Counted from the stretch's first letter, positions 1 through 64,000 are shown. The stretch is DNA of 64,000 nt from Vulcanimicrobiota bacterium (GCA_963812155.1 CAWETW010000003.1:1238544-1302543); one strand, 5' to 3'. Numbers and translations are program-made. Notes: generated by a model not told the origin, from the letters alone.

Positions 1-1
1 G

Positions 2-943
2 CGCGCTCCCGAGTCGGCAATCGTGCTCGGCGGCGGGTACACGGCCTGCGAACTCGGCCAGTTTTTGGCGCGCGTGGGGACGAAGACGACAATGCTGATT
101 CGCAGCGGCCACCTGCTGACCGAGACCGACGACGACGTCGGCGACGCGCTGACCGGATATCTTCGCGAAGAAGGCATCGACGTCGAGACGCGCACGACGT
201 TGATTGCGGCGGAGCGGCGCGACGCGCAGAAGGCCGTGCGATTCCTGCACGACGGGACGGAACGCGAGGTTGCGGCCGAGGAGATTTTCTACGCGCTAGG
301 GCGCACGCCGAACGTGGCGGGGCTCGGGCTCGAACGCGCGGGCGTCGCCCTTGGCCCGGGCGGCGGCATCGCCGTCGACGCGACGCTGCGCACCAGCAAT
401 CCGCAGATCTTCGCCGCCGGCGACGTCACCGGCGAGTACATGCTGGTCCACGTCGCCATCTATCAAGGTGAAATTGCGTCGCGCAACTCGTGCTTGCAGG
501 GAAGCGAACGCGCCGACTACCGGCTCGTGTCGGCGCATACGGTCTTCACCGATCCGCAGATTGCGGCCGTCGGGGCGAGCGAGAAGGATCTGCGCGCGGC
601 GGGAACGCGTTACGTCGTCGGCCGATACGACTTCGCCGACCACGGCAAAGCGCAGTGTCTCGCAAAGACGAAGGGTTTCGTGAAGATGATGGCCGATCCC
701 GAGAGCGGCCGCATCCTCGGGGCGGCGGTCATCGGCCCTCAAGGCTCGGAGTTGATTCACGAAGTCATCGTCGCGATGAACTACGACGCAACCGTCGTCG
801 ACTTCATGCGCATTCCGCATCTGCATCCGACGCTTGCCGAGATCTGGACGTATCCAGCCGAGATGTGTGCGGCGCAGCTGGGGATGCGAATCCCCGGCGA
901 CGAGCAAATGGAGGTTGCAACGAGCGTCGATGGCCGCCGTTGA
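2..943 (+). CDS. Pyridine nucleotide-disulfide oxidoreductase, dihydrolipoamide dehydrogenase/MerA-like family (5' truncated by window edge)
   Basis: NAD-binding GGGYTACE, FAD motif IFAAGDV, dimerisation domain ending HPTLAE; frame is open to the window start. Confidence 0.85.
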   Translation, partial: RAPESAIVLGGGYTACELGQFLARVGTKTTMLIRSGHLLTETDDDVGDALTGYLREEGIDVETRTTLIAAERRDAQKAVRFLHDGTEREVAAEEIFYALGRTPNVAGLGLERAGVALGPGGGIAVDATLRTSNPQIFAAGDVTGEYMLVHVAIYQGEIASRNSCLQGSERADYRLVSAHTVFTDPQIAAVGASEKDLRAAGTRYVVGRYDFADHGKAQCLAKTKGFVKMMADPESGRILGAAVIGPQGSELIHEVIVAMNYDATVVDFMRIPHLHPTLAEIWTYPAEMCAAQLGMRIPGDEQMEVATSVDGRR

Positions 944-1844
944 GGCGGAGGGCCGGCGGTCGCGCGTCGCCGTCGCGATCGTGCAGACCAAGCCGGCCAA
1001 AGGACGCTACGAGGAGAACCTGCGCAACGCAGGCGAGGCGTTCGCCGCGCTCGGCCGGCGCACCGAACTCGTCGTCTTTCCCGAAGCGGCGTTTACCGGA
1101 TACTTTCTCGAAGGCGCCGTCTACGATTTGGCGTTGAGCGCGCCGCGCTTTGCCAGCGATCTCGCGCGAACCTGGCGCAGCGCGCGCGGCGGCGACGAGG
1201 TCGACATCGTTGCGGGTTTCTACGAGAACGACGGCGGCACGTATTACAACTCGGCGCTGTATTTGCACGTGGCGCACGACGCGGAGCGCATCCTGCACGT
1301 CCACCGCAAGCTGTTCCTACCAACCTACGGCGTTTTCGACGAGGAGCGCTTCCTCTCACGCGGGCGAAAAGTCGGAACCTTCGAAACGCGCTTCGGCCGA
1401 ATGGCGATGCTCGTCTGCGAAGATGCATGGCACGCGATCGTGCCGACGATTGCCGCCGTGAAGGGCGCGCGCATTCTCTTGGTCCCGGCTGCGTCGCCCG
1501 GCCGCGGTATCGACGGCCACGGAGAACTCGCAAGCGTCACGCGCTGGCGCCAGATTCTGAGCGCAACCGCGGTCGAGCACGGCATCTTCGTTCTCTACGC
1601 GGGCTTGACCGGATTCGAAGGCGGCAAGGGCTTGAGCGGGACGTCGTGTGCGATCGATCCCCGCGGCAACGTGTTGGTGGAGGCTCCGTCGACCCAAGCA
1701 TGCATCCTCCGCGCCGAGCTCGATCTGCGCGAGATCGATCTCGCGCGCGCAAGCCTGCCGCTGCTCGGCGATTTGGAGGCCGTATTGCCGGACCTCATTC
1801 TCGACGAGGAGCTGCCCGTTTCGCGTGGTTTAGGAACGCCGTAA
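930..1844 (+). CDS. Nitrilase-superfamily C-N hydrolase; probable stand-alone glutaminase subunit of NAD+ synthetase
   Basis: E-K-C triad (FPEAA, HRKLFLPTYGVFDEERF, VCEDAW); directly upstream of nadE; ATG 930 overlaps the previous gene. Confidence 0.85.
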   Translation: MAAVEAEGRRSRVAVAIVQTKPAKGRYEENLRNAGEAFAALGRRTELVVFPEAAFTGYFLEGAVYDLALSAPRFASDLARTWRSARGGDEVDIVAGFYENDGGTYYNSALYLHVAHDAERILHVHRKLFLPTYGVFDEERFLSRGRKVGTFETRFGRMAMLVCEDAWHAIVPTIAAVKGARILLVPAASPGRGIDGHGELASVTRWRQILSATAVEHGIFVLYAGLTGFEGGKGLSGTSCAIDPRGNVLVEAPSTQACILRAELDLREIDLARASLPLLGDLEAVLPDLILDEELPVSRGLGTP

Positions 1845-1845
1845 G

Positions 1846-2697
1846 GTGACGTTCTCGATCGTCGACGCGCCGTCGCCGTCGCCGCGCCCGCCGGCCATCG
1901 ACTGCGCGGTGACCGCGGAGTGGCTTACGGCGTTTCTGCGAGACGAACTGCGATTTCGTCGCAACATCGAGCGGGCGGTCGTAGGATTGTCGGGCGGCGT
2001 CGATTCGGCCGTCACCGCCTATTTGTGCGCGCGAGCCCTGGGTCCCGAAAACGTCTATGCCATCCGGCTGCCGTACGCAACGTCGAGCCCTGCAAGTCTC
2101 GCCGACGCGCAACTCGTCGTCGACGACCTCCGCATTCACTGTCGCACGATCGACATCAGCGCCGCGGTCGACGGCTATCTGCAGTACGAGCCGGATGCCG
2201 GAGCGCGCCGGCGCGGAAACGTCATGGCGCGGACGCGCATGGTCGTGCTCTTCGATCAGTCGGCAAAACTCGACGCGTTGCCCGTCGGAACCGGCAACAA
2301 GACGGAGCGGCTGCTGGGCTATTTCACGTGGCACGCCGACGATACGCCGCCGGTCAATCCCATCGGCGACCTCTTCAAGACGCAAGTATGGGCGCTGGCG
2401 CGCTACCTGGGCGTTCCGCAAACGCTCGTCGACAAAGCGCCGAGCGCCGATCTCGAAGCGGGCCAAACCGACGAGGCCGACCTCGGCATCACCTACGCGC
2501 GCGCCGACGCGCTGCTCTCGGAACTGCTGCTGGGTTACAGCGACGCGCAGCTCGCCGAACGCGGCTTCTCCGCCGATGAAGTCGCGCTCGTGCGCCGCCG
2601 CGTCGACGCGACCCACTGGAAGCGGCATCTGCCGACGACCGCGATGCTCACGAATACTGCCATCAACGAATTTTACTTACGTCCCGTCGATTACTAA
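1846..2697 (+). CDS. nadE: NAD+ synthetase (synthetase domain only)
   Basis: GLSGGVDS PP-loop, GNVMARTRM, GTGNKTE, PIGDLFKTQV, PSADL...TDE motifs. Confidence 0.95.
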   Translation: MTFSIVDAPSPSPRPPAIDCAVTAEWLTAFLRDELRFRRNIERAVVGLSGGVDSAVTAYLCARALGPENVYAIRLPYATSSPASLADAQLVVDDLRIHCRTIDISAAVDGYLQYEPDAGARRRGNVMARTRMVVLFDQSAKLDALPVGTGNKTERLLGYFTWHADDTPPVNPIGDLFKTQVWALARYLGVPQTLVDKAPSADLEAGQTDEADLGITYARADALLSELLLGYSDAQLAERGFSADEVALVRRRVDATHWKRHLPTTAMLTNTAINEFYLRPVDY

Positions 2698-2706
2698 GGC
2701 AAGAAC

Positions 2707-3285
2707 GTGCGCAAGCCTTTTTTCCCGGTAAGTTTGAATCTCGACGGGCGATTGTGCGTGGTCGTAGGAGAAGCGTCCGATCGCGAAGCGGTGGAGAAGG
2801 CTGCGGCGCTCGAAGAAGCGGGGGCCGCCGTGCGGCGCATCACCGATCTACGGAACGTGCGCGACGAAGACGTGGCCGATGCGTTCTTCGTCATCTCGAC
2901 GCCGCAGGACGAGGCGCTTTCGGCCCGGATGCGCGCGCTCGCCGACCGGCACGGATTCTTACTGTGCTGCATCGACCAGCCGGCGCACGGGTTCGTCGCA
3001 ATGGCTGCGATCGCGAAGGCCGGCCCGGTGCGCGTCGCGATCTCCACGACCGGATTGGCGCCGCGCGTCGGAAAAATACTGAAGCAGGCGCTGCAGAAGG
3101 CGTTGGACGCCCGCTTCGCGCGGTTCGTGGAACGCTTGGCCCGGATGCGCGAGACGGAACGCGAACGGCATCCGCGACCGGAAGAGGCGCCCCTGCGCCG
3201 GCGCGCGATGATCGAAGCCGCCGACGGGTTTTCCGCGGACGTGCGCTTTGCATACCCCGAATGGTTCGACGATGGCGAGCGTTGA
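2707..3285 (+). CDS. Precorrin-2 dehydrogenase/sirohydrochlorin ferrochelatase-like protein (CysG N-terminal/SirC family)
   Basis: FPVSLNLDGRLCVVVG start, CCIDQPAHGF and VAISTTGLAP motifs typical of the CysG-A domain. Confidence 0.75.
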   Translation: MRKPFFPVSLNLDGRLCVVVGEASDREAVEKAAALEEAGAAVRRITDLRNVRDEDVADAFFVISTPQDEALSARMRALADRHGFLLCCIDQPAHGFVAMAAIAKAGPVRVAISTTGLAPRVGKILKQALQKALDARFARFVERLARMRETERERHPRPEEAPLRRRAMIEAADGFSADVRFAYPEWFDDGER

Positions 3286-4534
3286 ACTCGTTGCGGTCGG
3301 GACCGAACTGCTGTTGGGTCAGTTGACCGATACGAACACGCCGCATATCGAACGGCGGCTCGCGGAGATCGGCGTCGACGTTCGGGGAACGCATGCGGTC
3401 GGCGATAATCGCGAACGCATCGCGGAGACGATCCGCAGCGTGCTCGATCGCCGCGACGGTGCGATCGTCACCGGCGGACTCGGGCCGACCGTCGACGACC
3501 TCACGAAGGAGGCCGTGTGCGACGCGCTCGGTACCGGGACGGAACTCTACGAGCCGGCGCTGCGGCAGATGGAGGCGTTCTTTGCGCAGATCGGTCGCGA
3601 GATGCGGCCGAACAACCGCAAACAGGCCGAACTCCCGCGCGGGAGCTTGCCGTTGGAGAATCCCTTCGGCACCGCTCCGGGCTTTGTCGCGTTTTCCGCC
3701 GGAGGGGGATTCGTGGCGTGCATGCCGGGCGTTCCTCACGAGATGAAACCGATGCTCGCGAACGCGCTGGTGCCGTTCTTGGTGCAACGCTTCGGGCTGC
3801 GCGACGGCATCTACACGCGCGTGCTGCACACGATCGGCATCGGGGAGTCGGAGATCGACCATCGCATTGACGACCTGTTTCGCGCGTCTGAAAATCCGAA
3901 GCTCGCGGTGCTCGCGCACGGCTCGCGCGCCGACGTCAAGATCATGGCGAAGAGTGCGAGCGCCGCGCAAGCGCGAGCAATGATCGCGCCGCTGGAGACC
4001 GAAATCGAGCGCCGGTTGGAAGGATACGTTTACGGCGCCGACGAGGCGACGATCGAGTCGGCCGTGCTTGCGTTGTTGCGCGAGCGCGCGTGGACGGCCG
4101 CGACGGCGGAGTCGTGTACCGGGGGGCGCATCGCAGCGGCGCTCACGCGGGTGGCGGGAGCGTCGCAGAGTTTTGCCGGAGGAATCGTCGCTTACGACGA
4201 CGCGGTCAAGATATCGTCGCTCGGCGTCGACGCACCGTTAATCGCGCACGACGGCGCGGTGAGCGAAAACGTGGCGCTGGCAATGGCACGCGGAGCGCGC
4301 GCGCGGCTGAAGGCCGACGTCGCGCTGTCCACGACCGGCATCGCCGGGCCGAGCGGCGGATCGGCAGAAAAACCGGTCGGGCTCGTCTACGTTGCCATCG
4401 ACGACGCAAACGGAAACTCGCGCGCGTGGCACGTGCAGCTGCGTGGAGACCGCGAGACGATCCAGTCACGCGCGACTACCTACGCGCTCGGATTGCTCTG
4501 GCGCCGGCTTCGCAGCGTTACCGAAGCGTTATGA
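3272..4534 (+). CDS. cinA: CinA family protein (MoCF-like domain plus NMN deamidase PncC)
   Basis: VGTELLLG, TGGLGPTVDDLT, PGVP, ATAESCTGG, STTGIAGP motifs. Confidence 0.93.
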   Translation: MASVELVAVGTELLLGQLTDTNTPHIERRLAEIGVDVRGTHAVGDNRERIAETIRSVLDRRDGAIVTGGLGPTVDDLTKEAVCDALGTGTELYEPALRQMEAFFAQIGREMRPNNRKQAELPRGSLPLENPFGTAPGFVAFSAGGGFVACMPGVPHEMKPMLANALVPFLVQRFGLRDGIYTRVLHTIGIGESEIDHRIDDLFRASENPKLAVLAHGSRADVKIMAKSASAAQARAMIAPLETEIERRLEGYVYGADEATIESAVLALLRERAWTAATAESCTGGRIAAALTRVAGASQSFAGGIVAYDDAVKISSLGVDAPLIAHDGAVSENVALAMARGARARLKADVALSTTGIAGPSGGSAEKPVGLVYVAIDDANGNSRAWHVQLRGDRETIQSRATTYALGLLWRRLRSVTEAL

Positions 4535-5071
4535 GAACTCCAAGCGACGAGGAAGCAGCGCCGCTGCTTCCGCAACGGCTGGGTGGCGAACGGAAAGCGT
4601 TTCCGGCGTTCCTTTAAGCTGTAGACCCTTCTTGTTCCATAAACCGATGCTTTGCCATCGCGACTCATAGCGTGACCACCAGGCGATGCCGATCCATCGG
4701 CGCGTTTGGTAGATTCGTTCCGACCACGTTTGCGAGATGCTGCGATCCCGCGTTACGACCGCCGAGGGAGCCAGGTCGTAGGTCAGAAGCGCAGCGGCGC
4801 AGTCGAGATCGCAAATCGAACTTCGATCCGAGAAGGTAAATGCTGCCAGAGCGTATGGCCGGTCGCGACCTGCAAAAAGCGCCGGCCGCCAGGTGTCGAG
4901 CCGGCCGAAAGCCTCGCTTATGGCTCCCGCGGCGGTCGTGCTGAGATAAAGCTCGTGATAGATGTCCGGGTTTCCGATGCGACCGAGACCGGATCGCGGT
5001 GCGAACATAGGGCCGCCCGGTTCGGACGTCCGCGCGCTGGAGTCATACGGAAATACTCGGTAAAGCGTCAT
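4529..5071 (-). CDS. RES-domain toxin (MbcT/ParT-like)
   Basis: R (MTLYRV), E (AISEAFG) and S (GIAWWSRY) residues in RES spacing; overlaps the upstream antitoxin by ATGA. Confidence 0.8.
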   Translation of the reverse strand: MTLYRVFPYDSSARTSEPGGPMFAPRSGLGRIGNPDIYHELYLSTTAAGAISEAFGRLDTWRPALFAGRDRPYALAAFTFSDRSSICDLDCAAALLTYDLAPSAVVTRDRSISQTWSERIYQTRRWIGIAWWSRYESRWQSIGLWNKKGLQLKGTPETLSVRHPAVAEAAALLPRRLEFS

Positions 5072-5454
5072 GCATAAGCACCCGCTTCGATCGCGTCAAG
5101 GGCCTCGATCAACGGCGCCGAGCCGCGTTGCGCGAGGACGTCGATCGGTCGCGCCTGGTTGAGAAACGGCTCGTGTCCGACAAGCCAATCCGTTACGACT
5201 TCGGCCGGAAAGACGAGCAGAGCCCGCGCCAGGACGCCGTGCAGATCGAGAATGCGGCGCGTCATCTTCGCGCTGATCTTCCCGCCGCGCTTCCACCGCG
5301 TGACCATCGCAGCATCAACGTCGAGTAGGCGCGCGACGGGATTGTGACCGTATGCTGCGATCATTTGCAGCAAAAGCGGATGAAGGTCCGTGAGTGCCTG
5401 CGGATTATTTGGCGCAACAAAGGGATCGATCGTAGGACTCCAGCGCGCATCCAT
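5068..5454 (-). CDS. Xre/MbcA/ParS-family antitoxin
   Basis: N-terminal HTH (VARLLDVDAAMVTRWKRG) plus C-terminal WLVGHEPFLNQARPIDVL...IEAGAYA toxin-binding motif. Confidence 0.85.
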   Translation of the reverse strand: MDARWSPTIDPFVAPNNPQALTDLHPLLLQMIAAYGHNPVARLLDVDAAMVTRWKRGGKISAKMTRRILDLHGVLARALLVFPAEVVTDWLVGHEPFLNQARPIDVLAQRGSAPLIEALDAIEAGAYA

Positions 5455-5504
5455 ACGCTAAGCATAAATCGCCCGCGCCGGCGACGTCAACGGTTTTTGT
5501 TGAC
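5455..5504 (-). promoter_or_regulatory. sigma70-type leaderless promoter of the TA operon with an overlapping inverted-repeat operator
   Basis: Minus strand TTGACG(5490-5485)-18 nt-TATGCT(5466-5461)-6 nt-ATG; palindrome GTCAAC-N7-GTTGAC at 5486-5504 covers the -35. Confidence 0.7.
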
Positions 5505-5506
5505 TA

Positions 5507-6553
5507 CTAAGTCTTCGGAAGCGTCGGGGTAGCGTAGCCGATCGCTTCCAGCACGCGTTGCGTTGCGAGCGCCTCTTCAAACGTAGGAAGCGCGTTAGGC
5601 CGTCCTTCGATGGCGTCAACGAATTCGTCGTACAACTCCATCAGGAGCGGCACGTTTCCGTTGATCGAGCCGAAGCGCGCGTACGGCGAGGGCTTGCATT
5701 CCAGTTCGCTCGTCTCTTCCGGGTCGATCGAGAAGAGGGTCAACTCCACGATATTGGGTCCGCTGGCGACGGCAGTACGGTCTTCGCCGTGCACTGCACA
5801 TGTGTACCCTTCCGCTGACGTTGTACCGTCGACGGTCAACCGGCCGACGAACCCGTCGCCGTATTCGAGCAACGCGAATGCGCCGTCGTCCACCGTGGAA
5901 ACGAACTCGCCGGCGTCGTCGCGGCGCCGGTGGTTGGCGGCGCGCGTGAATCCGACTGCGCGTTGCGGGGCACGGCCGGCGAGCCAATCGGCGTGATCGA
6001 CGATGTGCGACATCATCGCGCCGGCCAAGCCGCCTCCGCGCTCGCGCTCGAACCACCAACCCCGGCGGCGCGTCTCGTGGCGGTGAAGCATGCGCCGCAA
6101 AAGGCTAATCTCGATGTTCCGGAGCGGATCGAGATGATGGTTGTCGACGAGTTCCTTGAGCGCGCGCGCCTGCGGGGTGAATCGAAACTCGTGCACGATC
6201 CCGCAGGCCGTTCCCGCGTGGGCCGCGGCCTCGACCATGCGCTCCGCCGACTCGACGTTGAGGGCGAAGGGTTTTTCGCAGAGGACGTGTTTTTCGCGTT
6301 CGAGCGATGCGAGGACGTCGTGCACGTGCGAGAACGGCGGCGATGCCACCAGGACGGCGTCGAGCTCGCAGCCGGCGAGCATTTCGTCGCACGAACGAAA
6401 TGCGTGCGGAATCGTCCCCTCGGCGGCGTGCCGCGCGGCGCTCGACGGCGATGCCAGCGCGACGACGTCGAAGCGCGGATGGGCCCGCAGCGCCGGCAGA
6501 TGCGAACTGACGCCGAACCCTGCGCCGACGATACCCACGCGAATCGGATCCAT
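5507..6553 (-). CDS. Gfo/Idh/MocA family NAD(P)-dependent oxidoreductase
   Basis: VGIVGAGFG Rossmann motif, HVLCEKP, GGGLAGAMMSHIVD. Confidence 0.92.
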   Translation of the reverse strand: MDPIRVGIVGAGFGVSSHLPALRAHPRFDVVALASPSSAARHAAEGTIPHAFRSCDEMLAGCELDAVLVASPPFSHVHDVLASLEREKHVLCEKPFALNVESAERMVEAAAHAGTACGIVHEFRFTPQARALKELVDNHHLDPLRNIEISLLRRMLHRHETRRRGWWFERERGGGLAGAMMSHIVDHADWLAGRAPQRAVGFTRAANHRRRDDAGEFVSTVDDGAFALLEYGDGFVGRLTVDGTTSAEGYTCAVHGEDRTAVASGPNIVELTLFSIDPEETSELECKPSPYARFGSINGNVPLLMELYDEFVDAIEGRPNALPTFEEALATQRVLEAIGYATPTLPKT

Positions 6554-6562
6554 CGTCCGCTC

Positions 6563-7861
6563 CTACTCGGCCGCGCCGGCCGCGGCCTCCAGGAGATCCA
6601 GTCCGCGCGACAGCTGCGTTTGCGTGATGACGAGCGGAGGCGAGATCGAAATGGCGTCCCCGCGCGTGCCCGATTGCAACAGAATGAGACCGCGCTGCAA
6701 CGCGCCTCTGACCACGCCTTGCGCGGTTGCAGCGTCGCGAAACTGCACGGCCCATAGGAGCCCGCGCCCGCGCACTTCGCGGACGAGGCGCCGCGAACGA
6801 ACGTCTTCCAGGCGCGTGCGAAGGTACGGCTCGAAGGCGGCGGCTCGCGCGACGAGATCGAGCCGCTCGATCTCCTCGATGGTCGCGAGCGCGGCTGCGC
6901 AGCCCATCGGGTTGCCGAGATACGTCGACGTATGCAGGGCTTCGCCGCGCGATACGGGCCACGCATCCATGATCGTTGCGCGCGCTATCGTCGCGCTGAT
7001 CGGGAAGCCGGATCCCATGGCTTTTCCGATGCAGAGAATATCCGGCATTACCGCCTCGCGCTGCACGGCAAACCACGTGCCGGTCCGGCCGAAGCCGGTG
7101 AAGATTTCGTCGGCGATCAGCAGCGCGCCGATCTCGTCGCACAGCGCGCGCAGCGCGCGCAGGTATCCGTCGGGGGGGACGACGGCGCCGCCGCGCCCTT
7201 GAATCGGCTCGACGATGACGGCGGCGACGTCCCCAGCCGCGTGCAGCGAGGCGCGCGTATCCGCGATCGCCTCGCCGGCCGTGATGCCGCTTGCCGCATC
7301 CGGATAGTTTAACGGCACTGCCTCGGGGCCGAGCGCCCGAGCGAACGGACCCCGGAACGTCTCGATTCCGCACAGCGGCAGCGTGCCGAGCGAAAGTCCG
7401 TGATACGCGCCGCGATACGCGGCAAAGCGCGCGCGGCCCGTCGCGAGCATCGCGGTCTTGAGGGCCGCTTCGACGGCTTCGGACCCCGTGGTAGCGAGAA
7501 ATATTTTCCACGCAGCGCCGGGAAGCAACGCCGCAAGCCGTTCGAGCAGGCGCGCGCGCATTGCGGTTGGATGCACGTCGCCCATGCCGTGCGTCAGGCG
7601 TGCGGCTTGTTCGGCGATGGCCGCGGCAACGCGGCGATTCGCATGCCCCGCGTTGGCGACGCCAAACGCCGCGGTAAAATCGAGATACCGGTTTCCATCC
7701 ACGTCGGTGACCGTCGCGCCCTCGGCGCAGTCCCAGAAAACCGGAAAGTCGTCGAAGAACGCGGTAACGTTCTGCGATTCGAATTGCCGCAGCAGGGCTC
7801 GATAGCGGTGCGATGCCGGACCGGGAACGGCGCCCGTCATGCAATCGAGATCGTCGCTCAC
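6563..7861 (-). CDS. Class-III PLP aminotransferase (GabT/ArgD-like)
   Basis: DVDGNRYLDF, TGSEAVEAALK, IVEPIQGRGG, DEIFTGFGRTG, PLP lysine in ILCIGKAMG; GTG start overlaps the luxC-like stop (GTGA). Confidence 0.92.
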   Translation of the reverse strand: MSDDLDCMTGAVPGPASHRYRALLRQFESQNVTAFFDDFPVFWDCAEGATVTDVDGNRYLDFTAAFGVANAGHANRRVAAAIAEQAARLTHGMGDVHPTAMRARLLERLAALLPGAAWKIFLATTGSEAVEAALKTAMLATGRARFAAYRGAYHGLSLGTLPLCGIETFRGPFARALGPEAVPLNYPDAASGITAGEAIADTRASLHAAGDVAAVIVEPIQGRGGAVVPPDGYLRALRALCDEIGALLIADEIFTGFGRTGTWFAVQREAVMPDILCIGKAMGSGFPISATIARATIMDAWPVSRGEALHTSTYLGNPMGCAAALATIEEIERLDLVARAAAFEPYLRTRLEDVRSRRLVREVRGRGLLWAVQFRDAATAQGVVRGALQRGLILLQSGTRGDAISISPPLVITQTQLSRGLDLLEAAAGAAE

Positions 7862-9093
7862 GTTTCGTCGCCGATCCAACGCACGAACTCGGCGATGCGC
7901 GGCCGCCCCCCGTGATATCCACGCAGCGGCGGCGATTGCAGCGCGCCGAACGCGGCGATGCGCAACGCACCCAACGCGCGTGCGGTCGCCGCGGCGCCAT
8001 CCTGGAGACCGGCGGCGGCGAGCGCTTCGATCGGAATGCGATGCCGCGCGACGTAGTGCGCAGCATCGGCGGGTGCGTCCACGCTGAAAACCGCGAGTGC
8101 CCGTGGCAGAAACGGCGGCGAATCGTCGCGCGGCTGGTCGAGCACGATGAGATGCGCCGCGTCCGGTCGGGAAAAGACCGCTCCGCACGCACCGCTTGCG
8201 CGGAACGCCGCGGCATCGCGCGCGGCGGCTACCGGCGCCAAGCGCCCTGCATCGAATGCGCCCGGCGGAAACTCCACGCTCGCGTGCTCGGTTGCATGTG
8301 CGAGCATCCTGCAGAACTCTTCCGGCGACACGCCGCCGCCTCGTTCGACGAAGAGCACGCGCAGCGAAAGGCAGCCTTCGGTGTCGTAGAGCACGAGGTC
8401 GCGCGCGGCGCCTTCGGCGATGCGCGCGGCGTTCGCGGCAGTGTCGAGTGCGTCGCGTCCGACGTAGCCGCAGCTCGCCTTCGAACCGTAGCCGATCCAG
8501 CGCGCCGCAGCAGCCAGATCCGCGCGAATACGCTGCAGCGTTGCGTCGTCGCCGAACGCTACGACCGCGGCGAACTCGTCGAGACGGCGGCGGTCGCGTT
8601 CTCCGTCCCACGTCAACGTCGCGGCCGCCGTTGCAAACTCCTCGAGTTCCTCGGTCAGCGTTTTGAAGAATGCTGCAACCAGCGCGTCGTCGCGGTCCTT
8701 GACGAGCACGTCGCATTTCGCGCACAGTGCGAAGATCGCCGGGACGATGGCGACGCCGACTGTCGTGCGGCTCGACAGGATGCAGACGCGCCCGACCGGC
8801 AGCGCGCGCGAACGCAGTCGTCCGGGCGCGTCGACGAAACCGTCGAGCGCCTCGAGCGATCCCAATTCGTTTCGAATGACGTCTTCGATTGCATCGCGCG
8901 TCACTGCGGAAAAGAGACGATCGAGGGCATACTCGACGACGGGCGTGGAATAGCCGGTGCGCTCGCACGCTGCGGCGATGACGCGAACGCGCGGCGGGAA
9001 GTCGGCGTCGATCCAGCGTTCGGCGGCGTCGCCGATGGCGCGGACGATCGAACGAACCGGGCGCTCGATGAGTGAGCCTGCGAAGAAATCCAT
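7858..9093 (-). CDS. LuxC-like acyl-CoA/acyl-protein reductase
   Basis: ALDH-like fold with VVAFGDDATL, GYGSKAS and catalytic Cys region LYDTEGCLS; start could be 9108. Confidence 0.8.
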   Translation of the reverse strand: MDFFAGSLIERPVRSIVRAIGDAAERWIDADFPPRVRVIAAACERTGYSTPVVEYALDRLFSAVTRDAIEDVIRNELGSLEALDGFVDAPGRLRSRALPVGRVCILSSRTTVGVAIVPAIFALCAKCDVLVKDRDDALVAAFFKTLTEELEEFATAAATLTWDGERDRRRLDEFAAVVAFGDDATLQRIRADLAAAARWIGYGSKASCGYVGRDALDTAANAARIAEGAARDLVLYDTEGCLSLRVLFVERGGGVSPEEFCRMLAHATEHASVEFPPGAFDAGRLAPVAAARDAAAFRASGACGAVFSRPDAAHLIVLDQPRDDSPPFLPRALAVFSVDAPADAAHYVARHRIPIEALAAAGLQDGAAATARALGALRIAAFGALQSPPLRGYHGGRPRIAEFVRWIGDET

Positions 9094-9169
9094 GTAGCGG
9101 TCGTGCATCTTCGAGCGGGAAGCGCGAAACTCCCGAGGTCCTCGAGCCGCGAGCGGCTAAAGGCGCGGC

Positions 9170-10393
9170 ATGCCCTGGTTGCCTCGCGCATTTTTTCTGC
9201 TCGTCGCGACGGTCGCGATCGCCGGCGCCGGCTGCACGAGATACGGCAAGCCGACGCCGGTGCCACCGACGATTCCACCCCTCACGGTGCTTATCGTTAA
9301 TCCCGTCAGCGGGAGCGACACGACCGGTAACGGCACGAGCGAGAAGCCATACAAGACGCTGACGAAAGCGCTCGCCGTCGTGAAAAACTCGACGACGCCG
9401 GGACTGACGATTCAACTCGCCGCGGGACAGTACTCGGCGGCGAGCGGGGAAACGTTCCCGATCGTCGTTCCGACGGGCGTCACCATCGACGGCAGCGGTT
9501 ACACGGGGCAGACCGGCTTCCCGAAAGGGACGTTCATCAACGGCATCGGCGAGGATACGGCTCTCGAGAAGCTCGCCGGCTTTGCCCCGCAATCCGCCTA
9601 CACGACGCTCGAGATCGGCGCCGGCGTAACGTCGGTTTCGCTCAACAATATCTACGCGGGCGTCACGCGGTTTGGAACGCTCAACCCGAGGGCCGCCTAT
9701 AGCACGCTCGACGCGCTCGGTTCGTTAAGCATTGGGCATGCGTCGCTCGGGGCCGGGACGTTGTTCAGGGGCCATCCTAATGGAACCGGAATCGCCGTGC
9801 CGAGCGGCGATCTTACGTGCATCGGCTGCGCGATTGCGGGTGGCGCTGCGGCGCTAGTCGCGTACACGCTGCCTAACGGCGCATCGCCGCCGCTCATCGT
9901 CTTGAGCGGGCAGCCGACGCAGGGCATCATCGGCGGCGCTATCGGCATCCTGAGCGATGGATACGCCGGTATCACCGCGTCGTATCAAACGTTTCAGTCG
10001 AAACAGTACGCTTTTTCGGACAAGTTTGCGCCGCTCGTTCCTTCGAGTGGATCGTTCGCTTTGAGCACGCCGGATTTCGGCAACGCGCCGAATACCGCTT
10101 CGCCCGGCGGCAACTCGTTCATCGGCGTTGGAACCTCGGGCCTCCTCGTCACGTTGCCGCTCGATCAAGTCTACGCCGAAGGCGATTACTGGACGCCCAA
10201 CCAGCAAGGCGCCAACGTGCACGGCCAGTATCCTAGGAAGCGCCTTTTTAGCGCCGGAGCGAGCGGCAAGAACGTCACCATCGCGGGCAACGCCTCGGGT
10301 GCGGCGGTCCTGGTCGGCCCCATTCCACCGCCGACGCCGACGCCTCCGCCGTCCGGGGAGCCGAGCACGAGCCCTTCGGCGAGCCCGACGTAG
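9170..10393 (+). CDS. DUF1565-like beta-helix lipoprotein
   Basis: Lipobox AGAGC; VNPVSGSDTTGNGTSEKPYKTLTKAL...QLAAGQYSAASGETFPI signature; Pro/Thr/Ser-rich tail. Confidence 0.75.
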   Translation: MPWLPRAFFLLVATVAIAGAGCTRYGKPTPVPPTIPPLTVLIVNPVSGSDTTGNGTSEKPYKTLTKALAVVKNSTTPGLTIQLAAGQYSAASGETFPIVVPTGVTIDGSGYTGQTGFPKGTFINGIGEDTALEKLAGFAPQSAYTTLEIGAGVTSVSLNNIYAGVTRFGTLNPRAAYSTLDALGSLSIGHASLGAGTLFRGHPNGTGIAVPSGDLTCIGCAIAGGAAALVAYTLPNGASPPLIVLSGQPTQGIIGGAIGILSDGYAGITASYQTFQSKQYAFSDKFAPLVPSSGSFALSTPDFGNAPNTASPGGNSFIGVGTSGLLVTLPLDQVYAEGDYWTPNQQGANVHGQYPRKRLFSAGASGKNVTIAGNASGAAVLVGPIPPPTPTPPPSGEPSTSPSASPT

Positions 10394-10398
10394 ACGCG

Positions 10399-11514
10399 CT
10401 AGGCGACTGGGTGCAGGGTTTCGGCGTCGAGCGAGCAGCCGCGTAACGCCGCCCCGCTCTCGCGCCCGATCAGCACGACCGCATCGCCGAAACGCGCGCC
10501 GAGATCTTCGGTAGCGACGGCGACGCACGACGCGCGGTTCGCAAGATCCACGTGCACGAGCGCGCCGACCGTACCCTCGGGCAGCGTCGTACCGTCGGGA
10601 CCGACGACTCGCGCTCGAAGCCACGGCGGTGCATACTTCTTGCGCGCATCGGCCACGGCGTGTTCCCCGCGCGCCAAGAGGCCGTCGTAATACTGCGAGC
10701 TCAGTTCGGTCATTCCGTATTCGGCGACGATCGCGTCGAGCGGAACGGCGAACGCACGGCGGGCGCGCGCGTAGAGGCCGGAGCGTTCGACGATACGCGC
10801 GCGGCCTTTGAAGCCCCCCGTTTCCATGATGCGCGACCCCGGTGAAAGCTCGAAATGTAAAGAACGTTCCTCGAGTGCGTCGAGAGCGCCGGCGAGCGCA
10901 AACGCGGTCGTCGCGATGCACACCGGCGCATCATCCGACGCAGCGCGGCGCAAGGCCTCAAAAAATTCGCCGAGCGCGAGGGCGTCGCCGCGGACGTACC
11001 AGCCAGTTTGGCCGTCGCCGCGCCGTTCGCAGACCCGGCCCATCATGTAAGCGAGTGACGAACGGGGACGCTCCGACGGAGCCGGAACGAGGTTGAGATA
11101 GCGCAGCGGCTTGCCGTCGGGCAGCATGAAGCGGTCGAATCCGGCAAGGAGCGCGGCATCGTAGAGATCCGGTGTTTCGAAGTAATGGCGCCCTGGTCTG
11201 CCGCCGGTCGTGCCGCTGGTTTCGAAGACCAGCGCGGCGCGCGCCGGATCGAACGTCGCGAGGACGGCGTCTTTGAAGGCCGCCGCCGGCGCCGGCGGAA
11301 TCTCGTCCGGCGATTGCGGCGGCAGCGACGTCGAAATGCCGCGGGCCGCGCAGTAGCGCGCATAGGGTGCGTTGTAACGCATTTGATAGTCGAACACGTC
11401 GAGTGCGAGCGCGTCGAATCCGGCGTCGTCGAGCGCGTCGCCCGTGCGGTGCCAGCGATCGATTGCAGCGAAAATGCGGGCGTCGAGCGCGTCGGATTCG
11501 TCGCGATAGGTCAC
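10399..11514 (-). CDS. LuxE-like acyl-protein synthetase
   Basis: FETSGTTG adenylation loop, METGGFKG, EYGMTELSSQ, VDLAN, TEDLG, C-terminal LRGCS acylation Cys. Confidence 0.85.
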   Translation of the reverse strand: MTYRDESDALDARIFAAIDRWHRTGDALDDAGFDALALDVFDYQMRYNAPYARYCAARGISTSLPPQSPDEIPPAPAAAFKDAVLATFDPARAALVFETSGTTGGRPGRHYFETPDLYDAALLAGFDRFMLPDGKPLRYLNLVPAPSERPRSSLAYMMGRVCERRGDGQTGWYVRGDALALGEFFEALRRAASDDAPVCIATTAFALAGALDALEERSLHFELSPGSRIMETGGFKGRARIVERSGLYARARRAFAVPLDAIVAEYGMTELSSQYYDGLLARGEHAVADARKKYAPPWLRARVVGPDGTTLPEGTVGALVHVDLANRASCVAVATEDLGARFGDAVVLIGRESGAALRGCSLDAETLHPVA

Positions 11515-11990
11515 GGGGTGCGGCGGCGCGACGTGATGACGCCGCTGTTGAGGCCGCTGGTCGCGAGGCCGCCGTCGAAGCGGGCGTGCTCGACCTTCAC
11601 GCAGCGGTCCACGACCACCGTCAAGCCCGCGGCATCGGCCTTCGCAATGGCGTCCTCGTTGACGACGCCGTACTGAAACCAGATCGCTCGCGCGCCGGCG
11701 GCAATCGCGTCCTCGACGACCGCGACGGCGTCGGACGGCTTGCGAAAGACGTCGACGAGATCCGGCGCGCCGCGATCGGCGGCGTAGGCGGCGAGCGACG
11801 GATACGCGCGCACGCCGTCGATCGCGTCGACCGACGGATTGATCGGGGTCGCGTCGTACGGCGTCTGCGTGCGCAGATACGAAAAGACCGTGTAACTGGG
11901 CCGCAGTGCGTTGGGCGACGCACCGACGACGGCAATGGTTCGCACGGTGCGCAGTAACGCTTGCCGCTGCGACGGCGTGCGCGCGATCAC
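11511..11990 (-). CDS. CoA-binding protein (YccU family)
   Basis: IAVVGASPNALRPS, DLVDVFRKP, WFQYGV, VVDRCVKVEH; GTG start overlaps the metY stop. Confidence 0.9.
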   Translation of the reverse strand: MIARTPSQRQALLRTVRTIAVVGASPNALRPSYTVFSYLRTQTPYDATPINPSVDAIDGVRAYPSLAAYAADRGAPDLVDVFRKPSDAVAVVEDAIAAGARAIWFQYGVVNEDAIAKADAAGLTVVVDRCVKVEHARFDGGLATSGLNSGVITSRRRTP

Positions 11991-13243
11991 GCCGGAGCGG
12001 TCGCCGGAATCGCCGCAGCCGAGAGAGCGCGGTCGACGTCCCAGATCAGATCCTCCACGTTTTCGAGACCGACCGAAAGCCGCACGAGTTCGGGTGGGAC
12101 GCCGGCTTTTTCGAGCTCGCCGTCGGAAAGCTGCGAGTGCGTCGTCGACGCAGGATGGATGACCAGGCTTTTGGCATCGCCGACGTTGGCGAGATGACTC
12201 CACAGTTCGAGCGCGTCGATGAAGCGGCGTCCGGCATCGCGGCCGCCGCGCAGACCGAACGTGAAGATCGAGCCCATGCGCGGCTCGCGCACCCACGCGA
12301 CCTCGTCGCGCGTTTTCAAATGGGCGGAAATCGCGCGCGCGTTGGCGACGTGCTTCTCCATGCGAAGTGGGAGCGTCTCGAGACCGAGCAGCATGAGCCA
12401 GGCATCCATCGGCGCCATCTGCGCGCCGACGTCGCGCAGCACCTCGGCGCGCGCCCGCATGAGAAAGGCGTACTCGCCGAACGTCTCGCTAAACATCTTG
12501 CCGTGGTAACCCGGACTCGGCTCGGTGAGCAGCGGATAACGCCCGTTGTGCCAGGGAAACGTTCCCGATTCGATCAGCACGCCGCCGATGGTCGTCCCGT
12601 GACCGCTGATGAACTTGGTTGCGGAATGGAGCACGAGGTCGGCGCCGTGTTCGATCGGCCGAAATAGATACGGCGACGCAAACGTGTTGTCGACGGCCAG
12701 CGCCACGCCGGCTTCGTGCGCGACGCGAGCGAGGCCGGCAACGTCGGCGATTTCGCCGGAGGGATTAGCAACCGTCTCGACCAGCACCATACGTGTATTT
12801 GGCCGAATCGCCGCGCGCACCGCGTCGAGGTCGCTCGCCGGCACGAACGCCGTCTCGATGCCCATGCGTTTGACGGTGACGGCGAGTTGGGTCGTCGTGC
12901 CGCCGTAGACGTGCTGCGAACAGACGAGATGGTCGCCGTTCTGGGCGAGCGAGAGCACCGCGCACAGTTGTGCCGCTAACCCGCTGGAGAAAGCGATTGC
13001 GCCCAAGCCTCCTTCGAGGCTGGCCATCCGTTCCTCGAACGCCGCAACCGTCGGATTGCTGATGCGGCTGTAAATGTGGCCGTAGCCGCGCAGAGCAAAG
13101 AGTTCCGCCGCCTGCTCGGTCGAGCCGAAAACGTACGCCGCGGTTTGATAGATCGGCGCGACGCGCGCGCCGGTCGCGGGATCCGGCGGTGCGCCCGCGT
13201 GAATCGCGCGGGTCGAGAAGCCGAATTGCCGATCCTGCTGCAT
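11987..13243 (-). CDS. metY: O-acetylhomoserine aminocarboxypropyltransferase (sulfhydrylase)
   Basis: PIYQT, IYSRISNPT, DNTFASP, HSATKFISGHG, LANVGDAKSLVIHPASTTH. Confidence 0.92.
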   Translation of the reverse strand: MQQDRQFGFSTRAIHAGAPPDPATGARVAPIYQTAAYVFGSTEQAAELFALRGYGHIYSRISNPTVAAFEERMASLEGGLGAIAFSSGLAAQLCAVLSLAQNGDHLVCSQHVYGGTTTQLAVTVKRMGIETAFVPASDLDAVRAAIRPNTRMVLVETVANPSGEIADVAGLARVAHEAGVALAVDNTFASPYLFRPIEHGADLVLHSATKFISGHGTTIGGVLIESGTFPWHNGRYPLLTEPSPGYHGKMFSETFGEYAFLMRARAEVLRDVGAQMAPMDAWLMLLGLETLPLRMEKHVANARAISAHLKTRDEVAWVREPRMGSIFTFGLRGGRDAGRRFIDALELWSHLANVGDAKSLVIHPASTTHSQLSDGELEKAGVPPELVRLSVGLENVEDLIWDVDRALSAAAIPATAPA

Positions 13244-13277
13244 GACTCGCGTGGTTCGCCGGATAACCGTTCTCCTC

Positions 13278-14564
13278 ATGGGAATGACGCTTACCGAGAA
13301 AATCCTGGCTCGCCACGCCGGCGTGGATTGCGTGGAACCGGGGCAGATTATCAACGCCAAAGTCGACCTCGTCCTCGCCAACGAACTGTCGGCCGCGGTT
13401 GCCATCGGCGTCATGCGCCGCATCAAAGGCGCCGATCGCGTCTTCGACCCGGAGCGGATTGCGCTGGTCGAAGACCACTTCGTTCCGGCGAAGGACGCGC
13501 AATCCGCGAAACTTGCGAAGCTGATGAAAGATTTCGCGGTCGAGCAAAAGATCACGCACTTTTTCGACGTCGGTCGCGGTGGTATCGAGCACGTCGTCCT
13601 GCCCGAAGAGGGTCTCGTCGCGCCCGGAGAGTTGATCGTCGGGGGCGACTCACACACGTGCACGTACGGCGCGTTCGGCGCATTTGCGACGGGCATGGGA
13701 TCGACCGACATCGCCGCGGCGTTCGTCCTCGGCGAGGTATGGCTCAAGGTTCCCGCGTCCATCAAAATCGTCTACGAAGGCAAACTCGGGCCGATGGTGT
13801 TCGCCAAAGACGTCATGCTGAGAACGGTCGGCGAACTAGGAATCGACGGCGCGACCTACCGCGCCATCGAGTACCATGGAAGCACCGTCGACGAACTGTC
13901 GATTACCGGCCGCATCACGATGGCCAACATGGCGATCGAGGCGGGTGCCAAGAACGGCATCTTTCACGCCGACGAAAAAACGCTGGCGTACGTGCGCGAA
14001 CGGACGAACCGGCCCTTCCTCGTCGAGAAGGCGGACGCAGACGCATCCTACGAACGCGAACTGCGCATCGACGTGGGAACGCTCGAACCGCAAGTCGCGT
14101 GTCCGCATACACCCGACAACGTGCATCCGATCTCGGAAATTGCCGCCGGCGACGTGCCCGTCGATCAAGTCTTCATCGGCTCGTGCACCAACGGCTACAT
14201 CGACGATCTCCGCGTGGTGGCGAAGATTCTCGAAGGCCGCCGGATTGCCGACAGTTTGCGCGTCATCGTCAATCCGGGCAGCCAGAAAGTCTGGATGCAG
14301 GCGGCGCAAGAAGGCATTCTTACGACGCTGGCGGCAGCCGGCTGCGCGGTCAACACTCCAGGCTGCGGCGCGTGCTTCGGCGGGCATATGGGCACGCTCG
14401 GCGACGGCGAACGCGCGATCTCGACGACCAACCGTAACTACGTCGGACGTATGGGATCGCCCAAAGCCGAGGTCTTCCTTGCTTCACCGGCGACGTGCGC
14501 GGCGTCGGCGTTGACCGGAAAGATTACCGATCCGCGTACGGTCACGGCGCTGGTGGAAGCTTAG
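13278..14564 (+). CDS. leuC: 3-isopropylmalate dehydratase/homoaconitase family large subunit (LeuC type 2)
   Basis: MGMTLTEKIL, GDSHTCTYG, IGSCTNG, CGACFG 4Fe-4S ligands, STTNRNYVGRMG. Confidence 0.9.
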   Translation: MGMTLTEKILARHAGVDCVEPGQIINAKVDLVLANELSAAVAIGVMRRIKGADRVFDPERIALVEDHFVPAKDAQSAKLAKLMKDFAVEQKITHFFDVGRGGIEHVVLPEEGLVAPGELIVGGDSHTCTYGAFGAFATGMGSTDIAAAFVLGEVWLKVPASIKIVYEGKLGPMVFAKDVMLRTVGELGIDGATYRAIEYHGSTVDELSITGRITMANMAIEAGAKNGIFHADEKTLAYVRERTNRPFLVEKADADASYERELRIDVGTLEPQVACPHTPDNVHPISEIAAGDVPVDQVFIGSCTNGYIDDLRVVAKILEGRRIADSLRVIVNPGSQKVWMQAAQEGILTTLAAAGCAVNTPGCGACFGGHMGTLGDGERAISTTNRNYVGRMGSPKAEVFLASPATCAASALTGKITDPRTVTALVEA

Positions 14565-14577
14565 GAGGTTCCCGAAC

Positions 14578-15081
14578 ATGGAAGCGACGCTGCGCGGTCA
14601 CGCGCATAAATACGGCAAAAACGTCGATACCGACGTCATCATTCCGGGCAAGTATTGCAACATCGTCGATCCGGTCGAGCTCGGAAAGCACGCGCTTGAA
14701 GGTCTCGATCCGGAGTTTACGACGCGCATGCACGCCGGCGACATCATCGTCGCCGATCGCAACTTTGGTTGCGGCTCCAGCCGTGAGGTCGCGCCGATCG
14801 CGATCAAAGGGTCGGGGGCTTCGGCAGTTATTGCCAAGAGTTTTGCGCGAATCTTCTACCGCAACGCGCTGAACATCGGATTGCCGATCTTCGAATCGGA
14901 GGAAGCCGTCGACGGCATCGAGAGCGGCGACGAGATCGAACTCGAACCGGCAACCGGCATCGTCCGCAACGTCACCAAGGGCACGCAGTATCGCGCCGCC
15001 GAGTTTCCACCGTTCATGCGTTCGCTCATCGACGCGGGCGGACTCGTTCCGTACGTGGAGTCGCGCCTCGCCGCCGGATGA
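14578..15081 (+). CDS. leuD: 3-isopropylmalate dehydratase/homoaconitase family small subunit
   Basis: NVDTDVIIP, NFGCGSSRE, SFARIFYRNALNIGL; SD AGGAGG. Confidence 0.9.
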   Translation: MEATLRGHAHKYGKNVDTDVIIPGKYCNIVDPVELGKHALEGLDPEFTTRMHAGDIIVADRNFGCGSSREVAPIAIKGSGASAVIAKSFARIFYRNALNIGLPIFESEEAVDGIESGDEIELEPATGIVRNVTKGTQYRAAEFPPFMRSLIDAGGLVPYVESRLAAG

Positions 15082-15187
15082 GGCGCTGCCGAGCATGAAT
15101 GTTTGCTAAGAAGGAAGCGGCGAAGCGGCCGCACGGGAGGGAGTGCCGCCGGACCGCTCAAAGGCTGACTGCGTGAGCAGCAAAGCG

Positions 15188-15832
15188 ATGTGGGTGACCT
15201 TGCCGGCGGCCGGCCTGATGTTCGGCACCTTGATTGCCGGCGGCGGATTCGCCGCACCCGGCGTGGCGGCAACGCCTCCGCCGACGCCGCCTCCGCTCTC
15301 GACCCCGGCCACCGCGCCGCCGTCGGCCGCGCCGCAGCCGGGTTCGCTTTCGACGCCGATTCCGATGCCTTCGGGCTACGGGCTGCCCGGCGCGAGCGGG
15401 CCGGCCGCGATGCCGAGTGCCTCGCCGACGCCTCCTCCGGACGCGCGTAAAGGGCTCGAAGGCGTCTGGGAGATGGCGATTCAGCGCGGGTCGGCCACGA
15501 ACTACGCGCACTTCGTCCTTCGCCAGGAGGGGACGTCGCTGACGGGCTCCTACCTCAACGACGCGGGCAAGAAATTTCCGCTGGCCGGATCGGTTGACGG
15601 GCAGTCCGTCCGTCTGATCGTCACGATGCCCGACGGTACCTCGCTCCTGCTCGTCGGCCGCCTCGACGGAACGACCGATATGGTCGGCATGATGACGTCG
15701 GGTCAGGAAGAGGTCGGCTTCACCGCCGCCTACCGTCCGAAGGAGAAGTTCATCGACAATCTCAACGCCGCGCCCGGCGGGCTGGGCGGCATGGGTTCGG
15801 GCGGCGGCGGTGGGGGCTACGGCCCACCCTAA
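15188..15832 (+). CDS. Secreted Pro-rich hypothetical protein with a C-terminal beta domain
   Basis: Signal-like N-terminus, Pro/Ala linker, globular GVWEM...GFTAAYR region; start uncertain. Confidence 0.6.
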   Translation: MWVTLPAAGLMFGTLIAGGGFAAPGVAATPPPTPPPLSTPATAPPSAAPQPGSLSTPIPMPSGYGLPGASGPAAMPSASPTPPPDARKGLEGVWEMAIQRGSATNYAHFVLRQEGTSLTGSYLNDAGKKFPLAGSVDGQSVRLIVTMPDGTSLLLVGRLDGTTDMVGMMTSGQEEVGFTAAYRPKEKFIDNLNAAPGGLGGMGSGGGGGGYGPP

Positions 15833-15840
15833 CGCGCCCT

Positions 15841-15877
15841 TCGTCCTTCGACTGCGCTCGCTGCGCTCAGGATGACA
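15841..15877. repeat. REP-like intergenic repeat, copy 1
   Basis: TCGTCCTTCGACTGCGC...CGCTCAGGATGACA shared with 38089-38136. Confidence 0.75.
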
Positions 15878-15900
15878 GCGGAGGAGGGACTTGCGAGCCC

Positions 15901-15909
15901 TGCTATACT
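15901..15909 (+). promoter_or_regulatory. Extended -10 promoter of the rpmE operon
   Basis: TGcTATACT 9 nt upstream of the rpmE GTG; no SD. Confidence 0.55.
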
Positions 15910-15918
15910 CTATAAGCT

Positions 15919-16185
15919 GTGAAAGAGAAGATCCATCCCAAGTGGTATCCGGAGGCGCGCGTGCACTGCGCCTGCGGCAATACCTTTACGACAGGCTCGA
16001 CCCTGGCCGAAATCGGCGTCGAGATCTGTGCGGCCTGCCATCCGCTGTTCACCGGACAGCAGAAGCTGATCGACACCGCCGGACGCGTCGATAAGTTCAA
16101 CCAGCGCGCCGCCGCCGCCAAGAAGAAGCAAGAAGAAGCCGCCGCCCGCGCCGCTCGTAAGAAAGCCGCGGCGCCGGTCTCCTGA
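15919..16185 (+). CDS. rpmE: 50S ribosomal protein L31 (Zn-binding type)
   Basis: [13 protein letters not shown]...[19 protein letters not shown]. Confidence 0.97.
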
Positions 16186-16193
16186 ACGGGTCT

Positions 16194-17262
16194 TTGACCG
16201 CCCGGCTCGACTCGATGCTGCGGCGGTTCGACGAAATCGAAGCCGAACTCGCCCATCCTGCGGACGCCTTCGACCAAGCGCGTTACACCGCGTTGGTCAA
16301 GGAGCGCGCGCAGTTGGAGGCGCCGGTCGAAACGTTCCGCCGGCTGCGGAAGACCGAAACCGAGGTCGCGGCTAACGAGCGTCTTGCGCGCGAGAGCGAC
16401 GGCGAGTTGCGCGAGCTGGCCGAAGACGAGGCGCGTACGCTTCGCGACCGCACCGCCGAACTCGAAGGCGAACTTCAACAGTTGATGCTTCCGAGCGATC
16501 CGGACGACGACCGCGACGTCTTCGTCGAGATTCGTGCGGGCGCCGGCGGCGACGAAGCCGGCATATTTGCCGGCGACCTGTCGCGCATGTACATGCGTTT
16601 TGCCGAGTCGCTCGGCATGCGCGTCGAGCTGGCATCCGAAAATCTCAACGATGCCGGCGGCTACCGGGAAATCGTCTTCAGCGTACGCGGAAAGGGCGCG
16701 TACCGCCGGCTCAAGCACGAATCCGGCGTCCATCGCGTCCAGCGCGTGCCGGAGACCGAAGCGCAAGGCCGCATTCATACGAGCACGGCGACGGTGGCCG
16801 TGCTTCCGCAGGTCGACGACGACGATGCGGAGATCGAAATCCGTCCGTCCGAGCTGCAGATCGACACGTTTAAGTCGTCGGGTGCCGGCGGCCAGCACGT
16901 GAACAAGACCGAGTCGGCGATTCGAATCACCCACGTGCCGTCGGGATTCATCGTTTCGTCGCAGCAAGAACGCTCGCAGCAGCAGAACCGCGAAAAAGCG
17001 ATGCAGATGCTCCGCGCAATGCTCTACGACCGCAAGCGGCGCGAGCAGGAGGAGGCGGTTGGATCCATGCGCCGTTCGCAGGTCGGCACCGGCGACCGTT
17101 CCGAGAAAATTCGCACCTATAACTTCCCGCAAGACCGCGTCACGGACCACCGCATCAACCGCAGTTTCGGCAACATTCGCGCGATCGTCGACGGCGACCT
17201 CAGCGCAATCGTCGACGATCTCTTCAGCCGACGAGCGAGCGCGGATGCTGGCCGGCGTATGA
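16194..17262 (+). CDS. prfA: Peptide chain release factor 1; native C-terminus lies in the +1 frame, and as sequenced the gene reads into prmC
   Basis: [25 protein letters not shown] (PxT motif), [29 protein letters not shown]. Confidence 0.93.
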
Positions 17263-18125
17263 GTGCTCGCGCGGGCGCCCTGCTCGCGTCGGGGTCGGCG
17301 CTGCTCGCGTCCGTCAGCGAATCGCCCCACGCCGACGCCAGCCTGCTGCTCGCACACGTGCTGGAGTGCGATCGCGCCTGGATCGTCGCGCACGGCGACG
17401 CGTCCCTCACGCCGGCTCAATGCGCGCGATTTGAGGACCTGTGCGGCGTTCGCGCGACCGGAATGCCGCTTGCATACGTCTTGGGGTCGGCCGGTTTCTA
17501 CGGCCGTGAGTTCGCCGTCGACGCGCGCGTGCTCGTGCCGCGTCCCGAAACCGAACACCTGGTGGAGGACGCGCTGGCGTTCGCCGCGCGCCGGTTTCCC
17601 GAGAACGGATCGATCGCGGCGCTGGACGTCGGCACCGGCTCCGGCGCCATCGCCATCACGCTGGCCGCGGAGAACGCGCGCATCTCCGCCGATGCCACGG
17701 ACGCGTCGGCCGACGCGCTCGCGGTCGCGCGCGCCAACGCGCTCGCGCACGGCGTTTCGGCGCGCTGCCGGTTTCATCTCGGCGAGTTTGCCGAACCGGT
17801 GGCAGGACGGCGGTTCGATCTGGTCGTCGCAAATCTGCCCTACGTTCCCAGCGGCGGCATACCGCCCGAGCCCGACCCGCTGTCGTTCGAGCCGCGCCTG
17901 GCGCTCGACGGGGGACGCGACGGTCTCGACCCGTATCGCGGGCTGATGCCCGCATTGCCGCTTCTGGTGGCCCCGGGCGGCCTGGTCTTGCTCGAGGCCT
18001 CCCCGGAACAGATGGCGGCGCTCGGCGACTCCGTCGCACGCGCGCTGCGCGACGCCCGCGTCGAGGTGGCGCGCGATTACGCCGGCCGCGACCGCTATTT
18101 ACGGGTCGCGACGGCGGCAGCGTAA
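17259..18125 (+). CDS. prmC: Release factor glutamine methyltransferase
   Basis: [43 protein letters not shown] overlaps the +1-frame prfA stop (ATGA). Confidence 0.93.
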
Positions 18126-19850
<1,725 letters not shown>

Positions 19851-19861
19851 GGAACCTAACG

Positions 19862-20620
19862 CTGGACCCCACGGCAATTACGGCCGTCATCCTGACGCGC
19901 GACGAAGAACGCAATCTTCCGCGTGCGCTTACGAGCCTGCCGCGTACGATGCCCGTGCTGGTGCTCGATGCGTGCTCCCGCGACCACACGGTGCAGTTCG
20001 CGCGCGGAGCCGGAGCCGAGGTCGTGCAGCGCGAGTGGACCGACTTTGTGGATGCGCGGCGTTTCGCGCTGTCGCAGGTTCGCACGCCGTGGGCGTTGAT
20101 GGTCGACGCCGACGAGGCGCTCGACGACGTGCTCCTGGATGCGATCGCCGATTGCTCCGGCGATGCCGACGCCTACGTTGTGAAGCGCACGACCTACTTT
20201 GCCGGGCGGCCGATGCGGATATGGCGCAACGAGCCGCTCGTGCGTCTGTTTCGCGTGGGTCGCGCGACGCTCGAGGCGCACCCGGCCGCCGGCGGCCGGG
20301 CGGCGCTGCACGAACGCTGGACGTCGCCGGGAATTACCGGCGCCCTCGCCGGTACGCTGCTCCATTTTTCGTATCAAGACTATACGTCGTACCGGGTGAA
20401 GTACGAGGCCTACACGACCGCCGAAGCGCACGGCCTACGCGGATCGGCGGCCGGATTCGCACGCGCGTGGGTGGCGGGCGTGCTGAGGTTCTGGTGGCTG
20501 CTCCTCGCCAAAGCGTCGCTGCTGGACGGCATTCGCGGCGTGTACGTCGCGTACAAATCGGCGATGTATCCCGCCGTGGTGGCGCGTAAAGCGCTCGCCG
20601 GTTCGGAAACGCCGGATTGA
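19862..20620 (+). CDS. Glycosyltransferase family 2 (probable CTG start)
   Basis: ITAVILTRDEERNL N-terminus lies upstream of the first ATG; DACSRDHT and VDADE DxD motif. Confidence 0.8.
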   Translation: MDPTAITAVILTRDEERNLPRALTSLPRTMPVLVLDACSRDHTVQFARGAGAEVVQREWTDFVDARRFALSQVRTPWALMVDADEALDDVLLDAIADCSGDADAYVVKRTTYFAGRPMRIWRNEPLVRLFRVGRATLEAHPAAGGRAALHERWTSPGITGALAGTLLHFSYQDYTSYRVKYEAYTTAEAHGLRGSAAGFARAWVAGVLRFWWLLLAKASLLDGIRGVYVAYKSAMYPAVVARKALAGSETPD

Positions 20621-21627
20621 CGGCGCGCATCGGCTTGGACGCGCGTTCGACCGATCAGATGTCAGCCGGCATGAAAGCCTACGCGCGCGAGTTGGCCGGC
20701 CGTTTGCCGGATGTGGCGCCGGAGTTCGCGTTCGTGCGGTTCACGCAAGGTCGCAACTTTGGCTGGGAAGAGCAAGTCGCGCTGCCGCTGGCGATGCGGC
20801 GGGCGCGTCTCGACTTGGTGCATTTCCTCTCGCTGTACGTTCCGTGGGTTGCTCCGGCACCGTCGGTCATCACGATCCACGATCTCATTCACTTGCGCTT
20901 TCCAGAACAGTTCAAGACGAAAGTCGGGCCGTACTACCGCACGGTCGTGCGCCGCGCGTGCGCGCGCGCGAAGCGCGTCATTACCGATGACGAACGTACG
21001 GTCGCCGATCTCGAACGCTTCCTGCACGTCGATCGCGCCAAAGTGCGCGTCGTTCCGCTCGGCGTCGACGACCGCTTTCTGGAACCGGCCGCACCGCACG
21101 CCGGCGCGCGACCGTATCTGCTCTACGTCGGAAATCATCGCACCCATAAGGATTTGCCGACGCTGTTCGAGGCCTGGACGGCGCTCGCACGAGAGGCCGC
21201 GATCGATTTGTACCTTACGGGATCCGACGATTTCGGGGGAGAGCTGCAACGCCGCAGCACGCCGGATCGCGCGATCGTTGCACTCGGGGACGTTTCCATC
21301 GAACGCCTGGCTTCGTATTACGCGGGTGCTACGGCGTTGGTCGCACCAGCGTGGCGTGAGGGTTTCGGCCTGCCGATGCTCGAGGCGATGGCGATGGGCT
21401 GCCCGGTCGTCGCCTCCGCCGAAGCGGTGCCCCGTGTGCTTGCGCCTGCGGCGTGGGCGTTCGCGGCGGGGAATGCGGCGCAATTGAGTGCAACGCTGAA
21501 GGAATTGCTCGCCGACGAGGGCCGGCGCAACCGTTTCGTCAATCTAGGACGGGAGATCGCGCGGTCACTGACGTGGGATCGTTGCGCGCGTACGACCGCC
21601 GGCGTCTATCGAGAGGTGTTGGAGTGA
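20617..21627 (+). CDS. Glycosyltransferase family 4
   Basis: TIHDLIHL, LYVGNHRTHKDL, EGFGLPMLEAMAMGCPV. Confidence 0.92.
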   Translation: MTARIGLDARSTDQMSAGMKAYARELAGRLPDVAPEFAFVRFTQGRNFGWEEQVALPLAMRRARLDLVHFLSLYVPWVAPAPSVITIHDLIHLRFPEQFKTKVGPYYRTVVRRACARAKRVITDDERTVADLERFLHVDRAKVRVVPLGVDDRFLEPAAPHAGARPYLLYVGNHRTHKDLPTLFEAWTALAREAAIDLYLTGSDDFGGELQRRSTPDRAIVALGDVSIERLASYYAGATALVAPAWREGFGLPMLEAMAMGCPVVASAEAVPRVLAPAAWAFAAGNAAQLSATLKELLADEGRRNRFVNLGREIARSLTWDRCARTTAGVYREVLE

Positions 21628-23132
21628 CGGGACCGTTGCGGGTCTTCGCAATCGCGCTCGTCGCGGCGAGTGCCCTGCCGGCGAGCGCTGCCGCGCCTTC
21701 GGCGGCGAAGCATCCGATCGCCATCGCAATCAACGGGAACGCGCTTCCCATCGATCCGCCGCCGCGCTTCGAGAAGAGCGTGCTGTTCGTGCCGGTGAAG
21801 CGTACGCTCGCGGCGATCGGGCTGCCGTTCGTGCGCACCGGAAAAATCGTGACGACGCAGGCCGGCTCCAAAATGATTTCGCTCGAGCTGGGCAGCCGCT
21901 ATGCGAAAGTCGACGGAGCGCGCGTCGAACTCGACGCGCCGCCGTTCGAAGCGGCCGGGACGCTCTACGCTCCGCTTCGGTTTTTCACCGACGCATTGGG
22001 CGCGCAGACGAACTACGACCGCAAAACCCGCACCGTCACGATCGTCGCGCAGCTGATCGGACGCAGCGAGTCGGGATTGGCGGCGACATCTTCGGGATAC
22101 GTCAGGCTCGGCACCGTGGCCGCCGTTGACGTTCTCTCGAACCCGCCGACGCTGACGCTGGGCTACGACACCGGCCCGAAGACGGTTCCGATCGCGCCCA
22201 ATGCGGCCGTCGACATGCAAGACGTCAATGCCGACGTCACGACGCCCGGAGAGCTGGGCGACGTTCGGCCGGGCGACTTCGCACGCCTCGAAATGCGCAA
22301 AGACGGTCGCGTCGAGCGGGTGGTCGACATGTTCGGGTCGCGCAACGGCCGCATCGTCGCGGTGGCCGGTAATCAGTTCGTGCTCGACGACGGCCAGGTC
22401 ATTGCCGCCGGGCGCACGACCGAAGTCGCGTTGAACGGGAAGGCGGCGAGTTTCTCCGACCTGCGTGCGGGCGACACCGTTACCGTGCGATACAACGTCG
22501 AAAGCAACGAAGTGCGCGAGGTGCTGGCCGGCCGTGCCGTCGCAGCCGTGCCGGGCGCAGCCGGCGTGACGGTCACGACCGATGTCACGCGTCCGTTGCG
22601 CGCCGGTGAAACCGTCGCCGTACGACTGCACGGACCGGCCAACGGCGCCGCCACGTTCGACATCGGTTCGTACGTGACGAATCAAGCGATGCACGAAACG
22701 GCCGCGGGCGACTACGCCGGAAGCTACAGGATTCCGCAAGGAGCGAACTTCGCGCAAGCGCCGGTGATCGGCAGGCTCGCAGATCGCAACGCAACGACGC
22801 TCGCAGCACAGGCTCCCCAGCTGCTCTCCGCTTCGAGCGTTCCGCCGGGCGTCGTCGATTTTGCGCCCGACGGCGGGGCGACCGTCAACAACGACCGTCC
22901 GGCCGTGTACGCGACGTTTGCCGCGGACGCCGTGCCGGTCAATCCGTCGAGCGCCACGATTTCGATCAACGGCCACGACGTGACCTCAGACTCGGTGCGC
23001 ACGCCGCAGTTTATCCAGTACGTTCCCGCCTATCCGTATCCGGACGGGCAAGTCCACGTGACCGTGCGCGTCGCCGACCAAGCCGGAAACGCCACGACGA
23101 AATCGTGGACGTTTACGATTCGGACGCATTGA
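21624..23132 (+). CDS. Secreted protein with copper-amine-oxidase N-terminal (stalk) domain and Ig-like C-terminus
   Basis: Signal peptide; INGNALPIDPPP...LYAPLRFFTDALGAQTNYD; C-terminal VRVADQAGNATTKSWTF. Confidence 0.75.
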   Translation: MTGPLRVFAIALVAASALPASAAAPSAAKHPIAIAINGNALPIDPPPRFEKSVLFVPVKRTLAAIGLPFVRTGKIVTTQAGSKMISLELGSRYAKVDGARVELDAPPFEAAGTLYAPLRFFTDALGAQTNYDRKTRTVTIVAQLIGRSESGLAATSSGYVRLGTVAAVDVLSNPPTLTLGYDTGPKTVPIAPNAAVDMQDVNADVTTPGELGDVRPGDFARLEMRKDGRVERVVDMFGSRNGRIVAVAGNQFVLDDGQVIAAGRTTEVALNGKAASFSDLRAGDTVTVRYNVESNEVREVLAGRAVAAVPGAAGVTVTTDVTRPLRAGETVAVRLHGPANGAATFDIGSYVTNQAMHETAAGDYAGSYRIPQGANFAQAPVIGRLADRNATTLAAQAPQLLSASSVPPGVVDFAPDGGATVNNDRPAVYATFAADAVPVNPSSATISINGHDVTSDSVRTPQFIQYVPAYPYPDGQVHVTVRVADQAGNATTKSWTFTIRTH

Positions 23133-23135
23133 GCG

Positions 23136-23495
23136 ATGACGGCGCGACCGGATTCAAACTGCATTTTTTGTAAGATCGTGGCCGGGGAAGTCTCGTCGGC
23201 GATTCTGTATCGCGACGACCGCGTCGTCGCGATCGCCGACCGGAACCCGCAAGCGCCGGTGCATCTGCTCGTGCTGCCGGTCGAACACTACACCGACCTC
23301 GGGGCCGTTACGGCGGCCGGCCGCGACGACGTCGTCGCCGCGTTGATGCGCGTCGCGGCATCGCTGGGAACCGAACGTGGAGGCCCGGGGGGATTCCGCT
23401 TGGTCGTCAATACGGGCGCGGACGGCGGACAGACCGTCGGGCACGCGCACGTTCACGTGCTGGCCGGAAGGGCGATGCACTGGCCGCCGGGCTAG
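23136..23495 (+). CDS. HIT family nucleotide-binding protein
   Basis: CIFCKIVAGE, GGQTVGHAHVHVL, WPPG. Confidence 0.95.
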   Translation: MTARPDSNCIFCKIVAGEVSSAILYRDDRVVAIADRNPQAPVHLLVLPVEHYTDLGAVTAAGRDDVVAALMRVAASLGTERGGPGGFRLVVNTGADGGQTVGHAHVHVLAGRAMHWPPG

Positions 23496-23497
23496 AT

Positions 23498-23526
23498 TTG
23501 ACGCTCGTTCGGCCCTGTGCTAGGGT
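23498..23526 (+). promoter_or_regulatory. sigma70 promoter for rpsU
   Basis: TTGACG-17 nt-TAGGGT with extended TG. Confidence 0.55.
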
Positions 23527-23605
23527 AAAGCGTTGACCCGGGACCGGGTCAAAATTTTTTCGTGCGCCCGCACAGGGCCACGCCGAAAGGGGGGTCGTTT
23601 ATCAG

Positions 23606-23776
23606 ATGGAAGTTCGCGTAGCTCCGGGCGAATCGATCGAGAGCGCGCTGCGCCGCTTTAAAAAGGCCACCCAAAAGGCGGGCATTCTCGCCGAGGCGCG
23701 CAAGCACGAACACTACGAGAAACCCAGCGTGCGCCGGAAGAAAAAGTCGGCCGCGGCACGCAAGCGCCGGACGTAG
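23606..23776 (+). CDS. rpsU: 30S ribosomal protein S21 (not in ORF track)
   Basis: Manual translation [56 protein letters not shown]. Confidence 0.97.
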
Positions 23777-23794
23777 GCGCCGCACTAGCGCTAA

Positions 23795-24253
23795 ATGGGC
23801 ATTCTCAAGGACCGCATCGGCAACGATCTGAAAGCGGCGATGAAGGCGCGCGACCAACTGCGCCTCGATACGCTGCGCTCGGCCCTTTCGGCGTTTACCT
23901 ATAAGCGCTCCGAAGCGGGGCAAGATCTTTCGGACGCCGACGAAATCGATGCGGTCGCGCGGCTGGTCAAGCAGCGCGGCGATTCGCTATCGGAGTTCGA
24001 GCGTGCCGGGCGCCAGGATTTGGCCGAGAAGGAGCGAGCCGAACGCGAGATTCTTCTGGCCTACTTACCGCAGCAAAAATCGGCCGCGGAGATTCGCGAG
24101 ATGGTTCAGAGCGCGATTTCGCAAATCGCGCTCGAGTCGCGCAATCAAGGCGCCCTCATGAAGATCCTCATGCCGGCGCTCAAGGGCTTGGCCGACGGCA
24201 ACCTCGTCCGCCAAATCGTCACCGAAGAGTTAGGTTCGCCCGCCCCCCGTTAG
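23795..24253 (+). CDS. GatB/YqeY domain protein
   Basis: LKAAMKARD, KQRGDSLSEFERAGRQDLAEKE, YLPQQ; follows rpsU. Confidence 0.92.
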   Translation: MGILKDRIGNDLKAAMKARDQLRLDTLRSALSAFTYKRSEAGQDLSDADEIDAVARLVKQRGDSLSEFERAGRQDLAEKERAEREILLAYLPQQKSAAEIREMVQSAISQIALESRNQGALMKILMPALKGLADGNLVRQIVTEELGSPAPR

Positions 24254-24288
24254 CGTAACCATCCGGCGCCGCGCAGGTAGGTAGCGGT

Positions 24289-25599
24289 ATGAAGGTTCAG
24301 CTCCTGCGACGCTGGCTCGCGTACGGTCTCTTGACGTGGGGCGTTTTCGGCATCGCCGCCGCGGCGGCTTCGATGCGGCCGGTCGTCGTGATTCCCATCG
24401 AAGGCACCGTCGACGACGGCATGGCGCACCTCGTGGAACGTTCGGTCGAGCTCGCCAATCGCGAAAACGCCGCCGCAATCGTCCTCGACGTCAACAGTCC
24501 CGGGGGATTGGTCGAAGCCGCATTCGCCATTCGCGATGCACTCTTCTCGGCGAAGGAACCGGTCGTCGCCTACGTCGGGCGCCGCGCCTACTCCGCCGCC
24601 GCACTGATCACGCTCGCGTCCAACCGCATCGTCATGGGACCGGGCGCCTCGATCGGCGCAGCCGAGCCGATTCCTACGACGGTGAAGACGGTGTCGGCGC
24701 TGCGCGGCGAGTTCGAATCGACGGCGTTGCGCAATCACCGATCGGCCGCGGTGGCGGGCGCGATGGTCGACAAAAACGTTGACTTGCCACAGTACAAGCG
24801 GAGCGGCGCGATTCTCACCCTGAATACCGACGACGCGGTGCGCGCGCACGTCGCCGATGCGACCGCGCCGACCCTCGATGCGGCGCTGGCGCAAGAAGGC
24901 CTTGCGGCCAACCCGCGCACGTCGCAGGCATACTCGTGGGGCGAGGAAATCGCCCGCTTTGCGACCAGTCCACAAGTCAGCGCGCTGCTGCTCTCGCTCG
25001 GCATGCTCGGACTGCTGATCGAGATGCAGACCCTTCACGGCATCGCAGGAGCGATCGGCGTCGGCGCGCTAGCATTGTTTTTCGGCACGCACGTCTACGC
25101 CGGATTCTCCAACGGCGTCGTGCTCGTGCTGGCCATCGTCGGCATCCTCGGCATTCTCTGGGAGCTGCACGTCGTTCCGGGCCATGGGTTACCGGGCGTT
25201 CTCGGTGCGATCTGTTTGCTGCTGGCGATCCTGTTTGCGTTCGGCCTGCCGTTTTTCTTCGTCGCCATCGAGACGCTCGCGACGGCCATCGTGCTCACGG
25301 TAATCTGCTTTACGTTAGTGGTTCGCGCCATGCCGGAGAATGCGTGGGCCCACCGGCTGGCGCTGGGCGCGGCGCAGGGTCCGGACTACGTCGCCAGCGG
25401 AGACTTGACGTCGTTTCTCGGACGATCCGGCACGGCGGCGTCGTTCTTGCGCCCGGCGGGCATCGCGGCCATCGACGGACGGCGCGTCGACGTGCTGACG
25501 GAGGGCGAGTTCATCGCCCAGGGAACACCGGTTCGCGTCGTCCGCGTCGAGGGCGCGCGCGTCTTCGTCGAATCCGTTACTCTCCCGAGTTATCAGTGA
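24289..25599 (+). CDS. NfeD family membrane serine protease
   Basis: [27 protein letters not shown] bundle, C-terminal OB fold LRPAG...VDVLTEG. Confidence 0.9.
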
Positions 25600-25606
25600 G
25601 GTAGTT

Positions 25607-26617
25607 TTGGTGGCTGTAGTCAGTGCGGCGATCATCATCGTCGTCGCGGTCGTTCTGTTCTTCACGTTCATGTACTACTTTCCGGTGGGGCTGTGGATCC
25701 GCACGATTGCGGCAGGCGTCCCGCTCGGAATCATCGCCCTGGTGCGGATGCGGCTCATCGGGATTCCGCCGAGCGTCATCGTCACCAACTACGTGCGCGC
25801 GCGCAAAGCCGGCTTAGACCTCACGGTCGATCAAATGCAGTCGCACTACCTCGCCGGCGGCAACGTAGAGAACGTCACGCTTGCGATGATCGCGGCGCAG
25901 CGCGCGCAAATTCCGCTCGTGTGGCAACGCGCGGCGGCAATCGATCTTGCCGGCCGTAACGTGCTCGAGGCATTGCAGACATCGGTCAATCCGAAGGTCA
26001 TCGAAACGCCAATCTTCCAAGGCGTCGCACAAAACGGCATCCAGCTGAACGTCAAAGCCCGGATCACGGTGCGCAGCGATCTCGACCGCTACGTCGGCGG
26101 CGCCGGCGAGCCGACGATCGTGGCGCGCGTCGGTGAAGGCGTGGTCTCGGCCGTCGGCGCGGCCATCGACCATAAGGAAGTCTTAGAGTATCCCGATCGC
26201 ATCAGCAAGGCGGTGCTCGCCAAAGGGCTAGATGCGGGCACGGCGTTCGAGATCGTGTCTATCGACATCGCCGACGTGGACGTTGGAAAGAACATCGGCG
26301 CCGAACTGCAAACCAGTCAGGCCGAAGCCGACCGCCGCATCGCGCAGGCCAAGGCGGCAGAACGGCAATACGCGGCACTCGCGGCGGAGCAAGAACAGAA
26401 GGCCGAAACGCAGGCGATGCGCGCGAAAGTCGTAGAAGCCGAGGCCTCGATCCCGCAAGCAATCGCCGAAGCGTTTCGCAGCGGTCACTTAGGCGTCATG
26501 GACTACTACCGCCTGAGGAACATTCAAGCCGACACCGAGATGCGCTCGTCGATCGGAGGAAGCGCCGAAGGCCCGAACGACCAATCGCAGACGCCTCCAC
26601 CGCCCGTCAAGCCGTAG
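25607..26617 (+). CDS. floA: Flotillin-like protein FloA (YqfA)
   Basis: [50 protein letters not shown]. Confidence 0.95.
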
Positions 26618-26632
26618 ACTCTTAGGGGCAGC

Positions 26633-27037
26633 GTGCACGACGTCGGTACGTTCGTTTGGGTGGTGCTGGTGGTGATCGGCGTCGTTTCGAGCATCGTCTC
26701 GAACGCGCGAAAGCGCGTCGGCCCCCCAGCGGGCCCGGCGGCGTCGCAGGGAACCCCGCCGTACGTGGTCTCGCCGCAGGCAATGCCGCCGCAGCGAATG
26801 CCGCCCGGCGCGCCGCCGCCCGCGGTTGGCGCGGCGCCGCCGGCCGCACCCCGGCGGGTCGTTCCCGCCCGACCGCCGTCACCGCCGGCCCCGCCGCCGG
26901 CCGCCGACCACACCTTGGACGTGTTCCGGCCGGCACACCGGCGCGGTCCGCGCGTCTTTGGGGGCCGCGGCGCCCTGGTGCGCGCTGTGATCGGCGCCGA
27001 GGTGCTAGGCAAGCCGGTGGCCCTGCGCGACGAGTAG
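26633..27037 (+). CDS. Hypothetical membrane-anchored Pro-rich protein (YqfB position)
   Basis: N-terminal TM helix; C-terminal LVRAVIGAEVLGKPVALR; follows floA. Confidence 0.7.
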   Translation: MHDVGTFVWVVLVVIGVVSSIVSNARKRVGPPAGPAASQGTPPYVVSPQAMPPQRMPPGAPPPAVGAAPPAAPRRVVPARPPSPPAPPPAADHTLDVFRPAHRRGPRVFGGRGALVRAVIGAEVLGKPVALRDE

Positions 27038-27098
27038 GGAAGGCTCTTCGGCCGCCGCGAGGTACGGGCGCCGTCTCAGCGAGAATCCTGCGGAGGCA

Positions 27099-28046
27099 TT
27101 GAGCGGGCCACAGGAACGGGCGGTCGACCTTCACGCGCTGGGCGAGCGCGTCCGCCTCTTCGGAGAGTACGACCGGAACCTGTCGGCGATCGAATCGCTG
27201 GGCGTGGCCGTTCGGGCCGACGGCGACCGGTTGTTGCTGAGCGGCGAGCCGGCTGCGGTCGACCGGGCCGAACGCGTCGTTCGCCGCATCCTCGACGCGG
27301 CCGTCGGCGGTGCCCACGTCACGCCCGACGACGTCGCGCTGGCGGCATCCGACGTGCGCGCTCAAAATGGAGCGCCGCTGCCCAAGACGCTGTTGCGAAC
27401 GCAGCGCGGACGCGAAGTTCGTCCGCGTACGGCCGGACAGCGCGCTCTCGTGGAATCGATCGAACAGCACACGCTGACGATCGGCATCGGTCCGGCGGGA
27501 ACCGGCAAGACCTATCTGGCTATCGCCATGGCAATTCGCGCGCTGAAAAACCGCGAGGTTGCGCGCGTCGTGCTCTCTCGGCCCGCCGTCGAAGCAGGCG
27601 AGAGCCTTGGTTTTCTACCCGGCGACGTGCGCGAGAAAGTGGATCCGTACATGCGGCCGCTCTTCGATGCGCTCAACGAGCTGCTCGACGACGGCGTCAT
27701 GACGCGGTACGTGGATCGCGGTACGCTGGAGATCGCTCCGCTCGCGTACATGCGCGGCCGGACGCTCTCAGAGGCGTTCGCGATACTCGACGAAGCCCAA
27801 AACGCGACCGCGGACCAGCTGAAGATGTTCCTCACGCGGCTCGGACCGGCATCGAAGATGGTCGTCATCGGCGACGAAACGCAGGTCGACTTGCCGATCG
27901 GCGGGCGCAGCGGATTGCGCGACGCTGCGACGCGCTTGCGGGGTGTCGATGCGGTCGGCGTCGTCGAGCTCGACGAGAGCGACGTCGTGCGGCATTCGCT
28001 GGTTGCGCGAATCATTCGCGCGTACGCGCGTGCCGCCGGAACGTGA
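27099..28046 (+). CDS. phoH: PhoH family ATPase
   Basis: GPAGTGKT, RPAVEAGESLGFLPGD, APLAYMRGRTL, DEAQN. Confidence 0.95.
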   Translation: MSGPQERAVDLHALGERVRLFGEYDRNLSAIESLGVAVRADGDRLLLSGEPAAVDRAERVVRRILDAAVGGAHVTPDDVALAASDVRAQNGAPLPKTLLRTQRGREVRPRTAGQRALVESIEQHTLTIGIGPAGTGKTYLAIAMAIRALKNREVARVVLSRPAVEAGESLGFLPGDVREKVDPYMRPLFDALNELLDDGVMTRYVDRGTLEIAPLAYMRGRTLSEAFAILDEAQNATADQLKMFLTRLGPASKMVVIGDETQVDLPIGGRSGLRDAATRLRGVDAVGVVELDESDVVRHSLVARIIRAYARAAGT

Positions 28047-28495
28047 TCCACTATCGCAATGCGGCGCGCGCGAGAGACGTCGATTCGCGCGCGCTCGTCG
28101 CCGCAGCGAAACGATTGCTGGCCGCCGTCGATGAAGCGGATGCGGCGCTTTCGTTGAGCATCGTCAGCGACGCCGCCATGCGCGTCATCAACCGCGATCA
28201 TCGCGGCAAGGACCGCACCACCGACGTGCTGAGTTTTGCGCTCGACGGGGAGACGCCGCGCGGCACGACGCGCCGGCAGAACCCGGAGCGCCTGCTCGGC
28301 GACGTGGTCATCTCGGTCGAAACCGCGCGGCGCCAAGCCGCCGATTACGACGCCACGCTGCAAGAGGAGCTCTACCGGTTGCTGATACACGGACTGCTGC
28401 ACGTGCTCGGCCACGATCACATGCGACCGGACGAGCGACGGGTCATGCAGGGCGAAGAGCGGCGCCTCGCCGGCGCGCTGGGTCTGGAGACGTAA
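28043..28495 (+). CDS. ybeY: rRNA maturation endonuclease YbeY
   Basis: TDVLSF, LGDVVIS, HGLLHVLGHDH. Confidence 0.95.
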   Translation: MIHYRNAARARDVDSRALVAAAKRLLAAVDEADAALSLSIVSDAAMRVINRDHRGKDRTTDVLSFALDGETPRGTTRRQNPERLLGDVVISVETARRQAADYDATLQEELYRLLIHGLLHVLGHDHMRPDERRVMQGEERRLAGALGLET

Positions 28496-28500
28496 CGGTC

Positions 28501-29265
28501 GTGGCACGCCCAGCCGACGAACGCAGCAAGGAGGAGCCGCATTTCGCGCCGATCGCCGACAGCAAACTCTTACGTTCGTTCCACCACGCGTTCGAAGGAA
28601 TCATGTATGCCACGCGCACCCAGCCGAACATGCGCGTGCACCTCGTCATCGCAGCGCTGGTCCTCGGCGCGACGCTGGTCCTGCGCTTGGAACGCTTCTA
28701 TGTCGTGTCGACGGTGGTGCTGGTTGCGCTCGTCCTCAGCCTCGAGCTTCTGAACACGGCCGTCGAAGCAATCGTGGATCTGCTCACCGTCGCGCATCAT
28801 CCGTTGGCGAAGACCGCCAAGGATGCCGCGGCGGGGGCCGTGTTGATTGGCGCCGTCGGTGCTGCGATCGCCGGCTACTTGATCTTCTATCAGGGCATTA
28901 TAAGCGGCGGCGAGCGCGTGTTCGCGGCGGTCCAGCAGGTGCCGGCGAATCTCGCGCTGATCACGCTGGCAATCGTCGCGATCGCCACGATCTTCGCCAA
29001 GGCGTGGGTCGGACGTGGATCGCCGCTGCAAGGCGGCGCGGTCTCCGGCCACGCGGCCGTTGCCTTCGCGGCGGCGACGATGCTCGCGTTTTTCTACCAA
29101 AAGCCGCTAGGCGCCATCTTGGCGTACATCGTCGCATTCCTGGTCGCCCAAAGCCGCGTCGAAGCGCGCATTCACAACGCCTTGGAGGTCTTCTGGGGAG
29201 CGGCGCTCGGCACGCTCGTCGCCCTCGCAATCTACGTCTTGGTGCGCCCCCACGTTGTGCTATAA
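28501..29265 (+). CDS. dgkA: Diacylglycerol/undecaprenol kinase DgkA fused to a PAP2-like domain
   Basis: SFHHAFEG, ELLNTAVEAIVDL, AKDAAAGAV, then GGAVSGHAA and QSRVEARIH. Confidence 0.85.
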   Translation: MARPADERSKEEPHFAPIADSKLLRSFHHAFEGIMYATRTQPNMRVHLVIAALVLGATLVLRLERFYVVSTVVLVALVLSLELLNTAVEAIVDLLTVAHHPLAKTAKDAAAGAVLIGAVGAAIAGYLIFYQGIISGGERVFAAVQQVPANLALITLAIVAIATIFAKAWVGRGSPLQGGAVSGHAAVAFAAATMLAFFYQKPLGAILAYIVAFLVAQSRVEARIHNALEVFWGAALGTLVALAIYVLVRPHVVL

Positions 29266-29266
29266 T
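29258..29266 (+). promoter_or_regulatory. Extended -10 internal promoter
   Basis: TGcTATAAT 20 nt upstream of the CNNM gene, followed by SD GAGGA. Confidence 0.55.
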
Positions 29267-29286
29267 GGCGCCGATTTGAGGAAGCC

Positions 29287-30621
29287 TTGACCGATCCGTC
29301 GCGAAGTAGTTCTCTCATCTATACGCTGCACGTCCTCGTTCTCGTGGCTCTCGTGGTGCTGGCGGCGTTCTTCGCGGCATCCGAAGCAGCGCTCGTCTCG
29401 ATCTCGCGCTTGCGGGCTCGAGCGATGACCGAGCGCCGCGTCAAGGGCTCCGCGCGCGTGCTCGAGATGGTCGAGGAGAAGAATCGCTATCTCACGTCCA
29501 TCCTCGTGGGTAACACGATCGTGCTGCTCGCGTCCGATTCCCTGGCCACCTACGTCGCCATCGAACTCGGTCTCCCGGCAGCGGCGGTCTTTTCGACGGT
29601 CGTGATGACGGTCGTGCTGCTGCTCTTCGGCGAGATTATTCCAAAGCTCGTGGCAACGGCCGACGGCGAACGCTGGGCACTCCGGCTGGCGGCCCCGATG
29701 CGCGTCGCTTCCTACATCCTCACGCCGATCGCCAAAGCTTTTCAGTTCGTGACCGAGTTGCTGTTGCGCCCGTTCGGGATCAAGCACGCTCGCCAGATTT
29801 ACGTGACCGAGGAGGATATCCGCACGCTGGTAAACGTCGGCGCGGAACAGCGGGTCATCGAAGAAGAAGAGCGCGAGCTGATCCACTCCGTCATGGAGTT
29901 CGGCGATACGATCGTTCGCGAAGTCATGAAACCGCGTCCCGAGATGATTGCGGTGTCGGTCGACGATTCGCCACGCCGCGCCCTCGACACCGTCATCTCC
30001 GAGGGGTACTCGAAACTGCCGGCGTACCAAGAATCGAAAGACGACGTGGTCGGCGTCGTGCACGACCGCGAGTTATTGGTGGCGCTCGCCAACGGATCGC
30101 TCGCGCACACGTCGCTGCGCTCGTTGATGCGGCCTGCGGTGCACGTACCCGAAAGTAAGAAGATCGCCGAACTGCTGCGCGAGATGCAGCGCGACAAATT
30201 CTCGATGGCGATCGTCGTCGACGAATACGGCGGCACGGCCGGATTGGTAACGATGGAAGATCTCCTCGAGGAAATCGTGGGAGAAATTCGGGACGAGCAC
30301 GACGAGGACGAGCAAGAACCCATCCATGTGGTATCCGATACCGAAGCCGTCGTCGACGCGGGCACGAACATCGACGACGTCAACGCCCGGCTGGAGACGC
30401 GCATCCCGAGCGAAGATTTCGAAACGATCGGCGGCTACACGGTCGGACTCTTCGGGCGCTTGCCGGCCGAGGGTGAAGAAATCGACGCCGATCCGCATAC
30501 GCGGCTGAAGGTCGAGCGGACGCGCGGCCGGCGCATCCTTTCCGTACGCATCTTCACCAACGGTACGCCGGCCGAGGAGTGGGACTCCGAGGAGGCCCCC
30601 GACGAACGCTCGCGCGTATAA
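29287..30621 (+). CDS. Hemolysin/CNNM (DUF21-CBS-CorC) family protein
   Basis: FFAASEAAL, FGEIIPK, VVDEYGGTAGLVTMEDLLEEIVGEIRDEHD, ETIGG. Confidence 0.93.
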   Translation: MTDPSRSSSLIYTLHVLVLVALVVLAAFFAASEAALVSISRLRARAMTERRVKGSARVLEMVEEKNRYLTSILVGNTIVLLASDSLATYVAIELGLPAAAVFSTVVMTVVLLLFGEIIPKLVATADGERWALRLAAPMRVASYILTPIAKAFQFVTELLLRPFGIKHARQIYVTEEDIRTLVNVGAEQRVIEEEERELIHSVMEFGDTIVREVMKPRPEMIAVSVDDSPRRALDTVISEGYSKLPAYQESKDDVVGVVHDRELLVALANGSLAHTSLRSLMRPAVHVPESKKIAELLREMQRDKFSMAIVVDEYGGTAGLVTMEDLLEEIVGEIRDEHDEDEQEPIHVVSDTEAVVDAGTNIDDVNARLETRIPSEDFETIGGYTVGLFGRLPAEGEEIDADPHTRLKVERTRGRRILSVRIFTNGTPAEEWDSEEAPDERSRV

Positions 30622-31339
30622 GACGCGCGGTGTCGTGCTGCGCGGCCGGCAGCTCGGCGAAGCAGACCGCATCTACACGCTCTTCACCACGGAGCGCGGC
30701 AAGCTCGACGCGGTCGCCAAAGGCGTGCGCCGCGCGAAAAGCCACTTCGCCGGCCGGCTGGAGTTCGGCAACGAGTGCGAATTCGGCATGCATCGCGGGC
30801 GCACGCTCGACGTCATCGTATCGGCCGACATCGTCCGAGCGCCGTGGTCGCGCCTGGTTGAGCCCGAACGTTTTGCGGCGGCGTCGGCGACTGCCGAACT
30901 GGTCGAGGGGTTCTGCGAGCCGGATCTCGCGCTGCCCGAGATCTACGAGTTGCTCACCGGAATGATCGCCGCGGTCGAGACGTCGGCGCGGCCCGCAGAG
31001 CTGCTGCCGCGCTTCTCGGCGCGTTTACTGGATCTGCTGGGATTGGCACCGCCGCCGGACGCGTGCGTGCGCTGCGGGCAAGCTCTCGCACCCGAGATCG
31101 CGTGGATCGACGCGGAGGCCGGCGGTTTGATCGACGATCGCTGCCGCGAGCGCTGGCGCGATCTTCCGGAACTCGACGCGCGCGATCGCGTGAACTTTCG
31201 GGCCCTGTGGATGCCCAAAGGCGGCGCGGCGACCGCGCGCGCGACGCCGCGCGTGGCACGCGCCGTCGACGAACTGTTGGCGCACCATCTGGGACGGCGC
31301 CCGCGAGCCGGGGCGCACTTGGCTGAGTTCGCGCGCTAA
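30602..31339 (+). CDS. recO: DNA repair protein RecO (probable ACG start)
   Basis: AYKTRGVVLRGRQLGEADRIYTLFT...AVAKGVRR, CVRCG Zn site; SD GAGGAGG 6 nt before ACG 30602. Confidence 0.88.
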   Translation, partial: TNARAYKTRGVVLRGRQLGEADRIYTLFTTERGKLDAVAKGVRRAKSHFAGRLEFGNECEFGMHRGRTLDVIVSADIVRAPWSRLVEPERFAAASATAELVEGFCEPDLALPEIYELLTGMIAAVETSARPAELLPRFSARLLDLLGLAPPPDACVRCGQALAPEIAWIDAEAGGLIDDRCRERWRDLPELDARDRVNFRALWMPKGGAATARATPRVARAVDELLAHHLGRRPRAGAHLAEFAR

Positions 31340-31765
31340 GTGGCGATTGTCGCGCTGGACGTCGGGTCGAAACGCATCGGGGTGGCGGTTTCGGATCCGG
31401 GTCTGACGTTCGCGCTGCCGGTCGAGACGATCGAGCGCACCAATCTCGATGCGGATCTCGCGCGCATCGTTGAGCTGGCGCAGTCGTACGATGCGACCGA
31501 AATGGTGGTCGGCGATCCCGTGACCCTTGCCGGCGAACGCAGTTTCGCGGCCGCGAAGACCGATGCGTTCGTGGAACATCTGAAGCGTGTCTTTGCGGGA
31601 ACGGTACACCGTATGGACGAGCGCCTCACCACGGCGCAAGCAACCAAGACGCTCCTCGCGGCGGATATGTCGCGCAAGAAGCGCCGGCAAGTCGTCGATC
31701 GCATGGCGGCAGCGCTAATTCTCGAAACGTTTCTCGGCCGCCGCCGAAATCTGCGCGCACCGTGA
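31340..31765 (+). CDS. ruvX: Pre-16S rRNA nuclease / Holliday junction resolvase-like YqgF
   Basis: ALDVGSKRIGVAVSD, DERLTT, VDRMAAALILE. Confidence 0.95.
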   Translation: MAIVALDVGSKRIGVAVSDPGLTFALPVETIERTNLDADLARIVELAQSYDATEMVVGDPVTLAGERSFAAAKTDAFVEHLKRVFAGTVHRMDERLTTAQATKTLLAADMSRKKRRQVVDRMAAALILETFLGRRRNLRAP

Positions 31766-32760
31766 AGGCCGCCGCGCGCGTCGCGGCGGCGCTGTTAGGA
31801 GCCGCAATCGCCGTCACGCTCGGGGGCGCGGCATGGTGGTGGCATGCCGCATATCGCGACCGGGCGGTGCCCGCCGCACCGACGCAAGCGATCGTTCCGC
31901 AGGGAGCGACGTTTTCGGAAGTCGCGCGCCAGTTGGCGGCCGCCGGCGTGATCGACAACGTTCTCGCGTTTCGCGTGCTCGCGCGCTTGCGCGGACAAGA
32001 AGCCGACGTGCGCGCCGGCGAGTACCGCTTCGCCGCCCATCAAACGCAAGACGAGGTGCTGCGCGCGCTCGTGAGCCAAGGCGCACAGGTCGCAGCGTGG
32101 GTCACGGTTCCCGAAGGTTTCACGAGCCGGCAGATTGCACGACGGCTTGCGGATACGGGCGTAGGCACCGCGTCGCAGTTCGAGCGGGCCTTCGCGCGCG
32201 ACACGATGGTGGTTGCGGGCACCCGCACGAAAAGCATGGAGGGATTCCTGTTCCCCAGCACTTATTTGGTCGCGCTCGGCGCGTCGCCGCGGCAAGTCGA
32301 AGACGCGATGACGGCGCAATTTTTTGCGCATCTTCCGCACGACGCTGCGGTGCGGGCGCGGCAACTGCACGTCAGCGTACCGCAGGCGGTGACGGTCGCG
32401 TCGCTGGTCGAACGCGAGGCCAAGGCCGAAGCGGATCGCCCGCTGATCGCGGGCGTGATCTACAACCGGCTGCGGCTCGACGTGCCGCTCGAAGTGGATG
32501 CAACGATCGAATATGCGCTGCCCGAGCACAAGCGAGCGCTCTCGTACGCCGACTTGAAGATCGATTCCCCGTACAATACGTACCTGCACGCCGGCCTGCC
32601 TCCGACCCCGATTGCCAATCCCGGCGTCCCGTCGATGGAAGCCGCGCTGCATCCGTCGAAGACCGACTTCCTTTACTACGTGTATTGCGGGAACGGGCGC
32701 CACGTTTTCGCCAAAACGCTCACGGAGCATCAAGCCAACGTGGCGCGCTGTCTGCACTGA
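31762..32760 (+). CDS. mltG: Endolytic transglycosylase MltG
   Basis: TVPEG, EGFLFPSTY, ASLVERE, SPYNTY..GLPPTPIANPG. Confidence 0.95.
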   Translation: MKAAARVAAALLGAAIAVTLGGAAWWWHAAYRDRAVPAAPTQAIVPQGATFSEVARQLAAAGVIDNVLAFRVLARLRGQEADVRAGEYRFAAHQTQDEVLRALVSQGAQVAAWVTVPEGFTSRQIARRLADTGVGTASQFERAFARDTMVVAGTRTKSMEGFLFPSTYLVALGASPRQVEDAMTAQFFAHLPHDAAVRARQLHVSVPQAVTVASLVEREAKAEADRPLIAGVIYNRLRLDVPLEVDATIEYALPEHKRALSYADLKIDSPYNTYLHAGLPPTPIANPGVPSMEAALHPSKTDFLYYVYCGNGRHVFAKTLTEHQANVARCLH

Positions 32761-32791
32761 TGACACGCCGAAGAAGAAAGGAGCGCGAATC

Positions 32792-33106
32792 GTGACGGCT
32801 TCGAACGGACAGGGACCGGCCGCTCCGTTGGACGTGGGCGAAGTTCTGCAACTGCGGGTCGAGGACGGGTCGACCCTGGAGTACGAGGTGCGGGCGATCT
32901 TCGAGGACGCCGAAGCGCACGTCAGCTATGCCGTGCTCGAACGCGAAAGTGACGGCGAGGGCGATGGCGATGGCGATGGCGACCGCGAGGTAATCGTTAC
33001 GGATCTCGACGGCAACCTCATCGACGACGAGGATCTCGTTCGCGACGTGCTTGAAAACTACGACGTCTTCAGCGAAGAAGCCGGCGACTCGGGAGGCGCC
33101 GGTTAA
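32792..33106 (+). CDS. Small acidic protein (DUF1292-like)
   Basis: SD AAAGGAG before GTG; acidic EDGSTLEYEV...YAVL; position next to ruvX/mltG. Confidence 0.65.
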   Translation: MTASNGQGPAAPLDVGEVLQLRVEDGSTLEYEVRAIFEDAEAHVSYAVLERESDGEGDGDGDGDREVIVTDLDGNLIDDEDLVRDVLENYDVFSEEAGDSGGAG

Positions 33107-34242
33107 TTCGCGTTCTTTTTCTGTCGGCCAGCGTCGGCGTCGGACACCTCTCGGCCGCCAATGCCGTCTGCTGCGCGCTTCGCGAACGTGATCCCGGCGT
33201 GCGCACGACGGTCGTCGATTCGTATAAGTATGCCGCACTGGTCGTGTCGCGCGTCGTTTCCGACGGTTACCTTCAAATGGTCAAGACGATACCGCAGATG
33301 TACCGCTACATCTACGATCGAGCCGAACGCGCAACCGAGGTTGGTCCGTTTCGAACCTGGGCGCATCAGTTTACGGCCGGAAATTTGCGGCCGCTGCTCG
33401 AGCGGGAGCGGCCCGACGTGGTCGTCTGCACCCACGCGTTTCCGTGCGGCGCGATGGCCGAATACAAGCGGCTTTTCGACGACGCTCCGCCGGCGATCGG
33501 CATCGTCACCGATTTTGCGGTGCATGCGTTTTGGATGCACGCCAACATCGACGGGTACGTCGTGGCCAGCGACGCGGTTCGCGACGCGATGACGGCGCGC
33601 GGCATTCCGGGCGAACGAATCGTGGCCGCCGGCATTCCGGTTCGCCGTGAGTTCGTGCCCGGAAACGAAACTCGCGACGCGCTGCGCGAACGCCTGGATC
33701 TCCCGCGCGACCGCCACGTCGTGCTGATGATGGGCGGCGGCCTCGGCATCGGTCCGCTCGAGCGGATGATGCGAGCGCTCGAGCGCGTCTCCATTCCGTT
33801 GGCAGCGGTCGTAATCGCGGGGCGGAACGCGCGCAGCGAGCGGCGCGTGCGTGCGGCCGCCGAGAGCATCGGATATCCGGTGCGCGCGCTGCGGTTTGTC
33901 GAGAACGTCTATGACTACATGCACGCTGCAGATGCATTCGTGACCAAACCCGGCGGGTTGAGCACGGCCGAAGCGCTCGTGGCCGGGATTCCGATGGTCC
34001 TCTGCAAGCCGCTGCCCGGTCAGGAGGAGCGCAACGCGCGCTATCTCAGCGACGCGGGTGCGGCGCTGCGAGCGCGCCGCGTGCGCGAACTGCCGGCGAT
34101 CGTGGAATCGATTCTGACCGATTCGGCGCGTAGGGCTCGCATGGTTGGAGCGGCGCAGCGGCTCGCGCGCCCGGAAGCGGCAGGGGAAGCGGCGTCGATG
34201 ATTGCACGATTGGGAACGGTGCGAAGGGAGGTGGTTGCGTGA
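33106..34242 (+). CDS. MGDG synthase/UgtP-like GT28 glycosyltransferase (probable ATT start)
   Basis: RVLFLSASVGVGHLSAANA upstream of the first GTG; VCTHAFP, VTDF, MGGGLG, TKPGGLSTAEA, PGQEERNA. Confidence 0.85.
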   Translation: MRVLFLSASVGVGHLSAANAVCCALRERDPGVRTTVVDSYKYAALVVSRVVSDGYLQMVKTIPQMYRYIYDRAERATEVGPFRTWAHQFTAGNLRPLLERERPDVVVCTHAFPCGAMAEYKRLFDDAPPAIGIVTDFAVHAFWMHANIDGYVVASDAVRDAMTARGIPGERIVAAGIPVRREFVPGNETRDALRERLDLPRDRHVVLMMGGGLGIGPLERMMRALERVSIPLAAVVIAGRNARSERRVRAAAESIGYPVRALRFVENVYDYMHAADAFVTKPGGLSTAEALVAGIPMVLCKPLPGQEERNARYLSDAGAALRARRVRELPAIVESILTDSARRARMVGAAQRLARPEAAGEAASMIARLGTVRREVVA

Positions 34243-34787
34243 GCTCATTGCCCTCGTCGAGAGCATACGGCGGCTGGCTGGCGATCGTTCGCATCGTCAC
34301 GGGCCTGATCTGGCTCTCGCACGGCGTGCCGAAATTCATGCAAAGCGCGCGTTTTATGCCGCCCGGCGGTGCGATGGCGTCGTACGTGGCGCGCGGGCTG
34401 CAGACCGCAAGCCCTGCCTATCACGCATTTCTCGCCAACACCGTGCAGCCGAACATCATGCTTTTCGCGGAACTCGTGCGTTTGGGCGAGGTGCTCGTCG
34501 GCATCGCACTCGTGCTGGGCGCACTGACCCGCGTGGGAGGCTTCTTCGGAATCGTTCTGACGCTGAACTATCTCGCCGCGCGCGGACATCTGCTCTCGTC
34601 GGCGACGCTTCAGAGCACCGATTTCGCCTTGCTGATGCTTTCGTTTATCGCGCTCGCTCTGCCGGTAGGGCGCGTGTTGGGCGTTGACGCGCTGCTGACC
34701 AGGCGCGCCCCGCGCGTCGAACGCGTACGCGCGGAGTTCGTGCCCGAGCCGACGCGTCCAGGTCCGAGCGCGCCTCCCGATCCGTAG
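34239..34787 (+). CDS. DoxX/DoxD family membrane protein
   Basis: LAIVRIVTGLIWLSHGVPK, GEVLVGIALVLGALTR, GRVLGVD. Confidence 0.8.
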   Translation: MSSLPSSRAYGGWLAIVRIVTGLIWLSHGVPKFMQSARFMPPGGAMASYVARGLQTASPAYHAFLANTVQPNIMLFAELVRLGEVLVGIALVLGALTRVGGFFGIVLTLNYLAARGHLLSSATLQSTDFALLMLSFIALALPVGRVLGVDALLTRRAPRVERVRAEFVPEPTRPGPSAPPDP

Positions 34788-34869
34788 CGGCGCGGCAGAC
34801 GCGCCGGCGGACGGGTGAAGGGGACGGGCCGGGTCGCCGTTAAACAGGCGGGCTTGTCGTGCAGTCTCG

Positions 34870-34959
34870 GGAGAGATGGCCGAGCGGCTGAAGGCGGCGG
34901 TTTGCTAAACCGTTATACGATGTAAAGTCGTATCGAGGGTTCGAATCCCTCTCTCTCCG
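34870..34959 (+). tRNA. tRNA-Ser(GCT)
   Basis: Acceptor GGAGAGA/TCTCTCC, anticodon loop TTGCTAA, long variable arm, GGTTCGAATCC; CCA not encoded. Confidence 0.95.
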
Positions 34960-34974
34960 AATGATGCGTCATAA

Positions 34975-35048
34975 GCGGTCGTAGCTCAATTGGATAGAGC
35001 AACAGGCTACGAACTTGTAGGTTGGGGGTTCGAGTCCCTCCGACCGCG
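34975..35048 (+). tRNA. tRNA-Arg(ACG)
   Basis: Acceptor GCGGTCG/CGACCGC, loop CTACGAA, GGTTCGAGTCC. Confidence 0.95.
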
Positions 35049-35059
35049 GATGTCGAACG

Positions 35060-35087
35060 AGTCCCGTCGCAACAACGCGGCGGGACT
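35060..35087. terminator. Hairpin between the tRNA pair and the convergent protease gene
   Basis: AGTCCCGTCGC-aacaac-GCGGCGGGACT. Confidence 0.6.
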
Positions 35088-35091
35088 TCGT

Positions 35092-36651
35092 TCATTCCTT
35101 GTGCGGGATCATAATGAGATGGCCGTGCGGGTAGTCGAAGACGTAATCGAAGTGGCGCAGGAAATCGTAACCCACGAGAATGTTCCGTCCGGAAAACGAT
35201 GACGATTCGCAGGCCGGCGGTTGTTGGTAGACGATCGGACCCAGCGTGAGGGAATCGACGTGTCCGCACGACTCCACCTCGTATCCCCCAACGCCTCCGA
35301 TGTCCGGATGCGACTGCAGCATGCCGACGACCGAGTTGTCGACGAGCATGGCCAAGCCATACCGCGTGATGAGTTCTTTTCCGAACAGCACGTAGTAAAA
35401 GTTTCCGCTGTCGAGTTCGGCGCTCACGGGAATTCGGCCGTCCATCTTCATGGGAACGTTTGGCACGCCGTCGCTGAGGTCGACGTTGAGCGCGATGCCC
35501 GCACTCGCGTCGGTCTGTGCGGCGGACGGATCCGAGATCGTCAGTTGTTGCGCCGACGCGTTCAACCGAACGACCGCGCCGCCGAAGAGATCGAAACCGA
35601 TCACGCCGTCTGGGGCGTCGGAGTCCATACTGTCGGGAATCGAGTTGGCCACGACGTTCGACAAGACGTTTCCGCCGATTTCCAGGCTGTCGAGTTTGAG
35701 AATGTTTCCCTTTGCCGTTCCGGCGATTCCGCCGATGCTTTCGCTCGTCAGCGTCTTCACGGCGGCTTTTACGCCAAACGCGCGGGTGAGATAGATTCCG
35801 TCGGCACCGGTGTCGATGATGAAGCGTCCGGGCGTTCCGTTCACCTTCGCGTCGACGATGAAACGCGTATCGCTGACTTTGAACCCGAACGGCGCAGGAT
35901 TGGAAAACGCCCAGGTGGCACGCGGCGCAGGCGGATGAAGGTCGTTGTCGGTCACCGCGACGTTGGCATCGGTTTTTTCGACGGTCCAGGTCGAGCCGCG
36001 GCCGTAGCGGTACGAGCCGATGATTTTCTTTCCGGGCGATGCGTCGGTATATCCGAGCACGTGAATCGTCTCGGTTGAGGATCCGTCGGGATCGATCACT
36101 GCCTGCACGAAGGCGCCGCTATCCGGATCGACGTAGAGGTCGATCGGATAATCGTCTTTCATCGTTACCCTAACGATCTGCGTGGCTTTTCCGCCGACGT
36201 CTGCCGAGCCGCGCAGCGTTCCCGTCAGTCCCGAAAGCGCCTCGTTGAAGAGAAGATCCTCGGCGAGGGCCGCTTTCGCCGGGTCGCCGAAGGCCGGGGT
36301 CGTAAATCCGTTGACGTTGCTTTGCCAGAAGATATTGCCGGTGAATCCTTCGTCCCGCTGCAACCCTGCCCGCCTGTTTTGCGAGAACGTCGTGCGATAG
36401 ACGAGACCCTCGGAAACCGTTGAAAACGCGGCGGTCGTCTCACCCTTGGCGTTGACGGTGCGGCCCGTCAGACGCATGCTGCTAAACGTTCCGTCACCGA
36501 GTTGCCAGCCGACGAAGGCGCGGTGCTTCGCGAGCAGCCCTTGCGCGCCGGCATCTTCCACGGCGGAGGCTGGAACGGCCACGAGACATATGGTAATCGC
36601 CGCCGCGTACGCGATCGGCTTGATGAGAAAGAATGACGAGTGGTTCGACAT
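35092..36651 (-). CDS. Secreted protein with twin retropepsin-like aspartyl protease domains
   Basis: Signal peptide; FIIDTGADG...GVIGFD and AELDSGN...ILVGYDFL. Confidence 0.8.
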   Translation of the reverse strand: MSNHSSFFLIKPIAYAAAITICLVAVPASAVEDAGAQGLLAKHRAFVGWQLGDGTFSSMRLTGRTVNAKGETTAAFSTVSEGLVYRTTFSQNRRAGLQRDEGFTGNIFWQSNVNGFTTPAFGDPAKAALAEDLLFNEALSGLTGTLRGSADVGGKATQIVRVTMKDDYPIDLYVDPDSGAFVQAVIDPDGSSTETIHVLGYTDASPGKKIIGSYRYGRGSTWTVEKTDANVAVTDNDLHPPAPRATWAFSNPAPFGFKVSDTRFIVDAKVNGTPGRFIIDTGADGIYLTRAFGVKAAVKTLTSESIGGIAGTAKGNILKLDSLEIGGNVLSNVVANSIPDSMDSDAPDGVIGFDLFGGAVVRLNASAQQLTISDPSAAQTDASAGIALNVDLSDGVPNVPMKMDGRIPVSAELDSGNFYYVLFGKELITRYGLAMLVDNSVVGMLQSHPDIGGVGGYEVESCGHVDSLTLGPIVYQQPPACESSSFSGRNILVGYDFLRHFDYVFDYPHGHLIMIPHKE

Positions 36652-36809
36652 AGGCTCCTCCATGTGCGAACGCGCGCTCGTATAGCAAGCGCTCTTGCGG
36701 TCATGTTTTCGAAGCGCCGGGGAGGGGCCCTGCGCCGCGACGCCGTCCTCGCTTGCGCGGCAGGGAGGGTTTTGCTAGAGTACGGAAGCGAAGCGGGTAC
36801 CTGCCGTGC

Positions 36810-36881
36810 GGCTCGGTAGCTCAGCGGTAGAGCAGGGGACTCATAAGCCCTTGGTCGGGTGTTCAAATCACCCCCGAGTCA
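36810..36881 (+). tRNA. tRNA with CAT anticodon (elongator Met or Ile2; not initiator)
   Basis: Acceptor GGCTCGG/CCGAGTC with paired 1-72, loop CTCATAA, GTTCAAATC. Confidence 0.9.
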
Positions 36882-36891
36882 AGATTTAAGG

Positions 36892-36921
36892 CGTCGGCCG
36901 CCGAAAAGAAGGCGGCCGACG
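36892..36921 (+). terminator. GC-rich hairpin after tRNA
   Basis: CGTCGGCCGCC-gaaaagaa-GGCGGCCGACG. Confidence 0.6.
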
Positions 36922-36945
36922 TCGTTGTCGAGGTAATAGTCCGTC

Positions 36946-37180
36946 ATGTCCACCATACCGTGCGATTTCTGTCCCCATCCCGTCGATCGCGACGCAGATG
37001 GAAGAGATCGAGATTTCGCACTACGTCCCGGATAGTTCCGGCGACGATCTCGCGTACGCGCGCACGTATTTTTTCGGTCATCCCGATTGCGTGCGCAAGT
37101 TCTACCGATCCCTGGTCGATCACAAGCTCGATCTCTTCAAGCACATTCCCAGCGCGGGTCCTGCAATCCAGGAGCCGTGA
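36946..37180 (+). pseudogene. Small putative Zn-binding protein interrupted by a +1 frameshift near 36991
   Basis: MSTIPCDFCPHPVDR in one frame continues as TQMEEIEISHY...GHPDCVRKF in the +1 frame. Confidence 0.55.
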
Positions 37181-37189
37181 CGCTGGCGT

Positions 37190-37266
37190 GCGCCCGTAGC
37201 GTAGCTGGATAACGCACAGCCCTCCGAAGGCTGGGATCGGGGGTTCGAATCCCTCCGGGCGCGCCA
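37190..37266 (+). tRNA. tRNA-Arg(CCG)
   Basis: Acceptor GCGCCCG/CGGGCGC, loop CTCCGAA, encoded CCA. Confidence 0.95.
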
Positions 37267-37296
37267 TTTCTCAACGACGCGTAGCGGCGCGATAGG

Positions 37297-37776
37297 ATGA
37301 CGGTAAGCGACGAAGAGTGCATGCGGCGAGCCTTGACGCTCGCCGCCCAAGCCGAACGCGCCGGCGACGTGCCGGTGGGCGCGGTGCTCGTCAGCGGCGC
37401 ACTCATCGTCGAAGCGTGCAACGAAAAAGAGTCGAGCGCCGATGCGACCGCGCATGCGGAGATGCTCGCGCTGCGCCGCGCGTCGCGCGCGCTGGGGACG
37501 TGGCGTTTGAGCGACGCGACGCTCTACGTTACGAAAGAGCCGTGCATCATGTGTGCCGGCGCGATGATTGCGGCGCGCATTCGCCGTCTCGTCTATGCGG
37601 CCAACGATCCGAAAGGCGGCGCCGACGGCGGTGCGTTCGATCTGCTGCGATCGCGCGCGACAAACCATCGCATCGAGGTTGAAGCCGGCGTGCTGCAATC
37701 CGAAGCATCCGCCCAACTGCAGCGGTTCTTTCGCGCACGCCGAGCACGTGAAGGCATCGAACGGGCCTCGCCATAA
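37297..37776 (+). CDS. tadA: tRNA adenosine(34) deaminase
   Basis: VPVGAV, AHAEM, LYVTKEPCIMCAGA, DPKGGA, FFRARR. Confidence 0.92.
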   Translation: MTVSDEECMRRALTLAAQAERAGDVPVGAVLVSGALIVEACNEKESSADATAHAEMLALRRASRALGTWRLSDATLYVTKEPCIMCAGAMIAARIRRLVYAANDPKGGADGGAFDLLRSRATNHRIEVEAGVLQSEASAQLQRFFRARRAREGIERASP

Positions 37777-37794
37777 TAAGGCGCCTCGCGGCGC

Positions 37795-37885
37795 GGAGAG
37801 GTGGTCGAGTGGTTGAAGGCACCCGCCTCGAAAGCGGGCGAACGTGATGAGCGTTCCGAGAGTTCGAATCTCTCCCTCTCCGCCA
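37795..37885 (+). tRNA. tRNA-Ser(CGA)
   Basis: Acceptor GGAGAGG/CCTCTCC, loop CTCGAAA, long variable arm, encoded CCA. Confidence 0.95.
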
Positions 37886-37924
37886 TAACATACGAGGGCC
37901 CATTCGGGCCCTCGTATGTTATGG
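37883..37924. terminator. Perfect 19-bp-stem hairpin
   Basis: CCATAACATACGAGGGCCC-attc-GGGCCCTCGTATGTTATGG. Confidence 0.7.
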
Positions 37925-38021
37925 AGACGCGTTGGCTCGGAACTCTCGGAACGCTCATCAGCGAGGCGCGCAGCGCCGAGCGGTATTAAAACTTCGGTGC
38001 GCGCGCGTTAGCGCGCTGCAC

Positions 38022-38052
38022 CGTTCCGAGAGTTCGAATCTCTCCCTCTCCG
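38022..38052 (+). repeat. 31-bp direct repeat of the tRNA-Ser(CGA) 3' end (att-like)
   Basis: CGTTCCGAGAGTTCGAATCTCTCCCTCTCCG identical to 37852-37882. Confidence 0.9.
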
Positions 38053-38061
38053 ATGTAGAGA

Positions 38062-38085
38062 AGACCCGGTCAAACGACCGGGTCT
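38062..38085. terminator. Hairpin after the duplicated tRNA end
   Basis: AGACCCGGTC-aaac-GACCGGGTCT. Confidence 0.55.
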
Positions 38086-38088
38086 CGC

Positions 38089-38136
38089 TCGTCCTTCGAC
38101 TGCGCATCGCTGCGCGATGCTTCGCTCAGGATGACA
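38089..38136. repeat. REP-like intergenic repeat, copy 2
   Basis: Same ends as 15841-15877, with a longer internal palindrome GCATCGC-tgc-GCGATGC. Confidence 0.75.
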
Positions 38137-38172
38137 CCAAACGGAAGATCCGCTCGGCAACCACGCGTCGTG

Positions 38173-38931
38173 CTACTGCGGTGAGGGCGAAGAAGGCGGA
38201 GAAGGTGAAGGGCGCGGCGTGCCGGCGAGGCGAGGGTCGGGCGCTTCGGAGGGAAACGCGATGTCGCTGAACGTGACGTCGGCGACGACTTTGAAGGTGA
38301 GAAAGACGGCGTGCTCCGTCGCGCTAAACGTGCCGTGCGTGATAACCCAGTGTCCCTGGATGACGTGGTAGTCGAGCGAGATGGTTTCATCGTCGCCCCC
38401 GGTGACGCGTATTTCGATGTGCGACGGCAGATGGGTCTGCGCGTCTTCGACGACTTCGCTCGGATAGAAACCGGTGACGCGATGCGTCGGGTCGATAAGC
38501 AGGTGGATTGCGGCTTCGGTCGAGTCGGCAGCGTAGCGCGAGTTCCAGTAACTGTTGTACGGCACGACGACGTTCACGCCCGTATCGGGCGGTGGCGTCG
38601 CCAGATAGAGCGGTTGTCCGCGCTGAACCGTGATGTCGACGCGTTTGAGATTGGCGAAGTAGCTGAATTGAAACGCCGACAACGGATCGAAATACGCGAT
38701 GATTGGAAAAGCCTGCCCGGTACGGCTTCCTCCGTTGGGCAGATCCTGCATTACGGCGAAGTTGTCGGCAACGCGCACGGCGACCGAACGATTGATGTCC
38801 TGCGCGCGCCCCAGCCCCGCAGCCGTCACGTGGGTGCGTTCGGTGTACGTCATGTACTGCGGCGGGTTCGCCTGGTAGTACTGGCTCGTGCGATTGATGA
38901 GAATGGCGAAGGCAAGGTCGGCGGGTATCAT
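38173..38931 (-). CDS. Hypothetical exported beta-rich protein
   Basis: SD GAGGGAG before [11 protein letters not shown]; beta-strand-rich body; Pro/Ser tail. Confidence 0.65.
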
Positions 38932-38989
38932 CGTCGGCGCTCCCTCTTCGCGGGCGGGAACGCCGGTACCGCCGCCTAACCTTCGCGCG

Positions 38990-40165
38990 ATGGCCGTCGA
39001 AGCAAAAGATTCCTTGGCCGCGCGCGTGGTCGAGCTGCGGCGCGCCATCCACCGGCGGCCGGAGTTGGGCTTCGAGGAGCACGAGACCGCCGCGCTCATC
39101 GAGCGGGAACTGACGGCGCTCGGCATCGAGCATCGCCGCGTCGCGCAGACCGGAGTCGTCGGCATCGTGCGCGGCGAACGTCCGGGCCGCGTCGCGGCAC
39201 TGCGTGCCGATATGGACGCATTGCCGATCGGCGAACGCAGCGGATTGCCGTTCGCTTCGGAAATCGCAGGAAGGATGCACGCCTGCGGGCACGACGCCCA
39301 CGTGGCGATGCTGTTGGGAGCGGCGCGCGTGCTTGCGTCGCGACGAACGGCCCTTGCGGGCACCGTCGTGCTGATTTTTCAACCGGCCGAGGAAGGGCCG
39401 GGCGGGGCGCAACCGATGATCGAGCAAGGCGTGCTCGACGATCCAAAAGTCGATGCGATCGCGATGCTTCACGTCGACGTGCGCTTGGAAGCAGGCACGA
39501 TCGGCATCACGCCGGGTCCGGTGAACGCCGCGGCGGACGAACTCTATATCACCGTACGCGGCAAGGGCGGCCACGGCGCCTACCCGCACACGGCCGTCGA
39601 TGCCGTGCCGGCAGCGGCGGCGTTGATTTTGGCGCTGCAGAACGTGGCGGCGCGCGAAACCGACCCGCTGGAGAGCGTCGTCGTGACGATCGGAACGCTG
39701 GCGGGCGGCTATCGCAACAACGTGATCGCCGACGCCGTCGAAATGTCGGGAACGATCCGTACGTTCGATGCCGCGTTGCGCGACACGGTGCACGAGCGCG
39801 TCGAACGCATTGCCGGCGGCGTCGCGCGCGCGTACGGCGTTGCCGCGGACGTGCGTATCGTGCGTGGATATCCGCCGGTCGTCAACGACGCGGCGCTCGC
39901 AGAAAGCGCGACGAAATACATTGCCGCGCACACCGGCGTGCACGTCGTCGCGGCGCGCCCCACGATGGGTGCTGAAGATTTCGCCTATTTTGCGCAGCGC
40001 GTACCGGGGTTGCAGATTCGTTTGGGCGTGCGCGGCGAACGTGCCGGCGCAATACATCCCGGCCATAGCGCGGAGTTTCGCATCGACGAAGACGCGTTGA
40101 CCGTGGGCGTGGAATCGCTCGTCGCCTTCGCGACCGGCGCGGGCAACGGGGACATTGGTGCATAA
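38990..40165 (+). CDS. M20 family amidohydrolase
   Basis: [47 protein letters not shown]. Confidence 0.93.
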
Positions 40166-40233
40166 CCATCCACAATCGGGTGGATGAATTGCATCGGCAG
40201 GTTTCGCAATGGCCCCGGCGAAGGCGCGCGAAC

Positions 40234-40737
40234 ATGGCTGTAGCGAGCGATCCCTATACCATTTCAGGACGCCGCCCGCTCTACGCGAGTCTCGAAGTCG
40301 ATAGCAGCGCCGAAGAGGCGTTCGGCTTGTTGTGCGCGGTAGAGAAGTGGCCGGTGTGGCTCTCCTTTTTGCGCAGCGCACGACTCGTACATTCGAAGCA
40401 ACCAATCGGTGTCGGCAGCGAAGTCGTCATTCGCTCGTCGGTTTCCGGCGAAGAAGAGCAGCTCTACGAAGTCGACGCGTTCATGACGAACTATCACCTT
40501 TCGCTGGTCGGCGCGTACTCCGTGCGGCGGCGTCTCGACTTTCGCATCGAGCGGCGCACGTCGTGCTCTCGCGTGCACGTCCGCCTAGCCTATCCCGCGT
40601 ACCACGGGCGTTTTGGGGCACTGGTCGACGACTGGCGGCGCGGCCGCAAATTGGCGGCGGCGCTGGAGGATGCGCTGATCCACTTCAAGGGACTCGTGGA
40701 ATTTCGCCGGGACGGACCGGCGCTCGCCGATCTCTAG
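40234..40737 (+). CDS. SRPBCC/polyketide cyclase-like protein
   Basis: EEAFGLLCAVEKWPVWL start, beta-grip pattern, C-terminal helix LEDALIHFKGLVE. Confidence 0.7.
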   Translation: MAVASDPYTISGRRPLYASLEVDSSAEEAFGLLCAVEKWPVWLSFLRSARLVHSKQPIGVGSEVVIRSSVSGEEEQLYEVDAFMTNYHLSLVGAYSVRRRLDFRIERRTSCSRVHVRLAYPAYHGRFGALVDDWRRGRKLAAALEDALIHFKGLVEFRRDGPALADL

Positions 40738-40754
40738 CCGGCGCGCTCGTTGGC

Positions 40755-40794
40755 CTGGCAGTCGTTGACCTAGAGTGCTAAATATGGGTATACT
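40755..40794 (+). promoter_or_regulatory. CIRCE (HrcA) operator overlapping a sigma70 promoter
   Basis: CTGGCAGTC-N9-GAGTGCTAA (right arm perfect); TTGACC-18 nt-TATACT. Confidence 0.75.
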
Positions 40795-40805
40795 GCCCTA
40801 GAACC

Positions 40806-41123
40806 ATGCCGCTCTACGACTACAAATGCGCCCAATGCGGAAAGGTCACCGAGGTCCGCCACGGCTTCGACGACGGCTTTGATTCGCCGTGTCCGGCCTG
40901 CGGCGGCGCGCTCTCGCGCGTCTTCAATCCGGCGTCGATCGTCTTCAAGGGTTCGGGTTTCTACGTCACCGACTCGCGTAAGAAGAGCGCAGCGTCGGAG
41001 CCTAAGACCGCCGACGCGCCGTCCGTAAAGACTTCGGAACCAAAGACTGAATCGAAAACGGAATCCAAGCCGGCTCCAGCCGAGAAAAAGGCGGACGCCA
41101 AACCGGCAGACTCGGCGGCGTAG
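40806..41123 (+). CDS. FmdB family zinc-ribbon protein
   Basis: MPLYDYKCAQCG...CPACGG...FKGSGFYVTD; low-complexity tail. Confidence 0.93.
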   Translation: MPLYDYKCAQCGKVTEVRHGFDDGFDSPCPACGGALSRVFNPASIVFKGSGFYVTDSRKKSAASEPKTADAPSVKTSEPKTESKTESKPAPAEKKADAKPADSAA

Positions 41124-41132
41124 GCGGCTTCC

Positions 41133-41465
41133 GTGCTTTGGCTGATTCCGGCCGTCTGCTCCCTTGCCGCACTCGGTTGCATCGTCGCGGGTATCCTGCC
41201 GCTGCTCCGCGCGAAGCACACGCTCGACGCCCATACCGAACGCTTGCAGGCGGCGTTGCCGGTCGCCGTGGTCGACGGCGCGCGTCTACGTGCCGCGCTC
41301 GCCCGGCTCGACGCAACGTCGGCTGCAGCCCAAGCCGAAACCGCTCGTATCGGCGCTGCGGTGCGCCGGATTGCCGAAAGCGCGAGCGACTTGCGCCTGC
41401 GTGAAGCCGTGCTTGCGTTGCGGCTGGCCGGTGCGGCCTTGCGGACGCTCCGTTCGCTCTTCTAA
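41133..41465 (+). CDS. Hypothetical membrane-anchored helical protein
   Basis: N-terminal TM helix; Ala/Arg-rich; fills the gap between fmdB-like and aroA. Confidence 0.55.
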   Translation: MLWLIPAVCSLAALGCIVAGILPLLRAKHTLDAHTERLQAALPVAVVDGARLRAALARLDATSAAAQAETARIGAAVRRIAESASDLRLREAVLALRLAGAALRTLRSLF

Positions 41466-42733
41466 GCACGCAATCGGTCCAGCGCGCCCGCGAAGCCGGG
41501 AAAACTGACGTCTTCACTTCCGTCGTCGCCGATCTCGATCGGTCCGGCGGCCCGCGCCAGAATCAACGCCGCCATTGCGATGCGATGATCCCCGTTCGTG
41601 TCGATCCGCGCGCCCGGTACGGCCGCAGGAATGCCCCCGGCGATCGAAAGTTCGCTCCCGCGCACGGCGACGGGGATGCGTACGGCGGCGAGAAGGCGCT
41701 CGACCGCAGCGATGCGGTCGGATTCTTTGGTCCGCAGCGATTCGATGCCGGAAATGCGCGTCGAGCCCTCGGCGAAGGCCGCGGCAACGGCGATCAGCGG
41801 AATTTCGTCGAGCGCCCTCAGCGCCAGGTCGCGGCCGACATCGATGCCGCGCAGGCGCGCCTGCTCGACCACGACGTCGGCGACCGGTTCGCCACAGATT
41901 TCCCGCCGGTTGCGAAGTTCGATTCGCGCTCCCATGAGTTCGAGCACCTCGAACATTCCCGTGCGCGACGGGTTGACGCAAACGTCTCGCACGAACAGCG
42001 TGCTGCCGGGCACGATCGCGGCCCCCGCGATAAAGAACGAGGCGGCCGACGGATCGCCGGGAATGCTCACGCGTTCGGCACGCAGCGGAGCGGGAGAAAA
42101 CTCGATGTGGCGCCCGTCCCACCGGACATCGGCTCCGAGGAAGCGCAGCAAGCGTTCGGTGTGATCGCGCGATCCGCGATCTCCGTCGATTGCGATAGGC
42201 ACGTTCGCGTACGCCGCGGCGAAGAGAAGGGCAGATTTCACCTGGGCCGAGGGCGCCAGCAGGATGAACCGGCGGGTTTCAACCCCCGGCCGATCGAGCA
42301 ACGCTGCCGGTAAATGCCCGAGCGTGGTCTCGATCCGCGCACCGAAGGCACGCAGCTGCGCTGCGACCGGCTCCATCGGACGCCGTCGCAAGGAGCCGTC
42401 GCCGTCGAAGCGCGCGGGAACTCCCGCGCCGGCACATGCGCCGAGCAGCATCCGCGCCGTCGATCCGGAGTTCATGCAGTCCACCACCGCGCTCGCCGAG
42501 CGCAACGGCGCCGGCTCGACCACGACGCCTGTCTCTGCGCGTGCGATCCGCACGCCGAGCACCTCGAGACCTGCGAGCGTCGCCGCGACGTCGCGCCCCG
42601 GATTAAGATTATGAATTTCGACGCGCCGCTCGCAGCGCGCGGCCGCAATGACGGCGCGATGAGAGATGGATTTGTCACCGGGTACGCGCGCCTCGCCGCG
42701 CAACGGGCCGAGAGTAGACGAACCGCCGAGCAT
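41462..42733 (-). CDS. aroA: 3-phosphoshikimate 1-carboxyvinyltransferase
   Basis: PGDKSISHR, DCMNSGST, LRRRPM, SAQVKSA, RDHTER, KESDRI, DHRIAM. Confidence 0.95.
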   Translation of the reverse strand: MLGGSSTLGPLRGEARVPGDKSISHRAVIAAARCERRVEIHNLNPGRDVAATLAGLEVLGVRIARAETGVVVEPAPLRSASAVVDCMNSGSTARMLLGACAGAGVPARFDGDGSLRRRPMEPVAAQLRAFGARIETTLGHLPAALLDRPGVETRRFILLAPSAQVKSALLFAAAYANVPIAIDGDRGSRDHTERLLRFLGADVRWDGRHIEFSPAPLRAERVSIPGDPSAASFFIAGAAIVPGSTLFVRDVCVNPSRTGMFEVLELMGARIELRNRREICGEPVADVVVEQARLRGIDVGRDLALRALDEIPLIAVAAAFAEGSTRISGIESLRTKESDRIAAVERLLAAVRIPVAVRGSELSIAGGIPAAVPGARIDTNGDHRIAMAALILARAAGPIEIGDDGSEDVSFPGFAGALDRLRA

Positions 42734-42882
42734 CGTGCGAGTTTTACGTTCGACCAGCGCGTCTTCCCCCGGCATGACGCCACGACGCATCGCGCGAAAA
42801 AAGCTTGAAATTCCATAGGAAATCGCGGATTGAAGCGGTAGTCAAGGCTCAAAGTGCTTGGTTCTCACACGGAAAGGTACGG

Positions 42883-43293
42883 ATGAACAAGGTAGATTTG
42901 ACGAGGCTGGCAATGGACCGGCTCGATCTTTCCCGCAAAGATGCCGTTGCTCTGGTCGACGGTCTCTTTGAGGATATTCAAAACGCCGTCGTCACCGGCG
43001 ACGCGGTGAAGATCCCGGGGTTCGGGCAGTTCAAGGTTCGCGACCGCGCCGCGCGCATGGCGCGCAATCCCGCGACCGGCGAACAGGTCAAGGTTCCGGC
43101 GAAGCGCGTCTTCAAGTTCTTGGCTGCGAAAGCGCTCAAAGAGGCCGTGATGTCTCGACGCGGCGGCCGTCCGGCGGCACGCAAAGCCAAGAAGAGTAGG
43201 CCCGTTGCAAAGAAAGCGGTCGCGCGCAAGGTCGCAAAGAAAGCCGTCGCGCGCAAGGTCGCAAAGAAGGTCGCGACCCGTAAACGGCGCTAG
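42883..43293 (+). CDS. hup: HU family DNA-binding protein with Lys/Ala-rich tail
   Basis: IPGFGQF, ARMARNPATGEQVKVPAK; AKKAVARKV repeats. Confidence 0.9.
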   Translation: MNKVDLTRLAMDRLDLSRKDAVALVDGLFEDIQNAVVTGDAVKIPGFGQFKVRDRAARMARNPATGEQVKVPAKRVFKFLAAKALKEAVMSRRGGRPAARKAKKSRPVAKKAVARKVAKKAVARKVAKKVATRKRR

Positions 43294-43399
43294 AGTTTGA
43301 CGTTGAGGAGCGTCGCGCGGTGTGGGGCGCGACGCTTCCGCGGAAGACTCCGGCGAGCCGGAGTTTGATTCGTGCCGCGCGGGGAAGAAAGAGCGTACG

Positions 43400-44005
43400 A
43401 TGATTACCTACGCTCAAACACAATCTTATACCCCAAAAAAATGGAATCTCTCAGGCATGGAAGGCATCTCGGATAAAACGCTCGAGGTGCATTTCGGCTT
43501 GTACGAAGGCTACGTCAAGAACGTCAATCTGCTCAACGAGCGGCTGGCTTCGTTGCGTGCGTCCGATCAAGCCAAAGGCGCCGATCCGTCATACGCCGAG
43601 TTGGTACGGCGGCTTGGTTTCGAATACAACGGCATGCGTCTACACGAGTACTACTTCGACAACATGACCGCGAAACCAAAGCCGATCGGTTCGGGGAAAC
43701 TGCAGGATGCACTCGGAGCGGCATTCGGCAGTTTCGACGCGTGGAAGAAAGACTTCGCCGCCGTCGCCGGCATGCGCGGCATCGGCTGGGCAATCGCTTA
43801 TCGGGATCCGGATACCGCGCGCATTACGAACCACTGGATCGGCGACCACGAGATCGGCCACCCGGCTGGATTCGCGCCGATCGTGGTGCTCGACGTCTGG
43901 GAGCACGCGTTCATGCTCGACTACAAACCTTCGGAGAAGGCGAAGTACGTCGAGGCGTTTCTCGCCAACGTCGACTGGGAGGCGTGCGAATCGCGCTTGA
44001 CCTAA
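43400..44005 (+). CDS. Fe/Mn superoxide dismutase family protein
   Basis: TLEVHFGLYEGYV, NGMRLHEYYF, LDVWEHAF. Confidence 0.9.
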   Translation: MITYAQTQSYTPKKWNLSGMEGISDKTLEVHFGLYEGYVKNVNLLNERLASLRASDQAKGADPSYAELVRRLGFEYNGMRLHEYYFDNMTAKPKPIGSGKLQDALGAAFGSFDAWKKDFAAVAGMRGIGWAIAYRDPDTARITNHWIGDHEIGHPAGFAPIVVLDVWEHAFMLDYKPSEKAKYVEAFLANVDWEACESRLT

Positions 44006-44021
44006 GGATTTCCTGAAGCAG

Positions 44022-45236
44022 TTACGCAGCTTCCGGCGTGCCCACGTGTTCGGGGCGGACCCCCACGCCGACGAGCCACGCCGGAATGCGCTGCAACAAC
44101 GGGATCGCGCTGAAGAGCTTCAACGCAAACGGGACACTGGGATCGCGGCCGCTCGTGCCGCGCAGGACGCTCGTAATGACGCGATTCTGCACGAATACCT
44201 GAATGTTCTGGATCAGGCGCGTAGGAAACGTTCGCCGGCCCTGGACCGCCGCGAGCGTTTCTTCGCGCACGGGGCCGCCGGCGAGTTCGCGATAGACCAT
44301 GTTTGCGGTGGCGACGGCATCTTGGATTGCGAGATTGATGCCGACCCCGCCGACCGGCGACATGGCATGCGCGGCGTCTCCTATGCAGATCAGGCCGTCG
44401 CGATGCCAGCGCTCGAGCATGTCGATCTGCACGGTCAAGAGACTCACCTTCTCCCACGAGTCGAGTTCACGGGCCCGATCGGCGAGAAACGGCGCCGCGG
44501 AGGCGATGTCGCGTTGAAACGCCGTTAATCCACGGCTGCGAATGTCGTCGAATGCGCCCTTGCGAATGACGTAGCCGCATTGCCAATAGGAATCCCGATC
44601 GATCAAAACCAGAAGACTCGCGCGGCCGACGAAACCGAAGGCTTGTCTCGGATCGGATGTTTCGCGCGAAAGCCGCATCCAGAGAACGTCAATGGGCGCG
44701 CCGCGCGCGATCGAAGTAAGCCGCGCGCACGGGCGAACGGTAGAGTGGCGCCCGTCGGCACCGACGATGAGATCGGCGTCGATCGTCGTGTCTCCCTGCG
44801 GCGTGGAGACGAGGACGCCGGCGACGCGATCGCCCGACCACTTCAGACCGGTCACCTTTGCTTCCATCATTACGTTGAAGGGCGCGTAGCGCCGGCCGTG
44901 CTGCACGAGGAAATCGAGAAAATCCCACTGCGGCATTAATGCAAGAAACTTGCAGTGCGTCGGAACGTGTGTGAAGTCGCCCAGCGGCATGACGTTCGGC
45001 CCGAACACGGCCGCCAGCCGCGTAACCTCCTGATGCGGCCGTTGCAAGAAATCGTCGAGCAAACCTAGTTCGTACATCAGTTGCAGCGTCGCCGGATGAA
45101 TCGTATCGCCGCGAAAATCTCGCAAGAAATCCTTGTGCTTCTCGAGGACGACGACCGAAATGCCGGCCCGCGCCAAGAGAAACCCGAGCATCATGCCGGC
45201 GGGGCCGCCCCCGGCGATCGCGCAGCTCACCTTCAT
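44022..45236 (-). CDS. FAD-dependent oxidoreductase (UbiH/MhpA-like monooxygenase family)
   Basis: GGGPAG, DFRGDT, GADGRHS, IGDAAHAMSPVGGVGINLAIQDA. Confidence 0.9.
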   Translation of the reverse strand: MKVSCAIAGGGPAGMMLGFLLARAGISVVVLEKHKDFLRDFRGDTIHPATLQLMYELGLLDDFLQRPHQEVTRLAAVFGPNVMPLGDFTHVPTHCKFLALMPQWDFLDFLVQHGRRYAPFNVMMEAKVTGLKWSGDRVAGVLVSTPQGDTTIDADLIVGADGRHSTVRPCARLTSIARGAPIDVLWMRLSRETSDPRQAFGFVGRASLLVLIDRDSYWQCGYVIRKGAFDDIRSRGLTAFQRDIASAAPFLADRARELDSWEKVSLLTVQIDMLERWHRDGLICIGDAAHAMSPVGGVGINLAIQDAVATANMVYRELAGGPVREETLAAVQGRRTFPTRLIQNIQVFVQNRVITSVLRGTSGRDPSVPFALKLFSAIPLLQRIPAWLVGVGVRPEHVGTPEAA

Positions 45237-45282
45237 GTTCGCGGCTTACTGCAAGAAGACGGCTGCGCCTCTCGCCCGGCGA

Positions 45283-46563
45283 TTACGGTCCGAAATCGGC
45301 CCTGAAGAGATACGTGCTTTGTACTGGACTGCAGTCGATGCGTTTCGGCGAATAGGTCGTTTTCTCGGCGGCGGTGAGGACCGCGCGGTCGACGTTGGCA
45401 TCTCCGCTCGAGCGGTAGACGCGCGCAGCGGCGGCCTTTCCGCTCGTGGCTACGGTTACGGCAATGACGGCAGTGACTTGATGCGAGGGCCACTGAGCTT
45501 TGGGAAGATCCGGCGGCACCGGATTGAGCGCTTTGGGTTCCGCGTTGGGTTGGGTGCAGGCAGCCGCGACGGCGGTCGAAGCGGGACCAGCGGAAAGCGC
45601 GCCGGCATGCGCCGGTGCGGGAAGAAGCGTTTGCAGAATGACGGTCATGGCGGCGAATAGCACGATAATCCCTCCGATGGCAACGTAGTTGAGCCGCAAT
45701 TCGGCGTGCGGCCGATTCGTCACGAGGCGTTCGATCCGGGTTACGAGTGAGTGGCGCGAGCCGAGCGCGCTCGGCGTAGCGAGCGGCGCGCGGGCATTTG
45801 CGAACGTGCGGGCGAGCGCGGCAAGGGCAGATGCGTAATCGGTGCCTTTGCCCAGGCGGCTGACCGCCCAATCGTCGCAGGCCGCTTCCCGTTCGGTCGT
45901 AAGGTTCCCAATGGCGTAGTGAATCCACGGATCCCAGAAGAGGAGCGCTCCTGCAATACGCGCGACCGCGTTGCTTGCGACGTCGCCGCGCCGGACGTGC
46001 GCGAGTTCGTGTTCGATCGTGCATGCGCGGACGATTGGATCCAACGCGTCGATCGTTTGGCTCGGCAGCACGATTGCGGGAACCAAGATTCCGGTCGCGA
46101 TCGGTATCGCGACGTGACGCGAGCCGAGCACCGGCACGCCGTCGATGCGTCCGATTTCTACCGCGGTGCGCCGGATAGCCGCGATCCGGAACCAACTAAC
46201 GGCAAGACGAACGCATCCGAGAATCGCTCCGGCGCACCAGACGGCCAGGAAGATTCGCGCCAATGCCTCTCCGCCCGCGGCGGCCGGCCACGCGATCCAG
46301 CGCAACACGTCGCCGGCATGGGGCCCGACGTCAGCGAGCGAAAACTCGGGGCGCCCGGCGATACGGTCTGCGGACGCGTGCCAAAGCGTAACGTGGACGC
46401 TAGCGGTCACGATGGGGACGGCGACCAGGGCAATCAGCGCCGTAAACCACACGACGTAACGCGTTTTCGCGTTCTCCACCGGCACGAAACGCAGCGTGAG
46501 CAGCGTGACGCCGGTGACGAGCGCACCTTGCCACAGCGCGTCGAGGAACGTCGTGACGATCAT
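45283..46563 (-). CDS. BlaR1/M56 metallopeptidase with C-terminal TonB domain
   Basis: TM helices, HELAHVRRGD, EREAACDD; TonB_C-like end RVYRSSGDANVDRAVLTAA. Confidence 0.88.
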   Translation of the reverse strand: MIVTTFLDALWQGALVTGVTLLTLRFVPVENAKTRYVVWFTALIALVAVPIVTASVHVTLWHASADRIAGRPEFSLADVGPHAGDVLRWIAWPAAAGGEALARIFLAVWCAGAILGCVRLAVSWFRIAAIRRTAVEIGRIDGVPVLGSRHVAIPIATGILVPAIVLPSQTIDALDPIVRACTIEHELAHVRRGDVASNAVARIAGALLFWDPWIHYAIGNLTTEREAACDDWAVSRLGKGTDYASALAALARTFANARAPLATPSALGSRHSLVTRIERLVTNRPHAELRLNYVAIGGIIVLFAAMTVILQTLLPAPAHAGALSAGPASTAVAAACTQPNAEPKALNPVPPDLPKAQWPSHQVTAVIAVTVATSGKAAAARVYRSSGDANVDRAVLTAAEKTTYSPKRIDCSPVQSTYLFRADFGP

Positions 46564-46946
46564 GGTGCCGCCTTTCTCTTACGCGTGACGATGCGCTGAA
46601 TTTCCGCGAGATCGGACGCCGTGAATTGCGTGTCGTCGAGAAGCGTAACGGCCAGTTGACCGGGCGAGTTGCCGAAGAAGCGCCGGAGCAGTTGACGTAC
46701 GGCCGAATCGGCGGCCTGGGTTCGCGCAACCGCGGGCCTGTAGACGAAGGCACGCCCCTCTTCGTCGTGAGCGACGTAACCTTTTTGTTCCAGCGTCCGA
46801 AGCGTCGTGAGGACGGTATTGTACGCCAGCGCCGGCCGGCCTACGGCAGCCGTGACGTCGGCGACCGTGGCTCGCCCCACGCGCCACAGAACTTCCATCA
46901 GGCGCAGTTCGTGATCGGTGAGAATCGTCGAGCGTTTACGCGGCAT
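46560..46946 (-). CDS. BlaI/MecI/CopY family repressor
   Basis: LTDHELRLMEVLW, LAYNTVLTTLRTLEQKGYV, GRAFVY. Confidence 0.93.
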   Translation of the reverse strand: MPRKRSTILTDHELRLMEVLWRVGRATVADVTAAVGRPALAYNTVLTTLRTLEQKGYVAHDEEGRAFVYRPAVARTQAADSAVRQLLRRFFGNSPGQLAVTLLDDTQFTASDLAEIQRIVTRKRKAAP

Positions 46947-46954
46947 CTGCGGCC

Positions 46955-47011
46955 TCAACTAGTTTCATAGGAGACATCCTATAGCGCCGGCGTCACGGTG
47001 TCAACTAGTTT
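46955..47011 (-). promoter_or_regulatory. blaI promoter with two AAACTAGTTGA operator boxes
   Basis: TTGACA(47004-46999)-17 nt-TAGGAT(46981-46976); TCAACTAGTTT at 46955-46965 and 47001-47011. Confidence 0.75.
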
Positions 47012-47098
47012 ACTAAGACAAATGCAGGGCAAGCGCCCGGCCGTTGAATCCAAGGAGTCGTACCCGCGAACGCAAAGCGGGCCGCAGGAGGTTCGGCA

Positions 47099-48448
47099 AT
47101 GCGTTCCTACGGCCGCATCATCGCGGCGCTGACCTGTGGTCTCTTCACCGGATGCGGTGCCCTCTCGGTTGCGCCCGCGCCCGTCCTGCATTCGATCGCG
47201 TTGCATCCGAACGCATCCGGTAAAATTCAGCACGTTATTATCGTCGTACAAGAGAATCGGAGCTTCGATAATCTCTTCGCAGGCTACCCGGGCGCCGATA
47301 CGGTGGATTCCGGCTACACCAATACCGGGAAGAAGGTGAAGCTGGCGTCCATTACACTGAAGACGACGTGGGATCTCGCGCACACGTCGTTTGCGTTCTT
47401 CCAGGCGTGCGACGGCCAGGGAAGCGTTCCCGGCACCAACTGCAAGATGGACGGGTTCAATTTGGAGGCCGTTAAGTGCGGGCATGTCTTCGAGCCGCCC
47501 TGCCCCACCAAATATCCTCAATACGGCTTCGTCCCGCACTCGGAGACGCAGCCGTATTTTGCCATGGCCGGACAGTACGTGCTCGGCGACCGAATGTTCG
47601 AGTCGAATCTCGACGGTAGCAGCTTCGTGTCGCATCAATACATCATCGCCGGCCAGGCGAGCGCATCGGTGAACTTTCCGCAGTCGACGTGGGGCTGCGA
47701 CGGAGGACCGAGCGACAAGATCGATACGCTCCTGCAGACCCGGCAGATCGGTCCCGCGATCCAGGCATGTTTCGACAACGAAACGCTCGGAGACGAGCTC
47801 GACGCCAAGGGGCTTTCGTGGGCGTACTATACGGCTGCGCTCAAGACCGGCGATGGAATCTGGAGCGCGTATCAAGCGATCAGTCACATCCGGTACGGTC
47901 CGGATTGGGACACGAACGTCATCAGCCCGCAGACGAAATTTTTCGATGCCGTCAGCAACGGCACGCTTCCGGCGGTCTCGTGGGTGACGCCGACGTGCGC
48001 GAACTCCGACCACTCGGGCTGCGCGTCGGACACCGGCCCGGATTGGGTCGCGTCGCTGGTTAACGCCGTCGGTAAGAGCAAGTACTGGAACTCCAGCGCC
48101 ATCTTCGTGTTTTGGGACGACGCCGGCGGCTGGTACGATCACGTTGCGCCCGCGATGGTCGACTACGACGGCCTTGGCTTTCGCGTTCCGCTGCTCGTCA
48201 TTTCACCGTATGCCAAAAAAGGCTACGTCTCGCACGTGCAGTACGAACACGGCAGCATTTTGCGCTTCGTCGAAGATCAGTTCGGACTGCCGCGCCTCGC
48301 GGCGACGGACCGCCGCGCTAAATCGCCCGCCGCCGACTGCTTCGACTTCTCGAAAGCGCCGCGAAAGTTCACTGAGATTCCTTCGGCGTTGAAGCAAACG
48401 TACTTTACGCACGAGCCGCTCGACCCGCGCATTCCCGACGCGGACTAA
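47099..48448 (+). CDS. Phosphoesterase/phospholipase C family lipoprotein
   Basis: Lipobox [48 protein letters not shown]. Confidence 0.9.
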
Positions 48449-48478
48449 CGATTTGCTAGTTAACCCAGCGCTCAAGAG

Positions 48479-48511
48479 AATGCGAGCGCCGGTGGCACCG
48501 GCGCTCGCATT
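48479..48511. terminator. Bidirectional hairpin between convergent genes
   Basis: AATGCGAGCGCCGGTG-g-CACCGGCGCTCGCATT. Confidence 0.7.
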
Positions 48512-48535
48512 TGAGTTCGAGCCGAGCGAAACCGG

Positions 48536-49558
48536 TTATTTCTTGACCAACGGATAACCGGCAACACCGAGCGGGGGGTTTGACGCTGAAAAGCCGTTTA
48601 GGGTGGAGAAAGGCGTCGTTTGAAGTCCCTTGTATCCGACGACGTTGAGCCCTTGGTTCGATTGGAAGTAACGCCCGGAGCTCGCAAACCCGCCGAGCGT
48701 TGGTCCGAACTGCTCGATGCCGTCGGTGATGGTCGCGGACGGCGTCGTCGAACCGTTGCTGTAGATATTGACGTTCTGAGCCGCGAAATTGGAAACGTAG
48801 ACAACGTTTCGTTTTCCGATGGCAACGCCAATCGGCCCGTTGAGGTTTGTGAGTCCGGAGTTTTGGACCGTTTGCGATCCAGCAGCTATTTCGAAGACGG
48901 CATTGTTGGAATCGGACGCCACCCAGATGTTGTCGCTGCCGTCCACCCCGACGCCGACCGGTTGGCCGAAGTTGGTGAAGTCGATGGTTTCGAACGGCGA
49001 CGTTGCGCCGGCCTTATAACCGGTGAGGGTGTTGTTGTTAAGGTTACTGACGAAGACCTCACCGCTCGAATCGACGGCGATTCCATACGGGCCGCTGATG
49101 CCGTTGCCGATCGTCAGGCTCGGCGAGCTCGATCCCTGTGGGTAGACGGTTACCGTGTTGTTGCCTTCGTTGGTAACGTATAGCGCTCCGGCATTGTCGA
49201 CGGCGACGCCTGCGGGAGCGCTGACACCGTCGGTAATAGATCCTACGGGGGATCCATTCGGTGTCTTCGGCATGTACATCAAAACGCTGCCTGCCTCATC
49301 TGCAACGAAAATGAGTTGACGATTCGGCGCGCCGTTCGGCCACCCCCGAGGAGCGTTAGGCCGGCGCGGAACGAGTGGAACGATGCGTGGACCCGTTACT
49401 GCAGGCCCGACAAGCTCGCGCATTCCCGTGCCGGCGTGACTCGAAGGGGCCATCATGGAGGGTTGACCGGACGTGAAAGATCCCGAGTTGCCCGAACATC
49501 CGGCAAGCGAAGCGGCAGCCACGGCTGCGATCAGAACGTGGCGACGAGTGTGGCTCAT
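48536..49558 (-). CDS. NHL-repeat beta-propeller lipoprotein
   Basis: Lipobox LAGC; repeats PAGVAVD..G.LYV.N, PYGIAVDSSGEVFVSN. Confidence 0.85.
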   Translation of the reverse strand: MSHTRRHVLIAAVAAASLAGCSGNSGSFTSGQPSMMAPSSHAGTGMRELVGPAVTGPRIVPLVPRRPNAPRGWPNGAPNRQLIFVADEAGSVLMYMPKTPNGSPVGSITDGVSAPAGVAVDNAGALYVTNEGNNTVTVYPQGSSSPSLTIGNGISGPYGIAVDSSGEVFVSNLNNNTLTGYKAGATSPFETIDFTNFGQPVGVGVDGSDNIWVASDSNNAVFEIAAGSQTVQNSGLTNLNGPIGVAIGKRNVVYVSNFAAQNVNIYSNGSTTPSATITDGIEQFGPTLGGFASSGRYFQSNQGLNVVGYKGLQTTPFSTLNGFSASNPPLGVAGYPLVKK

Positions 49559-49706
49559 CAAACATACCTCCCGAGACGTGAAATGAGGCGCGTCATTTTC
49601 TGTCTAGCGACCCTGGCAACCTGGCGCTCCAGGCGGCAGGAGTGAGGTCGCAGCAGCATGGCCGGATCGGCTAGACTCAGCGATTTGATGCTTTCCCAGA
49701 ACGGCA

Positions 49707-49726
49707 TGGGGAAGGCCGGATTCGAA
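49707..49726 (-). repeat. Isolated tRNA 3'-end fragment, probable att site
   Basis: Minus strand TTCGAAT-CCGGC-CTTCCCC-A matches T-loop, T-stem, acceptor strand and discriminator geometry, with no 5' half. Confidence 0.65.
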
Positions 49727-49964
49727 TCTCTTGAGCCTCGTTCTCGCCCCCAGTGCGCGGCTGCGGCGATGGTGGCGACTATGCCACAAGCAATTTTGCT
49801 GGTATGTTTGTAGTGCGAGTCGATCTGGGGGCGCCCCGACGTTAGGACGCGGGATCGCAAAACATTTTAGGGGGTGCGGTGTGAAATGATTACCCAAGCG
49901 AACGGGTGGCAAGCTGCGACTAGAGCATGCATTTACGATTGTGCGTGCGCGTAGTGGAACGCTA

Positions 49965-50705
49965 ATGCACCTGCTCGGAATAATGATTACTAGGAATTCT
50001 GGCGACCGATTGAGTTACCAGTTGGACAAGATGTCAGAGTACTGCGACGGGGTATATGCTATTAACGATCGGAGTACGGATAATACAAGACTCATTCTCC
50101 GCTCGCATGCTTTGGTCAAGAACGAGGTGACGATCCCATCGGAACTTTCTAGCCATCCGTGGTATTTCGATGAAGGGACGTTACTCAACATATGTTATAA
50201 TCTCGCGGAGTTATGCAAGCCAGATTGGATTATCCGAATTGACGATGATGAGGAACTGCTTGGCGCTCATGGTGTGCGTAGATTACTCGCAGAACTGCCT
50301 CCATCAGTTGCGGCGATAACATTCCCACGCGTCTCTACGTGGAGCGACGTCGAGCATCCATACATGGTTCCACTCATGGGTAAAGCCATTTCGCCGCAAG
50401 GCGGCGGTTTCTGGCGATTCCAAAGCGACGCGTTTGCCGCAAAGCGAATGCACAATCCTCGCATTCCAACGCAATTATACAGTGTGGGGGCGGTGATTGA
50501 AGCCGACAGCGTATCCTTGATACACGATGGCTGGAACACACTGAAGAAACGCATTGAAAGGGTGGATCTTTATAATCACCTCGATCCGAAATGTGATCTT
50601 AACGGAGGGGTTCCGTACGATCGCGGCCTGCTTTTTGGATTTCAAAGGAGCAATATTACAGGCTTGATTGCTGAATATAAAAAGCGGCTAGGAAGTTCTT
50701 CGTAG
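49965..50705 (+). CDS. Glycosyltransferase family 2 (AT-rich, foreign)
   Basis: NDRSTDNT, WIIRIDDDE DxD motif, LIHDGW; visibly AT-richer than its flanks. Confidence 0.8.
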   Translation: MHLLGIMITRNSGDRLSYQLDKMSEYCDGVYAINDRSTDNTRLILRSHALVKNEVTIPSELSSHPWYFDEGTLLNICYNLAELCKPDWIIRIDDDEELLGAHGVRRLLAELPPSVAAITFPRVSTWSDVEHPYMVPLMGKAISPQGGGFWRFQSDAFAAKRMHNPRIPTQLYSVGAVIEADSVSLIHDGWNTLKKRIERVDLYNHLDPKCDLNGGVPYDRGLLFGFQRSNITGLIAEYKKRLGSSS

Positions 50706-51048
50706 AACTCGCTGGAGGGGTACTCCGCCTGTCGTGCGGCGGTGCCTTCGCCGAGGCCAAGGATGCCTCAGGTTACGCGGCAACGCCGCACGCAACGAAG
50801 CAACGATTCGATTGCATCAGCGCTCTGTTCCATCCCCGCCTGGCATCTGCGCACCCGTAGGTGGCGCCACGAACTGACGGGCGAGCAATTCGAACTGAGT
50901 ATAGGGAAGGTGTCATTCGCATTGGGGGTCTACTCAGTTGTGACCGATGAGCGCTACAATGGCGGCTCAAGTCGATGGTGGCCCGGCCCGCGAGAGACCG
51001 GGTGCTTCGCCGTACTTGATCCGCGTGAAGCTGCGGTGGCAATGCCGC

Positions 51049-51091
51049 GCAACCCGATCGCCCAAGCCGAGGCCCCACCATTTCACGCGAC
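51049..51091. repeat. Island intergenic motif, copy 1 (GCAACCCGATCGCCC-N20-CACGCGAC)
   Basis: Exact boxes and spacing shared with 52444-52486 and 54639-54681. Confidence 0.85.
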
Positions 51092-51164
51092 GCCCTGCGG
51101 CACGCCGGCCGCACGGGCTGGTGCTACGATAAGGGCGACTTGCAACGCCTCGAAAGGACGCCCC

Positions 51165-52172
51165 ATGCTCGCTAGCCGGTTGCTGATGCTCATGCTCCTA
51201 GTCGCGCCGTTGACCGCGTGCACACCCTCGACCACGGGCGGCGGGTTCAATCCGCCGGCTGGCCCGCTTTTCCGCACCCACGCCCGCTTGGGGGTACCTT
51301 CCGGGCGACGAGCGTCGTGGTTGAAGCCAAACGCGCAGCGCGAAACGCTCCTCTACGTGACTGAAGGCGGCGGCGTTGGGATTTATTCCAATCCGAGCGG
51401 CGATAATTTCCAACTCGTCGGGGAACTCTTCGGTTTTCAGTTGCCTTCAGGCGCGTGCGTCGATCCCCACGGCAACGTGTTTATCACCGACCAAACGGCG
51501 AAAGACATCGTCGAGTACGCGCACGGCGCAATTACGCCAAAAGCGGTCATCGCCGATTCGTACGGAGAGCCTTACACTTGTTCGATCGATCGAAAAACGG
51601 GCCGGATCGCGGTGCTCAACTTCGCCGATCCCAACGGCAATTATCCAGGCAACGTGCTCGTCTACCCGTCACCGATCGGCACGCCGACCGAGTACACGGC
51701 TTCACAACTGTATATCCCGCTCTTTTCCGCCTTCAATTCAAAGGGAGACTTGTACCTCAACGCTTACGACAGCAGCTATCATGCGACGTTGGCGAAGCTC
51801 CCGAACGGAGCGCCCAGCTTTACGATCCTTACGCTCAGCGGCGGCACGGTAAACATACCCGGCGGCGTCGCGTTCGACGGCTCGCAACTGCTTGCCGGCG
51901 ACTCGTACAATCCAAAGACGCACATCTATCAGGTAACCGTTCATGGCTCAACGGCGACGATCGCGGGCACGATTTCCTTGAGCCAGACGAACACGCTCGG
52001 CGTCTACACTATCTTCATTTCGGGATCCACGACGGCGATAATCGCTCCCGATCCCGACGGCAACAACGTGAAGATCTACTCATATCCGAGCGGCTCGCCA
52101 ATCGGTTCGCTTCCGGGAAGCATCACGTCGCCGTTCGCGGCGGTGATTAGCCAAGGCGCTCCTGCTCAATAA
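51165..52172 (+). CDS. Beta-propeller-like lipoprotein
   Basis: SD AAAGGA, lipobox LTAC, repeats PSGACVDPHGNVFIT, PGGVAFDG. Confidence 0.8.
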   Translation: MLASRLLMLMLLVAPLTACTPSTTGGGFNPPAGPLFRTHARLGVPSGRRASWLKPNAQRETLLYVTEGGGVGIYSNPSGDNFQLVGELFGFQLPSGACVDPHGNVFITDQTAKDIVEYAHGAITPKAVIADSYGEPYTCSIDRKTGRIAVLNFADPNGNYPGNVLVYPSPIGTPTEYTASQLYIPLFSAFNSKGDLYLNAYDSSYHATLAKLPNGAPSFTILTLSGGTVNIPGGVAFDGSQLLAGDSYNPKTHIYQVTVHGSTATIAGTISLSQTNTLGVYTIFISGSTTAIIAPDPDGNNVKIYSYPSGSPIGSLPGSITSPFAAVISQGAPAQ

Positions 52173-52443
52173 CGAGCCGCTACTGGGTATCGGGTGGACG
52201 CGGATCGAGCGGCTGCCGAAGGAAGTCTTGCTTCTTACTCGTTTGAGGGGACGCCCCACCCCCGTTCGTACGCGCGCGCGAGGATGCGGCGACGCACCGA
52301 TGCGCGTCATGCTTATCCTACCACGGCCCGACCGCAAGATAATCGTCATTGCATCGCATCTGCCGTCCATTCGATCGCCGGCCCGGCGAACGACGCGCGG
52401 TTGCAGCCCCCGATCCCGCGCGCATTTGCGGTAGCAATGCTGC

Positions 52444-52486
52444 GCAACCCGATCGCCCGAGCGGGGGACCGCGCCCTCCACGCGAC
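52444..52486. repeat. Island intergenic motif, copy 2
   Basis: GCAACCCGATCGCCC-N20-CACGCGAC. Confidence 0.85.
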
Positions 52487-52648
52487 TGGCGCGGCATGCA
52501 GATTTTTCTTCACGACCGTATCATACGGGTGACGCGTGCCGTCGGCGTGTGGCGCGCACGTCGTGTGTTTACGCGGAATCCGGACGGTTGCGGGCATTTC
52601 TGGGCACGCCAGCAAGGCCGTAACTGCCAACAGCGAACGAGTATCGTC

Positions 52649-54412
52649 ATGACGTGGCGGCCTTGGCTCCTCGCGCTCTGCGCATTTGGACTAGCTCTTA
52701 TGGTTGCGAATGCCGTTACCGATCTGACCGTGAGCGGTACGCTCGGGCTCTCCGGCACGCCGACGACTGCCGCGTTTGTCGATCGGCTCGTGGTCCGCCC
52801 TGGAGGTGCGGCCGCCGAGAGTGGAATCCGAACCGGAGACCTGCTCGATCGGCGCCGGCTCTCGCCGGCGGCGCGCTTCCGGCTCTACTACGGTCCCCGC
52901 GTCGGGGAACCACTCGTGCTGCCGATCGTTCGCAATGGCGTGGAACGCACCGTCACCGTCGTAACGTTTCGCGCCGCCGGCCCCGGTTGGACTGGGTGGC
53001 TATTTTACGTCGGGGGGATCTGGATAGCGCTGTGGTGTGCGCTCATCGCGTGGCGGCGGTCCGAAAGCGCTGAAGCACGCCTATTGACTTTTTATCTTCT
53101 CGGAGTTTTCGTCATAAGCCAAGGATTTGGCGACATCGTCACACCTTGGCCCGTCGTCGATAATATCGGCCTCCTTGTAAAAGGCCTGATCTTCGTGCCC
53201 AGCTTTGTCTTTTTGGCCTTCTACGCCACATGCTACGCAACGCCCGTTTCGGGCGCGCGGCGTGCGCTCGTCGCGCTCGCGATCGCGTTCACTGCCATCG
53301 CGACCGCTCGAGGATTCGTCGTGCGCTTCGAGCTCTGGAATGGGTCGATGAGTCCCTTTACGCCGAGTCTCCTAGTCCGAGCCGATTCTCTGGCCCGACT
53401 TTTCGAGGGTGCGGGAATCCTTGCCGTGATGCTCTCACTCCTGGCAGCACTCGCTGCATCGCGGGGAGCGGAGCGTACGCGACTCCTGTGGGCGCTGGCG
53501 GCCGTGTTTCCGTCTTTGATTTGGGTATTCATCGTGCTCGCGATGGGCGAGCTGTTACCGACCGCCGTGTTCGCAAGCATTTCGGCGCTATCGTGGTTCG
53601 CGATGCCCGCAGTTCTTAGCTATTCGCTGCTCAATCGGCGCCTCTTCGATATAGGATTCGTCTTCAATCGCGCAGCTGTTTTTACGGGTGTCTCCCTTAT
53701 ACTGCTCGGCGCGTTTGTGCTCGTAGAATGGTTGCTTACCGATTGGCTCGGCACCGCCGGCCATGCCACAAACGTGCTCGTTAGCGGAGGTGTCGCGCTT
53801 GCGCTCGGCCTGTCGATTCGATTCGTGCACGGCCGCGTGGATCGCGTCGTCGATCGCGTCTTCTTTCGCAAGCGCCACGAGGACGAGGATGCAATTCGTG
53901 CGTTTGCGCGCGAGGCGCCCTACATCACCGAGCCCGGGCTCCTCGTGCGCCGCGCCGCCGAGACGCTCAATAGCCACACGAATGCAACGTCGGTCGACAT
54001 CGTGCTCCGGTACGACGAGAACGATCCCGCGATGCTCCGCCTGCGCACGATTCCGCACCCTCTCGACCTGCACGGCCTCGAAACTTCACTGCACGGCGAC
54101 ATCGCATTCCCGATGACTGCACGCGGACACTTGCTTGGCGTCGTCGTGCTCGGTGCGCGTCGGTCCGGCGAGACGTACGCACCCGATGAAACGTCGGCGA
54201 TTTCGCAACTCGCGACGAGCCTAGGAGCGTCGCTCGACGTATTCGCAACTCGGAATGGCAAAGCTGGGGTTGAAGATCACGTTGTGGGCTCGATCGATGC
54301 ATTACGTGAAGAGTTGGTATCTGCCATGACCGTTTTAAGAACGGAGCTCCTGGCCGCTAACGAGGGATTACGCGACGAGATCGCGCGGTACGGCGGCGTC
54401 GCGCCGACGTAA
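52649..54412 (+). CDS. Polytopic membrane protein with PDZ-like N-terminus and GAF-like C-terminus
   Basis: VRPGGAAAESGIRTGD, about 9 TM helices, RRLFDIGFVFNRAAVF, FPMTARGHLLGVVVLGARRSGETYAPDE. Confidence 0.75.
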   Translation: MTWRPWLLALCAFGLALMVANAVTDLTVSGTLGLSGTPTTAAFVDRLVVRPGGAAAESGIRTGDLLDRRRLSPAARFRLYYGPRVGEPLVLPIVRNGVERTVTVVTFRAAGPGWTGWLFYVGGIWIALWCALIAWRRSESAEARLLTFYLLGVFVISQGFGDIVTPWPVVDNIGLLVKGLIFVPSFVFLAFYATCYATPVSGARRALVALAIAFTAIATARGFVVRFELWNGSMSPFTPSLLVRADSLARLFEGAGILAVMLSLLAALAASRGAERTRLLWALAAVFPSLIWVFIVLAMGELLPTAVFASISALSWFAMPAVLSYSLLNRRLFDIGFVFNRAAVFTGVSLILLGAFVLVEWLLTDWLGTAGHATNVLVSGGVALALGLSIRFVHGRVDRVVDRVFFRKRHEDEDAIRAFAREAPYITEPGLLVRRAAETLNSHTNATSVDIVLRYDENDPAMLRLRTIPHPLDLHGLETSLHGDIAFPMTARGHLLGVVVLGARRSGETYAPDETSAISQLATSLGASLDVFATRNGKAGVEDHVVGSIDALREELVSAMTVLRTELLAANEGLRDEIARYGGVAPT

Positions 54413-54638
54413 TGCGGCTACGGCGCCGCAAGCCGCTCTTGACCTGCCCCCGGGCCGTGTTCCGACGGCAGAAACTGCCGTCAAGAGCGGGCATCTCATA
54501 CGGGGTATGGCGCACCGCGTTTGTCTCGCGCGTGCGCGCGCGATAGACGCAAGAGAACAGTGGTTCCATCGCATTGGCGGCTGTGTTCCACCCGGCATTG
54601 TATCTGCGCCCCGCAGTGGGCCACAAACCGCCGGACGA

Positions 54639-54681
54639 GCAACCCGATCGCCCCAACGCCATACCGGCACATTCACGCGAC
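54639..54681. repeat. Island intergenic motif, copy 3
   Basis: GCAACCCGATCGCCC-N20-CACGCGAC. Confidence 0.85.
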
Positions 54682-54843
54682 TCGTTCCGAGGTTCGTCGG
54701 GACAAAAATTATCCGAACAAGAATTGTCGGACCCACGGAAACCGCAAGCAACAAATTGCGGCATTCAAGTTCGTAGCACGGGAAGAAATACGAACGAGCG
54801 CAGGGCCGCGCGGCCGTGAGCGGCTTGATTCACACGACGACCG

Positions 54844-57360
54844 CTACTGAATCCCCATTGCCGCGGTGAACATCGCTTGCGCGAGCTGCTTGCGCTGCGC
54901 TTGCGAGATCTTCATCGCTCCTGTGTGAAACGTAACCTTTGCGATGGTTCCGGTGAAGGCGTTTGGAACGGTGTAGCCGGAGTCCACCGTCGTGACGTTA
55001 TCTTCGCCGACGTCGAGGCCATCGGTCCACGGCATAACAAACGGAATGGTGTGCTCGATGCGCCGGCTAGCGACCGTATTTCCGTCCACGCTGAGGGTCC
55101 CCGTGCCGCCCTTCCCAAAGCCGCCGCCGTCGTAGACGAACTGGAAGGCAACGGTATGATGCCCCGGCGCGAGCGCGTTGGCTCCCGTCCAGCGCGTCGT
55201 TTCGAGTTCCAGGAAGTTATACGAGAAGGCCGGTTTGCCGCGGTTCACCCAGAGCGAGTATCCGCCGAACCGCCCGCCGGATGAGACGATCACGCCGTTG
55301 GCTCCGCCCGACGGAATCGTCACGTCGCCTTCGATCGTGTAGTCGCGGTCGAGAACGCTGGGCTGATCGATCTGATACAGCCCAATGATGCCCGGATGAT
55401 AGACGACCGTGCTGCGTCCGGCGATGAGACTCGGCCGGCCGGCGAAGGGGCTTGGCGTATTATCGAGCGGGAAGACGTTGTTCTTCTCTGCTTCGCTTAC
55501 GAACAGATCCTGAAGCTCCTTGAGCTTTGCCGGATTTTGGCTTTGCACGTCCGCATACTCGGTCCAGTCGTCTTCGGGAGCGACGTGGTAGAGGTGCCAC
55601 TTTAACGTTTCCCAGAGATCCACGGTCGGCTTGTTGGTCACCATCAGCCACGGAATCGCGTGCGGCTCGGCCGCCGCGACCCAGCCGTCGTTATAGATTC
55701 CAGGCGTGCCGAACATCTCGAAGTACTGCGTGTGATGCGTCGAAGGCGCGTTCGCGTTCGCCTTGTCGAAGGTATAGTTGAAGGCGACGCCCTCAATGGG
55801 CTTCTGCTTCACGCCGTCGACCATCTCGGGCTGAACGATCCCTGCCGCCTCGAGAATCGTCGGAACGACGTCGATGACGTGAGCGAACTGCGAGCGGAGG
55901 CCGCCGGGATCGTTGATGTGCCCCGGCCACTCAACGATCATGCCGTTTTTGGTGCCGCCAAAATAGGATGCAACCTGTTTTGTCCACTTAAACGGTGTGT
56001 CCAGCGCCCAAGCCCATGCAACGGGGAAGTGCGGATAGGTGTATTGCGATCCCCAAAGGGGGCCAAACCTCGGCCAGAACTTCTGCACGGTCGGATAAAC
56101 GCCGTTAAAAGCCATGAATTCGCTCGGCGTTCCGTCCATCGTGCCCTCGGCGCTCGCACCATTATCGCCATGAATGTAGAAGATCAGCGTGTTGTTGTAG
56201 CGACCCGTGTCCTTCAGCGCTTGAATAACGCGACCGATCTCATGGTCCGTCTCTGCCAGATACGCCGCGTAGACCTCCATTTCGTGGGAGTACGCCTTCT
56301 TCTGATAGGGCGTGAGCGTGTTCCAGTGCGGTAGGCTGATGCCGGAGTAGCCCGCGTCGGCGTAATCGGGAGATTTTGCATCGGGCCACGGCGTAAGCTT
56401 CGCGTTCTTGGGAATGGTGCCCAGCGCTTGCTGCCGCTTGAACGCCATCTCCCGATAGGCGTCCCAACCCATGTCGAACTTGCCTTTCATTTTGGCGATC
56501 CACTCGGGCGTCGGCTGATGCGGCGAATGCGTCCCGCCGGGACAGTAATACATGAAGACCGGCTGCTGCGGCTTGAGGTCGTTGATCCGTTTCACCCACG
56601 AAACCGCTTTGTCGGCGAGATCGATGTTGAGGTTATAGTGCGGGTGGCCGTATTCGGGAAAGATCTGATTGACGTTTTCGTAGAGCGTCGGATGCCACTG
56701 ATCCATATCGCCGCCGATAAAGCCGTAGTAATAATCGAAGCCCATGCCGATCGGCCACTGGTCCTTGGGACCCGCCGGCGTTGCCTCCCACAGCGGTACG
56801 TTATGATCCTTGCCGAACCAGGCCGTCGCGTAACCATTGGCCTGCAAGATGCGCGCGACACTGACGTTGTCTTTGCCGATATTTGAGTCGTAGCCGGGGA
56901 ATCCGGTGGCAACTTCGGCGATCTGCTCGAAGCCGACCGCACCGTGATTGCGCCCGGTGATCAGCGCGGCACGGGTGGGCGAGCACAGCGACGTTGTGTG
57001 AAAGTTGTTAAAGCGTAAGCCTTCGCGAGCCAGCCCGTCGGAGACCGGCGTTGGAATGAGGCCGCCGAACGTGCTGTTCGCAGCAAAGCCTTCATCGTCG
57101 ATCAGGACCAAAAGGACGTTGGGCGAGCCCTTTTTTGGCGCGATCGCCGGCGCCCACCACGCCGTCGATTTCGCTACGTCCTTGTTGATGACGCCGCCGA
57201 ACGTCGGCCCCGGCGCTGGAATCACGGTACTCTGACTAACGTCGCGCGTCGCAAGCAGCGACGCCATGTCGGTTTTGACGATGCCGTTCCATTGCTCGGC
57301 ACCCACGGCGATTGCCGCAGCGGCAAGTACGGCCAATCCGACAATGGTAATGCGTTTCAT
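54844..57360 (-). CDS. Secreted arylsulfatase (Cys-type)
   Basis: PNVLLVLIDDEG, LCSPTRAALITG (CxPxR), FGKDH, GDNGAS; SD AAGGAG. Confidence 0.93.
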   Translation of the reverse strand: MKRITIVGLAVLAAAAIAVGAEQWNGIVKTDMASLLATRDVSQSTVIPAPGPTFGGVINKDVAKSTAWWAPAIAPKKGSPNVLLVLIDDEGFAANSTFGGLIPTPVSDGLAREGLRFNNFHTTSLCSPTRAALITGRNHGAVGFEQIAEVATGFPGYDSNIGKDNVSVARILQANGYATAWFGKDHNVPLWEATPAGPKDQWPIGMGFDYYYGFIGGDMDQWHPTLYENVNQIFPEYGHPHYNLNIDLADKAVSWVKRINDLKPQQPVFMYYCPGGTHSPHQPTPEWIAKMKGKFDMGWDAYREMAFKRQQALGTIPKNAKLTPWPDAKSPDYADAGYSGISLPHWNTLTPYQKKAYSHEMEVYAAYLAETDHEIGRVIQALKDTGRYNNTLIFYIHGDNGASAEGTMDGTPSEFMAFNGVYPTVQKFWPRFGPLWGSQYTYPHFPVAWAWALDTPFKWTKQVASYFGGTKNGMIVEWPGHINDPGGLRSQFAHVIDVVPTILEAAGIVQPEMVDGVKQKPIEGVAFNYTFDKANANAPSTHHTQYFEMFGTPGIYNDGWVAAAEPHAIPWLMVTNKPTVDLWETLKWHLYHVAPEDDWTEYADVQSQNPAKLKELQDLFVSEAEKNNVFPLDNTPSPFAGRPSLIAGRSTVVYHPGIIGLYQIDQPSVLDRDYTIEGDVTIPSGGANGVIVSSGGRFGGYSLWVNRGKPAFSYNFLELETTRWTGANALAPGHHTVAFQFVYDGGGFGKGGTGTLSVDGNTVASRRIEHTIPFVMPWTDGLDVGEDNVTTVDSGYTVPNAFTGTIAKVTFHTGAMKISQAQRKQLAQAMFTAAMGIQ

Positions 57361-57731
57361 GCGATCGCTCCTTGTTCGTACATGAAAATGATCTCGGCCG
57401 GCGCGCGATCTTGGTGTAGCAACTGCACCATGACCGCCATGCGAAAACGGCTGCCCGGATAGAGCATCTCTTTCGAGTGAAAGAAGCAGTAGGAGCAGTC
57501 GAGGTGCAGTGGCACCGGTCGGCTTTGCCAGCAAATGGAAGCCGGGAATGGGTTTTGTCTCCGAGTCGCAACCTGACCGGGACCGCCATTGGCCCTATCC
57601 TAGCAGACGAGCGGTTCCTATGGCTAGGCCCGGTTTAAAACGTGCGTTATGGCTCCCCCGGAAGGCGGGGAACCGCCGTCGGAACGCTGGCGGAGGCCTG
57701 TGCGCGGGTTGCGGGAATCATTTTCGGAGCG

Positions 57732-58826
57732 ATGGCGTTGCGAATTAGCCTCCGCTTCAGCCCCGCCCCCGCCGTAGTTGTTTTAGCGCTCGGCCTAACA
57801 GCGTGCGCGAATCAGCCATCGGCGTCGCAGCCCGAGTCGCCGTTCCAGCCGACCGTTCCGAATGCAGCCCATCTGGTCGGGAGTGCCCCCGCGGGTATGG
57901 ATTGGGTTCCGGGCGGAACCTTCTCGATGGGTGCCGCGCGGATGTCCGGCTTCAACGACGTTGCGATGAAAGCGACCGAAGACTCGCGGCCGATCCACCG
58001 TGTACACGTTCACAGTTTCTGGATGGACAAGACCGACGTTACAAACGCCGAGTTTGCAAAATTCGTCAACACAACCGGCTACCGCACCATCGCCGAACGG
58101 AGGCCGAACCCTGCAGACTTTCCGGGCGTTCCACTCCAAGATCTCGTGCCCGGCGGCCTCGTCTTCACGCCGCCCAAGCATCCGGTGGCGCTCGACGACG
58201 ACTCGCAATGGTGGGCGTACGTCCGAGGAGCGGACTGGCGGCATCCGCAGGGACCGAACAGCTCGATAGTAGGTCGCCAACGATACCCCGTCGTGCAGAT
58301 CGCTTACGAAGACGCCGTCGCCTACGCACGCTGGGCCGGCAAGCGTCTCCCAACGGAAGCGGAGTGGGAGTTTGCCGCGCGCGGGGGATTGACCGGGAAG
58401 CTCTACGCTTGGGGCGACAGCTTCATGCCGGCGGGCAAGTTGATGGCGAATACGTTCCACGGTCATTTCCCAGATCGGAGCAGTGCACCGGACGGATACG
58501 TCGGAACTTCGCCGGTCGCTCTGTATCCGCCAAATGGCTATGGCTTGTACGACATGTCGGGCAACGTGTGGCAATGGGTCAGCGATTGGTACGACCCCAC
58601 GTATTACGCGAGCATCGCGAACGGCGTTGCGATCGATCCAAAGGGGCCGCGCATGCCGTACGATCCGGCGGAGCCCGGAACGCGCAAGCGCGTGCAGCGC
58701 GGCGGCTCCTTTCTGTGTACGGATCAGTTCTGTTCGCGTTACATGGTTGGAACGCGTGGCAAAGGAGACGTCAACTCGAGCTGGGACCACGTAGGCTTCA
58801 GGTGCGTTAAGACCCCAAGACAATGA
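57732..58826 (+). CDS. Formylglycine-generating enzyme family (SUMF1) lipoprotein
   Basis: GGTFSMG, RLPTEAEWEFAARGG, PNGYGLYDMSGNVWQW, RGGSFLCTDQFCSRY, HVGFRC. Confidence 0.92.
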   Translation: MALRISLRFSPAPAVVVLALGLTACANQPSASQPESPFQPTVPNAAHLVGSAPAGMDWVPGGTFSMGAARMSGFNDVAMKATEDSRPIHRVHVHSFWMDKTDVTNAEFAKFVNTTGYRTIAERRPNPADFPGVPLQDLVPGGLVFTPPKHPVALDDDSQWWAYVRGADWRHPQGPNSSIVGRQRYPVVQIAYEDAVAYARWAGKRLPTEAEWEFAARGGLTGKLYAWGDSFMPAGKLMANTFHGHFPDRSSAPDGYVGTSPVALYPPNGYGLYDMSGNVWQWVSDWYDPTYYASIANGVAIDPKGPRMPYDPAEPGTRKRVQRGGSFLCTDQFCSRYMVGTRGKGDVNSSWDHVGFRCVKTPRQ

Positions 58827-59136
58827 AGAAGAAGCTCGCCGTAAGTGCTTCAAAGACTGACCGCCAATCGAGTTTAGGAGCGACTTCGCGCAGAAACCAC
58901 GCCCGATCGTGTTTTTCGTTTCTTGGGATGGCGCCTGCAGAACCACCAAAACTGTCGACCGGGCAGGTCGTGTCAAGGTCCAGACTAGCGGTAATCAAAC
59001 CGTGCACCGGGTCCCGCCCAGGCATATCCAGAGACTCATGCCGGCCGGCGGCGACTTCAGGACGCATCAGGGGTTTCGCTCGGATCGAACCCGTTGGGCT
59101 CCCCCCAGGCGACGGTCCGAACCTCGAATGACGACT

Positions 59137-60516
59137 CTAGTCGGCCTTCGATGCGCGGTTACGAACGTACGAATTAAGACGAATAGACAGCTCCCCGCGT
59201 TGCTTTGTTCGTATACTTTCGTATGTTCGTAGAGGTACCGCGACCGCCAGCATCCGATCGCGGCCGCCGGTCTCTTGCGGGACAATTTCTATGAGGCCAG
59301 CTCTTTGCAGAGCGCGGCGGGCGACGTCGAGACGGCTGGCCGGAACATTGCGGCCAAAAATCTCGTGTTGCTGTTTGCCGGTGAGCGCTTCTGGATACGC
59401 ATCGCGCAAAGCGCTGAGGAGTTGGTCCTGCACACGATCGCCGCGCAACGTACCGAAGATATGCTCCGCGGAGGCGGCGCAATAACGCCAGGTCGCTTCG
59501 GCCGCGAGGATATGTTCCGCACGTACGATCTCGGAGCAGTCCAAGAGCGCGTACGCTACGGACAGCCGAAGTCGCTGTGCCGCCGATCGACTCGTGATCG
59601 CTCCCACCGCGCCGTCACGATCGGGTTCGCAGTTGTAGAACTCCTCCCAGACCGCTTCAGCTTCGGGGCTGCGTTGAAGTTCACGAAGGTGGTGAGCGAA
59701 TCGCATCGTCTCGTTGAGTCGCCGGCCAAACTCTCCGACCAGTGCGGGATCGAGCGGCTTCGGTGACGCAATTCGGCGGCTACGTCGAACACAAGCGAAA
59801 AGTACGCGGTTTGCAAAGCCGCCGGCGATGTCGGTGGGAGCAAGCTTCGCGATGAGTTCCTCGGGCGTCACGTGCGCAAGGAGCGAGAGGTGCGCTCCTT
59901 CGGCGAGCATTTCTTTCTGGATCGAAATCCGGTGAAGCCGCGACTCGTCCCACGCTTGCCGGAAAATCTGCGATGCCGTACTTCCGTCGCGTCCGTTGAC
60001 GACCAACAACCGACCAAACTCAGTCTCGATGACAAAGGCTCTCTTTTCGATGGGTTCGTCTTGGTCCCGGCGTAAAGATCCATTGATTCGCGCGATGATG
60101 GCCTCGCCGGATGCAAACCCGTTGACGCGGGCAGACTCGAACCAGCTTGCGTCGGCGGCGCGAAGAATCGGGCGCACCGCCGCGAGTGAGGTCCCCTTGC
60201 CCCCCGATGCCGTAGTGCCGACGAGGGCAACGAAAAGCTTTGGCGGATGCTCGTCATCGTCTACAAGCGCACGTGACGCGGCGCCGGCCGCATTCCCAAA
60301 TGCGCACAAAACTGTGAGTAGTAGCGCGACTGGATCTGCCTCGGTGTTCGGCGCGATCGCGTTCACGATTTCGCCGGCGAGCCCGTAAAGCGCCGCGCGG
60401 TCGAGCGTCGGCCATGGGTAGACATCGCCCCATTCGGGCCCTTCGTGACTGCGGTCATTCGCCTGTGAGTCGATCACGCGGAGCTGCTCATGGATATCCG
60501 CAGCGTTTGCGCTCAC
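59137..60516 (-). CDS. DUF3987/YfjI-like replication ATPase (primase-helicase associated)
   Basis: ALYGLAGEIV..IAPNTEADP, Walker-like GTTASGGKGTS, GFASGEAI, EFG, AWD, GGFANR, C-terminal winged helix. Confidence 0.8.
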   Translation of the reverse strand: MSANAADIHEQLRVIDSQANDRSHEGPEWGDVYPWPTLDRAALYGLAGEIVNAIAPNTEADPVALLLTVLCAFGNAAGAASRALVDDDEHPPKLFVALVGTTASGGKGTSLAAVRPILRAADASWFESARVNGFASGEAIIARINGSLRRDQDEPIEKRAFVIETEFGRLLVVNGRDGSTASQIFRQAWDESRLHRISIQKEMLAEGAHLSLLAHVTPEELIAKLAPTDIAGGFANRVLFACVRRSRRIASPKPLDPALVGEFGRRLNETMRFAHHLRELQRSPEAEAVWEEFYNCEPDRDGAVGAITSRSAAQRLRLSVAYALLDCSEIVRAEHILAAEATWRYCAASAEHIFGTLRGDRVQDQLLSALRDAYPEALTGKQQHEIFGRNVPASRLDVARRALQRAGLIEIVPQETGGRDRMLAVAVPLRTYESIRTKQRGELSIRLNSYVRNRASKAD

Positions 60517-61064
60517 AGAGCTTGACCTCGCGCAATTCCGACGGCGAGAAGACCGATGGCAACACGCCAGTAGCGTAACCGCTGTTCGTGCTGTCGTTGA
60601 AGCTCTTGAAGTACCGCCGCGCGCGCCGAAGCCCAAGCAGAAAGCACCGCCGGATTTTCTAAGTCTTCGGCTGTGGGCAATTCGCCTCGTTCAGCCCGTG
60701 CAAAAGCATCGCGAGCGTCGAACGCCCCATCCGATGCGAGCAACCAATACGATTCTAGCCGGCTTCGGTACTCGGCTGGGTCCGCGAGCGCAAGCGTCTG
60801 CGGGTCATCCACAGCGCTCTGTTGCTCACCGCGCATGGCGCCGAGAGCCCGGAGCAACGAAAGAAGAATATTAAACTTGCCCTTTGGCGTAATGTTGCTC
60901 CGGCAGACGATGCCTTCGCCCACGTCGAGCGCCCAATCCACCGCTCTTGACGACGACGAGTTGGGTGGTCTGCAGCGATAGGGCTTCGCCATGAAACCTG
61001 GAATCGCAGTAACGCTCGGGAAGGCCGGCATCTTTGGCGGGGTGCCGGTTTTCGCTTGGTTCAT
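60513..61064 (-). CDS. Hypothetical protein of the element replication module
   Basis: SD AGGTG; starts just after the xis stop and overlaps the DUF3987 start (GTGA). Confidence 0.5.
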   Translation of the reverse strand: MNQAKTGTPPKMPAFPSVTAIPGFMAKPYRCRPPNSSSSRAVDWALDVGEGIVCRSNITPKGKFNILLSLLRALGAMRGEQQSAVDDPQTLALADPAEYRSRLESYWLLASDGAFDARDAFARAERGELPTAEDLENPAVLSAWASARAAVLQELQRQHEQRLRYWRVAIGLLAVGIARGQAL

Positions 61065-61065
61065 G

Positions 61066-61251
61066 TCACCTGATCTCGCTTTCTTCGGCATCGACGCCGA
61101 GGAGTCGCAACAAGGGATGCCGCGGAATACGAACGAGCCGCCCAACCAAGAGCGAAGGAATCGTCTTGTCACGAACCGCACGGCGGATCGCGTGCTCCGA
61201 CAAGCCGGTTAGGCTTGCAGCTTCAGCGACGCTGACGGTAAGTGGTTTCAC
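61066..61251 (-). CDS. Excisionase-type HTH DNA-binding protein
   Basis: LTVSVAEAASLTGLSEHAIRRAVRDKTIPSLLVGRLVRIPR (HTH_17 pattern); GTG overlaps the XRE stop. Confidence 0.85.
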   Translation of the reverse strand: MKPLTVSVAEAASLTGLSEHAIRRAVRDKTIPSLLVGRLVRIPRHPLLRLLGVDAEESEIR

Positions 61252-61466
61252 AAGCGGCTTCCGGATTTTTGGCGGAGATCGCGTGGAATCAAATCGCCGA
61301 TATCGCAACGCAACGCTTTGGCAAACGTCGCGAGCGTAGTAAGCGTTGGGATAACCGCCGCGCGTTCGAGGGTCGAAATGTAGGTGCGACTAATACCAGT
61401 CGCATCTGCAAGCTGCTGTTGCGACATGTCCCGGCGGAGCCGCATCTCCCGAAGCATACTTCTCAC
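61248..61466 (-). CDS. XRE/Cro-like HTH regulator
   Basis: LREMRLRRDMSQQQLADATGISRTYISTLER..PTL. Confidence 0.9.
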   Translation of the reverse strand: MRSMLREMRLRRDMSQQQLADATGISRTYISTLERAAVIPTLTTLATFAKALRCDIGDLIPRDLRQKSGSRL

Positions 61467-61555
61467 ACGTTTCCCTTCCCAGCAGTCTTGCCAGTAGAAG
61501 CATCCTGACGTATACTAACACTAACGGTAGACGGAGTCATCAGGGGGAAAAACGT

Positions 61556-62131
61556 GTGAAAGTCGAGGAAGAGCAGCAGTACGATCCGTGGTTAGGCTTG
61601 GCGGTGGCCGATACGTGGTGGGAACTGGGACGCTGGGCCAACAAGATCCGGTCGGCAGCGACCGAGAAGGGCCGCCTAGCGATTGCACGCGAGTGGGCGG
61701 ATCAGGCGAACGCCGACGATGAACCTGCGCCTACCTACGTCGTTAAGCCTACAGAGCTGATTGAGTTCGTGGATACGAGCGTCGATTTACTCGAGCGGAA
61801 GTTCAATGGCAAGCCGATCGCCGGCAAGGTAAACCAACTCATAGCCCCGATGCACGGGCTTCGATACAAAGACGACGATGGGTTTCTAGCGCGGGTTGAG
61901 ACGAGTGCGGCGTTCTGGGCGATCGAGTACACTTTTCTTTTCGACGACCTGGAGCGTCGTGACGAATCAACGTGGACTAAAGCGGTCGGCTACTGCGAGA
62001 ACGAGGCGTGTGGCCGGTTTTTCATTCGTCAGCGCATCGACAACCGATTTGACTCCGACCGCTGCCGAACGAACACCGCGAACCGCAAAGCGTACCGTCG
62101 GCGCGCACGTGCGCACAGGAGTGCGAAATGA
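61556..62131 (+). CDS. CGNR-like zinc-finger protein
   Basis: C-terminal CENEACGRFF...FDSDRCR..ANRKAYRRR. Confidence 0.7.
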   Translation: MKVEEEQQYDPWLGLAVADTWWELGRWANKIRSAATEKGRLAIAREWADQANADDEPAPTYVVKPTELIEFVDTSVDLLERKFNGKPIAGKVNQLIAPMHGLRYKDDDGFLARVETSAAFWAIEYTFLFDDLERRDESTWTKAVGYCENEACGRFFIRQRIDNRFDSDRCRTNTANRKAYRRRARAHRSAK

Positions 62132-63339
62132 AGGGCCATTTTAAAAAGCGTTCTTACGTCGATCGTAAGACCGGTGCGCCGCGCGCCGCTACAACTTGGA
62201 CAGTCACCTACGACGAACCGACGGCGTCTGGAGAGGCACGCAAGCAGCGGCGTCAGGGCGGATTTGCGACGCGCAAAGAAGCCGAGGCGTGGCTCGACAA
62301 AAAGAAATAGCAGCTCAAACGCGGTTTTACCGGCATCGACGACCGGACGACCGTCGCCGAATATCTCAAGCATTGGCTCGCCGGCATCGCGGTGGGTGCC
62401 GGCACGCATCGCATGTATGAATCGTACGCGCGCCGCTTCGTCATTCCCGAGCTCGGCCGCATCCGACTGTGCGACCTGAAACCCTCGCACCTCGAGGATG
62501 CCAAACGGGCGTGGGCGCAGCGTCGCCGGGGGCCCAACGGTGAGCGCTGCATTTCGGGCAAGTCTGTACGGCACGCGTGGGGCGTGTTAGCGATCGCTTT
62601 AAATCGGGCGAAACGACAGCGAATCATCGCGATGAACCCTTGCGAGTACGTCGACGCGCCGCGCTTCGAGCGCCGCGAGATGCGCGCACTCGACGCAACG
62701 GCTGCGAAGCAATACATCGAAGCCTTCTCAGAAGATTCCGACGTCGGCGCCGCGATCGTGTTGGCGCTCGGCAGCGGTCTGCGCCGCGGCGAACTGCTCG
62801 CACTGCGCTGGTCCGACGTCGACCTCGAGGCGGGTACCTTACGCGTGAACCGGTCGTTGGAGCGCATCGTCCGGAACGCCGACGATCCGGAGAAGCGTAC
62901 TACGGAAACGCGCTTCAAGGAGCCCAAGACGCAAGGCTCCCGCCGCACCGTCCCGTTGCCCGGCTTCGCTCTCGAGCGATTGCGCCGGCATCGTCGCGAG
63001 CAACTGGATCGATTCGAGCACCTCGGCCTATGGCGGACAAATGATTCCCTTGTGTTCGACCACATCGGCGAGCCGTGGAATCCCAACACCTTCGGGACCG
63101 AGTTCGCGCGACGCGCGCGCCGGTTCGCACTCCCGCGCGTGCGCCTTCATGATCTCCGGCATTCCTATGCGACCTTGATGCTCGAGAGCGGCGTGGATCT
63201 CAAGACTGTCTCGCAGGCGCTCGGGCATTCAACCATCCGCATCACCGCCGACACCTACGCGCACGTGACGCCGGCTATGCAGCAGTCGGCCGCGGATCGG
63301 CTTGATCGCATCATCGGTCGCTCTCGGAAGAGTTCTTAA
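62128..63339 (+). pseudogene. Tyrosine integrase with in-frame amber codon at 62308-62310
   Basis: Arm domain RRQGGFATRKEAE; catalytic GLRRGE, EPKT, HDLRH, LGH, DTY; both ORFs are in the same frame. Confidence 0.85.
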
Positions 63340-63342
63340 ATC

Positions 63343-63923
63343 GTGTGCGGCATCGATTGGACGGCGTTGGGAACGTGGGCCGGGGCCGCAGCTGTTTCTC
63401 TTGGCGTCGGGGTAGCCTTTTTTCAGCTCAGGTCCCTGAATGCCAACGAAAGGGTGAGGACTACCGTAGAGTTCTTGAACGGATGGACAAAGGACGAAAC
63501 GCGCTCACCATCCGGGGAAATCATAACCCCGAGTTCGGGTGCCAATAGCATGATCGCCATAAGAAGCATGCCAGAGAGAGCGGCGCAGTACCGCGAAGAC
63601 GTGGAGGAATACTTTAATGGTACCCTACGGCGAGATCGAGGAGACGCGTATGCCGACGCCATCGGCGTAAAGACGGCGGGCGTGTGGAGCGTTGCGAACT
63701 ACTTTATCAAGGCAGAAAGCCTTATACGGCGCAATCGCCTGGACGAGGACCTGTTTCTCGAACAAATGGCGAACCAAATGACCGCGTTTTGGGGGTTCGT
63801 CAACGCTTTGAGGATGTTGATGAGCACGCAGAGGGCGCCACCCACAACCGCCTTCTCCGGCCGTTCGCTGAGCGCGCGGCAGCGTGGTATCAGAAACGAC
63901 TTAGCGAGCTACCTAATCACTAA
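63343..63923 (+). CDS. DUF4760-like protein with N-terminal TM; probable frameshift near 63808
   Basis: DWTALGTW..AFFQLR, VANYF..LIRRNRLDEDLF; plausible C-terminus EDVDEH...AERAAAWYQKR lies in another frame. Confidence 0.55.
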
Positions 63924-63944
63924 GCCCGGGGCGTTTTGACAACC

Positions 63945-63965
63945 TCCGTGACCAATCCGTGACCA
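63945..63965. repeat. Tandem 10-bp direct repeat, probable integrase arm-type sites
   Basis: TCCGTGACCA at 63945 and 63956, downstream of the integrase. Confidence 0.6.
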
Positions 63966-64000
63966 GTAGCGGCGTCTGGCTATGTGTTTTGTGCTCAAAT

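Follow-up and report, generated by a model that had tools for sequence, protein, structure and literature searches.

A probable replacement for QueC and QueF in queuosine biosynthesis by a LuxE-like enzyme, a LuxC-like enzyme and a class-III aminotransferase

Introduction

The window analysed here, a 64,000-nt stretch of DNA from a Vulcanimicrobiota bacterium, encodes a LuxE-like adenylating enzyme, a LuxC-like thioester reductase and a class-III aminotransferase. Which acid do these enzymes convert, and into what? An earlier note on this DNA remarked that luxAB and luxD are missing, and this was borne out: none was found among the annotated neighbours, and a search of 5 genomes, this one included, gave LuxD (PF02273) in 0. 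The same note predicted a carrier-free conversion of an acid through an aldehyde to a primary amine, and named a fatty amine, lysine or ornithine as possible products.

From gene content and protein sequence we consider it likely that the three enzymes stand in for QueC and QueF in the making of queuosine. According to the available parts of PMC11130926 and PMC6593275, de novo synthesis of preQ1 requires both proteins, and whether a genome counts as a queuosine maker or as a scavenger is decided by their presence. No description of the trio as a route to preQ1 was found in the literature.

Results

Organization of the locus

Domain profiles placed all six minus-strand genes where the earlier note had put them. 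These are metY for O-acetylhomoserine sulfhydrylase (11987..13243; TIGR01326 547.6 bits, over the cut-off), a gene for a CoA-binding protein (11511..11990; CoA_binding_2, PF13380), the LuxE-like gene (10399..11514, 371 aa; PF04443 30.6 bits, cut-off 24.9), the LuxC-like gene (7858..9108, 416 aa; PF05893 130 bits), the aminotransferase gene (6563..7861, 432 aa; PF00202, Aminotran_3, 343 bits) and a gene for a Gfo/Idh/MocA oxidoreductase (5507..6553; GFO_IDH_MocA). The sequence also bears out the GTGA overlaps of stop and start codons (11987-11990, 11511-11514 and 7858-7861). The genes do not, however, form one continuous run. A plus-strand gene for a DUF1565 protein (9170..10393, 407 aa; PF07602, E 1.5e-16) separates luxE from luxC, and the stretch therefore consists of two minus-strand blocks. 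The start of the DUF1565 protein resembles a signal peptide. The same insertion occurs in 7 of 37 relatives' loci, while luxE abuts luxC in most of the remaining loci; the DUF1565 protein is outside the pathway. A promoter and terminator scan gave results at chance level (2 found versus 1.1 expected, and 6 versus 8.6).

The linkage of the aminotransferase to luxC and luxE holds well beyond this genome. The aminotransferase gene follows luxC in all 37 relatives' loci, luxC adjoins luxE in 25 of 32 luxE loci, and the trio recurs in a different gene order in Myxococcota and Elusimicrobiota. A LuxC-like homologue was present in 71/71 genomes of the same family, genome-wide LuxC counts having been made within this genome's phylum. 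In one genome, G077, LuxC and the aminotransferase are cleanly fused. This fusion and the conserved linkage back the predicted carrier-free acid-to-aldehyde-to-amine logic, and the core of the locus is luxE, luxC and the aminotransferase gene. A second apparent fusion, in G125, was rejected as read-through of a one-base frameshift, the normal LuxC end lying in the next frame.

The other minus-strand genes are less constant. The Gfo/Idh/MocA gene follows the aminotransferase gene in 32/37 relatives' loci, 0/3 loci of sister family f3 and 3/80 metagenome loci picked by LuxE; it accompanies the trio only within this order of bacteria and is probably a passenger. The CoA-binding gene (30/37 relatives' loci, missing from families f2 and f3) and metY (26/37, one copy a fragment) are passengers. 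All three were rejected as pathway members: family f3 has lost them, as have the loci outside the phylum.

Features of the three core proteins

The LuxE-like protein carries a C-terminal acyl-carrying cysteine, Cys360 (LRGCS; bases 10435-10437), and the adenylation pair Lys236/Arg351. K236, R351, G359 and C360 are invariant in a 122-row homologue alignment, so that the acylation cysteine is intact, as had been read earlier. The protein matches 7xc6_E (phmmer E 1.2e-7) and scores 37.2 bits against a cut-off of 550 for the NCBIfam LuxE equivalog. Its predicted structure (pLDDT 94) has PaaK-type aryl-acid ligases as top Foldseek matches. This match tells little about the substrate, since Photobacterium LuxE is itself described as PaaK-like in the available text of PMC9157457. 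No relative of the LuxE clade was found in viral contigs.

The LuxC-like protein likewise retains its catalytic cysteine, Cys246 (EGCLS; bases 8371-8373), which is invariant in a 16-row alignment. It scores 29.4 bits against the NCBIfam LuxC equivalog cut-off of 750. Its model superimposes on 7xc6_A with Z 37.9 (399 residues, rmsd 2.3), covering residues 49-459 of that chain. Because the alignment stops at residue 459 of Photobacterium LuxC, the element 460-488, which builds the long fatty-acyl cleft according to the part of PMC9157457 consulted, is missing. The short C-terminus is conserved among homologues.

The aminotransferase has the PLP lysine (Lys280) and the DE-x-x-TG motif, together with the motifs YHGL and EP-x-x-G-R-G-G and a clade-specific W-x4-GEA-x-HT. 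Arg223 occupies the position of the usual gateway Glu, Leu156 that of the substrate Arg and Ser405 that of the C-terminal Arg. The enzyme is thus without the arginine of the FHGRT motif, by which ArgD/GabT-type enzymes bind an amino-acid substrate, and likewise without the gateway Glu and the C-terminal Arg of ArgD/LysJ/GabT. The fold, PLP lysine and DE-x-x-TG motif are common to class-III omega-aminotransferases (PatA 4UOX, GabT, ArgD). The enzyme falls below the cut-off of all 25 NCBIfam families shown and matches putrescine aminotransferase PatA with E about 5e-70. By its sequence it is a distinct clade. An enzyme from G183 was removed from the aminotransferase panel, as it is without the clade signature.

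Queuosine genes in this and other genomes

This genome contains folE2, an adjacent queD-queE pair, tgt, queA and queG. The QueE-like protein is under every NCBIfam cut-off, its best score being 119.7 of 240 bits. For QueC there were partial matches at NadE level only, for QueF there was no match, and no YhhQ-type salvage transporter was found in this genome. The folE gene (PF01227) is absent in 4/4 genomes of this class, which is accounted for by the presence of folE2. Tgt has the equivalents of Cys158 and Val233, residues that mark preQ1-using enzymes in the available portion of PMC3660597, and preQ1-type pocket residues were found in 21/21 sequences matched by motif search among 31 examined. 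Both queA and queG are kept in 5/5 genomes tested. A stop flagged in the tgt match of G077 is the normal stop. Scans of 20 sources for a nearby preQ1 riboswitch found none.

In this class 28 genomes were compared, with unpublished G128 omitted: the LuxE clade, QueE-like protein, QueD and Tgt were each present in 28, and QueC and QueF in none. Thirty-eight genomes of other phyla, picked solely by the aminotransferase signature, gave LuxE clade 37, QueE-like 35, QueD 37, Tgt 38, QueC 2 and QueF 0. When both sets were pooled (66 genomes), QueC was found in 2 and QueF in 0, a tally in which, as in all those given here, related genomes are not independent and most genomes are incomplete MAGs (this genome is 84% complete). 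Among 13 control genomes the corresponding numbers were 0 for clade LuxE, 8 for QueC and 3 for QueF; these include G183, which is without LuxE, QueE, QueC and QueF.

Random samples gave the same picture. In the Myxococcota group, to whose phylum G189 belongs (its record is Myxococcales), 74/90 genomes were LuxE-positive. None of the 64 LuxE-positives tested had QueC and 1 had a weak QueF match, whereas the 16 LuxE-negatives had QueC in 15 and QueF in 11. In Acidobacteriota QueC was missing in only 3/79 genomes, all 3 with an in-clade LuxE, and it was present in 72/72 published genomes without one.

Some genomes count against this pattern. QueC-family matches accompany LuxE of the clade in four genomes: G166 (89 bits), G168 (183 bits, beside radical SAM and glycosyltransferase genes), and G289 and G307 (138-141 bits, where the usual copy scores 198-260). 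Besides the trio, G262 shows a weak QueF match (64 bits) next to thiC, and a QueE-like gene was not found in 3 of the 38 genomes picked by the aminotransferase.

Gene order in other genomes

No que gene is adjacent to the trio in the window, and the que link thus rests on other genomes. The queE gene stands immediately before the aminotransferase gene in 10/44 signature loci versus 0/36 others, and the order luxE-(MFS)-luxC-queD was found in 8/32 luxE loci. These linkages come from a single Verrucomicrobiota lineage, the same 8-10 genomes, and so count as few events. Two metagenome loci have the order queG-aminotransferase-luxE-luxC, with an aminotransferase of a different kind. In a quick protein tree, a sister branch nested in the LuxE clade (SH-aLRT 99) sits with thiD, thiG, thiH, thiE, NMT1/THI5 transporters and an SDR, which suggests that the substrates are small heteroaromatic acids. 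Because thiamine contexts have members of this LuxE/LuxC clade paired with an SDR, LuxE alone is no marker of a preQ1 route.

Discussion

7-Carboxy-7-deazaguanine (CDG) differs from preQ1 by exactly the acid-to-aminomethyl change that these folds perform. In the route that we propose, FolE2, QueD and QueE, whose genes are present and whose activities are assigned from their families, would make CDG. The LuxE-like enzyme would adenylate its carboxylate with ATP and hold the thioester on Cys360, and its flexible tail, by a mechanism borrowed from the LuxC-LuxE complex, would hand the acyl group to Cys246 of the LuxC-like enzyme. The latter, which has the required residues, would use NAD(P)H to reduce the thioester to 7-formyl-7-deazaguanine, a known compound that is released by QueF mutants in the available text of PMC13740343. 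The aminotransferase would convert this aldehyde to 7-aminomethyl-7-deazaguanine (preQ1), and Tgt, QueA and QueG, also encoded, would complete queuosine on tRNA. The products of metY, the CoA-binding gene, the Gfo/Idh/MocA gene and the DUF1565 gene would be dispensable.

Compared with QueC and QueF as described in the accessible parts of PMC13740343 and PMC11130926, the proposed route would start from the same substrate (CDG), end at the same product (preQ1), draw likewise on ATP and NADPH and occupy the same place between QueE and Tgt. In contrast, the trio proteins are unrelated to QueC and QueF, the intermediate would be an aldehyde rather than an amide and a nitrile, and the nitrogen would come from a PLP amino donor, not ammonia. 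With no preQ0 nitrile as intermediate, the route could not supply archaeosine or preQ0-type DNA modification.

If the trio does replace QueC and QueF, entire lineages of soil and water that at present count as incomplete would be queuosine makers, and the maps of suppliers of queuine, a micronutrient that animals get from bacteria, would change. It would also give a large LuxE/LuxC clade its first non-luminescent function, assign an orphan aminotransferase clade and provide a carrier-free acid-to-amine cascade for heteroaromatic substrates. We favour, somewhat less firmly, the broader view that de novo preQ1 synthesis without a nitrile, by relatives of the bioluminescence fatty-acid reductase, is what much of Myxococcota, Vulcanimicrobiia and Gemmatimonadota, and some of Verrucomicrobiota, normally use, and that carrier-free reduction of small heteroaromatic acids, for queuosine and in a thiamine-salvage offshoot, is the widespread LuxE/LuxC job, of which light production is a specialised case.

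The trio could act elsewhere in the 7-deazaguanine pathway: its substrate could be CPH4 or a CDG that tRNA already carries, or it could yield an aminomethyl product not meant for tRNA queuosine. All the genomic evidence for conversion of CDG to preQ1 fits such roles equally, and in Verrucomicrobiota it is queD, not queE, that adjoins luxC, the QueD product CPH4 also being a carboxylic acid. We nevertheless regard them as unlikely, because Tgt retains its preQ1-type pocket in the motif-matched sequences, the retained QueA and QueG both need preQ1-tRNA, and the direct product of QueE is free CDG.

If the trio salvaged another small heteroaromatic acid, for instance by turning an oxidised thiamine pyrimidine into the aminomethyl compound, the mirror-image distribution of queC/queF would be lineage history. 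The nested branch with its thi genes, NMT1/THI5 transporters and SDR lends this idea some weight. That branch, however, has an SDR or a transporter instead of the aminotransferase, no thi gene lies beside any annotated aminotransferase-bearing locus, and the retention of queD, queE, tgt, queA and queG without queC/queF in four phyla would go unexplained; we find such a salvage role very improbable.

A carrier-free conversion of alpha-aminoadipate to lysine or of glutamate to ornithine fares no better. In its favour, neither this genome (84% complete) nor its congener G143 (93%) yielded lysA, argC or proA. But among the five genomes tested for these markers, G011 and G045 carry the trio just as well although they have lysA and argC, and so does G041 with its lysA; trio-bearing relatives thus carry lysA (3/5) and argC over the cut-off (2/5). 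No arg or lys gene lies beside the trio in annotated loci, and the aminotransferase is without the FHGRT arginine that presumably binds such substrates. An amino acid product is therefore hardly credible. Glutamate-1-semialdehyde synthesis bypassing HemA was rejected, as hemA is over the cut-off in 5/5 genomes.

A fatty amine, made by reducing and aminating a fatty acid with a long chain as for the tambjamine tail, has two known systems in its favour. LuxE and LuxC of luminous bacteria use myristate, as stated in the available text of PMC9157457, and the tambjamine enzymes TamA/TamH (PMC9594044) and TabE/TabA, with TabQ (bioRxiv 2025.08.11.669332), combine acid activation, thioester reduction and omega-transamination, as the trio would, to produce dodecylamine. 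These enzymes, however, work with an acyl carrier protein, on a C12 fatty acid, within a natural-product cluster, whereas the trio would be carrier-free and its context is tRNA modification. No PP-binding gene was found among the conserved neighbours of the trio, ACPs occurring only beside distant out-group LuxE, and LuxD and tailoring genes are not among the neighbours either. The missing 460-488 element, with the conserved short C-terminus, speaks against a long acyl chain, the single-copy core distribution (71/71) is unlike that of a secondary-metabolite cluster, and the queC/queF pattern would be left without account. The fatty amine named earlier is thus not supported, and we give it very little credence.

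With the LuxC-LuxE complex of Photobacterium phosphoreum (7XC6; the portion of PMC9157457 available), the proteins studied here share both folds, the Lys/Arg pair and both cysteines, and the luminous system is free of CoA and ACP, as proposed for the trio. The differences are an identity of 16-18%, the lack of luxAB/luxD and of the 460-488 element, the coupling to an aminotransferase and the occurrence as core genes in soil phyla. Adjacency or fusion of luxE and luxC is a further trait in common, with 7 LuxE-LuxC fusions among the 13 long matches scanned. TabE clusters with LuxC in its authors' network (bioRxiv 2025.08.11.669332), and TamH is a reductase-transaminase fusion, like the LuxC-aminotransferase of G077.

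A three-enzyme module in the window and its relatives

The luxE-like (10399-11514), luxC-like (7858-9108) and class-III aminotransferase (6563-7861) genes on the minus strand of the window form a real, widespread three-enzyme module. We predict that this trio most likely stands in for QueC and QueF in queuosine biosynthesis, an undescribed variant of the known pathway. The six minus-strand genes at 5507-13243, the three GTGA overlaps and the two cysteines described in the earlier note were confirmed in both sequence and annotation. One gene had been overlooked there: a DUF1565 gene on the plus strand (9170-10393, 407 aa) between luxE and luxC. This opposite-strand gene splits the window into two blocks, metY-CoA-binding-luxE and luxC-aminotransferase-Gfo. 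Its start lies only 61 bases from that of luxC, and no promoter consensus was found in this gap. An Xre-like antitoxin gene (NF049845, 31.9 bits, under the cut-off) and then a RES-like gene without a library match occupy 4529-5454 on the minus strand, by a sigma-70-like site at 5490-5461; this mobile toxin-antitoxin pair recurs in two of the 37 relatives' loci but sits elsewhere in them.

The names given to close homologs (Candidatus Tumulicola, Baltobacteraceae) put the window's genome in Vulcanimicrobiota. Of 151 genomes searched in this phylum, 111 carry a luxC homolog, including all 71 from the same family. We compared 37 same-class loci, about one per genus and a subset of all matches. 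The aminotransferase follows luxC in every one, with luxE upstream in 36 and Gfo downstream in 32; the CoA-binding gene (30/37), metY (26/37) and DUF1565 (7/37) are less constant. Synteny within the family spans the entire neighbourhood, and co-conservation there is consequently weak on its own. In the sister family f3, luxE-luxC-aminotransferase alone is retained (all 3 f3 loci among the 37, plus five further loci). In genome G077 (1.9 Mb), LuxC and the aminotransferase are cleanly fused through a Pro/Ala/Thr linker into one 892-aa protein (L043:6555-9233), a natural fusion that would serve well in assays. In other classes of the phylum, LuxC is of a distinct, longer kind joined to an AMP-binding domain, and the aminotransferase is missing. 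Three loci of this kind (L068-L070, from G072, G058 and G035) combine a distinct luxE with a GNAT-like gene and a LuxC/AMP-binding fusion of 885 aa; in G035 queE lies divergently beside the fusion locus, and the genome nonetheless has QueC.

Linkage of the aminotransferase clade to luxE, luxC and queuosine genes

By sequence comparison, the aminotransferase of the trio forms its own clade. The FHG-K/R residue, gateway Glu and C-terminal Arg have customary roles in class-III aminotransferases; relative to putrescine aminotransferase, these positions hold Leu156, Arg223 and Ser405, respectively. Arg223 may bind the carboxylate of the amino donor. GTDB contigs were scanned for the enzyme, and among the best 80 of 593 confirmed matches 44 had the Arg signature and 36 did not. 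Flanking luxE or luxC genes were found in 10 of these 44 signature loci versus 0 of the 36 others, so the linkage in other genomes, whose absence the earlier note named as a refutation of its reading, is present. The gene order in Myxococcota and Elusimicrobiota is aminotransferase-luxE-luxC.

In 10/44 signature loci from the same best 80 of 593, a QueE-like radical SAM gene lies directly upstream of the aminotransferase; the encoded enzymes score 256-259 bits on TIGR04349 (cut-off 300). Among 32 luxE loci from these genomes, luxC adjoins in 25 and the order luxE-(MFS)-luxC-queD occurs in 8; the links to queE and queD both come from a single Verrucomicrobiota-like lineage (one tree branch) and thus represent few independent events. 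Of 80 metagenome loci chosen by LuxE match, 59 contained luxC, 25 a class-III aminotransferase, 1 queD and 0 queC. Sixteen of the 25 aminotransferases had the signature, six were of the ordinary Glu type and three were partial. The order queG-aminotransferase-luxE-luxC was seen in both of the Glu-type loci, out of six, whose neighbours were annotated. Within the window no que gene adjoins the trio.

Queuosine genes and the distribution of QueC and QueF

The window's genome contains folE2, queA, queG, adjacent queD and QueE-like genes, and a tgt with equivalents of Cys158 and Val233, which mark preQ1-using Tgt enzymes (PMC3660597). In this 84% complete genome, QueC gave partial matches at the NadE level only, and neither QueF nor a YhhQ-type transporter was found. 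The sole missing queuosine step is that from CDG (7-carboxy-7-deazaguanine) to preQ1. A search for a preQ1 riboswitch in 20 sources found none. Two queA-family genes are present in the window's genome (C1:170791 and C1:469543), as also in G041, and two full-length members of the tgt family occur in several genomes of Verrucomicrobiota and Myxococcota.

The LuxE clade, QueC, QueF, QueE, QueD and Tgt were sought in a panel of 80 genomes. All 28 genomes of the same class (unpublished G128 excluded) had the LuxE clade, QueE, QueD and Tgt, and none had QueC or QueF. In 38 genomes of other phyla chosen by the aminotransferase signature, the LuxE clade was present in 37, QueC in 2, QueF in 0, QueD in 37 and Tgt in 38; QueE was present in 35, no QueE-like gene being found in the other 3. 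The lone genome without LuxE (G161) also lacks queD, which lies beside luxE in the operon of its lineage, a double absence that suggests a gap in the assembly. Thirteen controls (7 genomes from other classes and 6 with ordinary aminotransferases) had clade LuxE in 0, QueC in 8 and QueF in 3.

In order to avoid selection by the feature itself, genomes were also drawn at random in two phyla. In the phylum of G189, a Myxococcales record, 74/90 were LuxE-positive. The test covered every LuxE-negative genome (16) and the first 64 of the 73 new positives; QueC was found in 15/16 negatives versus 0/64 positives, and QueF in 11/16 versus one weak match in 64. In-clade LuxE occurred in 5 of 79 random Acidobacteriota: no more than three of the 79 lack QueC, all of them among these five, and the other two of the five have a weak QueC-family match. 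QueC was present in 72/72 published Acidobacteriota without in-clade LuxE (unpublished G306 and G331 excluded). As kin are not independent, we attach no p-value weight to these tables. Counter-cases are four genomes (G166, G168, G289, G307) in which QueC-family matches accompany the LuxE clade, and G262, where a weak QueF match does; by context these look like putative paralogs. The absence of a preQ1 riboswitch, of a que gene beside the trio in the window and of QueE-like genes in 3 of the 38 genomes likewise counts against the queuosine reading.

Two small Acidobacteriota genomes without QueC (G291 and G352; loci L343 and L344) have a short, fast-evolving in-clade luxE (305 aa) and a 327-aa luxC-like gene, both barely detected by Pfam. 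QueC without a QueF match was seen in G010, G017, G035, G062 and G072; in G062 and G072 queC, queE and folE2 lie together with DndB-like genes, an arrangement resembling a 7-deazaguanine DNA-modification cluster. Two surveys hold QueC and QueF to be required for de novo queuosine synthesis and count gut Akkermansia as makers (PMC6593275, PMC11130926); the present reading does not extend to those bacteria. Entries in our data that bear the names Akkermansia or Bifidobacterium match Pedosphaera-like ones in gene order, and their labels may be wrong.

Predicted conversion of CDG to preQ1

We consider it probable that the trio converts CDG to preQ1 through 7-formyl-7-deazaguanine. CDG would be the substrate and preQ1 the product; the putative intermediate, 7-formyl-7-deazaguanine, is a known product of QueF mutants (PMC13740343). 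By analogy, the LuxE-like and LuxC-like enzymes would carry out the adenylation, acyl-Cys transfer and NADPH reduction described for the LuxC-LuxE complex (PMC12041015, PMC9157457).

The LuxC model (pLDDT 88.7) best matches Photobacterium LuxC (Z 37.9, rmsd 2.3, 399 residues). In contrast to that enzyme, it stops at the equivalent of residue 459; residues 460-488 of Photobacterium LuxC build a long hydrophobic cleft (PMC9157457). The short C-terminal end is conserved among homologs. The LuxE model (pLDDT 94) is closest to PaaK-type aryl-acid ligases, weak evidence since Photobacterium LuxE is equally closest to them. The polar residues Ser152, Ser153, Ser273 and Gln274 of LuxE show at least 90% conservation across the clade, compared with Val, Trp, Thr and Cys in the fatty-acid enzyme.

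The lysine/ornithine-type substrate proposed earlier fits on its face: lysA, argC and proA were not found in the window's genome (84% complete) or in a congener, G143 (93% complete). However, lysA and argC are present in other trio-bearing genomes. Either auxotrophy for lysine, arginine and proline or the use of alternative routes may account for the undetected genes in this genus. An acid-to-amine cascade via a thioester is known from tambjamine synthesis; as described in bioRxiv 2025.08.11.669332 and PMC9594044, it differs in using a carrier protein and fatty acids. The literature searched, which covered few subscription papers, contained no account of preQ1 being made through LuxE/LuxC or an aldehyde.

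A thiamine-context branch of the LuxE clade

Nested within the LuxE clade of the trio is a branch (SH-aLRT 99; quick tree, 53 rows) that occurs in thiamine contexts, with an SDR and thiamine-type transporters in place of the aminotransferase. It lies once inside a thiamine operon, thiD-thiG-thiH-luxE-luxC-ABC(NMT1/THI5)-SDR-thiE (L403:3074-12430). Other arrangements are cytX-like-luxE-luxC-ABC(NMT1) (L429:1488-7775, no SDR seen before the contig end), nucleobase permease-luxE-luxC-SDR on gut contigs (L410:4528-9381 and L424:4444-9345) and luxE-luxC-SDR on a Pantoea plasmid (L361:6779-10187, NZ_CP040096.1); locus L428 was assigned to the branch without a view of its gene context. We infer salvage of an oxidised thiamine moiety from acid through aldehyde to alcohol, possibly an undescribed salvage of a pyrimidine or thiazole acid. 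The branch supports small heteroaromatic acids as substrates of the LuxE clade. Given this second use, LuxE alone is no marker of the preQ1 route. In P0174, P0187 and P0223 a LuxE-clade domain is fused to a zinc alcohol dehydrogenase domain, which may reflect a third role, from acid to alcohol, or read-through by chance.
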